DNA of 64,000 bases, from NCBI GenBank assembly GCA_963663475.2, contig CAXXJV010000001.1, positions 1,760,001 through 1,824,000 of the forward strand. The letters are read 5' to 3'. The stretch is from Candidatus Cloacimonadales bacterium (GTDB lineage: Bacteria > Cloacimonadota > Cloacimonadia > Cloacimonadales > JAFGVF01). The notes below the pieces were generated by a model. It was not told where the DNA came from, searched no databases, and saw only the letters and a program-made list of their open reading frames with translations. The translations under genes and the position numbers were made by a program. Below are positions 1 to 64,000 of this stretch, piece after piece (the stretch's first letter is position 1; every line of letters starts with the position of its first letter).

Positions 1-189
1 TTCCCTGTAAATTTCGAGCTTACTTGTTCGATTGACTTTCATTAAAGTTTTTTCTACGGTTTCAATGTCTTTTTGTAAGTAACCCATAACTGTTGTTTTA
101 GAGATACTTAACTGTTCTGCTATTTCTCTTATACTCTTGCCATTTTCTCTTAATACTCTTATTGCGTGATACACTTGGACTCCTTTCAT
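1..189 (-). CDS. istA: IS21-family transposase IstA, N-terminal part (truncated by window edge)
   Basis: Hand translation from ATG 189 (RBS AGGAG): MKGVQVYHAIRVLRENGKSIREIAEQLSISKTTVMGYLQ...RTSKLEIYRE. This is an HTH followed by the SKL..Y motif of IstA. Confidence 0.75.
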   Translation of the reverse strand, partial: MKGVQVYHAIRVLRENGKSIREIAEQLSISKTTVMGYLQKDIETVEKTLMKVNRTSKLEIYRE

Positions 190-278
190 ATTGTCTCCTA
201 GATTTCTCTATTTTTTTATCTAGGAAACTGTACCAGATTAAACTGCCATTTGTGTACCAATTTAAAATGCCATCTACA
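1..278 (-). mobile_element. IS21-family insertion sequence, left end (element continues beyond window start)
   Basis: On the minus strand it begins 5'-TGTAGATGGCA at 278. Two 21-bp subterminal direct repeats (229-249 tgtaccagattaaactgccat; 253-273 tgtaccaatttaaaatgccat) are typical of IS21 ends, and an IstA-like ORF follows. Confidence 0.8.
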
Positions 279-327
279 TTCAGCTCGTAAGAGCGGTATG
301 AGAGGGGTGCCGTAAGGCGGGGAGAGT
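279..327 (+). repeat. REP-like repeat A, 5' arm cut off by IS21
   Basis: 49 bp identical to 32785-32833. Confidence 0.85.
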
Positions 328-332
328 AACAC

Positions 333-416
333 AGACCGGAGTTCCTCAGCCGTTGGCAAGGGACTTTGGGCGAAGAGTGTCGGAAGTCGCTACTCCGTGA
401 GCAACTCCCGTCACTC
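333..416 (+). repeat. Dispersed double-hairpin repeat B
   Basis: 84-bp near-identical copy at 49513-49596. The first hairpin alone recurs at 47175-47213 (+) and 61798-61836 (-). Confidence 0.85.
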
Positions 417-493
417 CTAATTAGGGTAAAGAATCTCTTTTTTTCTTATCAGTGTTTTCAGTTACTAAATCTTCTAACTAGTAGATTCTAAAA

Positions 494-514
494 GGCTCAA
501 GTTCAAGTCTGGTG
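494..514 (+). repeat. Short dispersed motif E (GGCTCAAGTTCAAGTCTGGTG), possibly a relic IS end
   Basis: Identical at 52514-52534. Reverse or partial copies at 49484-49499, 49664-49685 and 29471-29484. Confidence 0.6.
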
Positions 515-566
515 TGGGAATAATATAGGAAAATGAGAATATTTCATTAAATATTGATTCATCAAA

Positions 567-838
567 AATCCCTGAAAGGGATAAAATAATTTAGCCCAGG
601 GTAAGATGCTGAAAGTATCGCAACCCTGGGTAAAGATGTCTAGCCCAAAGATATTACCCTGTAAGGGTTTAATAAAATGATAAATAATGCATTATTTGGG
701 ATTATAATAAGTCTATGGTATATATGATGTTATTTAACCCTTTCAGGGTTAGGCTTTGTTTTTCATCACCAGTACCCAGGGTTGCATTCCCTTCAGGAAT
801 TTACCCTGGGCTAAACTATTTATCCCCTTTTGGGGATT
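567..838. repeat. REPIN-like inverted doublet of a ~109-bp triple-hairpin unit (CCCTGAAAGGG / CCCAGGGT..ACCCTGGG / CCCTGTAAGGG)
   Basis: 567-675 and 730-838 are imperfect reverse complements. A related unit lies at 39826-39931, with fragments at 49444-49482 and 58212-58296. Confidence 0.8.
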
Positions 839-1103
839 CAAGACTTATCCCCTCAGGATACATAAAAAAGGTGTCCACTATATTGGTACTTGACATTTCT
901 CTTGTCAGAGGGATAAGAGAAGGTCATCTTCTTTTTCCTTTCTTTCTGACAGTGATATCCAAACTACCAATAAATAAATAAAAATGCGAAATGAATATTG
1001 TTGTCTCTCTATGGCTAAGATTCCTTGGTCTTTGAAACAAGAGTGTCCTGCGACACTGCCTATAATATATTCATGTCTCTGGGCTTAACTAAAAACAATC
1101 CTG

Positions 1104-1198
1104 ATAAAATGTCAAGAAAACCTAAAGAAGGGCAATATTATCGACTTCTTTAAGGATAAACTATTGCAGAAGGTGACTTGATGGTTGAACAGTCTCCA
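1104..1198 (+). repeat. Dispersed ~90-bp hairpin repeat C, copy 1
   Basis: Highly similar to 32885-32982 (+) and 29223-29309 (-). Confidence 0.85.
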
Positions 1199-1229
1199 AA
1201 TATTATAAAGATTTTCTAAAAAATATAAT

Positions 1230-1258
1230 TTGACAAGTCAATTCATAATGCATATAAT
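1230..1258 (+). promoter_or_regulatory. Sigma70 promoter of the EPS operon
   Basis: TTGACA-17 bp-TATAAT, a perfect consensus, 123 nt upstream of the first CDS. Confidence 0.85.
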
Positions 1259-1381
1259 GTCTTATGATGAGTGATAAACTAACTAAGCAGGCTTTTTTCA
1301 TAAGTAAAATTTATGATATTGTCATGATATTGATTGATTTAAGGTATAGATTAAATTCAAAAATAATGATTGGGGTGAACA

Positions 1382-3772
1382 GTGAAAAAGAAAATTTTAT
1401 ATATTGATGTGCCCTTCTATGGTATCCACGGTGGAGATAAAAATAGATCAAACTTTTTATGGAAAATACTTAAAGAAAATTTTCAAGCTGATTTATTACT
1501 TTTAACAGATGATAAATCCTCCACCACAATTAATGACCACCATTGCGAAAATAATACATATTTTTTAGAAGTTTTGCCTAATAGTAGCAGAAGTCCTGAT
1601 GCAATCTATGATTTCTCGAAAACAGAGTTAGAGAATTTTTCCAATATTCTAAGATCAAATGATTATGATATTATTTTTGTTAGATTTATTTCTCCTGGTT
1701 TCTTAGCAATTCAGGCTGGAAAAGTTTTACCAGAAGCTCAGATATTCGTAGATGTCGATATGCTCTTTTCCCGAATTGCAGCAATGAACTGGGCTGATAA
1801 CCCTAGTATTATTAAGAACAGATACTTCTATAAAGAAAAAAGAAAACTAGAAAAATTTGAAATTATGTTCTTCAAAAAGAACTTCACCTTTCTTTTTACT
1901 AATGATTATGAAAGAAATTCTATTATTGAAAAATTAAAACTTCAACACAGGCAAAAATATTTTAAAGTCCTACCAAATATGCTTAAAAAAGTTTCGGCAG
2001 AGGATATTGTAGGACTTCAGGAAGATAAGTATATTTTAATATTTGGGACAATGAATTCAGTGGCTAACCAAGATGGGTTTAAATTCTTTGTAACTGAGAT
2101 TTATCCTTATGTAAGATCAGTTTTAGCTGATTTAGGTATAAAAGTACTTGTTGTTGGTAAAAATCCCCTAGCCTGGCAATATGAATATCAGGATGATATT
2201 TTGCAGATAGTTGGACCTGTTGATGACATAAACTCTTATATCAAAAATGCTATCTTAGTTTTCTTACCTTTAAGAATAGCTTCAGGAACTAGGACAAGGA
2301 TTCTAGAAGCAGCTGCTTTAAAACGTCCTGTTTTTACATCTAATATTGGGGCTGAAGGCTTTAACTTTGCTCCTGACGAAATGTTAATAGAAGACTATCC
2401 AGAAGAAATAATTCCCAAGTTAATTTATTTCTTAAAGAAACCTGAGGAATACATAGAGATGGGTGAAAAACTGTATAAAAAATGTATGGAACTATATGAA
2501 GAGAGTGTAGTAGCTAAGCAATTATTAGACTTCACTCAAGAGAGTTATAAATACGAAGTCAAGGATCGTACGGGAGAAAAGATGAAAGTAAATGCAGGAA
2601 AAAGAATTTGTATTGTTACTAATAGGTTCTATCCAGAAGTAGGAGGAGCAGAAACTAATATTTATTATCAGGCTAGAATGCTAGCTGAATCTAATGATGT
2701 GACTGTTATTTGCCCTAAAAGAATTGATAAGCCTTATTTAGAAGTTATGGATGGTATTACAGTATATCGCTTGAAAGACTTTTATAATAGAAAGAAAGAA
2801 TACCCAAATAAGGCAGCTAAAACCCTTTGTTTTGATGTCTTTGGTTTAATATATTTTGGAAACTATGATGTTGTGCAAGTTTTTCCTGCTATTAACCCTA
2901 ATAATATGATTGCCTTCTTTGCTGCCAAACTCTCCAAAACACCTATAATACTAGCCTCATTTGACTATTTAGATTATGCCTCTATTATCAAAAAAGAAGG
3001 GACTATTAATCCTAATATTTTAAGATTCCATAAGCCTAAGGCAAAGCAAATTTACTTCTTGAAAAGATTTGATTATATTTTTGCAATTTCAGATAAAGAA
3101 ATTGAATTCTATAAAAAATATAATAAAAATGTTGAATACTCTCCAGTTCCTATCCTGCTAGATGAATATAAGGGAGAAAAAACTAATCCAAGACAAAAAT
3201 ATGATATAGCAAATTCAGATTTTGTTTACCTGGTATTAGGAAGAGTATGTAATGTTAAGGGACAAGATATTGCTCTAAGAGCCTTTAAGGAAGTCTGTAA
3301 GGAAATTCCTAAAGCTCGTTTAGTCTTTGTGGGAAGATTTGATTATGAACCTGACTTCTATGATGAAATGCAAAAATATATTAGGAAAAATGACTTATCA
3401 GATAAGGTAACTTTCACAGGTATGATAGAAAGGGATGAAGTACTCGGCTGGTTAAGATATGCTGATGTGCATGTAATCCCAGTTCGTTTTATGAATTCTG
3501 GCGCTGTGGTAGTTGAATCATGGATAAGCGATACGCCAGTTATTCAAAGTGATGTTGTAGATCCAAACTTGGTAGTAGAAGGCGAAAATGGTTATCTTTT
3601 CCCAAGAGAAGACTCAAAAACTTGTGCCACTAAGATGATTAAAGCTTATAATGAAAGAGCTAATTTGAAAGACTTAGCCAAAAAAGGTAAGGAATTAGTC
3701 GAAAAGAAATATACTTATCAATACTTGACTAACCTATATTTACGTGTTTATGATAGCTTAAAGAAGAGATAA
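1382..3772 (+). CDS. Tandem (double) GT4 glycosyltransferase
   Basis: Two GT-B modules: one with GTRTRILEAAA, the other with NRFYPEVGGAE...KGQD...VVESW. GTG start. Confidence 0.85.
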   Translation: MKKKILYIDVPFYGIHGGDKNRSNFLWKILKENFQADLLLLTDDKSSTTINDHHCENNTYFLEVLPNSSRSPDAIYDFSKTELENFSNILRSNDYDIIFVRFISPGFLAIQAGKVLPEAQIFVDVDMLFSRIAAMNWADNPSIIKNRYFYKEKRKLEKFEIMFFKKNFTFLFTNDYERNSIIEKLKLQHRQKYFKVLPNMLKKVSAEDIVGLQEDKYILIFGTMNSVANQDGFKFFVTEIYPYVRSVLADLGIKVLVVGKNPLAWQYEYQDDILQIVGPVDDINSYIKNAILVFLPLRIASGTRTRILEAAALKRPVFTSNIGAEGFNFAPDEMLIEDYPEEIIPKLIYFLKKPEEYIEMGEKLYKKCMELYEESVVAKQLLDFTQESYKYEVKDRTGEKMKVNAGKRICIVTNRFYPEVGGAETNIYYQARMLAESNDVTVICPKRIDKPYLEVMDGITVYRLKDFYNRKKEYPNKAAKTLCFDVFGLIYFGNYDVVQVFPAINPNNMIAFFAAKLSKTPIILASFDYLDYASIIKKEGTINPNILRFHKPKAKQIYFLKRFDYIFAISDKEIEFYKKYNKNVEYSPVPILLDEYKGEKTNPRQKYDIANSDFVYLVLGRVCNVKGQDIALRAFKEVCKEIPKARLVFVGRFDYEPDFYDEMQKYIRKNDLSDKVTFTGMIERDEVLGWLRYADVHVIPVRFMNSGAVVVESWISDTPVIQSDVVDPNLVVEGENGYLFPREDSKTCATKMIKAYNERANLKDLAKKGKELVEKKYTYQYLTNLYLRVYDSLKKR

Positions 3773-3775
3773 TTA

Positions 3776-4948
3776 ATGAAAGCTCTAATTGCACACACCC
3801 TCTACGGCTATGTAGGGGGGATTGAAAGATATATTCATAAGGTCGGTTCTCTCTTAAAGAAAGAGGGATGGACCTTATATGGTTTGTTTGAATCAAAAGT
3901 AGATAATGTTGGAGATTTTGGTAACATTTATGATGAAGTATTCTTTGCTAATGACAACAATATAGATTCTCTGATCAAAGAATTTTATTCTCTTGATATT
4001 GAAGTAGTTTTTATTCATAAGAGTAATAATGTTAATATATTATCAGCTTTGAATAAAAACTTTTTTACTATTTCCACAATCCATGATCATGATTACTATT
4101 GTTTTAGGCATCATAAGTATTTCCCCATTAAGAGAATTAACTGCCCCTTACCCATGAACAGGATTTACTGTTCAATATGTTCACTCTTAATTAAGAAAGA
4201 TAAATCAAAAGCCTTGGGACTTTCTCTTATCAATGCCAATGAAAAAATCGCCTTAGCAGAAGAAATCAAAGACGCTGATGCTACTATTGTTCTCTCTAAA
4301 TATATGATGAGAAATCTCGATCTTAACCGGTGGAATATTGATACTGTATATAGGATATATCCAATTCACCAGGTTACTAATAGTGCTCAGCTCCCCTTTA
4401 CTAAGACTTATAGTGCTAAGTATCTCTATGTCGGTCAATTAATTCGAGGTAAGGGAGTAGATATTCTGATCGAAGCCTGCCGGCATCTGCAACATGATTA
4501 TACTCTTAAAATTCTTGGTAATGGTAACGATTATGATTATCTAGATAAAATGATAAAACTTTATGGCCTGCACAAACATATAGAACTTGTAGGCTGGGTA
4601 GATGATGTAGAAAAATACTATTCTGAAGCTGATTTGGTAATTGTTCCCTCAAGATGGCAAGAACCCTTTGGCTTGATAGGTATAGAAGCTTTTAGTAGAA
4701 AAGTACCTGTGCTTGGCTTTGATGTAGGAGGAATATCAGAATGGCTACATCATAAAAAGAATGGTTATCTGGTTAAAAAAAGAACTTTTGAAGGACTTGT
4801 AGAAGGTCTGGAATATATTGATAAAAACCCTGAATTACTTAGCAAGTGGGGCCAAGCTGCTTATGATTACGTTAAAGATAACTATTGTGAAGAGTGCTTT
4901 CTTAGATCAATCAAAGATATTTTAAATAAAGCTAAGGTGAAATTCTAA
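3776..4948 (+). CDS. GT4 glycosyltransferase
   Basis: GGIERY, HDHDYYC, KGVD and PSRWQEPFGLIGIEA motifs. Confidence 0.9.
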   Translation: MKALIAHTLYGYVGGIERYIHKVGSLLKKEGWTLYGLFESKVDNVGDFGNIYDEVFFANDNNIDSLIKEFYSLDIEVVFIHKSNNVNILSALNKNFFTISTIHDHDYYCFRHHKYFPIKRINCPLPMNRIYCSICSLLIKKDKSKALGLSLINANEKIALAEEIKDADATIVLSKYMMRNLDLNRWNIDTVYRIYPIHQVTNSAQLPFTKTYSAKYLYVGQLIRGKGVDILIEACRHLQHDYTLKILGNGNDYDYLDKMIKLYGLHKHIELVGWVDDVEKYYSEADLVIVPSRWQEPFGLIGIEAFSRKVPVLGFDVGGISEWLHHKKNGYLVKKRTFEGLVEGLEYIDKNPELLSKWGQAAYDYVKDNYCEECFLRSIKDILNKAKVKF

Positions 4949-6252
4949 TGACTCATGCAGAATTAGTTACACTAATAAAAAAGAAATATGAGAATAAAAA
5001 GCATTTATACATTCTTAAATGTTTAAAGTTTTTAACCTCAAAAGTATTTCAAGTTATTTTTGTCTTACTGATTTTCTTTTCTTTTTCACTTCCAATCTAT
5101 ATTATTTTAACCTTAAGGAAACTCTTTAAAGGCTTGCCTATCTATAAAAATAAGGAAATAATTGGACATAGGTCTAGCTTGATTAACCTAAAACTTTATA
5201 ATATTGAAGGTTTTTTACTAACTAAAACTTCTCTTCTATCCTATATACTCAAAGGTAAAATAAACTTTGTTGGCTCTTCTTTCTTAGAAAAAGATTTTCT
5301 CGATGATGAAAAAACTTCTCTTATTTTTACTTATGGGTATCCAGGAATCTTTAACCTTTGGTTTATTCGTCAAAGTACTAAGATAGCCCATGAAGGAGTT
5401 CTAGACACAGAAATTGAATACTTGGCGACTAAAAGTCTAAAAAGAGATTTATCAATAATTATTAAAACTTTTCCAGCCTTATTATATCGTAGCAAAGGTG
5501 GAGAATATAAAAGCAAACTCAATATATTCGATATGGAATTTGATAATATTTCTATGAAAGAAGGAATAGATTTAATTGATAGAACAATAGAAAATGGGGA
5601 AAAAAAGAAATTTTTCTTTGTTAATCCCGATTGTATGAATAAATTATATGTAAATAAAGAGTATTTTTCTATCTTAGAAAAAGCTGATTACGTATTTCCA
5701 GATGGGATTGGCATTAGTATTGCTTGTAATATTTTGAAAACTCCTCTTCTGGAAAATGTTAATGGAACTGATATGTTACCTTTCTTATGCCAACTGAGTC
5801 AAAAAAGAGATTATTCAATCTTTCTTTTTGGTGCAAAACCTGGGGTAGCAAAAAAAATGAAAAAAAAGCTTGAAGAAAAATTTCCTAATCTTAAAATTGC
5901 TGGTGTTCGCGATGGTTACTTTGATTGGACCAAGGATACTAATAAAATTATTCAAGAGATAAACTCATCTCAAGCTAATATTTTATTGGTTGCTTTTGGA
6001 GTCCCTTTACAAGAAAAGTGGATTGAGCTTAACTTCAATAAGCTAAAACCACAAGTTTTGATGGGAGTAGGTGGTTTGTTTGACTTCTATTCTGGTCAGA
6101 TGAAAAGAGCACCAAAATGGATGCGAGAAATCGGAATGGAGTGGTTATTTAGATTACTAAAAGAACCTAAAAGAATGTGGAAACGATATATTATCGGTAA
6201 CCCTCTTTTTATATATCGTGTATATAAATGGAAAAATAAAAGAAATAGGTGA
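4948..6252 (+). CDS. WecB/TagA/CpsF (GT26) glycosyltransferase with N-terminal degenerate sugar-transferase domain
   Basis: C-terminal PDGIG, VNGTD, VAFGVPLQEKW, GVGGLFDF and RAPKWMREIGMEW motifs. Confidence 0.9.
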   Translation: MTHAELVTLIKKKYENKKHLYILKCLKFLTSKVFQVIFVLLIFFSFSLPIYIILTLRKLFKGLPIYKNKEIIGHRSSLINLKLYNIEGFLLTKTSLLSYILKGKINFVGSSFLEKDFLDDEKTSLIFTYGYPGIFNLWFIRQSTKIAHEGVLDTEIEYLATKSLKRDLSIIIKTFPALLYRSKGGEYKSKLNIFDMEFDNISMKEGIDLIDRTIENGEKKKFFFVNPDCMNKLYVNKEYFSILEKADYVFPDGIGISIACNILKTPLLENVNGTDMLPFLCQLSQKRDYSIFLFGAKPGVAKKMKKKLEEKFPNLKIAGVRDGYFDWTKDTNKIIQEINSSQANILLVAFGVPLQEKWIELNFNKLKPQVLMGVGGLFDFYSGQMKRAPKWMREIGMEWLFRLLKEPKRMWKRYIIGNPLFIYRVYKWKNKRNR

Positions 6253-6256
6253 TTCT

Positions 6257-6970
6257 ATGGATAAAAGAATTAGAGAACAGAGAATTGAAAGATTGATGAG
6301 ATTGACACAGAAAAAGAATAAGTCTTCTATCTCATTTAAAATTGCCTTGTGGGATTATACAATAAAATCTGTCATTATGTTTAAGAAGTTTCTTGATGTA
6401 GTAGCTTCCTTAATCTTGATAATTTTACTGTCACCAGTCTTTATTATTACAGCTTTATTTATCTATATAGAAGACCCTGGTCCTGTTTTCTATATCGCCC
6501 CAAGAGTTGGTAAAGATGGGAAACACTTTGGCTTTATCAAGTTCAGATCTATGGTTATGAATGCTGATAAGATAAAAGATCAACTTCTTGATAAGAATGA
6601 ATCTAAAGCTGGTGTTATCTTCAAAATGAAGAAAGATCCAAGAGTGACTAAAACTGGGAGATTTATCAGACGCTTTAGTATTGATGAACTTCCTCAGTTG
6701 TTTAATGTGCTAAAAGGGGATATGAGTCTGGTTGGCCCTAGACCACCACTACCTCGTGAAGTTGCAGAATACACTTTATTAGACAGGAAAAGGCTTCATG
6801 TAATGCCAGGTATAACCTGCTTATGGCAAGTTAAAGGAAGGAGTGATATACCTTTTGATGAACAAGTTCAACTTGATATGCAATACATAAAATCAAGCTC
6901 TTTTTGGAAAGATATCAAAATTTTGATTATGACTATTCCCGCTGTTATTAGCGGTAAAGGTGCTTATTAA
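6257..6970 (+). CDS. Initiating phosphoglycosyl transferase (Bac_transf, WcaJ/ExoY-like)
   Basis: KFRSM, DPRVT, SIDELPQLFNVLKGDMSLVGPRP and PGIT motifs. ATG 6257 follows an AGGTGA RBS. Confidence 0.92.
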   Translation: MDKRIREQRIERLMRLTQKKNKSSISFKIALWDYTIKSVIMFKKFLDVVASLILIILLSPVFIITALFIYIEDPGPVFYIAPRVGKDGKHFGFIKFRSMVMNADKIKDQLLDKNESKAGVIFKMKKDPRVTKTGRFIRRFSIDELPQLFNVLKGDMSLVGPRPPLPREVAEYTLLDRKRLHVMPGITCLWQVKGRSDIPFDEQVQLDMQYIKSSSFWKDIKILIMTIPAVISGKGAY

Positions 6971-6997
6971 CAATAAATATAAACATTTGGAGGAAAA

Positions 6998-7336
6998 ATG
7001 GAATTAAGTTTTGAAATGAAAGATAATGTTGGTGTTTTGAAAGTATCAGGAAGATTAGATGCCTATAATTCGGCTGAATTTAAAGATAATTTTACTAAAT
7101 ATACTGAACAAACAGTAAACTTTGTCCTGGACTTGAGTAGTCTTGACTTTCTAGATAGTACAGGTCTTGGCTCTTTGGTTGCCTGCTTAAAAGCTATATC
7201 TGAAAAAGATGGGGATATCAGAATAGCAAACATGTCTGAAAAACCTCGTATGGTTTTCGAGATTACAAGAGCTTATAAGATTTTTGAAATTTTCGATGAT
7301 GTTGATGTTGCAGTAATGAGTTATGAGGCTGATTAA
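6998..7336 (+). CDS. STAS-domain anti-sigma-factor antagonist (SpoIIAA/RsbV/SypA-like)
   Basis: GRLDA and FLDSTGLG with the phosphorylatable Ser. GGAGG RBS. Confidence 0.9.
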   Translation: MELSFEMKDNVGVLKVSGRLDAYNSAEFKDNFTKYTEQTVNFVLDLSSLDFLDSTGLGSLVACLKAISEKDGDIRIANMSEKPRMVFEITRAYKIFEIFDDVDVAVMSYEAD

Positions 7337-7349
7337 TTCAGAGGTATAA

Positions 7350-8738
7350 ATGAAATGTTTAATTTTTACAAAAATTGATGATGTATCTTGGGTAAATGAT
7401 TGTTTTGATAAAACTAACCCTTATTTACTTAAAATTGTTAATAAACCTTTATTAGAATACTTTATCGACTTCTGTTCAACACTGCAAATAAGTGAAATAA
7501 AAATAGTTAGTAATAAAGCAACTACAAGTTTAAGTGACTTTTTTAAAGATGGGAAAAAATGGGGTGTAGAAATAGATTATAATATTTCTAAACCAGAAGA
7601 TAATCTCAAGCGAGTAGTTTTAAAAAACTATTCTTTTTGTAAAAATAATGATGTTTTAATCTTTTCAGACTTCTTCTTTTTGGAGTATGATATAAGAAAT
7701 ATTTCTGCCAAAAAAGAAGAAGTTTTTAATTTTCTAAAAGCAAACAAAAGTAGAAATTTACAAATTCTAAGTAAAGATCAATCTTTTAAAGATATTGAAA
7801 TGGAGAAAGATTTACCTGAAAACCATTTGATAAATATTAGCTATATCAGAGATGTTAAAAAGTATTTTTCTCTCTCTATGGATATACTCAGTAATCGCTG
7901 TTGTAATTATGTGCTTCCTGGCTATAGCTCAGAACCAAGAACTTATCTAGGCATGAATGTTACATATCCAAAATCTACAACTATTGATACCCCTGTTATG
8001 ATAGGTAATAATGTAAGATTAGGCGAGATGGTAGCTATAGGTAAAAATAGTGTTATTGGAGATAATATAATTATTGAATCTTTATCTAACATCTCTAATA
8101 GTATTATTTATAGTGATTCCTTTGTGGGAGGTGATTTAGAGATAGATAATAAGATAATCTACCATAATAAGCTAATTTCAGGTACTAGTGGGGAAATTAT
8201 CATCATGGATGATGATTATCTTATCTCAAGTATTAGTAAGGAAAAGAAAGTTGGGAAAATACAAAGAGTATTCCATATCCTCTTAGCCTTAATCCAAATC
8301 ATTATTCAAACAATACCATTTCTTTTAATATCACCTGTTTTGCTTATTCTACATAAAAAATATCACTTAACACAAATTTATTATCTATCAAAAGATAAAC
8401 AAATAAAAAGGATGTTTAGTGTGGATAATGCTAGAAAACATCCTTTCATAAAATTTATTAAGAAATTCGCCTTAGATAAATACCCTTATCTATTCTATGT
8501 TTTGTCAGGTAAACTCTTGTTAGTAGGTAACAAAGCTTATACAATGACCAGAAAACATAAGAAAATTATCACTAATCTACCTTATTATCATCCTGGAGTT
8601 TATAGTTACTGGGAAAGCTTAAATCAAGGCTTTGCTTCAGAAGAAGAAATTCATGAACTCTACTACATAAATAATAACACTTTTTGGAGTAATATCTATA
8701 TCTACTGCAAAATCAACTTCTTAAGGTTATTCTGGTAA
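7350..8738 (+). CDS. NDP-sugar pyrophosphorylase-like protein: degenerate NTP-transferase, hexapeptide repeats, C-terminal degenerate sugar-transferase domain
   Basis: PYLLKIVNKPLLEY, DGKKWGVEIDY, PVMIGNNVRLG repeats and FALDKYPYLFYVLSGKLLLVG. Confidence 0.7.
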   Translation: MKCLIFTKIDDVSWVNDCFDKTNPYLLKIVNKPLLEYFIDFCSTLQISEIKIVSNKATTSLSDFFKDGKKWGVEIDYNISKPEDNLKRVVLKNYSFCKNNDVLIFSDFFFLEYDIRNISAKKEEVFNFLKANKSRNLQILSKDQSFKDIEMEKDLPENHLINISYIRDVKKYFSLSMDILSNRCCNYVLPGYSSEPRTYLGMNVTYPKSTTIDTPVMIGNNVRLGEMVAIGKNSVIGDNIIIESLSNISNSIIYSDSFVGGDLEIDNKIIYHNKLISGTSGEIIIMDDDYLISSISKEKKVGKIQRVFHILLALIQIIIQTIPFLLISPVLLILHKKYHLTQIYYLSKDKQIKRMFSVDNARKHPFIKFIKKFALDKYPYLFYVLSGKLLLVGNKAYTMTRKHKKIITNLPYYHPGVYSYWESLNQGFASEEEIHELYYINNNTFWSNIYIYCKINFLRLFW

Positions 8739-8742
8739 GCTT

Positions 8743-9351
8743 ATGCATTTAATCCTAATTGGTGGCGGTACATCTTCTGGCAAAACTACAATTGCCAATC
8801 AGATAACTAGTCAACTTAACAATCAAAATGTTTATACTTTTTCGCATGATAACTACTACTATGATTTAGCTAATTTGACTCCTGAGGAAATTAAAAAAAT
8901 AAACTTTGATCATCCTGATGCTATTGATAGTAAAAGCTTGATCTCTGATGTCAAGAAGATACTAGCTAAAGAAGAAATCTATATCCCAGATTATGATTTT
9001 ATCACACATAGGAGAATTAAGGGCGAGTATATCAATAATAGCTACGATGTCATCATCTTGGAAGGAATCTTCGCTCTCTACTTTCCTGAACTTGTTAAAC
9101 TAGCTTCCCTGAAAATCTTTGTGGAAACTGATGCAGATTTAAGACTTGCAAGAAGAATTGATAGGGATATTAACGAACGTGGATTTACTATTAATGAAGT
9201 CTTAAATCAATATATCTCTACTGTAAAACCTATGCATGATATCTTCATTGAGGGAACTAAAAAACAAGCTGATATAATAATTCCTGGAGAAAAGAAATTC
9301 GATAGAGTTTTAATTATGATTAATGGCTTTTTAAAAGAACTATTGGGGTAG
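8743..9351 (+). CDS. udk: Uridine kinase
   Basis: GGTSSGKTT, HDNYY, NFDHPDAID, YDFITHRR, LEGIF and RRIDRDINERG motifs. Confidence 0.9.
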   Translation: MHLILIGGGTSSGKTTIANQITSQLNNQNVYTFSHDNYYYDLANLTPEEIKKINFDHPDAIDSKSLISDVKKILAKEEIYIPDYDFITHRRIKGEYINNSYDVIILEGIFALYFPELVKLASLKIFVETDADLRLARRIDRDINERGFTINEVLNQYISTVKPMHDIFIEGTKKQADIIIPGEKKFDRVLIMINGFLKELLG

Positions 9352-9354
9352 AAA

Positions 9355-10482
9355 ATGGGAAAATATACACTTAGTGGATCACAAGAGTTTGATAACTTAA
9401 TCGATGAACAATTACTTCAAATTAAAGATGAAATTCTTACATTAATACCAGCTAAGGATATAGCAGCTATTCTCTTAGGCGGTGGCTATGGCCGTGGTGA
9501 GGGGGGAGTACTAGAAGAAGATGGTAAAGAGTATTTATATAATGATTATGACTTGTTTGTGATACTTAAAAATGTATCCTATCTTAAGAAAAAAGAATAT
9601 CAGGATAAAGTTCAGCTCATTCATAAAAAATTTACTCCCTTGTTTAAAATTGATGTAGATGTAGGCCCTCTCCAAACAGTAAATGCTATCTCAAAAGCTC
9701 CTCACTGGATGATGTGGTATGAACTTAAAAATGGCCATATTGTTCTCTGGGGTAATGAAAATATTAAAAACTACTTTCCTGATTACTCCCAAGAAAAAAT
9801 GCCTATAATGGAGGCCTATAGACTTCTTTTGAATAGGGGTGTTGGTCTTATCTTATGTAAAAAGCATTTCACTACTTTTGAGGAAGAAGAATCTAAAGAG
9901 TTTATTTTAAGGAATATCAGAAAGGCTCAGCTTGCTATGGGGGACGCTTTTTTAATTAAAAAAGGTGTCTTTAATTACTCCTATAAAAAGAGAGATGAGA
10001 TATTCACACAACTAATAAATGATGAAAGTCTTGTGCAACTTGGTATCTATGAACACTATAAAAGAGCTTATAATTTTAAAGAAAGACCTCACAAGGCTAA
10101 GCTTACTAAAGAAGAATACTTACAAGAATATGAAGTAGTTTGCGCAGTCTATGAAAAGTTATTTAACTGGGTTTTTACAGGTGATTTCTCTGATAATCTT
10201 GACTTAGATAAATATCAAAACATTCTTTATCAGGCCTTTAGTAAAGAAGGAAATGTAAAAGAAAAAATTAAAAATATTTGCAAGAATATCAAAATAGGCT
10301 ATTCTTTTGATGATGCATATTTATTAACTAAGCACCCACGATTTAGATTATTTATGGTTTTACCTTATTTTTTATTTGACATAGATAAAATAAGTTGCCA
10401 AAAAATTCTATCTTGTAATAGTTGTCATAGTGAAGATGATTTACTAAGTGTTTTCATAAAATTGTGGGAAAAAAATAACTAG
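9355..10482 (+). CDS. Pol-beta-superfamily nucleotidyltransferase-fold protein
   Basis: LLGGGYGRGEGG loop, then NDYDL (DxD) and DVDVG (third Asp), then a helical C-terminal domain. Confidence 0.7.
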   Translation: MGKYTLSGSQEFDNLIDEQLLQIKDEILTLIPAKDIAAILLGGGYGRGEGGVLEEDGKEYLYNDYDLFVILKNVSYLKKKEYQDKVQLIHKKFTPLFKIDVDVGPLQTVNAISKAPHWMMWYELKNGHIVLWGNENIKNYFPDYSQEKMPIMEAYRLLLNRGVGLILCKKHFTTFEEEESKEFILRNIRKAQLAMGDAFLIKKGVFNYSYKKRDEIFTQLINDESLVQLGIYEHYKRAYNFKERPHKAKLTKEEYLQEYEVVCAVYEKLFNWVFTGDFSDNLDLDKYQNILYQAFSKEGNVKEKIKNICKNIKIGYSFDDAYLLTKHPRFRLFMVLPYFLFDIDKISCQKILSCNSCHSEDDLLSVFIKLWEKNN

Positions 10483-10493
10483 GAATAAAAATA

Positions 10494-12518
10494 ATGATAG
10501 ATGAAAGCAAAAGCAATGAGCTCGAACAGTTAAAAATAGATACTGACCAGGATGAAAAATCCCCTTTAGTAATTGATAAAAGAGTTCTTTTAATTTCTTT
10601 TAGAGATAAGATTAAGTGGATTATTCTAATTACTTTATCTTTTATGCTTTTAGTATCTGTCATTGTTTCTATTAAAATCAAACCTGTATGGAGAGCTTCT
10701 TGTCGGGTTATTAGAATGCAAAAAAACATCTCAACTCCCACAGATATGCCATATCTCTATAATGCTTTTGATATCAATACAATTCTAGAAACTGCGCGTT
10801 CTCGCCCTATTATTCTCTCTATAATGGATAAACTCAATATGGAGGGTTATGAACCTGAAGAGGTGGGTAGAATGATAGAGGTTCAAAGAGGTAATCGTTC
10901 TAATGTTTTGAGTTTCAGTGTAACAGATAGCGATCCTGAAAGAGCTGTTGAAATGGCCAATGTATTAGGCGAAACTTTTATTGAAACTAGTACCAGATTG
11001 CAAAATGCCAGTGCTGATAGCGTCTATAATTATTACTCAGATGAGAAAGAAAAATCTTTAGCTAAGATATCTGACCTTGAAGAAAGTATTCTAAATTTTC
11101 AAAAAGAACATGATATAATCTCTATTGATGCAGAAAGAGATCAACTGTATGAAAAACTTAAATTAGTTGAAGTTAGAAAAATAGAAACATTAATCAAAAT
11201 TGATGAAATGAGAGTCAAAATAGCTGATTTAGCTAAAAAAATGTCTGAGCTTCCGCAAGAAGTTATGATGACCTGGACTTTCACAAATACTGATGAGAAA
11301 AAACTAATTCTCCTCAAGAAAGAGCTTGAACTCTTATTAACTCGTTATACAGAATTAAATCCAAAAGTTCAAAATCTCCAAGCTGAAATTGATACTCTTG
11401 AAAAGAAAATTGCAAATCCAGATAGAATTCCTGAACCACCAGACAATACAAGTTGGGGTCCTAATGGTTTGATTCAGACTTATGAAGTTGATAAAACAAG
11501 ATATGAAGGTGAGCTTAAAGCTGCCAGAGCTAACTTAATTGGCTATCAAAATGAGATAAATGCAATTAAGAGTAATCTTATTCATTTTAATGCAATAAAT
11601 GATAATCACTTAGAGCTTCAAAGGCAATTAGAGCTTAGTCGAGATGTTCTAAGAATCATTGAAGGTAGAATAGCAGAATCAAGAATGGCTTTAGATACTA
11701 ATACTAATGACTTTCAGTTATTTGAACCAGCTGTTATGCCAAAATATCCAGTTAATATTAGCAAGAAAATTCTTGTTCTAGCTTCAGGAATCTTTATTGG
11801 CTTCATTTTAGTTGTTTTCTATATAGGAAAAGAACTATTTGACTTCCGGGTTAAATCAAAACTTGATTATGAGAAATACATTGGCATACCTCTTCTTGGT
11901 CAAGTACCATCAGAAGAAGGAGCTAATGCAAATAAGTTTTATGCTAATCTCCAGTACATGTTGGATAATCTCTTTGATATAATTCAAGATGTACCTAAAC
12001 CTCCAATTATTACTATTGGAAGTGCCAATCCTGAAACAGGAAAGTCTTTTATTATGAACGAGTTCAGTAAAATGTTAGGTTCTACTTCAAAGGTCTTAAT
12101 TATTGAATGCGTAAAGGATTTATCTATCGAGATTGAAGATTATGAGATTAATACTTACTTAGATGATAATAAAAGTTTTGATGTGAAAGAAGTATCAACT
12201 AATATCAACAAGTGTTATTTCTGGACTGGTGAACAGATATTCAAAAAGATGTATAAAACAAGTGATTTCCATAAACTCTATGGTTTATTCATGGATTATG
12301 ATTACATCTTATGGGAAATGTTCCCTTCAAGCTATAATATCCAGCTCTATCATGCTGTTACTAAATCAGCAGACACTAATATCTTAGTGGGTAGATTTAG
12401 ATATTCACCAAAAACAGATATTTTCAACTTAGCTAACTACCTTCGCCAAAAAGATGTTAAAAAAGTATATGGAATTCTCAACAATATACCTAAAGAATAT
12501 TATACGGAGACACTATAG
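10494..12518 (+). CDS. Polysaccharide co-polymerase, Wzc/GumC-like
   Basis: TM, long coiled coil (YTELNPKV), TM, then a P-loop-like domain (GSANPETGKS). Confidence 0.85.
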   Translation: MIDESKSNELEQLKIDTDQDEKSPLVIDKRVLLISFRDKIKWIILITLSFMLLVSVIVSIKIKPVWRASCRVIRMQKNISTPTDMPYLYNAFDINTILETARSRPIILSIMDKLNMEGYEPEEVGRMIEVQRGNRSNVLSFSVTDSDPERAVEMANVLGETFIETSTRLQNASADSVYNYYSDEKEKSLAKISDLEESILNFQKEHDIISIDAERDQLYEKLKLVEVRKIETLIKIDEMRVKIADLAKKMSELPQEVMMTWTFTNTDEKKLILLKKELELLLTRYTELNPKVQNLQAEIDTLEKKIANPDRIPEPPDNTSWGPNGLIQTYEVDKTRYEGELKAARANLIGYQNEINAIKSNLIHFNAINDNHLELQRQLELSRDVLRIIEGRIAESRMALDTNTNDFQLFEPAVMPKYPVNISKKILVLASGIFIGFILVVFYIGKELFDFRVKSKLDYEKYIGIPLLGQVPSEEGANANKFYANLQYMLDNLFDIIQDVPKPPIITIGSANPETGKSFIMNEFSKMLGSTSKVLIIECVKDLSIEIEDYEINTYLDDNKSFDVKEVSTNINKCYFWTGEQIFKKMYKTSDFHKLYGLFMDYDYILWEMFPSSYNIQLYHAVTKSADTNILVGRFRYSPKTDIFNLANYLRQKDVKKVYGILNNIPKEYYTETL

Positions 12519-12524
12519 GCTCTT

Positions 12525-13571
12525 ATGAAAAAGTTACATATATATTTATTATTTATTATTACGATTATTGCATTAAGTTGTAGTAGAGAACCTTATATTG
12601 AAGAAAATATTGATGTTCCTGGAGAGTACCTTGAGGAATCAGCAGTCTCTACACAAGAAGATCAGCAGACTATTGATGAGTTAAATAAGTTGCAACAGGT
12701 AAAGATGCCAACCTATTTAATTGGCCCTGATGATAAATTCCATGCTTATGTTTATAATGAAGAAGATCTAAATACAAAGGAGCTTATTGTAAAAAGAGAT
12801 GGTTGTATAACCTTTCCTTTAATAGGAGAAGTTGAAGTGGAAGGTTTAGAATTAGCTGAAGCAACCGCTTTAATTGAAGATAAGTTAAAAGCTTATATTG
12901 CTTTTCCAGAAGTAACAATCATTCCTTATGAAATCAATAGTGGAACTGTTACAATCTTAGGAAAAGTTACTTATCCTCAACAATATCAAATTACTGGGGA
13001 AATGAGAATATTGGATTTAATAGCTAAGGCAGGTGGACTAGCCTTGGGTTATTTTCAAAATAACTCTATCGAACTAGCTGATTTAGAAAGATCATTTATT
13101 GTTAGGAACAACAAAGTTTTACCAATAGATTTTTATTCTCTTATTAAAGAAGGGAATATGTTAAATAACATTCCATTGATGGGAGGAGACTATATTTATC
13201 TACCTTCCTCAATCAATAGAGAAGTTTATGTAGTGGGTGAGGTTCTTGAACAAGGGCATTTTGCTTTTAAAGAAAACATGACCTTAGGTCAGGTAATTGC
13301 TTACGCTCAGGGATTAAAACCTTCCGCAAAAACATCAAATGTCTATTTAGTTAGGGGTAATCTTAAACATCCAAGACTTTTTAAGATTAACTTAGATGCT
13401 ATTTATGAAGGCAAGATAATGGACTTTAGGTTAAAACCAAATGACATTGTATATGTTCCCAAAACTCCTATTGCTAGCTGGAATTTAGTATTAGAACAGA
13501 TACTTCCAAGTTTACAAGCTGTTCAAACAGGTTACATACTACAAAATATTATTAACGATACTAATAATTAA
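12525..13571 (+). CDS. wza: Polysaccharide export lipoprotein, Wza-like
   Basis: Lipobox ALSC, YLIGPDD, DGCITFPLIG, SLBB repeats and LKPNDIVYVP. Confidence 0.88.
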   Translation: MKKLHIYLLFIITIIALSCSREPYIEENIDVPGEYLEESAVSTQEDQQTIDELNKLQQVKMPTYLIGPDDKFHAYVYNEEDLNTKELIVKRDGCITFPLIGEVEVEGLELAEATALIEDKLKAYIAFPEVTIIPYEINSGTVTILGKVTYPQQYQITGEMRILDLIAKAGGLALGYFQNNSIELADLERSFIVRNNKVLPIDFYSLIKEGNMLNNIPLMGGDYIYLPSSINREVYVVGEVLEQGHFAFKENMTLGQVIAYAQGLKPSAKTSNVYLVRGNLKHPRLFKINLDAIYEGKIMDFRLKPNDIVYVPKTPIASWNLVLEQILPSLQAVQTGYILQNIINDTNN

Positions 13572-13576
13572 GTATC

Positions 13577-14929
13577 ATGACTGAAGCCCTAAGTGCCTTT
13601 AAATATGTAATTTTCTTTTTAGTAATGCTGATAGGGGTACCCTTAGGATATTCTTTATCTCTTAAGCACGATAAAATAGAGAGAGCAATTTTCTTTTTAA
13701 TGGTCTTCTTTACTGCAAAAATGGAAGACATTAACTTTGTTTCAAGAGAAACTGAAAGACTTACCTCAAAGGGTTTTGAAGTTGGTATGGTTGATATATG
13801 TACCATGATAATATTCTTAATTGTAATTCATAAAAAGGGAGTGAAAGACAGGATTCCCAAAGGAGCTCATTGGTACTTCATATATTTTGGGCTCAGTATA
13901 GTTTCCATGATTAATGCAGATTTTGTTCTTTTCTCAATGTTTGAAATCTGGAAAATGATTAGAATGTATGTTTATTTTTGGACTGTTTACAACTATATTG
14001 ATACTGAAAAGAAGTATTTTGATTTTCTTAAAGGAGTTGCAGCCATTACCATTTTCGTCTTTTATGAGGTTATCAAACAGAAATATCTAGATGGTAAGTT
14101 TCAAACTGCAGGTCCCTTTCCCCACCAAAACTCCCTTGTTATGTATATGATTATTTTTGGGTCTATAGCCTTCTCTTATCTTATTAATAAAAAAGATCTT
14201 TCTCTTGATAAACTAGTTGTCTGGCTAATGGTTTTCGGAATGGCTTCTGTTTCTATTATCTCTACACTATCAAGAGCAGGTCTAGCCCTCTATGCTTTTG
14301 CCATAGTGATAGTACTTGGTATGTCCTTCTTAAATGGTTTTAACCCTAAGAAAATAGTCATTACCTTTCTCCTAATTATTATGAGTTTAGCTGTTCTGGC
14401 TAAAGCTTGGGATTCAATAACGGAAAGATTTAGAACTGCCCCAGAGGAGTCTGCTCTTGTTAGAGTTGCTCTTGCTCAAGCTGCAGTAAAAATGGCAAAT
14501 GATAAGAGCTTAGCATATATGGGAGTTGGTATTAATAACTTTGGAAGAGCAATTAATCCTCCTTACCCCTATAGTTCTCATATTGAAATGCATGATACTG
14601 AGGATGCTGAAGAGAAGAACGGACTTGTGGAAACAATATATCTTATGATTGCGGCTGAATCAGGCTGGCATACTCTAGTATTCTTTTTTGTCTTTCTCTT
14701 CTACTATTACTTCTTAAATCTAGTTAATGTTTTCCGCTATAAGGGGACTAATCTCCAGTTTATGTCAATTGGGCTAGTAGGGGGATTACTAGCCATCTAT
14801 ATAGAATCTGGTCTGGAATGGGTTTTAAAGCAGACTAATAATTTCTATCAGTTGATGCTAATCTTTGCAATTATAGCAACAATGGATAGGTTATATCACA
14901 TTAAGGTTGAAAAGGGTGAATTAAAATGA
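13577..14929 (+). CDS. O-antigen ligase / Wzy polymerase family membrane protein
   Basis: About 11-12 hydrophobic segments with GPFPHQN, TLSRAG, GVGINNF and YLMIAAESG. Confidence 0.8.
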   Translation: MTEALSAFKYVIFFLVMLIGVPLGYSLSLKHDKIERAIFFLMVFFTAKMEDINFVSRETERLTSKGFEVGMVDICTMIIFLIVIHKKGVKDRIPKGAHWYFIYFGLSIVSMINADFVLFSMFEIWKMIRMYVYFWTVYNYIDTEKKYFDFLKGVAAITIFVFYEVIKQKYLDGKFQTAGPFPHQNSLVMYMIIFGSIAFSYLINKKDLSLDKLVVWLMVFGMASVSIISTLSRAGLALYAFAIVIVLGMSFLNGFNPKKIVITFLLIIMSLAVLAKAWDSITERFRTAPEESALVRVALAQAAVKMANDKSLAYMGVGINNFGRAINPPYPYSSHIEMHDTEDAEEKNGLVETIYLMIAAESGWHTLVFFFVFLFYYYFLNLVNVFRYKGTNLQFMSIGLVGGLLAIYIESGLEWVLKQTNNFYQLMLIFAIIATMDRLYHIKVEKGELK

Positions 14930-15333
14930 GAACACCAGAAGAAGAACAACAAAAAAATCTCAAGCAGATTGGTAGTGATAAATTTAGAGAGAATCTAAAT
15001 ATCGAGCAGAGAAACCAATTAAAATCACTATTAAAAAAGATGTTACCTCCTGTACCTTCAGTTGGTATCATTGATATAAGATTTTCTTTTTGGTTTTTTA
15101 AACAGTGGTATGTAGTATTTATCTTTGGTAGAGATACTAGAGAAGGATTTAAATCTCTTGATAAAGGTGATGTTGACCGTTCCTTAAGTCTAGTTGCCAA
15201 AGCAACAACCTATATTATTATGATGATAAGTATTATGATTATGCTCTTGTTCTTGCTATATGCATTAAAGAGTGTAATTGGTATAGATTTATTTCCAGAT
15301 AAGCATTTATCAGATTTTTTGCCATGGAAATAG
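14926..15333 (+). CDS. Hypothetical membrane protein in the EPS operon
   Basis: Overlaps the upstream stop (ATGA-type coupling) and has a C-terminal TM helix. Confidence 0.7.
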   Translation: MRTPEEEQQKNLKQIGSDKFRENLNIEQRNQLKSLLKKMLPPVPSVGIIDIRFSFWFFKQWYVVFIFGRDTREGFKSLDKGDVDRSLSLVAKATTYIIMMISIMIMLLFLLYALKSVIGIDLFPDKHLSDFLPWK

Positions 15334-15349
15334 TGTTCAAGGAGAATAA

Positions 15350-16306
15350 ATGGAATTTAACAAAAGCATAGTAACAGCCTGTGATAGTAATTATATATGG
15401 GGAGCGTATTTATTACTTGCCTCTTTAGCTTATAATAATGTTAAAAGCTATAAAAAGGTACTGGGGATCATGTTAAGTGAAGAAGAAGAAGAACTACTTA
15501 ATCAATTCCCTCATACACAGGTTATTAATAGTGATAGAGAGACGGACAAAAGCGTATGCTTAATGAAACCTCATGCTATATTTTCTGCTGATACTGATAT
15601 TATAGCTTGGATGGATTCAGATTGTATAGTCACAGGAGATGTTACCGATTTTTTAGACGTTCAAGCCAATGAAATACAGATAAGATTTAGGTCTTTTGAA
15701 GAAAATGCTGGTGTTTATAGAAATTTCTATGGTAAAGATGATGAAAGAGGATTGATTCCTGACAAAGTTCTCAAGACTTGGCAAGAAGATGTTGGAGATT
15801 TAAAGTCCTCCCAGATTTCAACTGTATGTGAAACTAACTGTTTTGTTATTCATAAAAGTAATTTCGATTTTATTAAATTATGGCAGACTCAAATGGAGAA
15901 AGTTATCATTGATAATAATTTGCAAGTATATGATAAACGCAGTGTTGGGTATTTTATGACAGATGAATCAGTATTAAATTCTATTATGGCTTATTCTAGC
16001 AAATCTCTTAATGTAAAAGAGTATCTGTTTGATAAAGATAAAGAAAGGTTACTTGTTCATTTTGGTTTAAATCCAAAACCGTGGATTCATTGGACTAAAA
16101 GAGCTTTATTACATTATGACTTAGTCTTGGAGATTGTCGAATGGACTAAAAGTCAAGGATATAAGACTCCTCCAATTCCAACTTCTTTCTTAAGAACTAA
16201 TAAAGCTAAAGAGACATTAATAGCAAATCTAAGAAATTACTTTAATACCAGTAAATATAGAGTCTCAACAACACTACATAAGTATCATAGTAAGGTAAGA
16301 AGTTAA
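15350..16306 (+). CDS. GT8-like glycosyltransferase
   Basis: ACDSNY, WMDSDC (DxD), DESVLN and HF..NPKPW motifs. Confidence 0.75.
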   Translation: MEFNKSIVTACDSNYIWGAYLLLASLAYNNVKSYKKVLGIMLSEEEEELLNQFPHTQVINSDRETDKSVCLMKPHAIFSADTDIIAWMDSDCIVTGDVTDFLDVQANEIQIRFRSFEENAGVYRNFYGKDDERGLIPDKVLKTWQEDVGDLKSSQISTVCETNCFVIHKSNFDFIKLWQTQMEKVIIDNNLQVYDKRSVGYFMTDESVLNSIMAYSSKSLNVKEYLFDKDKERLLVHFGLNPKPWIHWTKRALLHYDLVLEIVEWTKSQGYKTPPIPTSFLRTNKAKETLIANLRNYFNTSKYRVSTTLHKYHSKVRS

Positions 16307-16307
16307 G

Positions 16308-17456
16308 ATGAAAATTCTCATAATTTCCAACTACTTTCCACCTCATTTCAAAGGAGGCTATGAGTTATCTTGCAAAGAGGTAACAGACTATCTTTTCCAA
16401 AAGGGAGAAGAGGTTATGGTCTTATGCGGAGATTATAAAAAGCAGGAAGAAGAGGGGAGAAGAGACTATAGGGTCCTTAGAAAACTAAGATATATTGATT
16501 ATCTTAGTGGCGATTACTGGAACAAGAGTAAAGTTGAAAAAGAGAATTTTCAAATTACTATGAGAGTTTTGGATAGGTTTGAACCTGATTTAGTTTATTT
16601 CTGGAATCAACAGTATATTTCGCTTGCTCCCTACTGGGCTGTAAAGAAAAGAAAGATAAGACATCTTTTCGATATTGGTGACATTTGGCCAATAAAGTAC
16701 CATCGTGAAGGTTTTAAGGCAAAAGTTAAATCATCAATCAAACGAATTTTACCTTTTTTCATCGACTCTCAAGTTAAGATAGATCCCGTAATAATTCTTT
16801 CAGATTGGATGAGACCACTCTTTAAAAATAAATTCAAATCAAAAACAATTTATACAATTCCCAGAGGGGTTATTATTAAAGAAAATATTGAAATTAAACC
16901 TCATGAACATAGTATTAGATTAATGTTTGCTGGGAGAATTGAACCCTTAAAGGGACTCGACTTAATCATAAAAGTTCTGGCAAATCTTAAAGAATATAAG
17001 TGGACTTTAGATATCTATGGAGATGGAGAAGAAGCTTATATATCCCAGATAAAAGCACTAATTAAGGATAAGTTGTTACAGGATAGGATTACTTTCCAGG
17101 GCAAGGTTTATCCCTTAGACCAAGCTTATCAAGACCATGATATATTTCTTTTCCCAACTTTAGCCCAAGAAGGTTTTGGTAGGGTAGCTATTGAAGCTAT
17201 GAATTATGGACTACCAGTCATCACTGTTGATAGGTTTGGACCTAATGATATTGTCGAAAATGGACTTAATGGTTTCAAGTGCTCACCTAGTGAACCTGAA
17301 TGTTGGGAAAATAGTTTAAAACAAATCTTGTCAGATAAGGAACTATTGATTAAAATGTCTTATAATGCTTTGGCAAGAGTTAAAGATAAGTATGATATTA
17401 ACAAAATAAACAAAGAAAGATATGATATTATAAAAGAATTATACTACACAAAATGA
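16308..17456 (+). CDS. GT4 glycosyltransferase
   Basis: SNYFPPHFKGGYE, GRIEPLKG and EGFGRVAIEAM motifs. Confidence 0.9.
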   Translation: MKILIISNYFPPHFKGGYELSCKEVTDYLFQKGEEVMVLCGDYKKQEEEGRRDYRVLRKLRYIDYLSGDYWNKSKVEKENFQITMRVLDRFEPDLVYFWNQQYISLAPYWAVKKRKIRHLFDIGDIWPIKYHREGFKAKVKSSIKRILPFFIDSQVKIDPVIILSDWMRPLFKNKFKSKTIYTIPRGVIIKENIEIKPHEHSIRLMFAGRIEPLKGLDLIIKVLANLKEYKWTLDIYGDGEEAYISQIKALIKDKLLQDRITFQGKVYPLDQAYQDHDIFLFPTLAQEGFGRVAIEAMNYGLPVITVDRFGPNDIVENGLNGFKCSPSEPECWENSLKQILSDKELLIKMSYNALARVKDKYDINKINKERYDIIKELYYTK

Positions 17457-17463
17457 GGTTTCA

Positions 17464-18276
17464 ATGATAATAGCTAGAAGACTAATATTTTTAATATTTT
17501 TGCTAGGATTAATTACTGCTTGTACTCCTTACAAGAAATCTATTTATATCCCCAAAGGAGTTTTTGAGGAAGAAATCCTAATTCGTTCTGAACCTACTGA
17601 AGCAATGATTTATGTGAATGGAGAAGAAATTGGTGAGACACCTTTTCGGACATCACTCTTTTATTCTGAAGACAAACTAATCAATATTAAGGCTGTTCCA
17701 ATTTATCCTAATCAGTTCACGCAAAATATTTTTGTCAGAGTTCCTCCTATTCCCAAAACAATGACTATCTATATGAACGAAAAACCTAATTTTGTTTTCG
17801 AGACTGAGGAAGAAAAACCCCAACCTCCAGCTAAAAGACCTCCTGTAGAGATTGTAAAATATGATACTCTTTATGTAGATAGAATTTCCTATTATACAAC
17901 TCCAACTATCTATTTTGAATTTGATAAAACTGACATTAATGTTCAAGATGGTGCAAAACTAAGAAGTCTGGTGCAATTCCTTAAAAAGAACCCAGAAGTC
18001 TATGTTGATATCTTAGGTGCAGCTGATATTAGGGGTGGTGATAAGTATAATATTGAATTATCACTTAACAGAAGTAAAGCTGTGGCAGAATACCTCAACA
18101 AGTATGGAATTCCAATGTCTAGATTATACACTAGAGGAGTTGGTAGAACAACTATTTATGATGAAGTAGGAAGACCTATGTCTCATCAGGAAAGTAGAAC
18201 AGTGATCTTTAATCTTTATGTAAATAGGGCTGATTTTGAAAAGATGAAAGCTGAGTATGAGGAAAATTACAAATAA
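17464..18276 (+). CDS. PEGA + OmpA-like peptidoglycan-binding lipoprotein
   Basis: Lipobox ITAC. SEPTEAMIYVNGEEIGETP (PEGA). IYFEFDK...GAAD..G..KYNIELSLNRSKAV (OmpA_C). Confidence 0.85.
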   Translation: MIIARRLIFLIFLLGLITACTPYKKSIYIPKGVFEEEILIRSEPTEAMIYVNGEEIGETPFRTSLFYSEDKLINIKAVPIYPNQFTQNIFVRVPPIPKTMTIYMNEKPNFVFETEEEKPQPPAKRPPVEIVKYDTLYVDRISYYTTPTIYFEFDKTDINVQDGAKLRSLVQFLKKNPEVYVDILGAADIRGGDKYNIELSLNRSKAVAEYLNKYGIPMSRLYTRGVGRTTIYDEVGRPMSHQESRTVIFNLYVNRADFEKMKAEYEENYK

Positions 18277-19871
18277 TGGGTGATAGAAACTTAAATTTAC
18301 GAAAAAGAATGATAGTTAATACCCTATCAAACTATGGTAAATTGCTCATAGGTATGGCAATAACCATATTCTTAACAAGGGTTTTATTCTTAGGTTTAAG
18401 CAGAACTGATTATGGATTCTGGGCTCTTCTCTGGTCAATTTTTGGTTATTCACTCTTGCTTGATTTTGGCTTTGGAGCATCAATCCAGAAATACACTTCT
18501 GAGTCTATTGTTACTAAAGATTGGACAAAGTTTAATAAAATTGTTTCAACTGTCTTCTTTAATTATTCTTTTGTTTCCCTTATTATCATGGCAGTTTCAG
18601 TTATCTTGGCCTACAATGTTCACCACATATTTACCTTTGAAGAAGCAAATATTGAATATTATAAGAAAGCTCTACTTGTCTTTGGTATTGGTTCTTCAAT
18701 AGTTTTTCCTATTGGTTTCTTTACAGAAATTCTCAGAGGAATGCAAGCCCTCCACTTAAGAAATATTGTAGAAATTATTGTGTCTATTCTGAATTTTACA
18801 GGAATGATCTTAATTGTTTATTTCTTTAAAGTAGATAAACCCTTGATTTGGATGGCTATGGTAGCTATTGGTACAAACTTCATCTCAAGCATACTTATGG
18901 GCATAATCTCCCATCGTTTGATACCAGAGTTAAAAATACGCTGGCGTTTTTACGATAGAAAAATGTTAAAGTCTGTAATGGGCTTTTCTATGTATGCTTA
19001 TCTTATCACTTTTACTAATTTAATAATATTTAAAACAGATCAGTTAGTTATCTCAATATTTGGCTCAGTTGCCCTAGTTGCTATTTACCAAATATCTTCA
19101 AGACTTGCAGAGACTTTCAGAACATTTTCTAAGCAATTCTTAGATAACTTAGGTCCTGTCTCAGCCACTCTTTTTGCAGCAGGTAATAAGAGTAAAATGG
19201 CAGAAATTATGATTCAATCAACCCGTCTTATGGGTTTCATATCAACTTTATTCCTGGTCCCTTTATTAGTCTTTGTAAAACCTCTTCTAAAGATCTGGCT
19301 AGAGTTGGAAGAAATAACTGGAGTCATAGTAGCTATAATTCTATTACTATCTATGTATGTTCTTTTATTTTATAGATCAACCTCTGTCTATATGCTTTTA
19401 ATGGCTAACGAACAGAAGAAGCTTACTAAAATAGCCCTTATTGAATGTATAGCAAACTTAGTGCTATCAGTATTTTTAATTCATTACTTAAGACCAATCA
19501 CTGCTTACTTTGGTTATACTCTACCAGTAAATGGAGAAATAATCGGAGTTGCCCTAGGTACTTTTATACCTAATATAATTTTAGCTGTAAGTTTTAATCT
19601 ACCAATAGCAGTGAAATTTTGTGAAACATCATTATGGTCTTTTCTAAAAACATCAATATTAAAAACTAAAATATCTGCAATTGCTTATTTTATTGTTGCT
19701 CTCGCTCTCTATAAACTAATCCCTCCTTCCAATATCTGGATAATATTATTAAATTCAGCTATTGCAGTAATTGTCTATATTTCATTATTCTATATGATAG
19801 GCTTTGAAGGTTGGGAAAAAGAACAACTAAAGGCTTTTATTGCTGGAAAATTAAAACTTAAGAAGTCATAA
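18276..19871 (+). CDS. Oligosaccharide flippase (Wzx/MOP family)
   Basis: About 14 TM segments with YGFWAL...LLDFGFG and KTDQLVIS. Confidence 0.85.
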   Translation: MGDRNLNLRKRMIVNTLSNYGKLLIGMAITIFLTRVLFLGLSRTDYGFWALLWSIFGYSLLLDFGFGASIQKYTSESIVTKDWTKFNKIVSTVFFNYSFVSLIIMAVSVILAYNVHHIFTFEEANIEYYKKALLVFGIGSSIVFPIGFFTEILRGMQALHLRNIVEIIVSILNFTGMILIVYFFKVDKPLIWMAMVAIGTNFISSILMGIISHRLIPELKIRWRFYDRKMLKSVMGFSMYAYLITFTNLIIFKTDQLVISIFGSVALVAIYQISSRLAETFRTFSKQFLDNLGPVSATLFAAGNKSKMAEIMIQSTRLMGFISTLFLVPLLVFVKPLLKIWLELEEITGVIVAIILLLSMYVLLFYRSTSVYMLLMANEQKKLTKIALIECIANLVLSVFLIHYLRPITAYFGYTLPVNGEIIGVALGTFIPNIILAVSFNLPIAVKFCETSLWSFLKTSILKTKISAIAYFIVALALYKLIPPSNIWIILLNSAIAVIVYISLFYMIGFEGWEKEQLKAFIAGKLKLKKS

Positions 19872-19905
19872 AGCTAATAAAAAAATTAATTTCGAAAGGA
19901 AAACT

Positions 19906-20814
19906 ATGAAAACTATTAAACCAGAAATCTTAGGGGTAATAGCTATCTCAATAGCCGCCATTGCTTGGGGACTTGATGGTATTGCCCTTACCCCAAACCT
20001 ATATAATTTAGATGTTCCATTTGTAGTATTTATGCTACATGCAATTCCCGCTTTGCTCATGAGTCCCTTCTTTGCTTCCTACTGGAAAAGATTCTTTAAT
20101 TATAAATTCAGAGATATATTAAGTCTTTGGACACTTTCTTTTTTCGGAGGTGCATTAGGTACAATCTCAATAGTAAAAGCTCTGTTTTTAGTCCGTTTTG
20201 ACCATCTTTCAGTAATCGTAATTCTCCAAAAACTACAACCATTGTTTGCCATTATGCTAGCTATCTTGTTTCTTAAAGAAAGACCAAACAAGAAGTTTTG
20301 GTTATGGGCTTTACTGGCTATCCTGGGTGGATATTTCTTGACTTTTGAATTTCACCTACCCAACTTCTCAAAACAAGCTAATCTAATCCAAGCATCACTC
20401 TATTCATTATTAGCAGCTTTCTCCTTTGGAGCAGGTACAGTTTTTAGTAAAAAATCCTTGAGCACTTTGAATTTTAAGGAAGTAACTTATTTTCGCTACT
20501 TTTTTACAGCTCTTTTTGTGGGGATATTTGTCTTTGCTACTGGAAGAGAAGATAGTTTTCAAACTGTAACTAAAGTTAATTGGTTCTACTTCTTTTTAAT
20601 TTCTCTTACAGCTGGAGCAGGATCAATTTTCCTCTATAACTATGGATTAAAGCGTGTTAAGGCAATTGTTTCAACTATAGCTGAGTTACTTTTTCCAATA
20701 TCATCAGTGATTTTTGATTACCTAATTAATGGCAATAAACTCTCTTATATCCAAATAGTAAGTGCTGGCCTTATGGTATTTGCTATTATTAAAATATCCA
20801 AAGGAAAAAAATAA
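19906..20814 (+). CDS. EamA/DMT family transporter
   Basis: About 10 TM segments in two EamA repeats (LQKLQPLFA..LFLKER). Confidence 0.88.
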   Translation: MKTIKPEILGVIAISIAAIAWGLDGIALTPNLYNLDVPFVVFMLHAIPALLMSPFFASYWKRFFNYKFRDILSLWTLSFFGGALGTISIVKALFLVRFDHLSVIVILQKLQPLFAIMLAILFLKERPNKKFWLWALLAILGGYFLTFEFHLPNFSKQANLIQASLYSLLAAFSFGAGTVFSKKSLSTLNFKEVTYFRYFFTALFVGIFVFATGREDSFQTVTKVNWFYFFLISLTAGAGSIFLYNYGLKRVKAIVSTIAELLFPISSVIFDYLINGNKLSYIQIVSAGLMVFAIIKISKGKK

Positions 20815-21081
20815 AGATACTTGTTTTTACTGTAATACAGTGGTCTATGCTCAACATTATTTAGCTTTAACTTTCTTTATAGTCTATTAGGCCTTATTTA
20901 GTTTATCATTAGGCGAGACTATAATAGATAAGTAATAGTGGCTTAGGCAAGACTTAGGAAATGCTAGATAGAGGCAAGGGAATTGAGATGAATGAATAAG
21001 ATTGACGAAATAATAGTGGTCAAATAATTGGTATTGACTATAATTTAGTAATGATATAAATAATAGATTAATGGAGGAAAG

Positions 21082-21312
21082 ATGTTAGATAAGAAAAGAG
21101 TGCAAGAAGTTCTTGATAAAGTGAGACCTTCTTTACAAGCTGATGGTGGCGATTGCGAATTAGTTAATATTCGTGAAGATAACGTAATTGAAGTGAGATT
21201 ACAAGGTGCTTGTGGATCTTGTCCTATGGCAACTTTAACTCTCAAAGCTGGTATCGAAAGAGTTCTTAAAGACGAGATACCTGAAGTTGAAGAAGTTGTT
21301 CAAGTAAGATAA
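21082..21312 (+). CDS. NifU-like (NfuA C-terminal) Fe-S carrier
   Basis: [11 protein letters not shown]...[17 protein letters not shown]. Confidence 0.92.
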
Positions 21313-21381
21313 ATTTGACATAATTAAGATGTTTTATTTTTGTTAATCAAGAGTAAAACATCTTTTTTTATAGGAGTATAA

Positions 21382-22155
21382 ATGAGAAATAGAGATTTAA
21401 ATTTAGAGATAATTAGAATCCAGGAATTTATTAGAAAAATTTTACAAGAAAGTGGTCTTTCTAAATTAATCATAGGCTTATCAGGTGGTATAGATTCAGC
21501 TTTATCAGCTGCTTTAGCTGTAGAAGCAATTGGTAGCGAAAACGTAATCGGCCTAATGTTACCTTATAAAGATTCTTCTCAAGCTAGTTTTGCTGATGCT
21601 AAAGAAGTGGCTGACCATCTCAATATCAAATATCATAAAGTTGATATTACCCCTATGGTTGATTCTTATTTCTTAACCTATGATCCAGAGGCAAGCCCAC
21701 TCAGAAAGGGTAATTTAATGGCCAGGATGAGAATGATTGTTCTCTATGATTATTCTGCGAAATATGGGGGATTAGTGGTTGGAACTGGCAATAAATCAGA
21801 ACTTTTAACAGGCTATTGTACCCAGTATGGAGATTCTGCTTGTGCTTTTGAACCTATAGGTCATCTCTATAAGAGTGAGGTATGGGAGATGGCTAGAATG
21901 CTAGGCCTACCTAACAGCGTTATTGACAAGAAACCGACTGCTGACTTATGGTCTGACCAAACAGACGAACAGGAAATGGGTATTACTTACCAAAAATTAG
22001 ACCAAGTATTGTTTTTAAAATATGAGCTAGGCTTAAGTAAAGCAAAGTTAGCTGACTTAGGTATAAGTTCTCAAGAAATTGCAATAACAGATAATCTATA
22101 TAATAAATCAAAATTTAAAAGACAGATGCCACCTATGTTAGAGGAGATAGATTGA
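21382..22155 (+). CDS. nadE: NH3-dependent NAD+ synthetase
   Basis: GLSGGIDS, GNLMARMRM, GTGNKSE, KPTADLW and TDEQEMG motifs. Confidence 0.93.
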   Translation: MRNRDLNLEIIRIQEFIRKILQESGLSKLIIGLSGGIDSALSAALAVEAIGSENVIGLMLPYKDSSQASFADAKEVADHLNIKYHKVDITPMVDSYFLTYDPEASPLRKGNLMARMRMIVLYDYSAKYGGLVVGTGNKSELLTGYCTQYGDSACAFEPIGHLYKSEVWEMARMLGLPNSVIDKKPTADLWSDQTDEQEMGITYQKLDQVLFLKYELGLSKAKLADLGISSQEIAITDNLYNKSKFKRQMPPMLEEID

Positions 22156-23363
22156 GTTTTTTCAGTAAAAATAGATGTAAGATATGTAAAGAAGAAAAAG
22201 CAGTAAGGGAATGCCCAAGAAAAGGTTCTAGTATTGGTTGGTCATGTTGTAATAGTATGAGGTATGATATGAAATGCCCTGCTTCTTGCCAATACTACTT
22301 AGCACCTAGTGACAATCTGCAGTTCAATTTTAAAGCAGATTCACTCCAAGAATCAAATGATTTAGTCTTAAGACTTTTTGATATTTGGTCAATGTCTGTT
22401 CATCCAGAAATTGCAGATAAAGCACCTTTAGAATTAGCTCAAACTGAGGAAGGAAAAGCCAAATTAGAAAACTATTTCTCTAAGATAAAATTCTTAGATA
22501 CACTCCCTATAAATAAAATGAGAAGAAAACTAAAGCTTCCTCCTATCACTTTACCAACAATTAATGATTTTGAAAAAGCTGCAATTAACATAATGGATAT
22601 TTTGGTAGATCAAGATTGGCCAAAATTAGTTGATCAATTTTATCAAGATGACCAGCTAAAATCTCAAAAGAATATTGAGAAATTCATTAAGAGAAATAAA
22701 AAATTCAAGATGTTTAAAAAGATAAAAGACTTCCAGCTTGTTTCCTCTTCTTTAAATAAAGAAGCCAAAGAAGCTCTTATTCATTTTGATGTTAATAAAA
22801 AAGCTGATATTACTATAAACATGATACAGATTAATGAAGAGTGGAAACTTAAAAGTAGAATTATTGGAGATCCTCAGTTATTCTATGGAGAAGATACTGC
22901 TATTAAAAATGTTGCTGCTTTATTAAGTAAAAATGAAATGGAAGATGTCTTTAAATACCTCTACCAGTATAGTTTAATTTATCCAGATTCTGCTGATATT
23001 GAATATTATTGGGGACTATTCTACTCAATCTCAGAGAATATTAAAGAAGCCAGAAAACACTTCCAAATATCTTATATTCTAGATCCTAATTTTGCTGAAC
23101 CCCTCTATAATATAGGCTTCATTTATCAAGTTGAGAAGAAAAACGATAAAGCTAGAGAAATCTATTACAAGGTTTTAGAACTTGATCCTAATGAAGTTAA
23201 AACTATTAATAATCTTGCTATCTTACATATTGAAAAGCAAGAATGGAGACAGGCCTTGGATTATCTAGAAAAGTGTATGAAAATTAATCCAGATTATGAT
23301 ATTGCCCAAAAAAACTATGATATTGTTAAGAGACAATTGAAAGAAGAAGGCAAAGAAATCTAA
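22152..23363 (+). CDS. Tetratricopeptide-repeat protein with N-terminal Cys-rich (Zn-finger-like) region
   Basis: CKIC...CP...CC...CP.SC.Y at the N-terminus and TPRs at the C-terminus. Translationally coupled TTG start. Confidence 0.75.
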   Translation: MSFFSKNRCKICKEEKAVRECPRKGSSIGWSCCNSMRYDMKCPASCQYYLAPSDNLQFNFKADSLQESNDLVLRLFDIWSMSVHPEIADKAPLELAQTEEGKAKLENYFSKIKFLDTLPINKMRRKLKLPPITLPTINDFEKAAINIMDILVDQDWPKLVDQFYQDDQLKSQKNIEKFIKRNKKFKMFKKIKDFQLVSSSLNKEAKEALIHFDVNKKADITINMIQINEEWKLKSRIIGDPQLFYGEDTAIKNVAALLSKNEMEDVFKYLYQYSLIYPDSADIEYYWGLFYSISENIKEARKHFQISYILDPNFAEPLYNIGFIYQVEKKNDKAREIYYKVLELDPNEVKTINNLAILHIEKQEWRQALDYLEKCMKINPDYDIAQKNYDIVKRQLKEEGKEI

Positions 23364-24472
23364 TGGATTTAAAATATCTTAAATATGCTATTAAACTAGC
23401 TGAAAAGGCCAGAGGAAAATCTTCTCCTAATCCCTTTGTAGGTTGTGTAATTGTAAATAATGAAAAAATTGTTGGCCAAGGTTTTACACAACCATGGGGA
23501 CAGGACCATGCCGAAGTTCAAGCTTTGAAAGAAGCTAAGAATAATGCCCAGGGGGCTGATCTTTATGTTACCCTTGAGCCATGTTCCCATTATGGTAAAA
23601 CCCCTCCCTGTGCCAAAGCAATTATAGAAGCTGGAGTGGCAAGAGTTTTTATAGGAATAAAAGACCCAAACCCCCAAGTTTCAGGTAAAGGCATTGCAAT
23701 GCTGGAAGCTGCAGGTATTGAAGTTAAATATAATCTCCTTGTAGCTGAAATTAAACAACAATTAGAATATTTCTTAACCTATATTCAAAATGACAGACCT
23801 TTTGTCTTTATTAAAAGTGCTGTTTCAATCGATGGAAAGATAGCAGATGATCATGGTAACTCCAAGTGGATAACTAACGCAAAATCAAGAGAAAGAGTCC
23901 ACCGCTTAAGAGCAGAAGCTGATGCAATTATTACAGGGGTTGCCACAGTTAACCAAGATGATGCAATGCTTAATGTTAGGTTAAAAGATTATAAGGGTAA
24001 AAACCCTATTAGGATAGTCTTAGACTACGATTTAGAAATAAATCTAACTAGCAAACTTCTTGCTAGCGCAAGGGAAATCAAGACAATTATTTATACAAAT
24101 CATCCTAACCTGCTATCAGAAAAAGCACAGTCTTTAAAAAACCATAATATAGAAATTAGAAGTAGTAAGAGTCAAGCTGGGAAATTTATTATCAAAGATA
24201 TTTTAAAAGAACTTAAAGCTGAATATATTTCTGTAGTTATGGTGGAAGCAGGACCTAGACTTGTCTCATCTTTTGTTAAAGAAAATCTGGTAGATAAACT
24301 CTATTACTTTATTGCTCCATGTCTGATCGGAGGTGGAAATTCTGCTTTTAAGGATATTGGGGTTGCCAATATTTCTGCAAAAAAAGAGCTAAACTTATTC
24401 TCTTCTGAAATTATTGATGGAGACATACTTTTGGTTTATTACTTTAATAAGAATAAGCTAGTAGAGCTTTAA
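23363..24472 (+). CDS. ribD: Riboflavin biosynthesis deaminase/reductase RibD
   Basis: PNPFVG, HAE, VTLEPCSHYGKTPPC, SIDGKIA and VEAG motifs. Confidence 0.95.
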   Translation: MDLKYLKYAIKLAEKARGKSSPNPFVGCVIVNNEKIVGQGFTQPWGQDHAEVQALKEAKNNAQGADLYVTLEPCSHYGKTPPCAKAIIEAGVARVFIGIKDPNPQVSGKGIAMLEAAGIEVKYNLLVAEIKQQLEYFLTYIQNDRPFVFIKSAVSIDGKIADDHGNSKWITNAKSRERVHRLRAEADAIITGVATVNQDDAMLNVRLKDYKGKNPIRIVLDYDLEINLTSKLLASAREIKTIIYTNHPNLLSEKAQSLKNHNIEIRSSKSQAGKFIIKDILKELKAEYISVVMVEAGPRLVSSFVKENLVDKLYYFIAPCLIGGGNSAFKDIGVANISAKKELNLFSSEIIDGDILLVYYFNKNKLVEL

Positions 24473-24610
24473 AACAGCACTATATTCTTCTGCAAAAGTA
24501 AGATCCATAGTTTCTCCGAATATATAAAAAATATGCGTCCAAATTCTGTAAGCTAATATGCTAAAATAATCTGCACTCTTCAATAAAGTTCTACTAGACT
24601 ATCTGGTCTG
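24444..24610 (+). repeat. Element D (~170 bp, terminal inverted repeats), filling the gap between two convergent genes
   Basis: Interior near-identical to 49696-49865 and 59738-59906. The ribD and SpoIID stop codons lie within its ends. Confidence 0.85.
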
Positions 24611-25858
24611 AAACAAAGACTCTAATTGATCATCTGTTTCTGAATCAAAGAAATAGTCTTCTGTAATATCACATCCTGGATAGTAGTGCTTGATAATCCT
24701 ATCATATTTCCAGCCAGCATAAGATTTTAAATAGCCTCCTGATTGACAGAAACCTACACCATGTCCATAACCCTTGCCTGTTATAATTAGCTTATTTCCC
24801 GAAGTTTCAATGATTGCCAGAGTTGAAGGTATTCTTCCTAATAAAGACCGTATTCTATCTTGAGAAGTTATAGTCTTTTTACCTTGAGATGTAGAAAAAG
24901 TTAGCTTACTTATCCTGCCAGAAGCATCTCTTTTATCAACATTGGCAGAATAAATCCTTCCATATCCTAATTTGTTGCCTATAGATTGTAAGGAGATAGT
25001 CCTTTCCCACTGATAATTCTCTTTAATCCAATTCGGTAGCTTATCATAATATTTATAGACCTTGCTAGGCTTTGTCTTAATCCAATCTTTTACATTACTA
25101 TAATTTGTCATATCTTTACCTTTCAGGTAATCAACATCAGCTTTATCTGTCAGATAAGGATAACCTTTTCCTCCCCAAACGTCTTCAACGTTAGCCAAAA
25201 ATCCCCCTCCATATGAGTTAAATGGAGTAAAGGCTACTTGGTCTTGATATGTAACTAGCATATAAGCGGTAGCATCACAGGCTGATATGACATTCTGAGG
25301 AAGTCTTTTCTTGGTATTAAATACTTGAGAATAAGTATCTGCTCTTAAATCCCAGGGGTAAGAATTATTCTTCATAGATTCATATATTGCATAAGAACGG
25401 GCGATAATTGCTTGTGATTTTAAGGCCTCAGCTGGAGCTCCAGAGCCAATTTCACTCATAACTACATAACGAGTATATGATTCTAAATTCATTAAATTCA
25501 TCACTGCTATTTTTCCCTTGTGATCTCTTATATGTATATCGCCAGAGAAACTTTGCTTACTGTTTCCTGCTAAAGAAAAGTTACTAGTTAGGGAAATCTC
25601 AAACTTATAGGCGAGGTCTGTTAAACTTTTGCCAGCTAAAGAGACTTTTACTTTACCATTTCTTTGCTTAGTAATATCTAGTTTCTTACTTTGATACTCT
25701 TGGCCATTGATGAAAATGAGACCATCTGTTGTTAGACTAATTTGATTATCAAGCTTAACTAAAATCTTTAAATATACTTCATTCTCAACCATCATGTAGG
25801 AGAAGAGGAGGGGAATAGTCATTAACATAGCAATAGAGATTAGTATTCTTTTTAGCAT
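24599..25858 (-). CDS. SpoIID/LytB-domain peptidoglycan hydrolase
   Basis: LESY...VVMSE, EALKSQAIIARSYA and GKGYGHGVGFCQ motifs. Likely start is ATG 25858 after AAGGA. Confidence 0.88.
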   Translation of the reverse strand: MLKRILISIAMLMTIPLLFSYMMVENEVYLKILVKLDNQISLTTDGLIFINGQEYQSKKLDITKQRNGKVKVSLAGKSLTDLAYKFEISLTSNFSLAGNSKQSFSGDIHIRDHKGKIAVMNLMNLESYTRYVVMSEIGSGAPAEALKSQAIIARSYAIYESMKNNSYPWDLRADTYSQVFNTKKRLPQNVISACDATAYMLVTYQDQVAFTPFNSYGGGFLANVEDVWGGKGYPYLTDKADVDYLKGKDMTNYSNVKDWIKTKPSKVYKYYDKLPNWIKENYQWERTISLQSIGNKLGYGRIYSANVDKRDASGRISKLTFSTSQGKKTITSQDRIRSLLGRIPSTLAIIETSGNKLIITGKGYGHGVGFCQSGGYLKSYAGWKYDRIIKHYYPGCDITEDYFFDSETDDQLESLFQTR

Positions 25859-25887
25859 AGATGTATCCTTTAACAAGATTATAATTC

Positions 25888-25916
25888 TTTATAATTAACT
25901 TGTTAAAATATGTCAA
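25888..25916 (-). promoter_or_regulatory. Sigma70 promoter of the SpoIID-like gene
   Basis: TTGACA-17-TATAAA on the minus strand. Confidence 0.65.
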
Positions 25917-25993
25917 GAGATTAACTTACTTATCAAGTAATAATTCTTTTTAGAACCAGTGGGTTATTACCCACTGGTTGTTATAGTTTTATG

Positions 25994-27091
25994 TTAAAAG
26001 GATTTTTTAATCTCATCCCATTCTTTAAATCGATGAAGGAAAACTAAATCCTTATCATGGAGAATGTGCTTAGCATTAGTGAATCCTAACTCAATTGCTA
26101 GTTTAAGGAATCTGAAAGCATATTCTTTATTTTCTAATAAGGCAAAACCACAAGCAAAATCATAAAGATAATAATTCTTAAAATTACTAGTCTGATAAGA
26201 ATCAAAAAACTTGATAGCTTGTGTAAGAGATTTTTCTTTAAAGAGAAGATTATAAGCTTTAAGAACTAAATTAATAGTTTTGTTATAATCTCCATAGAAG
26301 CTTACGTATTCTCTTTGTCTGCTAAAACCACATTTCTCAGCTGTTTTGAATGAACCAATGTTATCTTTAGGACAATGCCAACCAATACTAGTGTAATTCA
26401 ATTCTAATGCATAGTTTATCATAGCAGTAATTGTCTTACTTGCAAAACCTTGACGTCTAAAATCATTGTCGGTATGGATTCCGATTTCACAATGATTCCC
26501 AGCTTTGCAATCTGAAAGGCTCCAACTAATTATCTTTTCTTGGTTTGATATGATTATTCCAAAGCCATTTTTTTCAAAGTTTGCATAATCTCCCCAATTA
26601 TTTATGACCCAATCTTTGACTTCTTTCATATTTGGAAGATTAAGTTTTGATTCAATCAATGGGGGAGATACTCTTTCAAGTTTAATATCATTAGGCAGTT
26701 TGATAGTTTTAGCTTTAGTGTTCTTTAAGTTGAGTAGATAGTGGTATCTCATCTCTTTACATAGTGGATGGCTACTGAATAAGTCATTTACATACTTTTT
26801 ATTATAATCACTTGTATAGATAGTAAACTCTTGCCTATCTTCAGTGATTCTTGGGGAAAGTAATGAAATATTTATCCAGCTTTTGAAATTAGCAAGATCA
26901 CCGGTTAAGTTACCAGAAATTATGATTCCTTCTGGTGTGAGCATAATTCCATATAAGGGGTTCTTAAGATTATCAAGATATATTTGACCAGGATTGTTTC
27001 CTGCAAGAACAGCCTTTCCACTAAGCTGCCAGGGAACATCTTCAAATAAATTAATTGCTCTAGTATATTCTGTCTTTTTTAACTTGTACAT
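25994..27091 (-). CDS. GNAT acetyltransferase with C-terminal TPR-like tail
   Basis: EIGIHT..DFRRQGFA and NIGSFKTAEKCGF (GNAT). YDFACGFA...AIELGF (TPR end). Confidence 0.85.
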   Translation of the reverse strand: MYKLKKTEYTRAINLFEDVPWQLSGKAVLAGNNPGQIYLDNLKNPLYGIMLTPEGIIISGNLTGDLANFKSWINISLLSPRITEDRQEFTIYTSDYNKKYVNDLFSSHPLCKEMRYHYLLNLKNTKAKTIKLPNDIKLERVSPPLIESKLNLPNMKEVKDWVINNWGDYANFEKNGFGIIISNQEKIISWSLSDCKAGNHCEIGIHTDNDFRRQGFASKTITAMINYALELNYTSIGWHCPKDNIGSFKTAEKCGFSRQREYVSFYGDYNKTINLVLKAYNLLFKEKSLTQAIKFFDSYQTSNFKNYYLYDFACGFALLENKEYAFRFLKLAIELGFTNAKHILHDKDLVFLHRFKEWDEIKKSF

Positions 27092-27099
27092 AGTTTCTC

Positions 27100-28776
27100 C
27101 TATCTGGCCCTAGACCACATTTTTTGGGTTATTAAATGGGGATTAGATTGAATATTATACTTAGAAAAATATCTGCAAATATTCTCAACATCTCTAAGGA
27201 GTAAATCATAAGCATAGGGGTTTATAGCCGGATTAACTGCCTGAGGGAAATCAATTATATAAGGTTCATTCTTGTGATAGAGAATATTATAGTGGGATAA
27301 ATCTCCGTGAACAATATTATTTCTTAGCATTATTTTTATGAATTCCATTATCTTGTCATAGACTTTTTTAGCCTGCTCAAGCGACAAATGAGTATCTTTA
27401 AGTAACAGAGAAGATTCATCTTCAGACCCTAGAAACTCCATAATCACCGCATCTTCAGTATAGGCAAGAGGTTTGGGAACATTAACACCTAGATAATAAA
27501 GAGTTTCTAAGGTGTTGAACTCGTTAGTAACCCAAGAAGACCTTTCAGCTAGCTGGCCCATAGTTGACTTATTTTTAATAGCTCGCAGCAGTCGCTTATC
27601 CCAAATTCGACCAATATGATAAACCCTATCTCGCTTAAAGTTACGAAATTTCTTCTCTCGATATAACTTAATTGCTAAGTATGCAAAAGGCATATCTTTG
27701 TGAGCTTTAGCACAAATAACACTTGCTTCTTTCCCTTGTTTTACTAATCTTATAATTTCAGTAATAAGATTATCCTGATAAAAGTCGTTACAGGAATCTC
27801 CATACCTCATCATATCTGTTTTCATTATATTAGTTGAATTATGGTGTTTTAAGAAAATATTCTCCAAGAGATTAATCTTATCGGGATGACAGGATATGAC
27901 TTCATCCTTGTTAAACTTCTGTCCTAATTCACTCATGAATCCTAAACAACAAACAGTTACATAGAAGTTTAGGATTTCAAGTTCTTCTTTGTCTAGCTTA
28001 TACTCTTCAATCATAAAGTCAATATAATCGGTATCACTTTCTTGAGCAAGCAGTGCCATTTTAGTAAGGGCTAAATGGAAGATTTTGTCTCCAAAGCATA
28101 CTTGATCAATATCAACAATACCTGTGAATTTTCCTTGATGAAGGAGGACATTTTTAGTTGTAAGATCATCAAGGAAAGCTTTAGGCTTGATTTTAGAGAA
28201 GTAGAGGTCAAACTTCCCAAGTTTAGCAAGCAGAAGGTCAGAATATTTTGAATCAAAAATATTGTTTTGATTAATTAACTTCTTTGATTTCATTATTGAG
28301 TCGTAGATTACTTGCTTCCAAGAAGTATTTTCTTGTAAGGTCTCATCATGATACTTGTTAGCATAGCCAAAAAAATCATTTGGTTGGAGTAGGGAAATAG
28401 TAGTTTGAATATCAACTATTTCTCTGGCAAGCTTCTCTTTTTCTGAACCTGTTAATGAATCATAAACATAAGCTAAATCTCTACCTTGCAATTTACTAAT
28501 TATCATATAAGGTTGGTCAATCTCTAAGTTATAATGATATAAATCTGGTATAGGTAATTCTAGATTTGATAAGTACTTAAGCCAATAAACACCACTAGCT
28601 ATCAAGTTTTTACTTTCTTGACTAGCAATCCTAATGACTAGGTTGTCTCTTTCATAAAAACTAATGTCATATACATAATGACACAAGCCAGTTTCTAATC
28701 TTTCAATTTCTTTAATTTCTTCATTGTAATGCTTCTTTATATATTTTTTTGCTAATTCTATATAGCTGGTATTCAC
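27100..28776 (-). CDS. Fusion of an APH-type phosphotransferase and a RIO1-family kinase
   Basis: N-half: LDDLTTKNVLL...GIVDID. C-half: KQGKEASV, AIKLYR, HGDLSHYNIL, IIDFPQAV. GTG start after GGAGG. Confidence 0.85.
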   Translation of the reverse strand: MNTSYIELAKKYIKKHYNEEIKEIERLETGLCHYVYDISFYERDNLVIRIASQESKNLIASGVYWLKYLSNLELPIPDLYHYNLEIDQPYMIISKLQGRDLAYVYDSLTGSEKEKLAREIVDIQTTISLLQPNDFFGYANKYHDETLQENTSWKQVIYDSIMKSKKLINQNNIFDSKYSDLLLAKLGKFDLYFSKIKPKAFLDDLTTKNVLLHQGKFTGIVDIDQVCFGDKIFHLALTKMALLAQESDTDYIDFMIEEYKLDKEELEILNFYVTVCCLGFMSELGQKFNKDEVISCHPDKINLLENIFLKHHNSTNIMKTDMMRYGDSCNDFYQDNLITEIIRLVKQGKEASVICAKAHKDMPFAYLAIKLYREKKFRNFKRDRVYHIGRIWDKRLLRAIKNKSTMGQLAERSSWVTNEFNTLETLYYLGVNVPKPLAYTEDAVIMEFLGSEDESSLLLKDTHLSLEQAKKVYDKIMEFIKIMLRNNIVHGDLSHYNILYHKNEPYIIDFPQAVNPAINPYAYDLLLRDVENICRYFSKYNIQSNPHLITQKMWSRAR

Positions 28777-28903
28777 TCTTCCTCCAGAGGATTATTCTGT
28801 TTTTTTCATGTATTATTTTAGATGAGTCTAAAATATTGTTAATTAGTATTTTTACGTGGATATTCTCAAGTATAACATTAAACTTCTTCATTCTTAATTT
28901 CAT
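28721..28903 (-). CDS. Small hypothetical protein, first ORF after the attenuator
   Basis: AAGGAG RBS upstream of the ATG. Overlaps the kinase start. No recognised homology. Confidence 0.4.
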   Translation of the reverse strand: MKLRMKKFNVILENIHVKILINNILDSSKIIHEKNRIILWRKSEYQLYRISKKIYKEALQ

Positions 28904-28937
28904 AATTTTTCTCCTTTTTTTGTTTGGTTATTAGACG

Positions 28938-29030
28938 AAAAAAGAGCCTTTGAAACACTGGTCCCAAAGGCTCAATTATCTAGCCTTGGGATTAGACACT
29001 TGTCCAATCCCAAGAAATTTATAATTTCAT
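28938..29030 (-). promoter_or_regulatory. Putative transcription attenuator with 3-codon uORF (MKL*)
   Basis: Hairpin at 28985-29014 and terminator stem at 28944-28973 with a U6 tract. Mutually exclusive pairing of 28982-28991 with 28962-28972. ATG AAA TTA TAA at 29030-29019. Confidence 0.65.
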
Positions 29031-29089
29031 TGATTATTTATTTATTTATTAAAACTACTTTAAAAAATAATCTACTAATAGAGATTGAA

Positions 29090-29131
29090 CTAAGTTAAAT
29101 TTGTTTCCTTTTTATTGTTTATTAAATTCAT
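29090..29131 (-). CDS. Putative leader peptide MNLINNKKETNLT
   Basis: GGAGG RBS 5 nt before the ATG, located between the TTGACA box (29185-29190) and the attenuator. Confidence 0.45.
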   Translation of the reverse strand: MNLINNKKETNLT

Positions 29132-29222
29132 ACATTCCTCCAAAAGTTTTATTTATATACCACAAAAGTATTTACTAAAATATTTGTCAAGTTATTTTGT
29201 CTTTCACCAGTGGAGAGTGTCA

Positions 29223-29309
29223 GGAGACTGTTCAAGTATCAAGCCACCTTCTTCAATAGTTTATCCTTAAAGAAGTCAATAATATTGCAAATCTTTAGGT
29301 TTTCTTGAC
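29223..29309 (-). repeat. Hairpin repeat C, copy 2
   Basis: Reverse complement matches 1111-1197. Confidence 0.85.
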
Positions 29310-29552
29310 TAATCTTCTTATATCTTCAAGGGATAATAGAGAGTACTCGCAAAACACTCCCTATGATACGATCAAAAGTGAGCACCATAAGTGCGAAGAG
29401 GGATGACTTTATCACTCTCTGCATCCCTTTAGGATATAAGAGGCATTATTCGGATATTAAAGGAGTTTCTCAGCAGACTTGAACTAATATCAAAATAATA
29501 GTTGACTAAAAATTTATTATATTTTTTAATAAAAAAAAATTTAGGCGGAGAT

Positions 29553-30341
29553 ATGAAATTTCAGGTAGGAAACAAACAAGTAACTAATCCAATAGCTAAA
29601 GTACTCTTATTAATTTTAGCCTTATTTGTAGTCATAGCAGCCTTAGCTTTAGTAGGCTTTATTTTAGTTCCTGTGGCATTATTTGTAATCATTGTTTTAA
29701 TAATGGTAGCTCTAATTGTACCATTTGCCCTTGTCTTTGGAGCTGGAAAATGGATGAAAGGGATTAGAGGGTCAGGAGAGGTCTTGACTGAAATTAGAGA
29801 AGTGAAGCCTTTTACAGGTATTTCTCTTGGTGTAGCTTGTGATTTGATTGTGGAATTCAGTGATGAACAAGAAGTTACCATTGAAAGTGATGACAATATT
29901 CTAGGCTATATTTTATCCTATGTCCAAGATAGTATACTACATATTAACACAAAGAACAATTTATCACCAAGTAAAAGGACTGTCATTACTATTAAGACTA
30001 ATAAACTTACTAATTTATCGCTTTCTGGCTCAACTTCTGCCGAAATCCTCAGAATCAAAGAAGAAAATCTAAAAATATCAATATCAGGCAGTGGGAAAAT
30101 TAAAGGAAATGGCAAGATTGAAGACCTCAATATTACCATTAGTGGAATGGGTAAGATAAACTTTAAAGAAGTGAAAACAAAAAATACTAAGCTCAAAATA
30201 TCTGGTTCTGGTAAAGCTGATCTTTATGTAGAAGGTAATTTAGATGCTAATATAAATGGTGCAGGCAAGGCAAATGTCTGGGGTAAACCTGCAAATGTTA
30301 ACAAAAAAATTAATGGAATTGGTAAGATAAATATAGTTTAG
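29553..30341 (+). CDS. Membrane-anchored GIN-domain (DUF2807) adhesin-like protein
   Basis: N-terminal TM segments, then IRGSG and repeated ISGSGK beta-helix motifs. ATG 29553 follows GGAG. Confidence 0.8.
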   Translation: MKFQVGNKQVTNPIAKVLLLILALFVVIAALALVGFILVPVALFVIIVLIMVALIVPFALVFGAGKWMKGIRGSGEVLTEIREVKPFTGISLGVACDLIVEFSDEQEVTIESDDNILGYILSYVQDSILHINTKNNLSPSKRTVITIKTNKLTNLSLSGSTSAEILRIKEENLKISISGSGKIKGNGKIEDLNITISGMGKINFKEVKTKNTKLKISGSGKADLYVEGNLDANINGAGKANVWGKPANVNKKINGIGKINIV

Positions 30342-30421
30342 TTTAATTTAATTTAATAATTTAATGAATTAATTGCTTAGATGTTTAATCGTTTAATTGA
30401 TAAGAAAAGAGAGATGAAGAG

Positions 30422-31378
30422 ATGAAGATAGGAATAGTTGGTGCAACTGGTGAAGTTGGAAGAATGATGCTTACTTGTTTGTTAGAAGAAAAGATTGCTA
30501 TAGATGATTTACATCTTTTTGCTTCAGCGGGGTCAGCAGGTACTAGTATTGATTTTGCAGGGACTAAGTTAATTGTCCAAGAGTTAACAGAAGCAAAGAT
30601 GAGGGAAAAGTATGATTATCTTTTATTTTCAGCAGGATCTGGTGTTTCTAAGCATTTTGCTCCTATTGCTGAAGAAGCAGGTAACACAATTATTGATAAC
30701 TCGTCAGCATTTCGTCAGCTGGCAAGAATTCCCTTAATTATTCCAGAGATAAATGCAAGTGTTCTAGATGATTATCAAGGAATAATAGCAAATCCAAATT
30801 GTTCTACTATCCAAATGTTATTACCCCTATATGCTATTCATAAGGTAAATAAAATTAAGAAAATAATAGTAGCAACCTATCAATCAGTTTCAGGAAGTGG
30901 TAACAAAGGGATTATATCCTTGCTAGACCCCAAGCAAAAATCTATTTACCCTCGTCAAATTGAACATAATGTCATACCCTTGATAGGAGATATCCTTCCT
31001 TCTGGATATAGTGAGGAAGAGGAAAAGATGAGCTTTGAAACAAAAAAGATTTTCAATGATCAGGATATTCTAGTTTCCGCAACTTGTGTCCGAGTGCCTG
31101 TTGTTTATGGTCATTCGGAATCTGTCTATCTTGACTTAGAAAATACTTGTAAGTTAGACAATATCAAGGAATTATTACGAGCTGCTAAGAATGTAAAATA
31201 TATGGATGAAGATTTTATAAGTCCAAGAGAAATAGGTAATTCTAATGATTCTTTCGTTTGTAGACTTCGTTATGGTCTTGATGAAAAGTCACTTACTTTC
31301 TGGAATGTGGCACATAATATAAGAGTTGGGGCTGCAACAAACGCAGTTAGAATTTTGAAATATTTAATCAATAGGTAA
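30422..31378 (+). CDS. asd: Aspartate-semialdehyde dehydrogenase
   Basis: VGATGEVG, IDNSSAFR, ANPNCSTIQ, TYQSVSGSG and TCVRVPV..GHS motifs. Confidence 0.95.
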   Translation: MKIGIVGATGEVGRMMLTCLLEEKIAIDDLHLFASAGSAGTSIDFAGTKLIVQELTEAKMREKYDYLLFSAGSGVSKHFAPIAEEAGNTIIDNSSAFRQLARIPLIIPEINASVLDDYQGIIANPNCSTIQMLLPLYAIHKVNKIKKIIVATYQSVSGSGNKGIISLLDPKQKSIYPRQIEHNVIPLIGDILPSGYSEEEEKMSFETKKIFNDQDILVSATCVRVPVVYGHSESVYLDLENTCKLDNIKELLRAAKNVKYMDEDFISPREIGNSNDSFVCRLRYGLDEKSLTFWNVAHNIRVGAATNAVRILKYLINR

Positions 31379-31382
31379 GGAT

Positions 31383-32492
31383 ATGAATTTACATAAAATA
31401 AGAGAAGATTTGCATAAGATTCCAGAAATTGGTTTTGATGTTTTTAAAACCAAAGACTACATAATGGAGCTTTTTAAGGATGAAAAGAACTTGGAGATTA
31501 TTGAATTAGATTTTAATGCAATAATTATGTTTTATAAGCATGGTGGGGAAGAAGAATATAGACTTTTTAGAGCTGATATGGATGCTTTGCCAATTGTGGA
31601 AAAGACTAGCTGTAGCTATAAGTCTTTACATAGCAAATCAATGCATGCTTGTGGACATGATATTCATATGTCTGTTCTGATAGGACTTATTGATAAGGTC
31701 TTAACTACACAGGTAAATAAAAATATTATTTTTGTTTTTCAACCTGGTGAAGAAGGACATGGGGGAGCTTTAAAAATTATTGAATCAAAAGTACTTGATA
31801 AGTATCCTATCAAAGAATGCTATGCTCTACACGTTGCAGGACAAATGCCTCTAGGAAAAGTTGCCTGTAAATCAGGAATAATCTTTGGAATTCCCCAAGA
31901 ATTTGATGTAGAATTTCGTGGTATCTCCAGCCATATTGCTACCCCTCAGTTTGGTAAGGATGCCCTGCTAGCCGGAGTTCAATTCTATACAACTATGAAA
32001 CAACTTATTCCTCAATCTATTAATCCTGTTGAACCTACAGTTTATCAAATTGGGAAAGCACAAGCAGGAGTAGTCAGAAACTCCATAGCTGATTATTGCC
32101 TCTTTCAAGGAACTCATCGAACCTTGACTGTTGAAAATCGAGATAAAATAAATCAGATTATGGAGAATGTAGCTCTAAATACTGCCAAAGCCCATGATCT
32201 AGATGTTCAAGTTAAGCTACTAGGAACCTTTGATCCTGTGATTAATGATAATGACTTATATAATAAATTCTACCAGGTAATTAAAGATACTGATTACACT
32301 TTTGAAGAATGCAATTATACCATGACTGGCGAAGATTTCGGATACTTTACAAGTTATTATAAAGGGCTACTTTTTTGGTTAGGGTCTGGTGATATGGAAA
32401 ATAATCTCCATTCTGATAAATTTTTGCCTAAAAATCAAGCAATTGAGGTAGGAGTAAATGTTATGTGGGAATTGCTAAACTCTAAGTATTAG
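31383..32492 (+). CDS. M20 amidohydrolase, probable N-acetyl-diaminopimelate deacetylase
   Basis: LHKIPE, RADMDALP, MHACGHD, FQPGEEG and TGEDFG motifs. Cotranscribed with asd. Confidence 0.8.
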   Translation: MNLHKIREDLHKIPEIGFDVFKTKDYIMELFKDEKNLEIIELDFNAIIMFYKHGGEEEYRLFRADMDALPIVEKTSCSYKSLHSKSMHACGHDIHMSVLIGLIDKVLTTQVNKNIIFVFQPGEEGHGGALKIIESKVLDKYPIKECYALHVAGQMPLGKVACKSGIIFGIPQEFDVEFRGISSHIATPQFGKDALLAGVQFYTTMKQLIPQSINPVEPTVYQIGKAQAGVVRNSIADYCLFQGTHRTLTVENRDKINQIMENVALNTAKAHDLDVQVKLLGTFDPVINDNDLYNKFYQVIKDTDYTFEECNYTMTGEDFGYFTSYYKGLLFWLGSGDMENNLHSDKFLPKNQAIEVGVNVMWELLNSKY

Positions 32493-32508
32493 GATAATAT
32501 TCGTAAGG

Positions 32509-32833
32509 GAGATAGAGAGATAGAGAGATGGAGAGATAGAGAGATAGAGAGACACAGATTGATTCTTTACACGAATTAACACGAATTAGAACGAATTTCA
32601 CGAATAAGAAAAGCTCTTTAACACAGAGTTCATAGAGGTAAAGAGGAGTTTCACAGAGTTTTTTTTGCATAAATCTACCTTGCTAAAAGCCTGCCCGTCT
32701 TTGGGTCGCGGGATTCTAGCCCGCGGTTATGCAGATTACAAGTGGTTACGGGAATGGGTCGCGGGATTGTCTCTTAATTCCCCTTTCAGCTCGTAAGAGC
32801 GGTATGAGAGGGGTGCCGTAAGGCGGGGAGAGT
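32509..32833 (+). repeat. Repeat mosaic: (GAGATAGA)5, CACGAATT heptad repeats, CACAGAG..CACAGAG unit, GGGTCGCGGG hairpin, intact repeat A
   Basis: Direct inspection. The CACGAATT/CACAGAG block recurs at 38993-39126 and the CACAGAG unit at 39581-39619. Confidence 0.8.
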
Positions 32834-32884
32834 CTTAATGTGTCATATCCAGTGAAAAGACTTTGTTACCAATATACAATCATT

Positions 32885-32982
32885 ATAAAATGTCAGGAAA
32901 ACCTAAAGAAGTGCAATATTATCTATTTCTTTAAGAATAAACTATTGAAGAAGGTGTCTTGATGATTGATGTAGAGTCTCCA
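32885..32982 (+). repeat. Hairpin repeat C, copy 3
   Basis: Similar to 1104-1198. Confidence 0.85.
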
Positions 32983-33099
32983 ATGTTAGATCAAATTCAC
33001 TTTGAAAATATTTCTTGACTAATAAGAGGCAAAAAATTAAATTTTAAATTACAGTAAATATGTTACTGATTCTTAAGGTAAATATTCAAAGGTTAGCTA

Positions 33100-36000
33100 A
33101 TGGTTAAAACATTTAATAATAAAACAGAAAAGGTTGGTGATGATTTAAAGCTATTGATAACAAAGGATAGTGAAGTTGAAATAGCTGCTCATATATTTTC
33201 AATTTATGGTTATGAATACCTGAAGAAAGAGTTAGCCAGACTTGCAAAATTCAAGTTTATTTTTACAGATCCCACCTTTATAGAAGTTGATAGTAGCAAG
33301 AAAGAGCTTAAGCAATTTCTCATTAGCAAGACTTTAAGGCAGAAATCAGTTAGTGGCTCAGATTTTGAAATAAATCTCAAGAACAAGCTTCACGGGCGTT
33401 CCATAGCCCGTGAATGTCGTAAATGGATAGAAGAAAAAGTAAGCTTTAAAACAAACAAGGGTAATAATTTTATTCAGACTCAAGCCATTGTTAGAAATGC
33501 TGATAAGGCTTCTGTTTATTTAGGCATTAATGAATTCTCTTCAACTGGTTTAGGTTATGAAAAAGACAATGCAATTTTAAATCAAGTCATTAGGATTGAT
33601 GATGAATTTACTTGCAAACAGTATCTACAAAACTTTCAAGAAGTGTGGAATAATGATGATTTATTAGAGGATGTTACAAGTCAAGTTACCTCTTATATTA
33701 CTAATTTATACAAGGAAAACTCACCTGAATTTATTTATTATTTAACACTTTACAACATCTTTGATGAATTTTTAGAAGATATCTCGGAAGATGAACTTGC
33801 TAATGAAAAGACTGGTTTTAAGAATTCGGTAGTATGGAACACTCTTTATGACTTCCAGAAGGATGCAGTCTTAGGCATTATCAACAAGCTTGAAAAGCAC
33901 AATGGTTGTATTCTTGCTGATTCTGTGGGCTTAGGTAAGACTTTTACAGCCTTAGGAGTTATGAAGTATTATCAAGAAAGAAACAGAACTATTTTAGTAT
34001 TATGCCCTAAGAAACTGGGTGATAACTGGCGAACTTTCTTAAATAATTATGAAGATAATCCCCTCTTAAAAGATAGATTTAATTATGATGTCTTATACCA
34101 TACTGACTTGCTGAGAGAAAGTGGAGAGTCTGGAGGGATTGATCTTTCCAGAATAAACTGGTCCACCTATGATTTAGTAGTAATTGATGAATCTCATAAT
34201 TTCCGTAATAACTCTCCTCGCAAAGATAGGATGACCAGATATCAAAAGCTCTTGCAGGATGTTGTAAAAGCAGGGGTTAAGACAAAGATTCTAATGCTTT
34301 CAGCTACTCCGGTAAATAACAGGTTTACCGATTTAAAGAACCAACTTGCCTTAGCTTTCGAAGGTCAAACAAATATTATAAATTCATCTTTAGAATTAGA
34401 TAAATCAATAGAAACAATACTGAAAAATGCCCAAACTATTTTTAACGAATGGTATAAACTACCACTTGCAGAGAGAAGTAGCAAAAAGTTATTAAAAGAA
34501 TTAAATAACAATTTTGATTTTTTCAAATTATTAGATAGTGTTACTATAGCCAGATCACGAAAGCATATTGAAAAATATTATAATATGCAGGAAATTGGAA
34601 AGTTTCCTAATCGTTTAAAACCTATAACTATTAGAGCTAATATCACCAATTTACCTGATTTCATGGAAATAAATGAATTATACAGTGAGTTATCTAAGTT
34701 AAATATGTCTATCTATTCTCCTATGCTCTACATCCTTCCTGCAAAACATGAATTTTATAGCGAACTCTATGATACCAGATTGAATAAAAATGTTAAATTT
34801 ACTCAATCACAACGTGAGGAAAGTTTGCAAAATCTAATGAGGGTAAATCTTCTTAAAAGACTTGAATCTTCTGTTGATTCTTTTAGGAAAACCCTGCAAA
34901 AGTTTATTGAGGGGATAGAAAATACTCTTGATAAAATAAATGATTTTGAGCAAGGAGGAGGAGAAAGTTATACTGAACACAAGTTAGTTGAAGATTATGA
35001 TTTAGACCAAGATATGGATGACTGGTTAGATAATGATTTTTCTATTGGTGGCAAGGTGAAAATCAATATAGCAGATATGAACACTTCAGGCTGGAAAGAT
35101 GACTTAGAATGGGACCTGTATATTGCTAAGTCCCTCCTAACAGAAATGAATAGAGTTACCCCAGATAATGATGCTAAGTTAACAGAATTAAAGTCTCTCA
35201 TAAGACAAAAACTTGCTAAACCAATAAACCCCAATAATAAAAAAGTGCTAATATTCTCTGCTTTTGCTGATACAGTAGATTACCTTTATGACAACTTAGC
35301 CCCCTATTTGAAAAGAGAGCATAAGTTAGAATCTGCCAAGATAACTGGTTCAGATGCCAATAAATCTACCTTGAAAATTAAAAATTCTTTTAACAACTTA
35401 CTTATCAACTTTTCCCCTCTTTCTAAAGGAAGAAGAGACAATTCTCAGGCTGAGCTAGATATTCTTTTTGCTACTGATTGTATTTCAGAAGGACAGAACT
35501 TACAAGATTGTGATACTTTGATAAATTACGACATTCATTGGAATCCAGTCAGGATTATTCAACGCTTTGGCAGAATAGATAGGATTGGTTCTATCAATAA
35601 AGATATCCAGTTAATCAACTTCTGGCCTCAACTCTCCTTGGATGATTATATAAATCTAAAGAATAGGGTAGAGCAGAAGATGTACATGGTAGATGCAACA
35701 GCTACTGGGGAAGATAATGTTTTAACTAATGAATCATCAGATTTGCTCTTTAGGAAAAAACAGCTGGAACGCTTACAAAGTGAGGTTGTGGATATCGAAG
35801 AAATGGATACAGGTGTTTCTCTTACTGATTTAGGGCTTAATGATTTCAGAATGGACTTAGTATCTTATATAAAAGAAAATGGAAGCTTAGAAAATGTGCC
35901 TAATGGCTTGCATTCTGTCTGCTTGAAAGATATGGAAAAGACTATTGTCCCTGGAGTTATTTATGTCTTAAAAAACATAAATCCAGACGTGAATATAGAT

Positions 36001-36348
36001 AAAAGCAACCAACTCCACCCCTTCTATCTAATCTATTTAGCTAAAGATGGGCAGGTTATTTCTAATCACTTGAGTGTTAAAAATACCTTAGATATTTTGA
36101 GATTACTTTGTAAGGGCACATCACAAGCAATACCTCAAGCCTTTGACTTATTTAATGAAGAAACAGATGATGGTAAAAATATGGAGACCTACTCAGACTT
36201 GTTAAATCAGGCTATTGAGTCAATCTTGGATGTCAAAGACCAATCTGCAATTGATTCTCTCTTTACTCCTGGAGGAACTTCAGCTTTAACCAACCAAATA
36301 AAAGGCTTGGAAGATTTTGAACTCTTAAGCTTCATCGTAATTAACTAA
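33100..36348 (+). CDS. SNF2/SF2 helicase with N-terminal degenerate PLD-like domain
   Basis: LADSVGLGKT, VIDESHNFRN, LSATP, TDCISEGQNLQD and WNPVRIIQRFGRIDRIGS motifs. Confidence 0.88.
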   Translation: MVKTFNNKTEKVGDDLKLLITKDSEVEIAAHIFSIYGYEYLKKELARLAKFKFIFTDPTFIEVDSSKKELKQFLISKTLRQKSVSGSDFEINLKNKLHGRSIARECRKWIEEKVSFKTNKGNNFIQTQAIVRNADKASVYLGINEFSSTGLGYEKDNAILNQVIRIDDEFTCKQYLQNFQEVWNNDDLLEDVTSQVTSYITNLYKENSPEFIYYLTLYNIFDEFLEDISEDELANEKTGFKNSVVWNTLYDFQKDAVLGIINKLEKHNGCILADSVGLGKTFTALGVMKYYQERNRTILVLCPKKLGDNWRTFLNNYEDNPLLKDRFNYDVLYHTDLLRESGESGGIDLSRINWSTYDLVVIDESHNFRNNSPRKDRMTRYQKLLQDVVKAGVKTKILMLSATPVNNRFTDLKNQLALAFEGQTNIINSSLELDKSIETILKNAQTIFNEWYKLPLAERSSKKLLKELNNNFDFFKLLDSVTIARSRKHIEKYYNMQEIGKFPNRLKPITIRANITNLPDFMEINELYSELSKLNMSIYSPMLYILPAKHEFYSELYDTRLNKNVKFTQSQREESLQNLMRVNLLKRLESSVDSFRKTLQKFIEGIENTLDKINDFEQGGGESYTEHKLVEDYDLDQDMDDWLDNDFSIGGKVKINIADMNTSGWKDDLEWDLYIAKSLLTEMNRVTPDNDAKLTELKSLIRQKLAKPINPNNKKVLIFSAFADTVDYLYDNLAPYLKREHKLESAKITGSDANKSTLKIKNSFNNLLINFSPLSKGRRDNSQAELDILFATDCISEGQNLQDCDTLINYDIHWNPVRIIQRFGRIDRIGSINKDIQLINFWPQLSLDDYINLKNRVEQKMYMVDATATGEDNVLTNESSDLLFRKKQLERLQSEVVDIEEMDTGVSLTDLGLNDFRMDLVSYIKENGSLENVPNGLHSVCLKDMEKTIVPGVIYVLKNINPDVNIDKSNQLHPFYLIYLAKDGQVISNHLSVKNTLDILRLLCKGTSQAIPQAFDLFNEETDDGKNMETYSDLLNQAIESILDVKDQSAIDSLFTPGGTSALTNQIKGLEDFELLSFIVIN

Positions 36349-36350
36349 AT

Positions 36351-36980
36351 ATGAACATCAAGCTTAATCTACCTAATTCAGCCTATTTTAACAAGTTTAT
36401 CCCTAAGAGTAAATTCTATGAAAAAGCTGGAATAAATTCTAAACTGCAAGCTGAATTTGTCGATAAGATACAGAGAATTACTTGGAAATATAAATTAGCT
36501 GAATCTACTATTAATATTGCTAAAAGTCCCAAAGTCCAAGAGATTCAGATTTTTGAGCTTCAACTTAAAGACAAGTACCAACCAATCAGAATTCTCACAG
36601 CCATAGATAAGGCAATTCCCTACCCAATTCTCTATATCCTAAGTTATAAAGAGTCCCATGCTTTTGCCATAGCCTACGATGATGAATACATCAAAAATAG
36701 ATACTATTTCTCAGACTGGGATCAAGAAATTAACTTTGATTTTACCGGACTTGACTTAGAGAAAGTCTATCAAAAATTAGTAAGAGCCTTATTAGCTAAT
36801 GATAAACCACATATTGAAGTAAAGCAAGCTATTAATTATGATTATCAAATAAGTATTTTAGAAAATAGAATAGATAAGTTGACACAAAAGCTGAAAAGAA
36901 CTAAACAGTTTAATAAGCAAATTGAAATAAACAAAGAACTTATTATAGAAAAAGATAAACTGACCAAGCTGAAAGGATAA
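36351..36980 (+). CDS. DUF4391 family protein
   Basis: IPKSKFY...WKYKLA..TINI...EIQIF...IDKAIPYP and KQFNKQIEIN. Typical position between helicase and Mod. Confidence 0.8.
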   Translation: MNIKLNLPNSAYFNKFIPKSKFYEKAGINSKLQAEFVDKIQRITWKYKLAESTINIAKSPKVQEIQIFELQLKDKYQPIRILTAIDKAIPYPILYILSYKESHAFAIAYDDEYIKNRYYFSDWDQEINFDFTGLDLEKVYQKLVRALLANDKPHIEVKQAINYDYQISILENRIDKLTQKLKRTKQFNKQIEINKELIIEKDKLTKLKG

Positions 36981-36983
36981 ATT

Positions 36984-38963
36984 ATGGAAAAACTTAAAAT
37001 GCAAAGCCCTGATAAAATAGATAAAAGTATAGAGGAAATTGCTAAGCTCTTTCCTCATGTCATTACTGAAAGTAAAGACCAAGAAGGTAATATCACTAAG
37101 GCAATTGACTTTAATCTCCTAAAACAAAGCCTATCCTCTGTCTTAGTAGAAGATGATGCTGAACGCTATAGACTTGACTGGCCTGGGAAAAAAGCTTCCC
37201 TGCTCAAAGCTAATAGCCCAATAAATAAAACCCTCAGACCCTGCCGAGAAGAGAGTGTAAATTTTGACACAACAGAAAATCTCTATTTAGAAGGAGATAA
37301 CTTCCAAGTTCTGAAAATTCTCCAAGAAAGCTACCTCAACAAGGTTAAGATGATCTATATCGACCCTCCTTATAATACAGGTAAGGACTTTGTCTATACA
37401 GATAATTTTAGAGTAGCTAAAGAAGATTATGAAGAAGAAATTGGGCTTTATGATGAAGAAGGAGGTAAACTCTTTCGTAATACTGATACTAATGGCAGGT
37501 TTCACTCAGACTGGTTGTCTATGATGTATGAAAGACTTATTGTTGCTCGAGATTTACTCAAAGATGATGGGGTTATCTTTATTTCTATTGATGATAATGA
37601 AGTCCATAATTTGAGAAAGATTTGTGATGAGGTTTTTGGGGAAGAGAATTTTGTGGCTATACTACCAACAATCATGAATCTTAAAGGAAATAATGACCAA
37701 TATGCTTTTGCTGGTACTCATGAGCATACAATGGTATATACCAAAAAATATTCTGAAAGTAAATTCTATGAATATTATATACCTAAAGAAGAACTAGGAG
37801 ATTGGAAAAAAGATGAATATGGTATTTATAAAAAAGGAGCAAATCTAAAAGCTACTGGTATTAATGCACCAAGATCAAAAAGACCTAATCTTTTTTTCCC
37901 ACTCTATATAAGTGAAAAAAATGAAATATCTTTAAAAGCAAAGACAGGTTATCAAGAAATTTACCCTCTAACTGAAGGACAAGAAATGTCATGGAGATGG
38001 TCAAAAGAAAAATTTGAGAATGAACTTTATAATGTTATAGTATCGAAATCAAACGGAGAATTTTCAATTTATAAAAAACAAAGAAATCAAAATAACCTTA
38101 AACCAACAAAAAAACCAAAATCTATTTTTATTAAACCTGAATATAGTAGCGGAAATGGAACTCAGTTATTGAAAAATATGTTTGAAGGGAAAATATTTGA
38201 TTTTCCTAAGCCTCTTTTATTGATATACGACTTTTTAACTATAGGTTCTAGAAATGAAGACATCATCCTCGATTTCTTCTCTGGTTCAGCAACCACAGCC
38301 CACGCCGTAATGCAATTAAATGCAGAAGATGGAGGCAAGCGTAAATTCATAATGGTTCAACTGCCGGAAAAGACAGATGAAAAATCTGAAGCTTATAAAG
38401 CCGGCTATGAAACTATTTCTGATATTGGCAAAGAGCGTATTCGCAGAGCAGGCAAGCAGATTATGGATGAGCTAAGAGCTGAACGAGACAAGTTAGATGA
38501 GAAGATGTTTGCAGAGGATAAGTTAAAGGAAATTCAGGGTAAGCTGGATAATTTGGATATAGGTTTTAGGGTTTATAAAACAGATTCTTCTAATATGAAA
38601 GATGTCTATTATCATCCAAATGACTATGAGCAGATGACGGTTGAGGATTTAATCTCTAATACTAAGGAGGACAGGAGTCCAGAAGACTTATTAACCCAGG
38701 TAATCTTAGATTTAGGTTTAGAGTTAAATTTGCCAATAGAAAAGCAGAGAATAAAGAAAAACGATGTTTTCTTTGTTCTGCATAACTCTTTGGTTGCTTG
38801 TTTTGATGATGAGCTTGACTTTGATATAGTCGATGAAATAGCAAAGGTAAAGCCTTTAAGAGTAGTTTTTAAAGATGCAAGTTTTAGAGATGATAAAGAT
38901 AGGATAAATTTAGAGTCTCGCTTTAAGAGATTATCACCTGATACTCTTATTAAGGTCTTGTAA
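36984..38963 (+). CDS. mod: Type III R-M adenine methyltransferase Mod
   Basis: IYIDPPYNTG, HSDWLSMMY, FPKP and LDFFSGSATTAHA motifs. Confidence 0.93.
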   Translation: MEKLKMQSPDKIDKSIEEIAKLFPHVITESKDQEGNITKAIDFNLLKQSLSSVLVEDDAERYRLDWPGKKASLLKANSPINKTLRPCREESVNFDTTENLYLEGDNFQVLKILQESYLNKVKMIYIDPPYNTGKDFVYTDNFRVAKEDYEEEIGLYDEEGGKLFRNTDTNGRFHSDWLSMMYERLIVARDLLKDDGVIFISIDDNEVHNLRKICDEVFGEENFVAILPTIMNLKGNNDQYAFAGTHEHTMVYTKKYSESKFYEYYIPKEELGDWKKDEYGIYKKGANLKATGINAPRSKRPNLFFPLYISEKNEISLKAKTGYQEIYPLTEGQEMSWRWSKEKFENELYNVIVSKSNGEFSIYKKQRNQNNLKPTKKPKSIFIKPEYSSGNGTQLLKNMFEGKIFDFPKPLLLIYDFLTIGSRNEDIILDFFSGSATTAHAVMQLNAEDGGKRKFIMVQLPEKTDEKSEAYKAGYETISDIGKERIRRAGKQIMDELRAERDKLDEKMFAEDKLKEIQGKLDNLDIGFRVYKTDSSNMKDVYYHPNDYEQMTVEDLISNTKEDRSPEDLLTQVILDLGLELNLPIEKQRIKKNDVFFVLHNSLVACFDDELDFDIVDEIAKVKPLRVVFKDASFRDDKDRINLESRFKRLSPDTLIKVL

Positions 38964-38992
38964 GATGATCTATCATAAGAAGAAAAGACTTT

Positions 38993-39177
38993 CACACGAA
39001 TTATCACGAATTATAAAGAAATTTACACGAATTAAGAAAGAAAAATCCTTAACACAGGTGTCTTCGCTAAAGCTACGCCAACCCAGGGAGTTCCACAGAG
39101 GTTTAAGAGGAGTTTCACAGAGTTTTAAGAAATGAATGATGACCTCTTCTGTCGGACGGTGGAGATTCTCTCCGCCT
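38993..39177 (+). repeat. Repeat mosaic downstream of mod
   Basis: CACGAATT repeats, a CACAGAG unit carrying a 31-nt insert, and a GGACGGTGGAG hairpin. Confidence 0.75.
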
Positions 39178-39264
39178 TATTTATGAATAGAAAAAGGAAT
39201 TTCGAACACATGTATTCGAAATTGAACTGGTCGCAATATGGATTGTTAGCAAAGGTGTTTTAAA

Positions 39265-39567
39265 ATGATTAATAAGTTAGTTGCAGAAATTAAAGGTGTT
39301 ATCAACTCATCGAGAAATGAGGCAATTAGATCAGTTAATTTTGCCAGAGTCTTGATGTATCATAATATTGGTAGGATAATTGTTACTGAGTTGCAGGATA
39401 ATAATGAGAGAGCTGATTACGGTTCTTCACTGTTAAAAAACATCTCGGACTCTATAACTCCTGAATTTGGCAGTGGTTTCTCAGTCCGAATATTAGAACT
39501 GACAAGGCGTTTTTATACAACATTCCCAAATTCGAACGCACTGCATTCGAATTTGAGTTGGACTCAA
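39265..39567 (+). pseudogene. DUF1016/YhcG N-terminal fragment, truncated
   Basis: RSVN..V.MYHNIGRIIV..Q...RADYG...GSGFS...FY..FP...LSWTQ. The ORF then reads through non-coding repeats to 39816 and the nuclease domain is missing. Confidence 0.8.
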
Positions 39568-39580
39568 AAAGAGAATACCC

Positions 39581-39931
39581 TTAACACAGAGTTCCACAGA
39601 GGTTTAAGAGGAGTTTCACCTAGCTTGAATGCCAGCAGGGATGCTGGCGTTCCCAGTGAAGGTAGGGGCGAAATATTTTTCGCCCTCTTGAAAACACCAC
39701 CCCGTCCTGGGAATACCAGGACACCCCTCCGCGGGAGGGGAATTAAACACCCCGTCAGTGAAATACACTGCCACCCCTCTTTTTATCGTGCTTTCAGCAC
39801 TAAAGAGGGGAGTTAAGAACTCTTAAATCCCGAAGGGATGATATATGATAGCCCGGGGTGAAATCCTGAAGGGATTGTAACCCCGGGAATAGGATACCAA
39901 CCCAAAAACTAAACCCTGTAAGGGTGAAATA
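39581..39931. repeat. Stacked REP-like palindromes of at least five families
   Basis: CACAGAG unit; GCCAGCAGGGATGCTGGC; GTAGGGGCGAAA..TTTCGCCC; two CACCCCGTC..CCCCTC..GAGGGG units; CCCGAAGGGA triple-hairpin unit. Confidence 0.85.
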
Positions 39932-40012
39932 GGAAAAAAATGGTCATATTATTTATAACTGGATATATAGGTGAAAATATGATAAACGAATTAGAAGAAA
40001 AACGAGCAAATT

Positions 40013-43000
40013 ATGAAATTAAAATTTAAGCAAACTCACTACCAAGCTGAAGCTACTCAAGCAGTAGTAAGATGTTTTCAAGGTCAGGAGAAAGGTTTTA
40101 GGAAAGAGACAGTGGATAGGAGTGATCTTTTTGCCAGAGAAATCTTCTCTAATAAGAAGATAGAACTAAGTGATGAAGATATACTCAAGAATGTTCAAGA
40201 ATTACAAAAAGAACAGGGCTTGAGGGTAAATCCTACTTTACAGGGTCGTGAGTTCTCTATTGAAATGGAAACAGGGACAGGTAAGACTTATGTCTATATT
40301 AAGACTATGTATGAACTTAATAAGAAATATGGCTGGAGTAAATTCATCGTTATGGTGCCTTCTATTGCTATTCGGGAAGGTGTCTATAAGTCTTTTCAGA
40401 TAACTGAAGACCATTTCCAAGAAATCTATGGTAAGAGAATAAGATACAATATCTATAATACCCAAAATAAATCTAATTTGACTAATATTAAATCTTTTGC
40501 TGAAACTAGTAACATAGAAGTGATGATTATGAATTATCAAGCTTTTGCAACTACGAGTAAAGAGTCGCGGAAAATTTATCAGAAACTTGATTCCTTGCAG
40601 TCAGAGAAACCCATAGATATAATTAAAAGAGCTCGTCCTATAATTATCATAGATGAACCACAACGCTTTGGAGATAAGGCAGATAAGATATTCAAAGAAA
40701 GAGTTTTTAATCAACTCTTTATTCTAAGATATTCTGCTACTCATAAAGCAGATAAAGAGTTTAGTAAGATTTATAGATTAGATGCTATTGATGCTTTTAA
40801 CCAGAAGTTAGTTAAGAAAATCAATGTTAAAGGTATTGAAGTCTTAGAAAATAAGGGAACAAACTCTTATCTCTTCTTAGATAGAATACAGGTTAGCAAA
40901 ACTACAAATCCCTTTGCTTGGTTGGAGATTGAAGTAAAACAAGCTTCACGAATTACTAAGAAAATAGTTAAAGTGGAGGAGAGAGACAGACTGCTTGATA
41001 AGTCTAATAATCTCACCCAGTATGATGGTTATGTAGTGAAAGAGATTAACGCCCTGAAGAATAGCCTAAGCTTTCTAAATGGTATAGAAATCTTTGTTGG
41101 TCAGACTTTAGGAGATGTTTCTGAAGAACATCTTCGCAGGATTCAGATTAGAGAAACTATCAAATCACATCTGGAAAAAGAAAAAACACTCTACCCAAAG
41201 GGGATAAAAGTCCTTTCCCTCTTCTTCATAGATGAAGTAAGTAAATATCGTCACTATGAAGGTTCAGATGAATTAAAGGGTGAATATGCTAAAATCTTTG
41301 AAGAAGAATATCTGCAAGCTATTACCGAGATAGATGCTTTTGCTCCTGAATATAATAAATATTTGGATAGGTTAAGAGCTGATCAAGTTCATAATGGTTA
41401 CTTCTCCATAGATAAAAAAGGCAAACTAATTAACTCTAAAGAGAAGAGAGGTCAAGAAGGCTCAGATGATGTTTCTGCTTATGATTTGATTATGAAAGAT
41501 AAAGAAAGACTGCTGAGTCTGCACGAGCCTACTCGTTTTATTTTCTCTCATTCAGCCTTAAGAGAGGGCTGGGATAATCCTAATATCTTTCAAATCTGTA
41601 CCCTAAAACATAGTCAATCTACTATCAGTAAAAGACAAGAGATAGGACGAGGACTTAGAATCTGTGTTAATTCTCAAGGTGAAAGAATGGATTCGTCAGT
41701 CTTAGAAAGTGATTTCTTTAATATCAATACCCTTACAGTTGTCGCCAGTGAATCCTATGATTCCTTTGCTAAAGAACTGCAAAATGAGATAGTCAAATCT
41801 CTTTCCGATAGACCTATCATGTTATCAACTTCAATACTATTAAATAGGATTATTACTAACGAGAAGGGAGAGAAATATGAATTTGATGAAAATACTGCCA
41901 TGGATTTCATTTTTAGCCTCAAAATGAATGGCTATCTTGATGATAAATACTTTATTACAGAAGATTTAATCAAAGATATTGAAGAGGATAAATTTCAAGT
42001 ACCAGAAAGCATTCAGCCTTTCAAATTTGAAGTAGGAAATATTCTCCAACAAATCTATCAAACTAAAAATTATTCTGCTACAGGAGATGAAAGGAAAAAT
42101 AATATCAAAGAAGCTATCTTGCAACCTAACGAAAACTTTGCCAAGCAAGAGTTTAAAGACTTATGGAATAAAATCAAGATTAAAACTGTCTATGAAGTAG
42201 ATTTTGATAGCCAAGAGTTGATTTCTAAATGTATCCAAAGAATTGATAATGAGCTGGATGTTAAACTTGTAATGATAAAGGTAACCCAAGGCTCACAAGC
42301 AGATAAAATAGATGCTGATGCCTTAAGAAGCGGAACTTCTCTTAATAAAGGGAAAAGCTATGTTAATAAAGCTGATTCTCTCTTAGGCTCCCTCAAATAT
42401 GATCTCTTAAATGAAATTCTTATGGAAACCAATCTCACTCGCAAAACTATTGCTAAGATTCTCAAAGGGATACGCCAAGATAAGTTCTATCAATTTAGAG
42501 TAAATCCTGAAGACTTTATCAAAAAAGTGAGTGACATCATTAATGAAGAGAAATCCACAACTCTCATTAATAACATTACTTATTCTAAAATTGACCAAGT
42601 TCATGAAGATAATATCTTCACTATCAATAATTTCCAAGGCTCTCTGGAAGATAATATCCTCAAAGTTAAAAAACATATCTATGATTATGTTAAAACAGAT
42701 TCTCAAACAGAAAGAAAGTTTGCTCAAGATTTAGAAACAGGTCAAGTTGCTATCTATGCCAAGCTTCCCAGAGGTTTCTATATTCCTACCCCCATAGGAA
42801 ATTATAACCCAGACTGGGCAATTGTCTTTGATACTGATAGCTTTAAATATATCTACTTCATCGCTGAAACTAAAGGTTCTATGAAAACATTGCAGCTCAA
42901 AGAAATAGAAAAACTAAAAATTAATTATGCTAAAAAGCATTTTGAAGCTCTTAATACTTCTAATGTTAAGTATGATGTGATTACTAATTATCAGGATTTG

Positions 43001-43021
43001 ATGGATAAGGTGTTGAAATAA
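40013..43021 (+). CDS. res: Type III R-M restriction subunit Res
   Basis: EMETGTGKT, IIDEPQ, RYSATH, HSALREGWDNPN, QEIGRGLR and the C-terminal nuclease YNPDW...AETKG. Confidence 0.93.
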   Translation: MKLKFKQTHYQAEATQAVVRCFQGQEKGFRKETVDRSDLFAREIFSNKKIELSDEDILKNVQELQKEQGLRVNPTLQGREFSIEMETGTGKTYVYIKTMYELNKKYGWSKFIVMVPSIAIREGVYKSFQITEDHFQEIYGKRIRYNIYNTQNKSNLTNIKSFAETSNIEVMIMNYQAFATTSKESRKIYQKLDSLQSEKPIDIIKRARPIIIIDEPQRFGDKADKIFKERVFNQLFILRYSATHKADKEFSKIYRLDAIDAFNQKLVKKINVKGIEVLENKGTNSYLFLDRIQVSKTTNPFAWLEIEVKQASRITKKIVKVEERDRLLDKSNNLTQYDGYVVKEINALKNSLSFLNGIEIFVGQTLGDVSEEHLRRIQIRETIKSHLEKEKTLYPKGIKVLSLFFIDEVSKYRHYEGSDELKGEYAKIFEEEYLQAITEIDAFAPEYNKYLDRLRADQVHNGYFSIDKKGKLINSKEKRGQEGSDDVSAYDLIMKDKERLLSLHEPTRFIFSHSALREGWDNPNIFQICTLKHSQSTISKRQEIGRGLRICVNSQGERMDSSVLESDFFNINTLTVVASESYDSFAKELQNEIVKSLSDRPIMLSTSILLNRIITNEKGEKYEFDENTAMDFIFSLKMNGYLDDKYFITEDLIKDIEEDKFQVPESIQPFKFEVGNILQQIYQTKNYSATGDERKNNIKEAILQPNENFAKQEFKDLWNKIKIKTVYEVDFDSQELISKCIQRIDNELDVKLVMIKVTQGSQADKIDADALRSGTSLNKGKSYVNKADSLLGSLKYDLLNEILMETNLTRKTIAKILKGIRQDKFYQFRVNPEDFIKKVSDIINEEKSTTLINNITYSKIDQVHEDNIFTINNFQGSLEDNILKVKKHIYDYVKTDSQTERKFAQDLETGQVAIYAKLPRGFYIPTPIGNYNPDWAIVFDTDSFKYIYFIAETKGSMKTLQLKEIEKLKINYAKKHFEALNTSNVKYDVITNYQDLMDKVLK

Positions 43022-43318
43022 AAAAGATCTTTACTTTTACGGAATACAAGCTTACCTAATCATGAAAGATACTTTGAAGAAAAGCAATATTAATTTCCTA
43101 CTTATGGGATTGTGAAACAGACGGGAAATGATATGAAAAAAAGTTGAATAAATGATATAATAAATGCTAATTTATTTAATACTGGACAATTTATAGTGCT
43201 AAATAATTATAATTTAGCTGTGGAAAAAATATTTAAAACTGGACAGCTATCTAGAAGCTTTCATTATTGAACTAAGATAAGCTTCTGCTGAAGATATTAA
43301 AATCAAATAGAGGAATTT

Positions 43319-45955
43319 ATGGAACTTTTTAAAAATGGAAGTAAATGGTTAAAAGCGGATTTTCACTTGCATACTAATGCAGATAAAAAATTTCTATATA
43401 ATAATAATTGTGAACATCCTGAAAAGAATACATTTCCCAATGATTTTGTAGAGAAGCTTTTTCTGCAAAATATAAGGATAGGTGTGATAACAAATCACAA
43501 TAAATTTGATTTTGAAGAGTTCAAATCCATAAGGAAAAAAGCCAAGCATAAAGATATTTTTATCTTACCAGGTGTAGAATTATCAATTAATGAAGGAGCT
43601 AATGGAATTCATACATTAATTGTCTTTTCTGAACAATGGATAGAAAATGGGAAAAACTATATTTCATCTTTTTTAACTTCCATGTTTCCAGGTAAGACAG
43701 AAAGCGAATACAACAATGAAAACGGTAGAAGTGAAAAGAACCTATTACAAGTACTCGAAGAATTAAATAAAAATAACAGAGATTATTTTATAGTATTTGC
43801 TCATGTTGAACAAAGAAATGGATTATGGAAAGAGTTGGGGGGAGGTCGCTTAGGCGACCTATCGGAAAATAGATATTCTTCACTTAGACAAAAAACATTA
43901 GGATTCCAAAAAGTCAGGAATGATGATTTACGAGAAAAAGTAAAGCTATGGCTAAAAGATTGGTACCCAGCTGAAGTAGAAGGATCAGATTGTAAAAAAA
44001 TTGAGGAGATTGGAGATAAATCAGGAGAGACTTGGATTAAAGTCGGAGACTACTCTTTTGAAGCTGTAAAATATGCTCTAATTGACTATAAAAATAGGCT
44101 TTCAAATATTAAACCAGCAGACCTTAAACACTCTTATCTAGAGAGCATCTCGTTTACAGGTGGTCTCTTGAACCAGCAAACTTTTAACTTCTCTCCAGAA
44201 CTTAATTCGTTAATAGGCATAAGAGGCAGTGGAAAATCTTCAGTTATTGAAGCAATAAGATATGTTTTAGACATACATTTTGGAGATAAAGCAATTGATA
44301 AGTCTTATAAAGAAGGATTAATAAATCATACTCTTAAAAGTGGTGGTAAGGTTTCTGTCATTGCTAAAGATAGGTTGGGCAATAAGTACGAAATATCGCG
44401 TGTTCTCAATGAAGCGCCTGAGGTTTTCATTAATGGGCAATTAAAATCAGGTATTTCAATAACTAAAACAATTATTCATAAACCTATTTATTTTGGACAA
44501 AAAGATTTATCTAGCACTGGAGAAGGATTTGAAAAAGATTTAGTAGAGATATTAGTTGAACATAAACTAATAGGAATAAGAGAAAAAATTGAATCAAAAA
44601 AGAATGATGTTATTAGTAATTGTATCGAACTTGAAAAACTAACTGATGTAGATAAAAAAATAAAAGATAATACCTCTAGAAAAGAGGATGCTGAATACAG
44701 ACTGAAAATATATAAAGACAATGGTATTGAAAACAAACTACAAGAACAATCAAGTTTTGAGTCGGATTTAAGGAAAATACAGGATATTTTAGAAAGTATA
44801 GAATGTTTTAGTAATGATTTTAAACAAGTAATTGATAGCCATGAAGATGAATTAAAAAACCAGACACTTTACAAATCAAAGTTTAACTCAGATTACTTTG
44901 CTGAATTCTTTTCAGAATACAGTAAAATAATATCTAATTTTGACAATCTTAAATCATATACAATTAAAATTGAAGAAATAACTAATATATTACTCAAAAA
45001 GAAAAGTGATTTTGAGAAATTAAAAAAGAGTAAACGGGATGCTTTTGAAGAAGTCAGAAGAAATCTTGAAGTCGAACTGCAAAAGAGTGGAAAGAGTCTT
45101 GACTTAGAAGAATTTCCCAAGATCGAGAAGACTATTGAAACTACTACAAAATTACTAAAGAGTCTGCAAATAGAGCAAACTAGAAAACAAGAACTTAGAA
45201 ATATGCTCAAAGAGAATTTGTCAGAGCTGAACAAACTTTATCATCACGAATTTTCTCTGATTAAAGAAGAGTTAGATATAATTAACGCTAAAAATAGTTC
45301 TTTACGAATTGAAGCGCAATATAAAGGAGATAAAGATGCTTTCCTCAAATTTTTCAAAGATGAATTTAAAGGAAGCAAGATTTGGGAAATTTCTTTACAA
45401 AGCATTGTTAAAGAATATTCTGATTTTTCAGCAATATACAATAATATTGAAAAAGTTTTATCTTCATTAACTTCATCTTCTGAGACTTTTACAAAATTCT
45501 TCTATTACAACATTAAAGAGTTGTTAACCTGGCAAGTACCAAACAAATTTACTATTACTTATCGTGGTAAAGAGCTTATTCATCATTCTCTAGGTCAAAG
45601 AGCATCTGCACTAATTCTTTTTGTTCTAAGCCAAAATGAAAATGATTTGATAATTATTGACCAACCTGAAGATGATTTAGATAATCAAACAATTTATGAA
45701 GAAGTAATAAAATTACTAAGAACACTGAAGATAAAAACTCAGTTTATTTTTGCAACTCATAATGCAAATTTCCCTGTTTTAGGAGATAGTGAAAAGATTT
45801 TTTCCTTTAAATATGAAGATGAAAAGATTACTTTTACTGAGGGCAGTATTGATAGTCCATTAATGCAACATGAAATTGTTGATATAATGGAAGGTGGAGA
45901 AGATGCATTTAATAAAAGAAAGGAAATTTATAATATATGGAAACCTCTGAGTTAA
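43319..45955 (+). CDS. PHP-domain + SMC/ABC-ATPase protein (TrlF / Ppl-like anti-phage family)
   Basis: PHP: DFHLHT, ITNHN, PGVEL, FAH, EGSD. ATPase: GIRGSGKSS, coiled coil, SLGQR, IIDQPEDDLDN, ATHN. Confidence 0.85.
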   Translation: MELFKNGSKWLKADFHLHTNADKKFLYNNNCEHPEKNTFPNDFVEKLFLQNIRIGVITNHNKFDFEEFKSIRKKAKHKDIFILPGVELSINEGANGIHTLIVFSEQWIENGKNYISSFLTSMFPGKTESEYNNENGRSEKNLLQVLEELNKNNRDYFIVFAHVEQRNGLWKELGGGRLGDLSENRYSSLRQKTLGFQKVRNDDLREKVKLWLKDWYPAEVEGSDCKKIEEIGDKSGETWIKVGDYSFEAVKYALIDYKNRLSNIKPADLKHSYLESISFTGGLLNQQTFNFSPELNSLIGIRGSGKSSVIEAIRYVLDIHFGDKAIDKSYKEGLINHTLKSGGKVSVIAKDRLGNKYEISRVLNEAPEVFINGQLKSGISITKTIIHKPIYFGQKDLSSTGEGFEKDLVEILVEHKLIGIREKIESKKNDVISNCIELEKLTDVDKKIKDNTSRKEDAEYRLKIYKDNGIENKLQEQSSFESDLRKIQDILESIECFSNDFKQVIDSHEDELKNQTLYKSKFNSDYFAEFFSEYSKIISNFDNLKSYTIKIEEITNILLKKKSDFEKLKKSKRDAFEEVRRNLEVELQKSGKSLDLEEFPKIEKTIETTTKLLKSLQIEQTRKQELRNMLKENLSELNKLYHHEFSLIKEELDIINAKNSSLRIEAQYKGDKDAFLKFFKDEFKGSKIWEISLQSIVKEYSDFSAIYNNIEKVLSSLTSSSETFTKFFYYNIKELLTWQVPNKFTITYRGKELIHHSLGQRASALILFVLSQNENDLIIIDQPEDDLDNQTIYEEVIKLLRTLKIKTQFIFATHNANFPVLGDSEKIFSFKYEDEKITFTEGSIDSPLMQHEIVDIMEGGEDAFNKRKEIYNIWKPLS

Positions 45956-47094
45956 TAGAAATAATTGCAAGAGATGAGGATAGTAGGCACCAGTTTAAAG
46001 CAGATTTAACTAATGAAGTTTCTGCAGGTCAAGAAATGGTTGCATTTAGTAATACAAAGGGTGGTATGTTAATCATTGGAGTGTCAAATGATGGGCAAAT
46101 TTCAGGACTTAATAGAGATGATATGAATAGATTAAACAATCTTATATCAAATGCAGCATCTCAACAAGTAAAACCTGCAATAAATCCTATTACTGAGAAT
46201 ATCCAACTACCTGAAGGATTGGTAATGGTTGTACATATTCCTCAAGGTATCTCAAAGCCATATATGGATAAAAATGGTGTAATCTGGGTTAAAAGCGGTG
46301 CTGATAAACGAAAAGCAACTTCTCGAGAAGAAATTCAGCGAATATATCAGAGTGCTGGGCTGATACATGGGGATGAGATTTTAGTTCCTAATATGTTAAT
46401 CACAGATATGGAACTAGATTATTTTAAGTCCTATTTCTTGAAAAGATTTAACAAAAACATTGATGATATTGAACTTCCATTAAAAACAATTATCTCAAAT
46501 TTGAACTTGGGAAGAGATGGCTTTTTAAATATAGCTGGAGCTTTACTCTTTGGTAAAAATAACTCTTTTAAACTTCCATCCTTTATAGTTAAATGTGTTG
46601 CTTATCCAAGTAATGTCATATCAGTTAAAGAATACAGGGATAGTGAAGACATTTCGGGTATAATTGAAAATGTTTATAGAATGATACTAAGTTTCATTAC
46701 CAGAAATTTACAGAAGGTTCAAAAAATTCAAAGTATAAATTCCATAGGCGAATTAGAGATCCCAAAAGTAGTTTTTGAAGAGCTGATTGCTAATGCTTTA
46801 ATTCACAGAGATTATTTTATCTCTGCACCAATCAGAATTTTTATCTTTTCTGATAGAATTGAGATAATTAGCCCAGGACATCTTCCCAATAATTTAACTA
46901 TAGAAAATATTAAAAATGGAAACTCAAATCAACGAAATCCAATACTTACTTCTCATGCTACTCATATTTTACCTTATAGAGGGCTAGGTACAGGTATTAT
47001 CAGAGCAGTTACTGCTTATAAAGATATATCATTTATCGATGACAGGGATAGTAATATCTTCAAAGTTGTAATAATGAGACCAAATAAGAGCTAA
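45937..47094 (+). CDS. Schlafen/AlbA_2 domain + RecG-C-like (HATPase_c_4) protein
   Basis: EDSRHQFK, AFSNTKGG.LIIGV, ELIANALIHRDY, SPG.LP, RNP and GLGTG motifs. Overlaps the upstream gene by 19 nt. Confidence 0.85.
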   Translation: METSELIEIIARDEDSRHQFKADLTNEVSAGQEMVAFSNTKGGMLIIGVSNDGQISGLNRDDMNRLNNLISNAASQQVKPAINPITENIQLPEGLVMVVHIPQGISKPYMDKNGVIWVKSGADKRKATSREEIQRIYQSAGLIHGDEILVPNMLITDMELDYFKSYFLKRFNKNIDDIELPLKTIISNLNLGRDGFLNIAGALLFGKNNSFKLPSFIVKCVAYPSNVISVKEYRDSEDISGIIENVYRMILSFITRNLQKVQKIQSINSIGELEIPKVVFEELIANALIHRDYFISAPIRIFIFSDRIEIISPGHLPNNLTIENIKNGNSNQRNPILTSHATHILPYRGLGTGIIRAVTAYKDISFIDDRDSNIFKVVIMRPNKS

Positions 47095-47254
47095 TAAATT
47101 TGTCTAGTGTATTAGCTAGACAATAATGTTTATTAAGAAGCAAAAAAAATCATCTTAAACTAAAATAATGCATTAGACCGGAGTTCCTCAACCTAAGGTA
47201 AGGGACTTCGGACCAACAACCATAATAAATCCAAAAAAAAAAAATAAAATAAAC

Positions 47255-47283
47255 TTGACACTCAAAGAAAGGTAACCTATTCT
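47255..47283 (+). promoter_or_regulatory. Sigma70 promoter
   Basis: TTGACA-17-TATTCT upstream of AAGGAG and ATG 47311. Confidence 0.65.
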
Positions 47284-47310
47284 TGCTTAGATAATAATTA
47301 AGGAGATCTT

Positions 47311-49353
47311 ATGTGTAGAAGTATGAAGTATATTTTTAACTTGTTGTTAGTCTGTAGTTTTTTGATAACTATTTCATGTGATGACACTACTTCCAAGCCT
47401 ACAAGTCAACTTACTAGTCCAAGCTTTTCCCTTAATGCAGGATTATACAATGATATTCTCGAAATTGAATTAAATCATGAAAATCCTCAAGCTCAAATCT
47501 ATTACACACTAGATGGGAGCCTGCCTTCAGAAAATTCACAACTCTACCAAGAAGCAATCTTAGTAGTTGCTACAACAACAATCAAAGCTATTGCCTATCA
47601 TTCATCTTACAAAGCTAGTGAAGTTAATAGTAAAACCTTTTGGCTCAATCTAACCCCAGTTCAAGATCCTATTTTTGTTACAGAACCAGGAACTTATTAT
47701 TATGAGGAAACAATTGCTTTAGAGTGTCCAACTCAAGGTGCTGATATCTTTTACACCTTAGATGGAAGCCAACCTAGCCAAGAATCTCAAAAGTATGAAC
47801 AAGCTTTTTTAATCACAGAAAGTTATACTGTGAAAGCAAGAGCATACAAACAATATTATCCCTCAAGTGAAACAGTTACAGCTAATTATGAAATTACCCT
47901 TCCAAGTGTTGCTGTTCCAACTTTTACCCCTTCTCCAGGACTTTATGATTTGAATCAAACTGTTTCTCTTCATTCGGCTACTCAAGCTGCAGCAATCTAC
48001 TATACTATTGATGGTTCTCAACCTACAATAAATTCTCTTTTGTATAATGAACCCTTGTATATTGACTCTTCAATTACAATCAAAGCTATTGCTGTTAAAG
48101 AAGATTATCTGAATAGTCCAATGGTTGCAGGACAGTATATTATTGAATATCAGACAGTCGCAGCACCTGAATTTTCCTTAGAACCAGGTTATTATCTTGG
48201 TAGCCAAACTGTTAGCATTGAGACAGCAACTCCTTCTGCGTCAATATATTACACTTTAGATTCGAGTCAACCTAGTCAAGCATCCCAACTTTACTCTAAT
48301 CCTATTGAAATAAGTGAACCAACCACAATCAAGGCTATAGCTTTCAAAGAATTTTTTTATGATAGTCCAATCGTGTCTGCTGAATATAAAGTCTATCAAG
48401 AAGCTGTAGAAAATCCTATTCTAGATCCTCCCCCAGGTAATTATATTGGAATGCAAGTTGTAACTTTATCTTGTTCCACTCCTGGAGCACAGATTTACTA
48501 TACTGTAAATGGAACCATACCTACAGAAAGTTCTTATCTCTATATTGCACCTCTAAGTATCAGTCAAACTACTGTTCTAAATATCAGAGCTTTCGCACCT
48601 GGATACTACCCTAGTGAAATTCAGGGATCTCGTTATCTTATAGGAAATCCAGCACCAAATGACTTTGTTTTTGTGGAAGGGGGAAGTTTTAGTAATTATA
48701 TAGCTGATGTAACGATAAGTTCCTTCTATATATCAAATCATGAGATTACCCAAGCTGATTATTTCTCAACAATGGGCTTTTGGCCTGACGCACCTAATGG
48801 CTTTGGTGCTTATCACCCTGCCTATTACTTAACCTGGTATGAAGTAGTAGCCTATTGTAATGCTAGATCTATTGAAGAAGGGTTAGTACCTTGCTATAAT
48901 CTTTCCAACTGGTCATGTGATTACGAGGCTACTGGTTATAGATTACCTACTGAAATGGAGTGGATGTATGCTGCTAAAGGTGGCAACTTTCAACCAGAAA
49001 CAGATTATAACACTTATGCCGGAACAGATAATCCTAACCTCTTAATCGATTATGCTTGGTATAATATGCTAGCTAACAATAGTTGTTATCAGGTCAGAGG
49101 AAAGTTAGCAAATCAGCTAGGCCTCTATGATATGTCTGGAAATGTTTATGAATGGTGTAATGATTGGTATGGTAACTATAGTACTGAAAATCAAACAAAT
49201 CCAACTGGACCTGAGACAGGGGACAGTAAAGTTATCAAAGGTGGTGCTTGGAATACCTGGTCAGATGCTTGCAAAATTACTTCAAGAGATCATGCAGATC
49301 CAGCAATTTCATCAAATAATATCGGTTTTAGATTGGTTAGGAGGACTTACTAA
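47311..49353 (+). CDS. Surface lipoprotein: 5 chitobiase-C/Fn3-associated repeats + FGE-sulfatase (C-type lectin fold) domain
   Basis: Lipobox TISC. Five P.F...PG.Y...IYYT.DGS.P repeats. RLPTEMEW.YAA.GG, GLYDMSGNVYEWC.DW and NIGFRLVR motifs. Confidence 0.88.
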   Translation: MCRSMKYIFNLLLVCSFLITISCDDTTSKPTSQLTSPSFSLNAGLYNDILEIELNHENPQAQIYYTLDGSLPSENSQLYQEAILVVATTTIKAIAYHSSYKASEVNSKTFWLNLTPVQDPIFVTEPGTYYYEETIALECPTQGADIFYTLDGSQPSQESQKYEQAFLITESYTVKARAYKQYYPSSETVTANYEITLPSVAVPTFTPSPGLYDLNQTVSLHSATQAAAIYYTIDGSQPTINSLLYNEPLYIDSSITIKAIAVKEDYLNSPMVAGQYIIEYQTVAAPEFSLEPGYYLGSQTVSIETATPSASIYYTLDSSQPSQASQLYSNPIEISEPTTIKAIAFKEFFYDSPIVSAEYKVYQEAVENPILDPPPGNYIGMQVVTLSCSTPGAQIYYTVNGTIPTESSYLYIAPLSISQTTVLNIRAFAPGYYPSEIQGSRYLIGNPAPNDFVFVEGGSFSNYIADVTISSFYISNHEITQADYFSTMGFWPDAPNGFGAYHPAYYLTWYEVVAYCNARSIEEGLVPCYNLSNWSCDYEATGYRLPTEMEWMYAAKGGNFQPETDYNTYAGTDNPNLLIDYAWYNMLANNSCYQVRGKLANQLGLYDMSGNVYEWCNDWYGNYSTENQTNPTGPETGDSKVIKGGAWNTWSDACKITSRDHADPAISSNNIGFRLVRRTY

Positions 49354-49365
49354 GCATCTTGTGAG

Positions 49366-49936
49366 TTTAACCGTAATGGCGCAGTAGAACTTTGATGAAG
49401 AGTGCTAAAAGAAGATAGTGCTATTCGCAAAGATCTACTGCATTAAACTATTCATCCCCTTTTGGGATTCAAGACTTATCCCTGACTTGAACTTGAGCCT
49501 GCTTTTTGTTGGAGACCAGACTTCCTCAGCCGTAGGCAAGGGACTTCGGGTGAAGAGTGTCGGAAGTCGCTACTCCGTGAGCAAGTCTCGTCACTCTTCA
49601 TATAATCTTACTTGTAACTTTCTATTATTCAAGCAATATGCTATAATGAAAGTCTCTTATTTACCAGCAGACTTGAACAAGAGCCATTAATTAAGTTAAA
49701 CCCAAATAATGCAATAGATCTTTGTGAATAGCACTATATTCTTCTGCAAAAGTAACTTCCATAATTTCTCCGAATATATAAAATATATGCGTCAAAATTC
49801 TGTAAGCTATTTTGCTAGAATAATCTGCACTCTTCACTAAAGCTCTACTACACTATCTGGGTTAAAATATAAATAAAGGGACACATTCGATTGTGTCCCT
49901 ATTTATGTTTGAGTTTATTATCCTTTAACCCAGATA
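49366..49936. repeat. Repeat mosaic: short element D (49366-49447, -), repeat B (49513-49596), full element D (49696-49865), D half-end (49924-49936)
   Basis: Direct sequence matches to copies elsewhere in the window. Confidence 0.8.
49870..49906. terminator. Stem-loop, probable terminator of the LruC gene
   Basis: ATAAATAAAGGGACAC...GTGTCCCTATTTAT. Confidence 0.6.
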
Positions 49937-49951
49937 CTTGACTATCTTGGC

Positions 49952-51802
49952 TTAATCACTCCATGGATTCTCGGTAAGGGAAGAATCATAATTATATATC
50001 CAATCTTGATTTTCTTGACCACCAGATGTTACCCAACCAGAGAAATCTGGATAAGCTCTGAAAATAGGAATATTTTCTTTAACTGCAGGAACCCAGCTAT
50101 CAGTTGAGAAGTAAAGGGCCCAAGGGTAATTGTTTTCAGTTTTATACCAGTTACCTGAGAAGAGGAGAGAAGCATCGTCACCAGTTCCAAAAGAATCCAT
50201 GTTAGCATATTCTGTAGGAGGATAACCAGGAAGATGGACTTCTAAGCTTCTATTGTTACTTCTAAACAAGAAGAAGTCTGGGATAGGATTTTCAGGTTGT
50301 GGTTCATTAGGGTCAAAATAAATTCTGATAGACATATCATCGCCTTGAGTTAAATCCATTTGTCCAATATCATGAATAAGAACAGCAGTATTTGAAGCAA
50401 ATTTATCAATATAGGTCATAGTTGACCAATCACCATTAGCTTGACCATTAGACCAGTTTGTTGGTAAAGAATAGGCTACTACAGAATTGAGCATATTCCC
50501 TTCGTCAAAAGGAATATAACTTGTTGAGGATATAGTAGATTGTGTATCTAAAAAACGAAGAGCAAGTCCATTATGCAGACTAGCCCCAGCCTTCATTACT
50601 TTTAAATAAAGGTCGAAATAGACTATTTTATTGTCTGCATTCACTTTAAATTCTGAGTCTGAAATGTAAATATAAAGATCATTAAAGTCATAATCACCCT
50701 TATCAGGCCAAAGATCTTCATACATGATAAAACCACCAGGAACTGAAATTTCACCAGCTATATTAGGATTTCCAGGTTCTGAATCTTCAGAATTAGCTAC
50801 ACCATCTCCATCAGAATCAATTGCTGAAACTTCTGTATCATATAAGGTTACTAACCAGTTATCTAAACGAACATTACCTTGCAGACCATTGTATTGGCCA
50901 ATAATAACCAAATACTTAGCATTATTCAAATTATTATTAGTTCTGTCAGAGAAAAATCTATCTGTATTGGTATAAGTCCAAGGTGACCATGGAAAGAAAC
51001 TAAGATAGTTCATATTCTCATCTAAAAATATGTAAGTATTAGTTATGTATGAACCATATGGGCAGTCATTTAAATCAGCAGTATCTGGCCTTTTGGCTCC
51101 TTCTAAATTTTCATTAAAATAATCATATCCTTCTACATCAATAGTTTGCATAATAACCCAGTCCGTACCTAAAATTAGATAATCTGTAAGTCCATCTGAT
51201 TCTTTTTGAATAGAACCACTTCCATTAGGATTGAATTTAGTTTTGTGCCAGCCTGTGTTTGCTGGTGGAACTTGAGTAGGAATATGAATGTTATTATTAT
51301 CAATGAAAGGTTGAATGATCCAAGGAGAGATATCATTAATTGTTAAAAAGTCTGAATTATCATCATCAATTTCTCCTGCAAAATAGGGATCTTGATTTGC
51401 TTGATAAGCAAAACGTTGATTATCAGAAGTTGGAACTAGGATATTATGTTCTTTAGTTGAAGTTGAAATCTCCTGAGAGAAATTGAAGGCCGGAAGCTCA
51501 ATTATTAAGTTATCGAAACCTATAACCGAATTAATATTCATTTCTAAATTTCCATCAATAACAAATTTACGAGCTAAAACATCACGATTGTGACGGACAA
51601 TTACTAAGTTTTTACCTGTAATATTAGGTCCATCAATGGTAATGTTCAGCTTGATATAATCTAAATTTGTCCAGTTAAAATCATCAGGAATATCTAAATT
51701 TTGATAATCTTCTGCTGGAGAAGTTGAATTATCATCGCTACATCCCACTATACCCAAAACTAATAGTCCTGTAAGTAAGATTAGAAAAAAAGTTCTTCTC
51801 AT
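49952..51802 (-). CDS. LruC/DUF4842-domain lipoprotein
   Basis: Lipobox IVGC. DSDGDGV, YEDLWPDKGDYDFNDL, EVHLPGYPPT, PWAL and AYPDF..WV.SGG motifs. Confidence 0.85.
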   Translation of the reverse strand: MRRTFFLILLTGLLVLGIVGCSDDNSTSPAEDYQNLDIPDDFNWTNLDYIKLNITIDGPNITGKNLVIVRHNRDVLARKFVIDGNLEMNINSVIGFDNLIIELPAFNFSQEISTSTKEHNILVPTSDNQRFAYQANQDPYFAGEIDDDNSDFLTINDISPWIIQPFIDNNNIHIPTQVPPANTGWHKTKFNPNGSGSIQKESDGLTDYLILGTDWVIMQTIDVEGYDYFNENLEGAKRPDTADLNDCPYGSYITNTYIFLDENMNYLSFFPWSPWTYTNTDRFFSDRTNNNLNNAKYLVIIGQYNGLQGNVRLDNWLVTLYDTEVSAIDSDGDGVANSEDSEPGNPNIAGEISVPGGFIMYEDLWPDKGDYDFNDLYIYISDSEFKVNADNKIVYFDLYLKVMKAGASLHNGLALRFLDTQSTISSTSYIPFDEGNMLNSVVAYSLPTNWSNGQANGDWSTMTYIDKFASNTAVLIHDIGQMDLTQGDDMSIRIYFDPNEPQPENPIPDFFLFRSNNRSLEVHLPGYPPTEYANMDSFGTGDDASLLFSGNWYKTENNYPWALYFSTDSWVPAVKENIPIFRAYPDFSGWVTSGGQENQDWIYNYDSSLTENPWSD

Positions 51803-51823
51803 AATAAACTCCATTATTTTTTT

Positions 51824-51912
51824 GTTAAGCTAAGTAGTGCACTAGGATTTTAGGAAGGTATGCAGAAGAATATTCTGCTATTCACAAAAGCCTAATATAC
51901 TATTTGAATTAA
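51824..51912 (-). repeat. Degenerate internally deleted element D just upstream of the LruC gene
   Basis: Minus strand reads ttaattcaaatagt...tttgtgaatagcagaatattcttctgca...gcactacttagcttaa. Confidence 0.6.
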
Positions 51913-51943
51913 ATTTTAATCAAATATTTCAAAATAGCTAATT

Positions 51944-52441
51944 TTATTTTAGTACATCACTTACAGTTGCAGACATAGATGCAGGAAAGGCTACTATGAT
52001 AATTCTTTTTAAAGCAAGAATGTTATCTATCCCCCAGGGACATTTATTGAGGATTGTAAGTATGATAGCTACAACTGATATGGATATAAAATAAGTAGAT
52101 AAAACTCTTATAATATATTGAGTCATATTATTTTTAAGATAAAATCTATAAAAATTAAAGTAAACAAAAAGGGAAATAAAGAAAATTGAGATTAGAGATA
52201 AGACTAAAACATTTATCAAAGGTAACTCTTGGCCTAACTCCCAGGTCTCGGCTGTAAAGGCCATGGGAATTGCCAGTAGGGATGAACCTACTAAGACTTG
52301 TAGCAGGTCTCTGGGTCTAAACTCAACCATTAAAGGCCTTAAAAGATGACTTAGCACGTTGCCTGTCTCATCCTTGACTGGTGTGACTTTGTATAAATAA
52401 CCACCTATCCTTTTAACTTTTGTTTCATTTTTATGATTCAT
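51944..52441 (-). CDS. DUF2391 / TIGR02587-like integral membrane protein
   Basis: RDLLQVLVGSSLLAIPMAFTAETWELG...FPASMSATVSD, with 4 TM segments. Confidence 0.75.
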   Translation of the reverse strand: MNHKNETKVKRIGGYLYKVTPVKDETGNVLSHLLRPLMVEFRPRDLLQVLVGSSLLAIPMAFTAETWELGQELPLINVLVLSLISIFFISLFVYFNFYRFYLKNNMTQYIIRVLSTYFISISVVAIILTILNKCPWGIDNILALKRIIIVAFPASMSATVSDVLK

Positions 52442-52543
52442 AATATACTCCTAAAGCTAATTAGGATATGTAAATAATAATTGTCAAGCTAAAAAATTGA
52501 TAGAATTTTTTTCGGCTCAAGTTCAAGTCTGGTGGAAACAACT

Positions 52544-52698
52544 AAGCTATGGACTGAGACCATCCCAGGTCTCAGAAGAATGTGTAAGCAAAAAAGCTAG
52601 GGACTGAGACCATCTTGGTCTCAGAAGAATGTGCAAGCAAAAAAGCTATGGACTGAGACCATCTTGGTCTCAGAGAAGTTGACTTTGTCAACACTCTG
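52544..52698 (+). repeat. Three tandem REP-like hairpins (GGACTGAGACCATCTTGGTCTCAG, 49-50 bp period) plus a 23-bp end motif
   Basis: Units start at 52551, 52601 and 52650. 52676-52698 is the exact reverse complement of 58298-58320. Confidence 0.85.
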
Positions 52699-52747
52699 AG
52701 CTACAGAGTAGCGACAGAAAAGCCTAAGATATGCCGAAATTCGATTA

Positions 52748-54070
52748 TTAAGGTTGAGTTTCTCTTTTATCAAGCAAACATTTAAGCCTATTTACGAAAT
52801 CTATTTCATTATTCATTAGGGCTTTTGAAAAATCCTGGTCCTTTGGATTTGGAATATTTACACCATCAACAATAAACTTAACATTATCATTTCCTATCCA
52901 TTGGTTACTATGTGATTTTGATTTATCTACATCAGTTTCCAGTGGGTAAAGTAATCCTCCAACAATAACATCATATTCTGAATTATTATTATAATAACTT
53001 ATGTATGTATTTATCTGGAAAAAGTCTGTTCTATCTAAGTCATTAGACTCAAAATTCATTTTTTTCCATTTGGCATCAAAGACTGCGATTTTTTTCCCTT
53101 TTCTAAGTATTAGATCAGGTATTATAGATCTCTTGAAGAAATTATTTTGATATAATAATTCGCTTTCTTGAGTTAGAACTTCCCAGTCACTCAGATTTTC
53201 CTTTAAGATTCTAGCAAGATATAGCTCCCACACTTCTGACATATCAAGGAAAATACCAAAACTATCATTACTACCGCTATTACTCTGAAAGAATACTGAT
53301 TTATTATTTATAATTCTCCAAGATAGGTCAACCACTCTTTTGAAAGGTAGGTAGATTGATTGATACTTTATTTTAACATATTCAGATATTGTTACTTTTC
53401 TGAGAAGTAAATCTTGTCTTAGCAAATGGGATATAGCATCTTGAGCAGAATCTGAAGGTTTTGTAATAAAATTTTGAAATAATATCCTATAAGTTTGAAA
53501 TAATATTTGTGAGATAGTTTCATCAAAATACTTCGATGAAAAATCAGAAACAACTTGTTTATTATTAAAATAGGGTTTCACTGATTTCTTTATATTTAAC
53601 CTTCCTTTTATGGTTAAACCCCTATGATGCTCTTTCTTTTTAACTCTGGGTAAACCAAATTTGTTCGCGTCTCCCAGCTGCTTTAACCAAATTATTCCAA
53701 TAAGTTCCTTAATCCAAAACTCTTCACAATTAACTTGATCAGAAAAGCTCTTTGGTAATTGAATATTATAGATATATTCGAGCATTTTGGTTAGAAATAT
53801 ACTGCCAAATCTTGGTTGAATATCGACATGGACATCAGACTTTAAGTACTTAAAGTTTATCTTTCCCACAAAACGATTAGCTAACCAGTCTTTAATTTCA
53901 TAATCATAATAAACAAGTGCTTCCTTTACTTCTCTATTTGTTAGTTTAAGGAATGAACCATCACTCCTTTTAATCAGTTCTTCAATTATCTTACTTCTGT
54001 TTTTCTGCTGAGAAGATGGTTTTAATTCATCAAACTTTGAGCAGTCTTTAGCTTTTAACTGTATTGCCAT
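52748..54070 (-). CDS. mcrC: McrC-family PD-(D/E)xK nuclease
   Basis: FVG.I, IQPRF, DMSEVWELY, IPDLIL...FDAKWK and DFFQI..Y motifs. Confidence 0.88.
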   Translation of the reverse strand: MAIQLKAKDCSKFDELKPSSQQKNRSKIIEELIKRSDGSFLKLTNREVKEALVYYDYEIKDWLANRFVGKINFKYLKSDVHVDIQPRFGSIFLTKMLEYIYNIQLPKSFSDQVNCEEFWIKELIGIIWLKQLGDANKFGLPRVKKKEHHRGLTIKGRLNIKKSVKPYFNNKQVVSDFSSKYFDETISQILFQTYRILFQNFITKPSDSAQDAISHLLRQDLLLRKVTISEYVKIKYQSIYLPFKRVVDLSWRIINNKSVFFQSNSGSNDSFGIFLDMSEVWELYLARILKENLSDWEVLTQESELLYQNNFFKRSIIPDLILRKGKKIAVFDAKWKKMNFESNDLDRTDFFQINTYISYYNNNSEYDVIVGGLLYPLETDVDKSKSHSNQWIGNDNVKFIVDGVNIPNPKDQDFSKALMNNEIDFVNRLKCLLDKRETQP

Positions 54071-56046
54071 TATTTGCCTGACAGAAAAAGAGATTCAAAT
54101 TTTTTCATTTTAGTTAATTTAGTATTCTTATCTAAATTCCCACAATAAGCTTCTAACATAGGTTTTATAGAAATATGCCATAATACTTTAACAGGTTCTT
54201 TAGCATTTGTTAGTGTATCATTCGATTTAACATATAAAACATGGTTTGTTTTGTTAGTCTTTACACTTTTTAGTATATCAACAATATCAGCAAAGAAGGT
54301 GTGTCCAATCTCCCACTCTTTACCAAAATCTTCATCTTTTTCTAGAGATTCGTTAATTGCTGAAGCTCTTCTGATTAGTTCGTCTATATGTTCAGAATTT
54401 ATTTCTATTTTGATTTCAGACTTTGGATCATAGCATTTGGAGTAAATAATTTCTCTTAATCTATTTTCATTATAACCATAGAAGTACCAGACAAACCTTC
54501 TGCGAAGAGCAAAATCTATTCTTTCTAAGGAGAAATCTATTTGATTCATTGTTCCAATGAAATATAGATTTTCTGGAACTTTAAGTCCTAGAAACTCCTT
54601 ATTCGATTCATCAATTGCAGATAACTTAACCGTTTCATCTCTATTTTCAATTGCTGAAAATAGTTCACCGAATAAACGACTTAAATCAACACGATTTATC
54701 TCATCTAAGATTAAAATATAAGGATACTTCTTGTCCTTCTCATTATTCTGGTTTTCTTCATTAATCTTATCAATTAGCTTTAATAAGTAGCCCTTTTCCC
54801 ATTTAGTCTCATTGTTAACAATCTTCATTCCGACTATAAAATCTTCATAGCTATAGTTTTGATGTAATTGTAAGTTTAATATTCTTTGCTCAAATTCTTC
54901 CTTGAAATCCATCATCAGTACTGTATTAATATCTTCCGTCTGGATATAACTTTGACGGATTAACATTTCAGCCAGCTTTTTAGCAGAATAAGTTTTACTT
55001 GTACCTGGAGGTCCATAAAAGACTATTTGTCTTTTGTATTTTAAAGCATCAAATTCTGAAAACTCTGCCTCTGAATCATTACCTTTGAAATTCCAAAAAG
55101 AGATTATTGGTTCACTATAGAAACTTTCATCCCACTCAATTTTTTCGTTGTTGTGTAAGTTTTTTTTAATCTGTTCTTTAATAACTCCAATTTCTTGGTC
55201 AATTTTAAGTTTACCTACCACGATTGTGTCAGAATCTGATCTTTCCTCGTTCACATCTTCAACACTTAATAAGCTAGAGAAAGCTTTAACAATATTTAAC
55301 TTATGAGGATAAGATGCTATAGGTTCAAAGAACTTTTCATCAGAAATATTCAATAGCATATTGATTATAGGTTTTTTATAAATAGTTGGAAATAATTGTT
55401 TTGAAGTATCGCTCAAATTTTTAATAAAATCGATTTTAGATTCATTATTGTTTATGGAGTCATTTATAAAATCACATAAATCATTGTTGAATGATTGCTT
55501 ATCATATGTATCATTCATTTTGTCCTTATTATTACTAAAAATATAAATAAAAAGTAAAATTAATGATGCTATATCATCAAATTTTTGCAGGTTTAGCATA
55601 CCATAACTAGCAATACCATAATCAACAAAATAATCACTACTAAAATCATCACTACTAAAATCTTCACCAACACTATTTTTATCAAAATATTTTTTTACAT
55701 CTTCAACTTTAGTATCCCTTTTCATCCCAGTATTGCCAATAGGGAGATTTCTTAACCAAACTAAATTAGCGAACAGTTCTTTAACATTATCTTTAACATT
55801 TTTTAATTGTTCATTAACTTTAACATCAAAATTTACATTTTCATTCTCTTTTTTCCGTTTTTTTACATAATCACTATCTTTATCGATAGCATTTTCTATA
55901 AATGCTTTTTCTAATGCTAAGAGATTGTCTTCTGTAAATACCTCCGTATCAGAAAACAATGATTTCCCTTTTATAAAGTTCTTCAGAAAATCGTTAAACA
56001 AAGTATAAACAGTTTGTTTATTTGCATTTCCAGTATTTTCGCTCAT
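54070..56046 (-). CDS. mcrB: McrB-family AAA+ GTPase with long uncharacterised N-terminal domain
   Basis: GPPGTSKT, HQNYSYEDF, LDEINR, GTMNQID...ALRRRF and IGHTFF motifs. Confidence 0.9.
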   Translation of the reverse strand: MSENTGNANKQTVYTLFNDFLKNFIKGKSLFSDTEVFTEDNLLALEKAFIENAIDKDSDYVKKRKKENENVNFDVKVNEQLKNVKDNVKELFANLVWLRNLPIGNTGMKRDTKVEDVKKYFDKNSVGEDFSSDDFSSDYFVDYGIASYGMLNLQKFDDIASLILLFIYIFSNNKDKMNDTYDKQSFNNDLCDFINDSINNNESKIDFIKNLSDTSKQLFPTIYKKPIINMLLNISDEKFFEPIASYPHKLNIVKAFSSLLSVEDVNEERSDSDTIVVGKLKIDQEIGVIKEQIKKNLHNNEKIEWDESFYSEPIISFWNFKGNDSEAEFSEFDALKYKRQIVFYGPPGTSKTYSAKKLAEMLIRQSYIQTEDINTVLMMDFKEEFEQRILNLQLHQNYSYEDFIVGMKIVNNETKWEKGYLLKLIDKINEENQNNEKDKKYPYILILDEINRVDLSRLFGELFSAIENRDETVKLSAIDESNKEFLGLKVPENLYFIGTMNQIDFSLERIDFALRRRFVWYFYGYNENRLREIIYSKCYDPKSEIKIEINSEHIDELIRRASAINESLEKDEDFGKEWEIGHTFFADIVDILKSVKTNKTNHVLYVKSNDTLTNAKEPVKVLWHISIKPMLEAYCGNLDKNTKLTKMKKFESLFLSGK

Positions 56047-56216
56047 AATTTCCTCCTAGTTTTAATTATAGCTTTATTTAAGCTATATGTATTATATATA
56101 AATATTAGTCAACAATTTTTATCAAATTGGCATAAATAATGAACTAAACTCAATGAAATAGCCTATCAAATATATAAAAAACTATATTCATATCATTAAT
56201 CTCTTATATGAAATTT

Positions 56217-58055
56217 CTAAAACCCTATAATTTTTCTTGTAGATTTATCGAAGGCACTATTCATTTCAAGATTACAGTACTTTTCTAAATCAGCTTGTGT
56301 CAGTAAAGCTACCTCTTTTGATGCTGCTTGAGTACAAGCATTTTTTATAACAACATCGATTTGTCCTCCTGTCAGATTATAATTATTCGCTAGATAAATC
56401 AAATCAATATCTTCATATCCTGGAATGATCTTGGGAAGTTTGGATTTCCATAATTTTAATCTTTCGTTTGCTGTTGGTAATGGTAACTGAAATTTAAGGT
56501 GAAATCTTCTACTAAAGGCTTCATCAAGATTATCTACTAGATTAGTAGTAGCTATTAAAAAGCCATCAAGGTTTTCGAAAGATTCCAAGAATAAGTTTTG
56601 CATAGAATTAAGCATGTTCTCAACAGGATTTCCAGACTTACTATTTCTTTTAGTTAAAAATTGATCTGCTTCATTAAGCAGTAATACAGGAGGATTTTCA
56701 ACTTTTCTGACTATTTTCTCATAAGTAGTAAACAAACGTTTAATATTCTTTTCACTCTCTCCTACCCATTTAGATTTTAGTTTGCTTATATCAGTTACTA
56801 ATAAGTATTTACCTAAATAATTTGCTATTACTCCTGCCGTAAATGTTTTGCCTGTACCAGGCTGTCCGTAAAAGAGCATCAACAGACTTTGTCTATGCAT
56901 TTTATCATCTCCAAGCAAATTAGCAGGTTTTTCTAACAGGCCCCATGATTGCATTGTGGAACTAACTGTTTGGTCATATAGTTTAAGAGATGTTTTAATA
57001 GTATTCTTCATATCTAAAGGAAGAATTAGTTGTTCAAATGTCTGTGTAGGTTTTATTAAGGTAAATATATTATCACTTTCTATGATTTGTTTTATTTTAT
57101 CTTCATCAGTCACAGGCTCTTTATTGAAAATTCTATTCATGATATCTGTTGAAATTTTAATATCTATGTCATCTGAAATAAGTGATGAGCTTTCTGTAAA
57201 TTCAATTAATCTGCTTTTAGCTAAGTGTCCCTTTGGGTCAAGATATTGTTTATTAGTAAATATTTCTTTTTGATCTATGCTAATAAGCTCAACAATATCC
57301 TTAGTATAAAATATTTCATCCTCTAATTTTGTTTTTACAAGATACATAAGAATTATTTTCTCTTTTGTATTTAAATTAAATTCTTCACTAAGAGTATCAA
57401 ATGCAAATGTCTGATTGGATAATTTCAATCTATTGTTTATTTTAATTTTCCAGTTAAAGACCTTTAAGTAAGCTTGAGCCGTATAAGAAGATAAGATTTT
57501 GTTTTTACATGTAGAACATGACTTCTCGTTTTTAAAATTGTTGAGGTATTCAAGATAAGAGAACCAATCACTAAGATATTCTAGGTTGTTCTCATAAGGA
57601 ATGTTACTATCTACTTGCTTGATTTTCTTTTCTCCAAAAAGTAGCTGTATAAAATCTCTATGAAATTCAATCTTACAAGTTATTAGTTCACTCTTTTTAT
57701 AATTTATATATATATTTTCATCTTCTAACCAATTATCCAAGATTATTACTTCTTTAATAGAAGAGTATAGAATATCTTTTTTTAGTAAAGTAATTATATT
57801 ACCTAAAGAATCTAGTTGTTCACCTTGAGATGTGATAAATTTTGATAAAATACTAAAAATGTCTGTTGTAGTAGTATTTTTCTCAATTACTTCAATCCAC
57901 ATACATGCTATAAATTTAATATCAAAACTGCTTAAACTGTAAAGTTTGATTTCATCTAAGTTAATAAAATTATCTATCAAAGAATCCAAATCAGTTTTAT
58001 CTTCTTGTAAACATATCAAATCTCCAATTTCAGCCAAGTATTTGTAAGCTCTCAT
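56217..58055 (-). CDS. AAA+ ATPase with large N-terminal domain
   Basis: FYGQPGTGKT, SKWVGESEKN, LLNEAD and ATTNL..NLDEAFSRRF motifs. Likely start is ATG 58055 after AGAGGA. Confidence 0.85.
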   Translation of the reverse strand: MRAYKYLAEIGDLICLQEDKTDLDSLIDNFINLDEIKLYSLSSFDIKFIACMWIEVIEKNTTTTDIFSILSKFITSQGEQLDSLGNIITLLKKDILYSSIKEVIILDNWLEDENIYINYKKSELITCKIEFHRDFIQLLFGEKKIKQVDSNIPYENNLEYLSDWFSYLEYLNNFKNEKSCSTCKNKILSSYTAQAYLKVFNWKIKINNRLKLSNQTFAFDTLSEEFNLNTKEKIILMYLVKTKLEDEIFYTKDIVELISIDQKEIFTNKQYLDPKGHLAKSRLIEFTESSSLISDDIDIKISTDIMNRIFNKEPVTDEDKIKQIIESDNIFTLIKPTQTFEQLILPLDMKNTIKTSLKLYDQTVSSTMQSWGLLEKPANLLGDDKMHRQSLLMLFYGQPGTGKTFTAGVIANYLGKYLLVTDISKLKSKWVGESEKNIKRLFTTYEKIVRKVENPPVLLLNEADQFLTKRNSKSGNPVENMLNSMQNLFLESFENLDGFLIATTNLVDNLDEAFSRRFHLKFQLPLPTANERLKLWKSKLPKIIPGYEDIDLIYLANNYNLTGGQIDVVIKNACTQAASKEVALLTQADLEKYCNLEMNSAFDKSTRKIIGF

Positions 58056-58297
58056 AAAAAAATCCTCTCTGAGTTTTTTTTTATTATAAGAGATTAATAG
58101 AAAAAGTAACAAAAAATTTTGCATTTTTATGATTTAGTTCAATTTCAATAGTGCTTTAGAGTATTTTTGGGATACAAAGCGTGAAGAAACAGCTCAAATA
58201 AAAAAATTAATATGTCGCCCCTCCAGGGCTCACTTTTACTTACATTTTTTGGAGTGTCTTGCGAGCATTCCTTATTATATGGCATCCCTTCGGGATA

Positions 58298-58393
58298 CAG
58301 AGTGTTGACAAAGTCAACTTTTCGATTTTATATGGAGTGGAAGCATCCTTGCTTCCACATAAGAATCTGAGACCATCTCGGTATCAGTCCATA
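58298..58393. repeat. 23-bp end motif followed by a head-to-head doublet of two different REP-like hairpins
   Basis: CAGAGTGTTGACAAAGTCAACTT; GGAGTGGAAGCATCCTTGCTTCCAC (58334-58358); inverted CTGAGACC unit (58366-58390). Confidence 0.75.
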
Positions 58394-58423
58394 CTTTTTA
58401 TTAAACCCTTACTTTCCTTGTAG

Positions 58424-58502
58424 CATCCTTAATCCTTCCTTTACAGTCTTTCGATGAAACTGGGACTTTCATCGAAAGACTGTAAAGGAAGGATTAAGGA
58501 TG
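58424..58502. repeat. Perfect 36-bp inverted repeat with 7-nt loop
   Basis: 58424-58459 is the exact reverse complement of 58467-58502. Confidence 0.95.
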
Positions 58503-58527
58503 ATTGCACTTAGTTTATTCAAAATAA

Positions 58528-58558
58528 AACCCGAACAATGTTTGAATTGCTCGGGTTT
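58528..58558 (-). terminator. Probable intrinsic terminator of the YitT gene
   Basis: AACCCGAACAAT...ATTGCTCGGGTT stem, followed on the minus strand by TTTATTTT. Confidence 0.6.
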
Positions 58559-58580
58559 AAGGAGGATATTATGAAAAAAA

Positions 58581-59573
58581 TTATTTTCTTTTAGCAGAAT
58601 CTAGTTCTGCCTGTATTTGTTCTATACTTTTATTATCTTGCAGGTTTAGCTGTCTGCTTTTAAATCCATAACCCATAACATCATAGACATCGTTAAGAAT
58701 AACGAATGAGTTTGGATCAATATTTTTTACTAAGTCTGTTAAAGGACCTACTTGGCGTCTATTACAGACACATAGTAGAACGTTTAGCTCTCTTCCGCTC
58801 CAGCCTGATTGGGCTTTAAACATGGTTACACCACGATTAAGTCTTTTATAAATTTCATTCTTTATCTCAATTGCTTCTGTAGAGATAATATAGACGCCCT
58901 TGATATAGGGAAGACCTTCACTAGCAATATCTGTAATCTTGGTTGAAATGAAGAGGTTTATATAGGCCCAGATTAATAATTTGATATCTTGGAAGGTTAT
59001 ACAAACTGATAAGATTATTAAAGTTTCAATAACCCAATAAGCTGAACCAACTGAAATACCTGTTTTCTGTTTTACCAGTGCTACAGGGATATCTGTTCCT
59101 CCGGTGGAACCTCTAAATCTAAAGATGATTCCTAAACCAAGTCCTAACATTACTGAACCAGCAATAGCTGAAAGATACATTTCATCAGGAGAAAGCATTG
59201 CTAATACTTCTTTTCCCTTGAAGAGATGTGTATAGGGCTCAAGTGAGCTTATTAAACCAATTTTATGTAAAGTTACAGGACTAACAGCATCGATCATGAG
59301 AGCGGACACTATCATTCCAAATATTGATCTAGACCCAAAAGTTTTTCCTATCATCAAAAAACTAATTATGAAAAGGGGAAAATTCATACTCAAGGAGATT
59401 ATACCCACTGGCAAATCAAAAAAGTGATTAAGAATCTGGGCTATACCCCCAACTCCTCCTGGTGACATTTGGTATGGCACTAAAAACCAAGAGTAGCCTA
59501 TACCATAAAAAATGCTACCAACAATTATTCCTAAGATTTGCTTATAGTCTAAGGCTTCTAAAGCTTTTTTCAT
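58581..59573 (-). CDS. YitT family membrane protein
   Basis: PGGVGGIA, NFPLF, GSTGGTDI, RGVT and IDPNSFV...VMGYGF motifs. Likely start is ATG 59573 after GAGGA. Confidence 0.9.
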   Translation of the reverse strand: MKKALEALDYKQILGIIVGSIFYGIGYSWFLVPYQMSPGGVGGIAQILNHFFDLPVGIISLSMNFPLFIISFLMIGKTFGSRSIFGMIVSALMIDAVSPVTLHKIGLISSLEPYTHLFKGKEVLAMLSPDEMYLSAIAGSVMLGLGLGIIFRFRGSTGGTDIPVALVKQKTGISVGSAYWVIETLIILSVCITFQDIKLLIWAYINLFISTKITDIASEGLPYIKGVYIISTEAIEIKNEIYKRLNRGVTMFKAQSGWSGRELNVLLCVCNRRQVGPLTDLVKNIDPNSFVILNDVYDVMGYGFKSRQLNLQDNKSIEQIQAELDSAKRK

Positions 59574-59737
59574 GTGTTCCTCTTTATTATTAATATTCTT
59601 TTTCTGCATAAATTTTTGGACTGTGATTATGTCAATATAAATCGTTTTTTTATCAAAATTAATATTTTTTTTCAGCTTTTTTTTAAAAAAAGGACCATTT
59701 TCAGAAAAAGGGACCCTACAAGTAAGTGAAGGGTATG

Positions 59738-59906
59738 TTAAAACCAATAATGCAATAGATCTTTGAGAATAGCACTATATTCTTTTGCAAAAGTAACTTC
59801 CATTATTTCTCCGAATATATAAAATATATGCGTCAAAATTCTGTAAGCTATTTTGCTAAAAGAATTTGCACTCTTCTCTAAAGCTCTATTGCACCATTCG
59901 GGTTAA
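59738..59906 (+). repeat. Element D, full copy
   Basis: Near-identical to 49696-49865, with imperfect TIRs of about 35 bp. Confidence 0.85.
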
Positions 59907-59934
59907 AACCAATAATACAATAGAGGTAAAAAAA

Positions 59935-60096
59935 ATGAAAAAGAACCAACTTTTAGAAATCTTTGATAAGATCAATAATATCTCCCAACAACTAGAACTT
60001 CACAAACAGGAACACAGATATCTCATTTATTATTTAATGTCAATATCAGGCTTAGGAACTATTATTTTAGCTCCTATATTAGTTAATTTCATTTAA
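59935..60096 (+). CDS. Small coiled-coil + C-terminal TM protein (XhlA/holin-like topology)
   Basis: AGAGGT RBS, then ATG 59935. 53 aa with a hydrophobic C-terminus. Confidence 0.55.
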   Translation: MKKNQLLEIFDKINNISQQLELHKQEHRYLIYYLMSISGLGTIILAPILVNFI

Positions 60097-60186
60097 ACCT
60101 AGTTAATGCAATAGACTTTGGTTAGGTATTTTAACCTTTCTCTTAGAATATGTCTGCTAAGGAAGTTACTGCATTATAAAGGTTAA
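60093..60186 (+). repeat. D-related hairpin element (94 bp) with divergent interior
   Basis: Ends are TTAAACC.AGTTAATGCAATAGA and TACTGCATTATAAAGGTTAA. Confidence 0.65.
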
Positions 60187-60202
60187 ACAAAAGGACAAAA
60201 TT

Positions 60203-60418
60203 ATGACAGAAAAAATCAAGAAAGAAGTATTAGCCAATGTTAACAAAGAGAGTGTGGATTTTAATGACGATACAATCGAAATTATCAGCGAGAAACTTAA
60301 CCAACTATTAGATATTCCTTATATAAATGAAGAGCTTGAAGGAATAATAATTAAAGCAGTAGTTAAGATTCTTTATACATTAATCTTCAACTCAGGAAAA
60401 GTTCTTTTTAAGATCTAA
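60203..60418 (+). CDS. Small hypothetical protein
   Basis: AAGGA RBS and a LN..LDIPYINEELE motif. Followed by a terminator. Confidence 0.65.
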   Translation: MTEKIKKEVLANVNKESVDFNDDTIEIISEKLNQLLDIPYINEELEGIIIKAVVKILYTLIFNSGKVLFKI

Positions 60419-60429
60419 ATAACCGAATT

Positions 60430-60464
60430 CTCCCCATTTAAAATCCTCTAAATGGGGAGTTTTA
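60430..60464 (+). terminator. Intrinsic terminator
   Basis: CTCCCCATTTA...TAAATGGGGAG followed by TTTT. Confidence 0.7.
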
Positions 60465-60541
60465 CTTTTCAAAAAACAAAAAGCTTGACCAAGTTAATAA
60501 ACTAATTATTTTATACTGACGATCAAATTGGAGACTTTTGT

Positions 60542-61201
60542 ATGGATTATGAAGCAGTTATTTTTGATTTAGATGGAACACTAGTTAATACTATTAGTGA
60601 TATAGCTAACTCTATGAATAGGGTATTAATAAAAATGGGATTACCAGCTCATGAAATTGCTGAATATTATTATTTTGTGGGAGCAGGACTTAAGGAATTA
60701 TGTAGGAGAGTTTTACCTAAAGACCTACAATCTGAAACTAAAGTTTTAGAGTATAGAGAACTTTTTAATGAAGATTATAATCAAAATTGGCATAATGAAA
60801 CCTATCCATATCCTGGTATTATTGAACTTCTTGAATACCTTCAGCAAAAAAACAAAACTATAGCAATCTTATCTAATAAACCCGACCATTTCTGCAAATT
60901 ATTTGTCCAACATTTCTTTCCAAATATCAATTTTGCTTTAGTCAGAGGAAATCTAGATTCTCTTCCTCCTAAACCTCATCCTGCAGGAGGCATGTATATT
61001 ACAGAAAGCTTAAATCTGGATCCTAAGGATGTCTTATTTGTTGGTGATTCAGACATTGATATGCAAACAGCTGCTAATTGTGGGTTTATTGCTATGGGGG
61101 CAGAATGGGGCTTTCGTAGTCAAGAAGAACTACTTAAAGCAGGAGCTAAACACATATTTTCCAGTCCAAGTCATTTACTAAAATTTTTACAGGAGATATA
61201 A
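60542..61201 (+). CDS. HAD hydrolase (phosphoglycolate phosphatase-like)
   Basis: FDLDGTL, LSNK, KPHP and VGDSDID motifs. Confidence 0.9.
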   Translation: MDYEAVIFDLDGTLVNTISDIANSMNRVLIKMGLPAHEIAEYYYFVGAGLKELCRRVLPKDLQSETKVLEYRELFNEDYNQNWHNETYPYPGIIELLEYLQQKNKTIAILSNKPDHFCKLFVQHFFPNINFALVRGNLDSLPPKPHPAGGMYITESLNLDPKDVLFVGDSDIDMQTAANCGFIAMGAEWGFRSQEELLKAGAKHIFSSPSHLLKFLQEI

Positions 61202-61470
61202 TGAGAATTGACCAAATATTAAATAAACTTTGCTTGATAAAGACACGTTCAATAGCTAATCAAGCTTGCCATAAAGGATTAATCGAAATTAATAATAATC
61301 CTGCTAAAGCTAGCACAAGTGTTAAAGAAAATGATAGAATAGTGATTAAACTTAATGGCTATAAAACTACTATTGTAATTAAAGAGATTCCTAAAGGTAA
61401 TGTCTCTAAAAAAACAGCCCTAGATTATTACGATCTTATAGACAGACAAGCTATTGAAAGTGATTTATAG
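61201..61470 (+). CDS. S4-domain RNA-binding protein (Hsp15/RqcP-like)
   Basis: MRIDQ.L...IKTRS.A..AC..G.I.IN...AKAS..V...D pattern. Confidence 0.85.
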   Translation: MRIDQILNKLCLIKTRSIANQACHKGLIEINNNPAKASTSVKENDRIVIKLNGYKTTIVIKEIPKGNVSKKTALDYYDLIDRQAIESDL

Positions 61471-61483
61471 AAAAGAGGTAAAA

Positions 61484-61789
61484 ATGACAAACGAAGAAAA
61501 ATTAAAATATGCAGAGATGTCGAAAATTATTAAGGCAATGTCTCATCCTACAAGATTATTCATTGTTGATAAACTAAAAGAAAGAAAATACTGTGTTTGC
61601 GAATTAACAGATATGATTGATGCTGATATTTCAACTGTTTCAAGACACCTTACTGTCTTAAAAAAAGCAGGCATCATCTATGATGAAAAAATCAAAAACA
61701 ATGTATATTACGATTTAAGATGTCCATGCATTAGTAGTTTTTACTCTTGTGTGGTTACTATAATTGATATTCAAAAAGAAACAGATTAA
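61484..61789 (+). CDS. ArsR/SmtB family transcriptional regulator
   Basis: KAMSHPTRL, CVCEL and STVSRHL..LK.AG motifs. Confidence 0.88.
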   Translation: MTNEEKLKYAEMSKIIKAMSHPTRLFIVDKLKERKYCVCELTDMIDADISTVSRHLTVLKKAGIIYDEKIKNNVYYDLRCPCISSFYSCVVTIIDIQKETD

Positions 61790-62058
61790 TTCCTTCAGTC
61801 CGAAGTCCCTTACCTAGGGTTGAGGAAGTCTGGTCTACTTATTCAGTTTAACTAAATACTCATCATTCCTTAAAGAATACCGAGAGTATAATAAAAATAA
61901 ATTATATATTGACAATTTTGTACTTGAGAAATAAATGACCTTGTAGATTGATTATTAATTAAAAAAAAACTTTATTTAGATAACATTCAGCGAGGTTTGA
62001 TTACAAGAAAAATCCCTGAAAATTTATGCGTACCATTAACTAAAATGGAGATATTAAA

Positions 62059-63807
62059 ATGTCCAAAAAATTAAACATTAAAAAAAATTATAAATTATTA
62101 CAGCCATATTTATGGAAAGAAAAAAAGCTTCTTCTGTTTGGCTTGCTGTTAATGATATTTGTTTCAGCTGCCCATCTAATAGATCCTTTAATCTTAGCCC
62201 ATATTGTAGATGTTAGCGTTCCTAATCAAGACTTGAAGGATATGTACCAGTATGCCTTTTTCTTCATAGGATTGATTATTGTCTCAGGTATCGCTTCATA
62301 TACCCAGATTATTATTCTCTCTAAGTTAGGACTAAAAGTCATTACTGATATTAAAATGAAGTTATTTGCTCATTTAATGAAGATATCTGTATCATTCTTT
62401 GATAATAGACCAGTTGGAGATTTTATTACTAAGGTTGAGAATGACAGTGAGAAGGTAAGATTCCTTTTTTCAGAACTTTCAATTAGAATTATTGGTAATC
62501 TATTATTCTTTATAGGGGTAATTATCGTCATTACCTATAAAAGCCCTGATGTGTCTGCTTGGATTCTAGTAGCAATAACTATAATTGCTATTGCTTACAA
62601 CTACTTCATGAGATTCATGGGGAAGATTTTCAAAAAAGTGAGAGAAAAGTATTCGGAAGTTACTGCTAATATTAATGAATATGTGCAAGGAATGCATGTT
62701 ATTCAAACTTTCCATAAAGAAAATGAAGCAATCAAAATTGTGGAAAAAACTTCAGCGGAAAAGAAAAATATTGAGACCAAAGCTTCATTTTTGGAGTATT
62801 CAGTAGAAGGCTTCTTTCTATTCTTAATAGAATACTTCCTTTTAATACTAATCATTGTTCTCATTGTACCGCAGATCTTTGCAGGAACTAAATCAATTGG
62901 AACTCTGATAATTTTTTCTCAATATATAAATAGAATAATCTGGCCTTTAATCCAACTTCTTGAGAATGTAATGCAAATACAGAAATCAATGGTTTCTTTA
63001 ACTAGAATTAGAGAGCTTAGTGAGCTTCCAGTAGAAGATTACTACCATAATGACCTTGATATTAAAAGCTTTGAACATGAAATTGAATTTAAGAATGTCT
63101 GGTTTGCCTATGAAGGTGAAAACTGGATTTTAAAAGATGTTAGCTTTAAGGTTAAGAAAGGTGAAAAGGTAGCTCTAGTAGGTCCTTCAGGTTCTGGTAA
63201 AACAACTACCATTAGTTTAATCTGTGGTTTTTATAAGTATCAGAAAGGTGAGATTCTTATTGATGGAAAGCCCCTAAGCAAGCTTAATATTAAGAAATGG
63301 AGAAGAAAGGTGGGATTAATTCTGCAAGATGTTCTTCTCTTTCCAGGAAATGTTATTGAAAATGTAAGAATATATGATGACTCAATCTCACCTGATAGAG
63401 TTATGGAATCTATAAAGATGGTTCATGCTGAAAAATTCTTTGAAATGACTTCCCTACAAAATGTTATATCTGAAAGAGGTCAGAATATCTCTCAGGGTGA
63501 GAAACAGCTACTTAGCTTTGCTAGAGCTTTAACTTTTAATCCTGAAATAGTTATCATGGACGAGGCAACCTCTTCTATTGATACAGTTACTGAAAAGAAG
63601 ATCCAAGACTCTATGCTCAAGGTCTTAGCAGGAAAAACTGCTATGATTGTAGCTCACAGACTATCCTCAATTATTGATGCAGATAATATAATCTACTTCA
63701 AGGATGGTCAAATTAAAAATCAAGGTAGTCATCGTCAATTGATGGAGACAAGTCCTGATTACCAAAATTTAGTTAACCTTCAATTTATGGGAGGTCATGA
63801 TGAATAA
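62059..63807 (+). CDS. ABC exporter, fused TMD-NBD
   Basis: 6 TM segments plus GPSGSGKT, ISQGEKQL, MDEATSS and AHRLS. Confidence 0.92.
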   Translation: MSKKLNIKKNYKLLQPYLWKEKKLLLFGLLLMIFVSAAHLIDPLILAHIVDVSVPNQDLKDMYQYAFFFIGLIIVSGIASYTQIIILSKLGLKVITDIKMKLFAHLMKISVSFFDNRPVGDFITKVENDSEKVRFLFSELSIRIIGNLLFFIGVIIVITYKSPDVSAWILVAITIIAIAYNYFMRFMGKIFKKVREKYSEVTANINEYVQGMHVIQTFHKENEAIKIVEKTSAEKKNIETKASFLEYSVEGFFLFLIEYFLLILIIVLIVPQIFAGTKSIGTLIIFSQYINRIIWPLIQLLENVMQIQKSMVSLTRIRELSELPVEDYYHNDLDIKSFEHEIEFKNVWFAYEGENWILKDVSFKVKKGEKVALVGPSGSGKTTTISLICGFYKYQKGEILIDGKPLSKLNIKKWRRKVGLILQDVLLFPGNVIENVRIYDDSISPDRVMESIKMVHAEKFFEMTSLQNVISERGQNISQGEKQLLSFARALTFNPEIVIMDEATSSIDTVTEKKIQDSMLKVLAGKTAMIVAHRLSSIIDADNIIYFKDGQIKNQGSHRQLMETSPDYQNLVNLQFMGGHDE

Positions 63808-64000
63808 ACATATAAAATGGGTGATAAATGAATGGAAAAGATATAAGGGATTAGTCGTAATTATGATAGTACTAACTATTTTAACTTCCTTTATATCATC
63901 AGTTTACCCATACCTATTTAAAGTATTAATTGATAAAATAGACTTTCTTCAGAAGAATAGTCAAGATTATGCTGATCCTATGCAAGAAATTTACAGATTC
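63797..64000 (+). CDS. Second ABC exporter subunit, N-terminus (runs off window)
   Basis: Hand translation: MMNKHIKWVINEWKRYKGLVVIMIVLTILTSFISSVYPYLFKVLID..., overlapping the upstream stop. Confidence 0.7.
   Translation, partial: MMNKHIKWVINEWKRYKGLVVIMIVLTILTSFISSVYPYLFKVLIDKIDFLQKNSQDYADPMQEIYRF

Follow-up and report, generated by a model that had tools for sequence, protein, structure and literature searches.

An apparent gene-cassette array in a Cloacimonadota genome is probably a two-gene operon punctuated by copies of an abundant miniature transposon

The critical question raised by this locus is whether two small genes separated by inverted-repeat hairpins belong to an unrecognized system for gene capture, or whether a more ordinary process could place such elements precisely at gene boundaries. 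The window, a 64,000-nucleotide stretch of DNA, was analysed together with the 3.3-Mb Cloacimonadota genome to which it belongs (99.24% complete), six genomes of the same genus (G001 to G006) and metagenome contigs. First-pass annotation had described a cassette-like array built on a hairpin element called D. The repeats, the hairpins, the two open reading frames (ORFs), the terminator and the abundance of the family were all correctly recognized, but the element boundaries, a proposed half-end and the cassette reading itself could not be sustained. We consider it very likely that the array is a conserved two-gene operon that has received three insertions of one abundant family of miniature transposons (MITEs), probably moved by an IS1380-like transposase. 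This argument is carried by direct observation of the repeat family, its target duplications, an insertion-sequence partner, gene synteny and strain polymorphism. On this reading, two ordinary genes have been joined by copies of a miniature transposon, and the array is a product of selfish DNA that involves no novel means of gene capture.

The D family and its insertion-sequence partner

A BLASTN search of D across the genome, as proposed at the outset, yielded a dispersed family with 378 merged loci, and a profile search recovered 340 loci that together span 38,980 bp, or 1.18% of the genome. The elements are non-coding and palindromic, most commonly measure 161 bp within a size range of 42 to about 250 bp, and terminate in CCCAAATAATGCAGTAGA and its inverted complement. 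Matches to the end motif number 705 and, on the smaller contig, 104 are present in the real sequence versus 5 in the shuffled one. Perfect 5-bp duplications flank 87 of the 215 elements with paired ends, a shifted control gave none in 215, and the flanks of another 37 of the 215 differ by one mismatch. The duplicated targets are AT-rich pentamers, including TTAAA, TTTAA, ATAAT and similar sequences, with TTAAA among the two commonest (22 of 87). According to a crude map of ORFs of at least 80 aa, which takes the place of a real annotation in our positional statistics, 206 of the 215 elements are intergenic, and 27 of 48 full-length copies lying between co-directional ORFs are oriented one way (P = 0.47).

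The family has the attributes by which MITEs are recognized: short non-coding sequences with terminal inverted repeats, target duplications, many dispersed copies, presence or absence at orthologous sites, and ends and a duplication in common with a transposase-encoding autonomous element, which resides in a congener and not in this genome. Our literature searches returned no paper on this abundant MITE family, its likely driver or its gain and loss among strains.

The autonomous element is represented in G002 by seven near-identical insertion sequences, six of 1694 bp and one of 1696 bp, and five of the six copies compared with the first are identical to it. Their termini are CCCAAATAATGCATTAGG and CCCAAATAATGCAGTAAA, and six of the seven copies are flanked by perfect duplications of TTTAA or TTAAA. 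At the two ends, 16 and 17 of the terminal 18 nt match the MITE, and this is the only sequence the two have in common, their interiors being unrelated. A single ORF encodes a 469-aa DDE transposase, to which the IS1380 model NF033539 gives 175.8 bits (curated cut-off 180) over positions 1-416 of 419, with the next-best family at 57.5 bits, and to which PF13701 gives 90.9 bits (cut-off 34.7). No solved structure is related to this protein by sequence. Members of the IS1380 family are, in ISfinder-type descriptions, about 1.5-2 kb long, with a single ORF, termini that start with CC and a 4-5-bp duplication; the G002 element agrees with this description in its length, its one ORF, its CCC... termini and its 5-bp duplication. 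A broken relative that is 77% identical and has the same end is found in G005.

A search for a transposase or tyrosine recombinase bounded by the same ends had been proposed; such a transposase does exist in G002, and none was found in this genome. Specifically, the genome encodes no IS1380 transposase and no IS982 transposase (no match to NF033520). The earlier suggestion that D is an IS982-like MITE able to mobilise genes is right about the MITE, but the cognate element is IS1380-like, and neither the genome-wide end pairs considered below nor the single-copy ORFs give any sign that passenger genes are moved. Two IS1182 and two IS4 copies, which are the remaining transposases of the genome, were rejected as drivers, given that their own termini lack D ends and that they are unrelated to the G002 transposase by BLASTP. 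Another candidate, encoded on contig 68 of G001, passes the IS1380 cut-off, but it shares just 20% identity with the G002 partner and lies on a truncated contig, and so it was left out. It is most likely that the D copies were moved in trans by an IS1380-like transposase of the G002 type, as the common ends and duplications suggest. Because the cognate insertion sequence is found in a congener and is absent here, the D copies in this genome are probably now stranded.

Element boundaries and strain variation at the locus

The target duplications place the true element boundaries 5 nt inward of those first proposed, such that D1 occupies 59743-59902 and D3 occupies 60098-60182, both on the forward strand. 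Consequently, the termini start with CCC and not with ACCC, since the element had been taken to include the final base of its TTAAA duplication. D1 is a 160-bp full-length MITE copy (nhmmer E 1.9e-49) with the same TTAAA pentamer on its two sides (59738-59742 and 59903-59907). Its 27-nt inverted arms (59738-59764 and 59880-59906) belong to a long hairpin with a z score of -5.62, and none of 200 shuffled sequences was equally stable. The right TTAAA is common to D1 and to a solo 17-nt left end (59908-59924, forward strand) that represents a truncated second copy and is joined to ORF53's native ribosome-binding site. In G002, too, ORF53 is preceded by GAGGTAAAAAA..ATG, and the interval from the YitT gene to ORF53 yielded no element end there.

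We propose that this layout results from the insertion habits of the family. The MITE inserts at AT-rich pentamers and duplicates its target, so each insertion puts another preferred target beside the element, where the next copies stack head-to-tail with one pentamer in common; here the outcome is D1 and, behind it, the truncated left end of a second copy. Elsewhere in the genome, 17 right-end/left-end junctions besides that of D1 have a spacing of 4-6 nt, versus 6 with a spacing of 7-60 nt. The history of D1 might nonetheless be more complicated. Together with the preceding GTTAAA, the solo left end forms a 23-nt direct repeat with the D1 left end (59737-59759 versus 59902-59924; 22 of 23 positions identical), and both have the atypical left terminus ACCAAT in place of the usual CCCAAAT. 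The nearest copies of D1 elsewhere are 98.1% identical to it and have the normal CCCAAAT. Given that ACCAAT is common to D1 and the solo end and is not found in these relatives, simple independent insertion is insufficient, and a duplication, deletion or conversion between ends would be needed. The order of events at D1, which is part of our preferred explanation, is one that we infer.

Strain comparison, which was based on contigs, reveals which part of the array varies. In four runs from four independent metagenome studies, contigs bridge an exact 165-bp skip that corresponds to D1 plus one TTAAA, so that the D1-less contigs keep one TTAAA and the solo left end is the one copy retained. D3 is present in all four strains compared, D3 and both ORFs are kept in the three runs with covering contigs, and the pieces listed for X7 end at 60283. 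If the ORFs were cassettes, their presence might be expected to vary exactly at D boundaries, but the variable feature is D1, and the covered ORFs stay. The D1-less alleles are compatible with a site that was never occupied, with seamless excision and with deletion between the 22-bp repeats.

D3 is a degenerate short copy of 85 bp that fills the gap between ORF53 and ORF71 and is flanked by TTAAA at 60093-60097 and 60183-60187. Its 21-nt inverted arms (60093-60113 and 60167-60187) give a fold with a z score of -2.09, and 4 of 200 shuffled sequences were as stable. Compared with the 18-nt end consensus, its left end differs at 2 positions. A short-variant profile matches D3 weakly in a region-only search (E 0.038, 3.7 bits), the full-length family profile misses it even at E values up to 10, and as a BLAST query it matches only itself. 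Because the profile match is weak, D3 is assigned to the family by its ends, by its TTAAA duplication and by the lack of a counterpart in four congeners (G002, G003, G005 and G006), in which the corresponding junction has no match to the end motif with up to 3 substitutions. In G001, an intact 161-bp copy is inserted in this same pentamer of the ORF53 stop. Inspection by eye reveals left-end-like stretches at the D3 junction in G003 and G006.

The ORF53 stop codon had been assigned to the arm of the element. However, this TAA (60094-60096) belongs to the duplicated target pentamer, and D3 sits on the stop because the preferred pentamer TTAAA contains it. More generally, stop codons lie inside targets because of target composition: duplications that include one number 8 of 87 versus 4.6 expected from target availability, which is not a significant enrichment (P = 0.086). 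In our reading, target choice accounts for the gene/hairpin/gene geometry. An Rfam scan of positions 58000-62000 gave no match on D1 or D3, and the seven weak matches obtained are all confined to 58273-58627 and all score below the gathering scores.

ORF53, ORF71 and their operon

Judged by its conservation, ORF53-ORF71 is a native two-gene operon that is predicted to encode small proteins. The first gene (59935-60096, forward strand) specifies a conserved protein of 53 aa with a hydrophobic C-terminal stretch, and the second (60203-60418, forward strand; ribosome-binding site AAGGA at 60191-60195) specifies a conserved protein of 71 aa. Both are single-copy. ORF53 is found at the same position in five of the six congeners with 41-51% identity, and ORF71 is found in all six and in one sister genus, its relatives having intact frames of 67-73 aa. 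Substitutions in both genes fall mostly at the third codon position (431 versus 266 and 120 for ORF53; 861 versus 520 and 350 for ORF71). Neither protein belongs to a Pfam family, and a protein-atlas search gave nothing but unnamed clusters, at 0.91 and with low recognition.

The operon is set between a divergent gene for a YitT-family membrane protein on one side and a HAD hydrolase gene on the other. The order YitT (reverse strand), ORF53, ORF71 and HAD is kept in G002, G003, G005 and G006, with S4 and ArsR genes downstream. The same gene order is seen in G004 with ORF53 undetectable, and the short contig of G001 includes only ORF53, ORF71 and HAD. D ends are absent from the locus in three of the six congeners (G004, G005 and G006), and the other three (G003, G002 and G001) have D copies at other positions in the locus.

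Upstream of the operon is a candidate promoter/operator motif, GGACC..TTTTC.GAAAAAG.GGACCCTA..AGTGAAGGG (59691-59733, forward strand), which was seen by eye at the same position upstream of ORF53 in all seven genomes of the genus (in G004, upstream of ORF71). Downstream, a terminator scan predicts an intrinsic terminator at about 60430-60469 on the forward strand, with an 11-bp stem, a T tract and a fold z score of -5.38. The half-end TAACCGAAT that had been proposed here has, by our own reading, about 6 nt in common with the end consensus, and there is no profile match at this site. This hairpin is not a MITE end, and relatives have different, unrelated terminator hairpins at the same place.

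Alternative explanations and known systems

Although we favour a transposon origin for the elements, they might also have been put to use by their host, a kind of role that others have suggested for REP, ERIC or Correia elements. The D copies at this locus could act as cis-acting RNA hairpins that influence mRNA stability, processing or the translational coupling of ORF53 and ORF71, which would be an addition to transposon origin and no substitute for it. Such co-option would fit with the stable hairpins within the transcription unit, with the retention of D3 in every strain compared and with the occurrence of a MITE in the same ORF53-stop pentamer in two species. However, D1 is dispensable, being missing in all four other strains, and no full copy can be recognised between the ORFs of G002, G003, G005 and G006, with left-end-like stretches only in G003 and G006. 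A genome-wide orientation bias is also absent, and we consider this possibility improbable. Slightly less probable still is a more elaborate scenario of piggyBac-like behaviour, wherein the transposase would target pentamers beside resident ends to create head-to-tail arrays and would excise elements seamlessly, such that the absence of D1 would reflect ongoing excision and reinsertion, and wherein the operon hairpins would be co-opted to tune expression.

It is far less likely that a gene-carrying unit runs from the solo left end (59908) to the D3 right end (60182) and brought in, or is able to move, ORF53, in the manner of the ISEcp1/ISPme1 ‘transposable modules’ or of an IS982-type MITE pair. 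One study reports that IS1380-family elements mobilise neighbouring DNA via misrecognised end-like sequences (PMC9330008), and the interval 59908-60182 does have TTAAA at each flank. These pentamers, however, are already the duplications of D1 and D3, and TTAAA is a common target in any case. Furthermore, single-copy ORF53 holds its place in five of six congeners and is not bracketed by these ends in G002, G003, G005 and G006. Across the genome, matching flanks were found for none of 24 long left-right end pairs (200-6000 bp), none of 136 good solo ends leads into a ribosome-binding site with an ORF start, and the IS982 transposase is absent.

Integron core sites carry RYYYAAC and GTTRRRY at their two boundaries. 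The original proposal that D elements are attC-like sites of an integron-like array lacking its integrase, with ORF53 and ORF71 as mobile cassettes, draws on the gene/hairpin/gene geometry, the short untranslated spacers, the imperfect hairpins and the right boundary of D3, where GTTAAAC fits GTTRRRY, but we regard it as refuted, given that both core motifs occur together in 0 of 215 elements (one motif in 26, the other in 22), that orientation bias is lacking, that the elements bear target-site duplications, and that the ORFs are single-copy, syntenic in congeners without D and retained in the D1-less strains whose contigs cover them. Moreover, no integron integrase was found among the tyrosine-recombinase matches, three of which, out of four, were scanned with TIGR02249. 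The two full-length proteins are XerD/XerC-like (318 and 306 bits) and reach 130.4 and 113.7 bits on this model versus a cut-off of 265, a 199-aa protein scores 30.7 bits, and the fourth match is a fragment in a 120-aa frame. First-pass annotation had itself named three findings that would refute its reading, namely element placement without regard to genes, synteny of the ORFs without D, and an insertion sequence whose ends and duplications account for the copies as simple MITEs, and each of these was observed.

No new mechanism is opened by these results. They do show that one MITE family has become very abundant in an uncultured Cloacimonadota lineage, where it makes up about 1.2% of the genome; its likely driver is found in a sister species, and the gain or loss of D1 is visible among environmental strains. 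The main lesson is for annotators: when the preferred target of a transposon (TTAAA) includes a stop codon and the element re-inserts next to its own duplications, gene/hairpin/gene patterns that mimic integron cassette arrays will form without further help. The likeness to attC arrays is superficial and is limited to the geometry of small ORF, imperfect hairpin and ORF. In contrast to such arrays, D lacks an integrase, core sites and a fixed orientation, it has target duplications, and the associated ORFs are not variable. A parallel may also be drawn with Correia/NEMIS elements of Neisseria, ERIC and RUP, which likewise are short, non-coding and palindromic with inverted repeats, are found in hundreds of intergenic copies, form hairpins, exist as size variants and differ in presence among strains, although D belongs to another sequence family and its presumed transposase is not the same. 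In published piggyBac trees, IS1380 transposases appear as the prokaryotic outgroup (PMC10813416). The TTAA-like target of D resembles that of eukaryotic piggyBac, and D1-less alleles keep exactly one TTAAA, as after seamless excision, whereas the D duplication is 5 bp and that of piggyBac is 4. IS1380 elements such as ISEcp1 and ISPme1 differ in that the G002 transposase falls just below the model cut-off, that the target is a marked AT-rich pentamer, that the MITE and the insertion sequence have unrelated interiors and that this genome lacks the cognate transposase. On the side of likeness, IS1380 is the best model for the G002 element, which has CC termini and 5-bp duplications, and the D family has the same ends and the same duplication.

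Anatomy and dispersal of the D elements

At the locus of the two small genes ORF53 and ORF71, ordinary selfish DNA has accumulated around a small operon that is conserved. In the 3.30-Mb genome searched (2 contigs, 33% G+C, 99.24% complete), BLASTN with the locus copy D1 and the window copy at 49697-49866 yielded 820 alignments that merge into 378 loci, of which the large contig holds 327 and the small one 51. Profiles built from D copies gave, after merging, 340 loci with a total length of 38,980 bp (1.18% of the genome). Besides the copies at the locus, the window contains four others (24452-24606, 49374-49445, 49701-49861 and 51832-51906). Each element starts with CCCAAATAATGCAGTAGA, ends with its inverted complement and is bounded on both sides by a duplicated pentamer, as seen in 88 full-length matches with flanks.

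A degenerate 18-nt motif of the D end matched 705 times with at most three substitutions, and on the small contig 104 real matches compare with 5 after shuffling. Pairing of left and right ends produced 215 elements with size modes of 160-169 bp (92), 180-199 bp (34) and 40-109 bp (64). Perfect 5-bp repeats flank 87 of these 215 and another 37 have repeats with one mismatch, whereas a control shifted by 5 nt gave 0/215 perfect. The duplicated pentamers are TTTAA (22), TTAAA (22), ATTAT (12), ATAAT (8), ATAAA (7), ATTAA (6) and a few others. Both ends persist in the short variants (42, 50, 66, 80, 93, 105 and 123 bp); these have lost the hairpin tip symmetrically and are mostly still flanked by perfect or nearly perfect pentamer repeats. 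This symmetric loss forms a nested size series reaching up to 161 bp; longer variants carry an insert of 29 bp or more (a GTGATACGTAGCTTTAGCGAAGTATTA-type module).

With a crude ORF map (at least 80 aa), 206 of the 215 paired elements are intergenic. Stop codons fall inside the duplication in 8 of the 87 perfect-duplication copies, against 4.6 expected from random same-pentamer sites (P 0.086), and for D orientation against co-directional neighbours the count is 27/48 (P 0.47). A right end is followed by a left end at a spacing of 4-6 nt in 17 cases, compared with 6 at 7-60 nt, and therefore the arrangement of D1 with its adjoining solo left end is a habit of the family. No solo end among the 136 with two mismatches or fewer leads into a ribosome-binding site plus an ORF of 40 aa or longer, and no matching flanks occur at the 24 left-right pairs whose ends are separated by 200-6000 bp; movement of passenger genes by D is unsupported by the data here. 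Both attC core motifs together occur in 0/215 elements, and the tyrosine recombinases scored, all those of the genome except a 120-aa fragment, are XerC/XerD-like and fall far short of the integron-integrase threshold. The first-pass annotation's reading of D as an attC-like cassette site is thus refuted.

The small operon and its surroundings

The order of elements and small genes proposed earlier was borne out by a reading of 59000-61200 together with an ORF listing. It begins with the start of a YitT-family membrane protein gene on the reverse strand (Pfam PF02588 and PF10035) and a spacer that is AT-rich in sequence, followed by D1 (59743-59902) with TTAAA on both sides (59738-59742 and 59903-59907). 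Right after D1 comes a second copy of its left end, such that the 23-mer at 59902-59924 matches 59737-59759 at 22/23 positions. ORF53 (59935-60096, forward strand, 53 aa) has a ribosome-binding site ahead of it. The shorter hairpin element D3 (60098-60182) lies between TTAAA at 60093-60097 and at 60183-60187, and precedes ORF71 (60203-60418, forward strand, 71 aa), which has its own ribosome-binding site. A forward-strand terminator (60430-60459) follows ORF71, and beyond it a Pfam scan places a HAD-hydrolase gene. The fold of D1 is a long, imperfect hairpin (z -5.62; 0/200 shuffles equally stable), and that of D3 is less marked (z -2.09; 4/200).

The element boundaries required correction. 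The starts previously given as 'TTAA(A)CC' and 'ACCC' had counted in duplicated target bases, and the ORF53 stop (60094-60096), formerly assigned to the left arm of an element, actually lies in the target pentamer. Taking out D3 and one TTAAA would spare this stop and bring the ORF71 ribosome-binding site to 16 nt downstream of it.

Both small ORFs are genes native to the locus rather than cassettes. For ORF71 there is a single match in this genome, a single match in each of the six congeners and one more in a sister genus; ORF53 matches once here and once in each of 5/6 congeners. The order YitT (reverse strand), ORF53, ORF71, HAD, S4-domain, ArsR is kept in congeners G002, G003, G005 and G006. 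G004 has ORF71 and the flanking genes in the same order, with ORF53 not found by this query, and a 2.3-kb contig of G001 holds ORF53, ORF71 and HAD only. Frames are intact (51-56 aa for ORF53 and 67-73 aa for ORF71), and differences concentrate at third codon positions (431 vs 266 and 120 for ORF53; 861 vs 520 and 350 for ORF71). Neither ORF matches a Pfam family; the C-terminal end of ORF53 is a hydrophobic stretch.

Upstream of the operon, the motif GGACC..TTTTC.GAAAAAG.GGACCCTATA..AGTGAAGG (59691-59733) is kept in 7/7 genus genomes, at the same position in L026-L031, the matching congener loci. It may serve as a promoter or operator. Here D1 and the solo end add 187 nt between this motif and the ribosome-binding site. 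The stretch that separates the YitT gene from an AAA+ ATPase gene contains a near-perfect 81-bp palindrome (58424-58504), which is a member of another abundant family of repeats (190 BLAST alignments at about 97 distinct genome places, many 98-100% identical) and accounts for weak miRNA-like Rfam matches near the locus.

Variation among species and strains

How many MITEs the locus holds, and where, varies from species to species in the genus. There is none in G004, G005 or G006, one in G003 next to the YitT start, and two in G002 between ORF71 and HAD. G001 has several; one of these, intact at 161 bp, occupies the same TTAAA with the stop codon of ORF53. Because the G001 copy is near the family consensus and D3 is very degenerate, we infer that the two are independent insertions at one hot pentamer. 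By eye, stretches that resemble a left end can be seen between ORF53 and ORF71 in G003 (L027, about 1476-1492, CCCAATAAGCAAAGAGG) and G006 (L026, about 1440-1456, CCAGATAATGCAAGTTG), in each case shortly before the ORF71 ribosome-binding site; they could be what is left of earlier MITE insertions at this junction.

Among 20 public runs with the stretch or part of it, contigs of the same species from four metagenome runs of four studies (X5-X8) were aligned. Bridging contigs skip 165 bp, from 59752 to 59918 in X5, X6 and X7 and from 59736 to 59902 in X8, which is exactly D1 plus one TTAAA and leaves a single TTAAA with ACCAATAAT[G/A]CAATAGA and GGTAAAAAAAATG. All four runs include D3. Both ORFs and their flanks are covered at 98-99% identity in X5, X6 and X8, and the X7 pieces listed end at 60283 and start again at 60543. 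The transposon is therefore the variable part, and the 17-nt solo left end (59908-59924) is older than the split of these strains.

The nearest relatives of D1 elsewhere in the genome are 98.1% identical and have the normal start CCCAAAT; D1 starts ACCAAT, the same as the adjacent solo end. It is possible that a tandem pair existed and that other strains lost one 165-bp unit through recombination between the 22-bp repeats, which would account for the single left end having G in X5-X7 and A in X8. It is also possible that D1 inserted recently next to an older remnant and that conversion came afterwards.

A probable transposase partner and related systems

The earlier proposal of an IS982-like MITE stands as to the MITE and fails as to the family: the IS982 transposase has no match in this genome, and the partner is IS1380-like. 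The IS1380 transposase model is likewise unmatched here. The four DDE_Tnp_1 matches present (two IS1182 and two IS4 copies) are unrelated to the G002 transposase, and their own termini are not D ends. A search of 60 relatives gave seven IS1380-model matches in G002 (175.9 bits), and comparison of all seven insertion sequences showed six of 1694 bp and one of 1696 bp. Their termini, CCCAAATAATGCATTAGG and CCCAAATAATGCAGTAAA, match the MITE end at 16/18 and 17/18 nt, and perfect TTTAA or TTAAA duplications surround 6/7. When six copies were set against the first, five proved identical. The seventh (L043) adjoins a MITE head-to-tail with TTTAA in common and has no matching duplication at its right flank, which may reflect insertion into a resident duplication and later rearrangement.

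The single 469-aa ORF of the insertion sequence matches NF033539 at 175.8 bits, against a cut-off of 180, over positions 1-416 of 419; IS1634 is the runner-up family with 57.5 bits, and PF13701 scores 90.9 bits. A split relative in G005 is 77% identical over 307 aa and has the same end beside TTAAA. An IS1380-type transposase in G001 was set aside at only 20% identity. IS1380 elements usually have termini starting with CC, 4-5-bp duplications and lengths of 1.5-2 kb. The G002 insertion sequence is the likely driver of D.

A DNA search with the 161-bp element matched 9/41 genomes, namely this one, 5/6 congeners, one sister genus and two marginal single matches (E about 3e-4). The exact 18-nt end occurs in at least 118 stretches of a species-representative collection, and among the matches listed 72/80 are titled Candidatus Cloacimonadota or Cloacimonadales, with 8 single matches in other taxa. 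Copies of the MITE in this genome (49701-49861) and in G006 (for example G006:C1:972656-972816) share 98-99% identity, orthologous proteins at the locus are only 45-93% identical, and neither genome has an IS1380-like transposase. Together, these facts suggest a recent burst or horizontal spread of D whose driver has since been lost.

Literature searches on IS1380 with MITE returned no paper on this family, those on Cloacimonas with repeat and transposase none among the matches listed, and those on Cloacimonadota with 'miniature inverted-repeat' none at all. According to one paper, ISPme1 and ISEcp1, both of the IS1380 family, misrecognise sequences that resemble their ends and thereby mobilise the DNA next to them (PMC9330008). 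This is the nearest known basis for the passenger idea, to which the present data lend no support. In a further source, IS1380 transposases are taken as the outgroup of piggyBac (PMC10813416).
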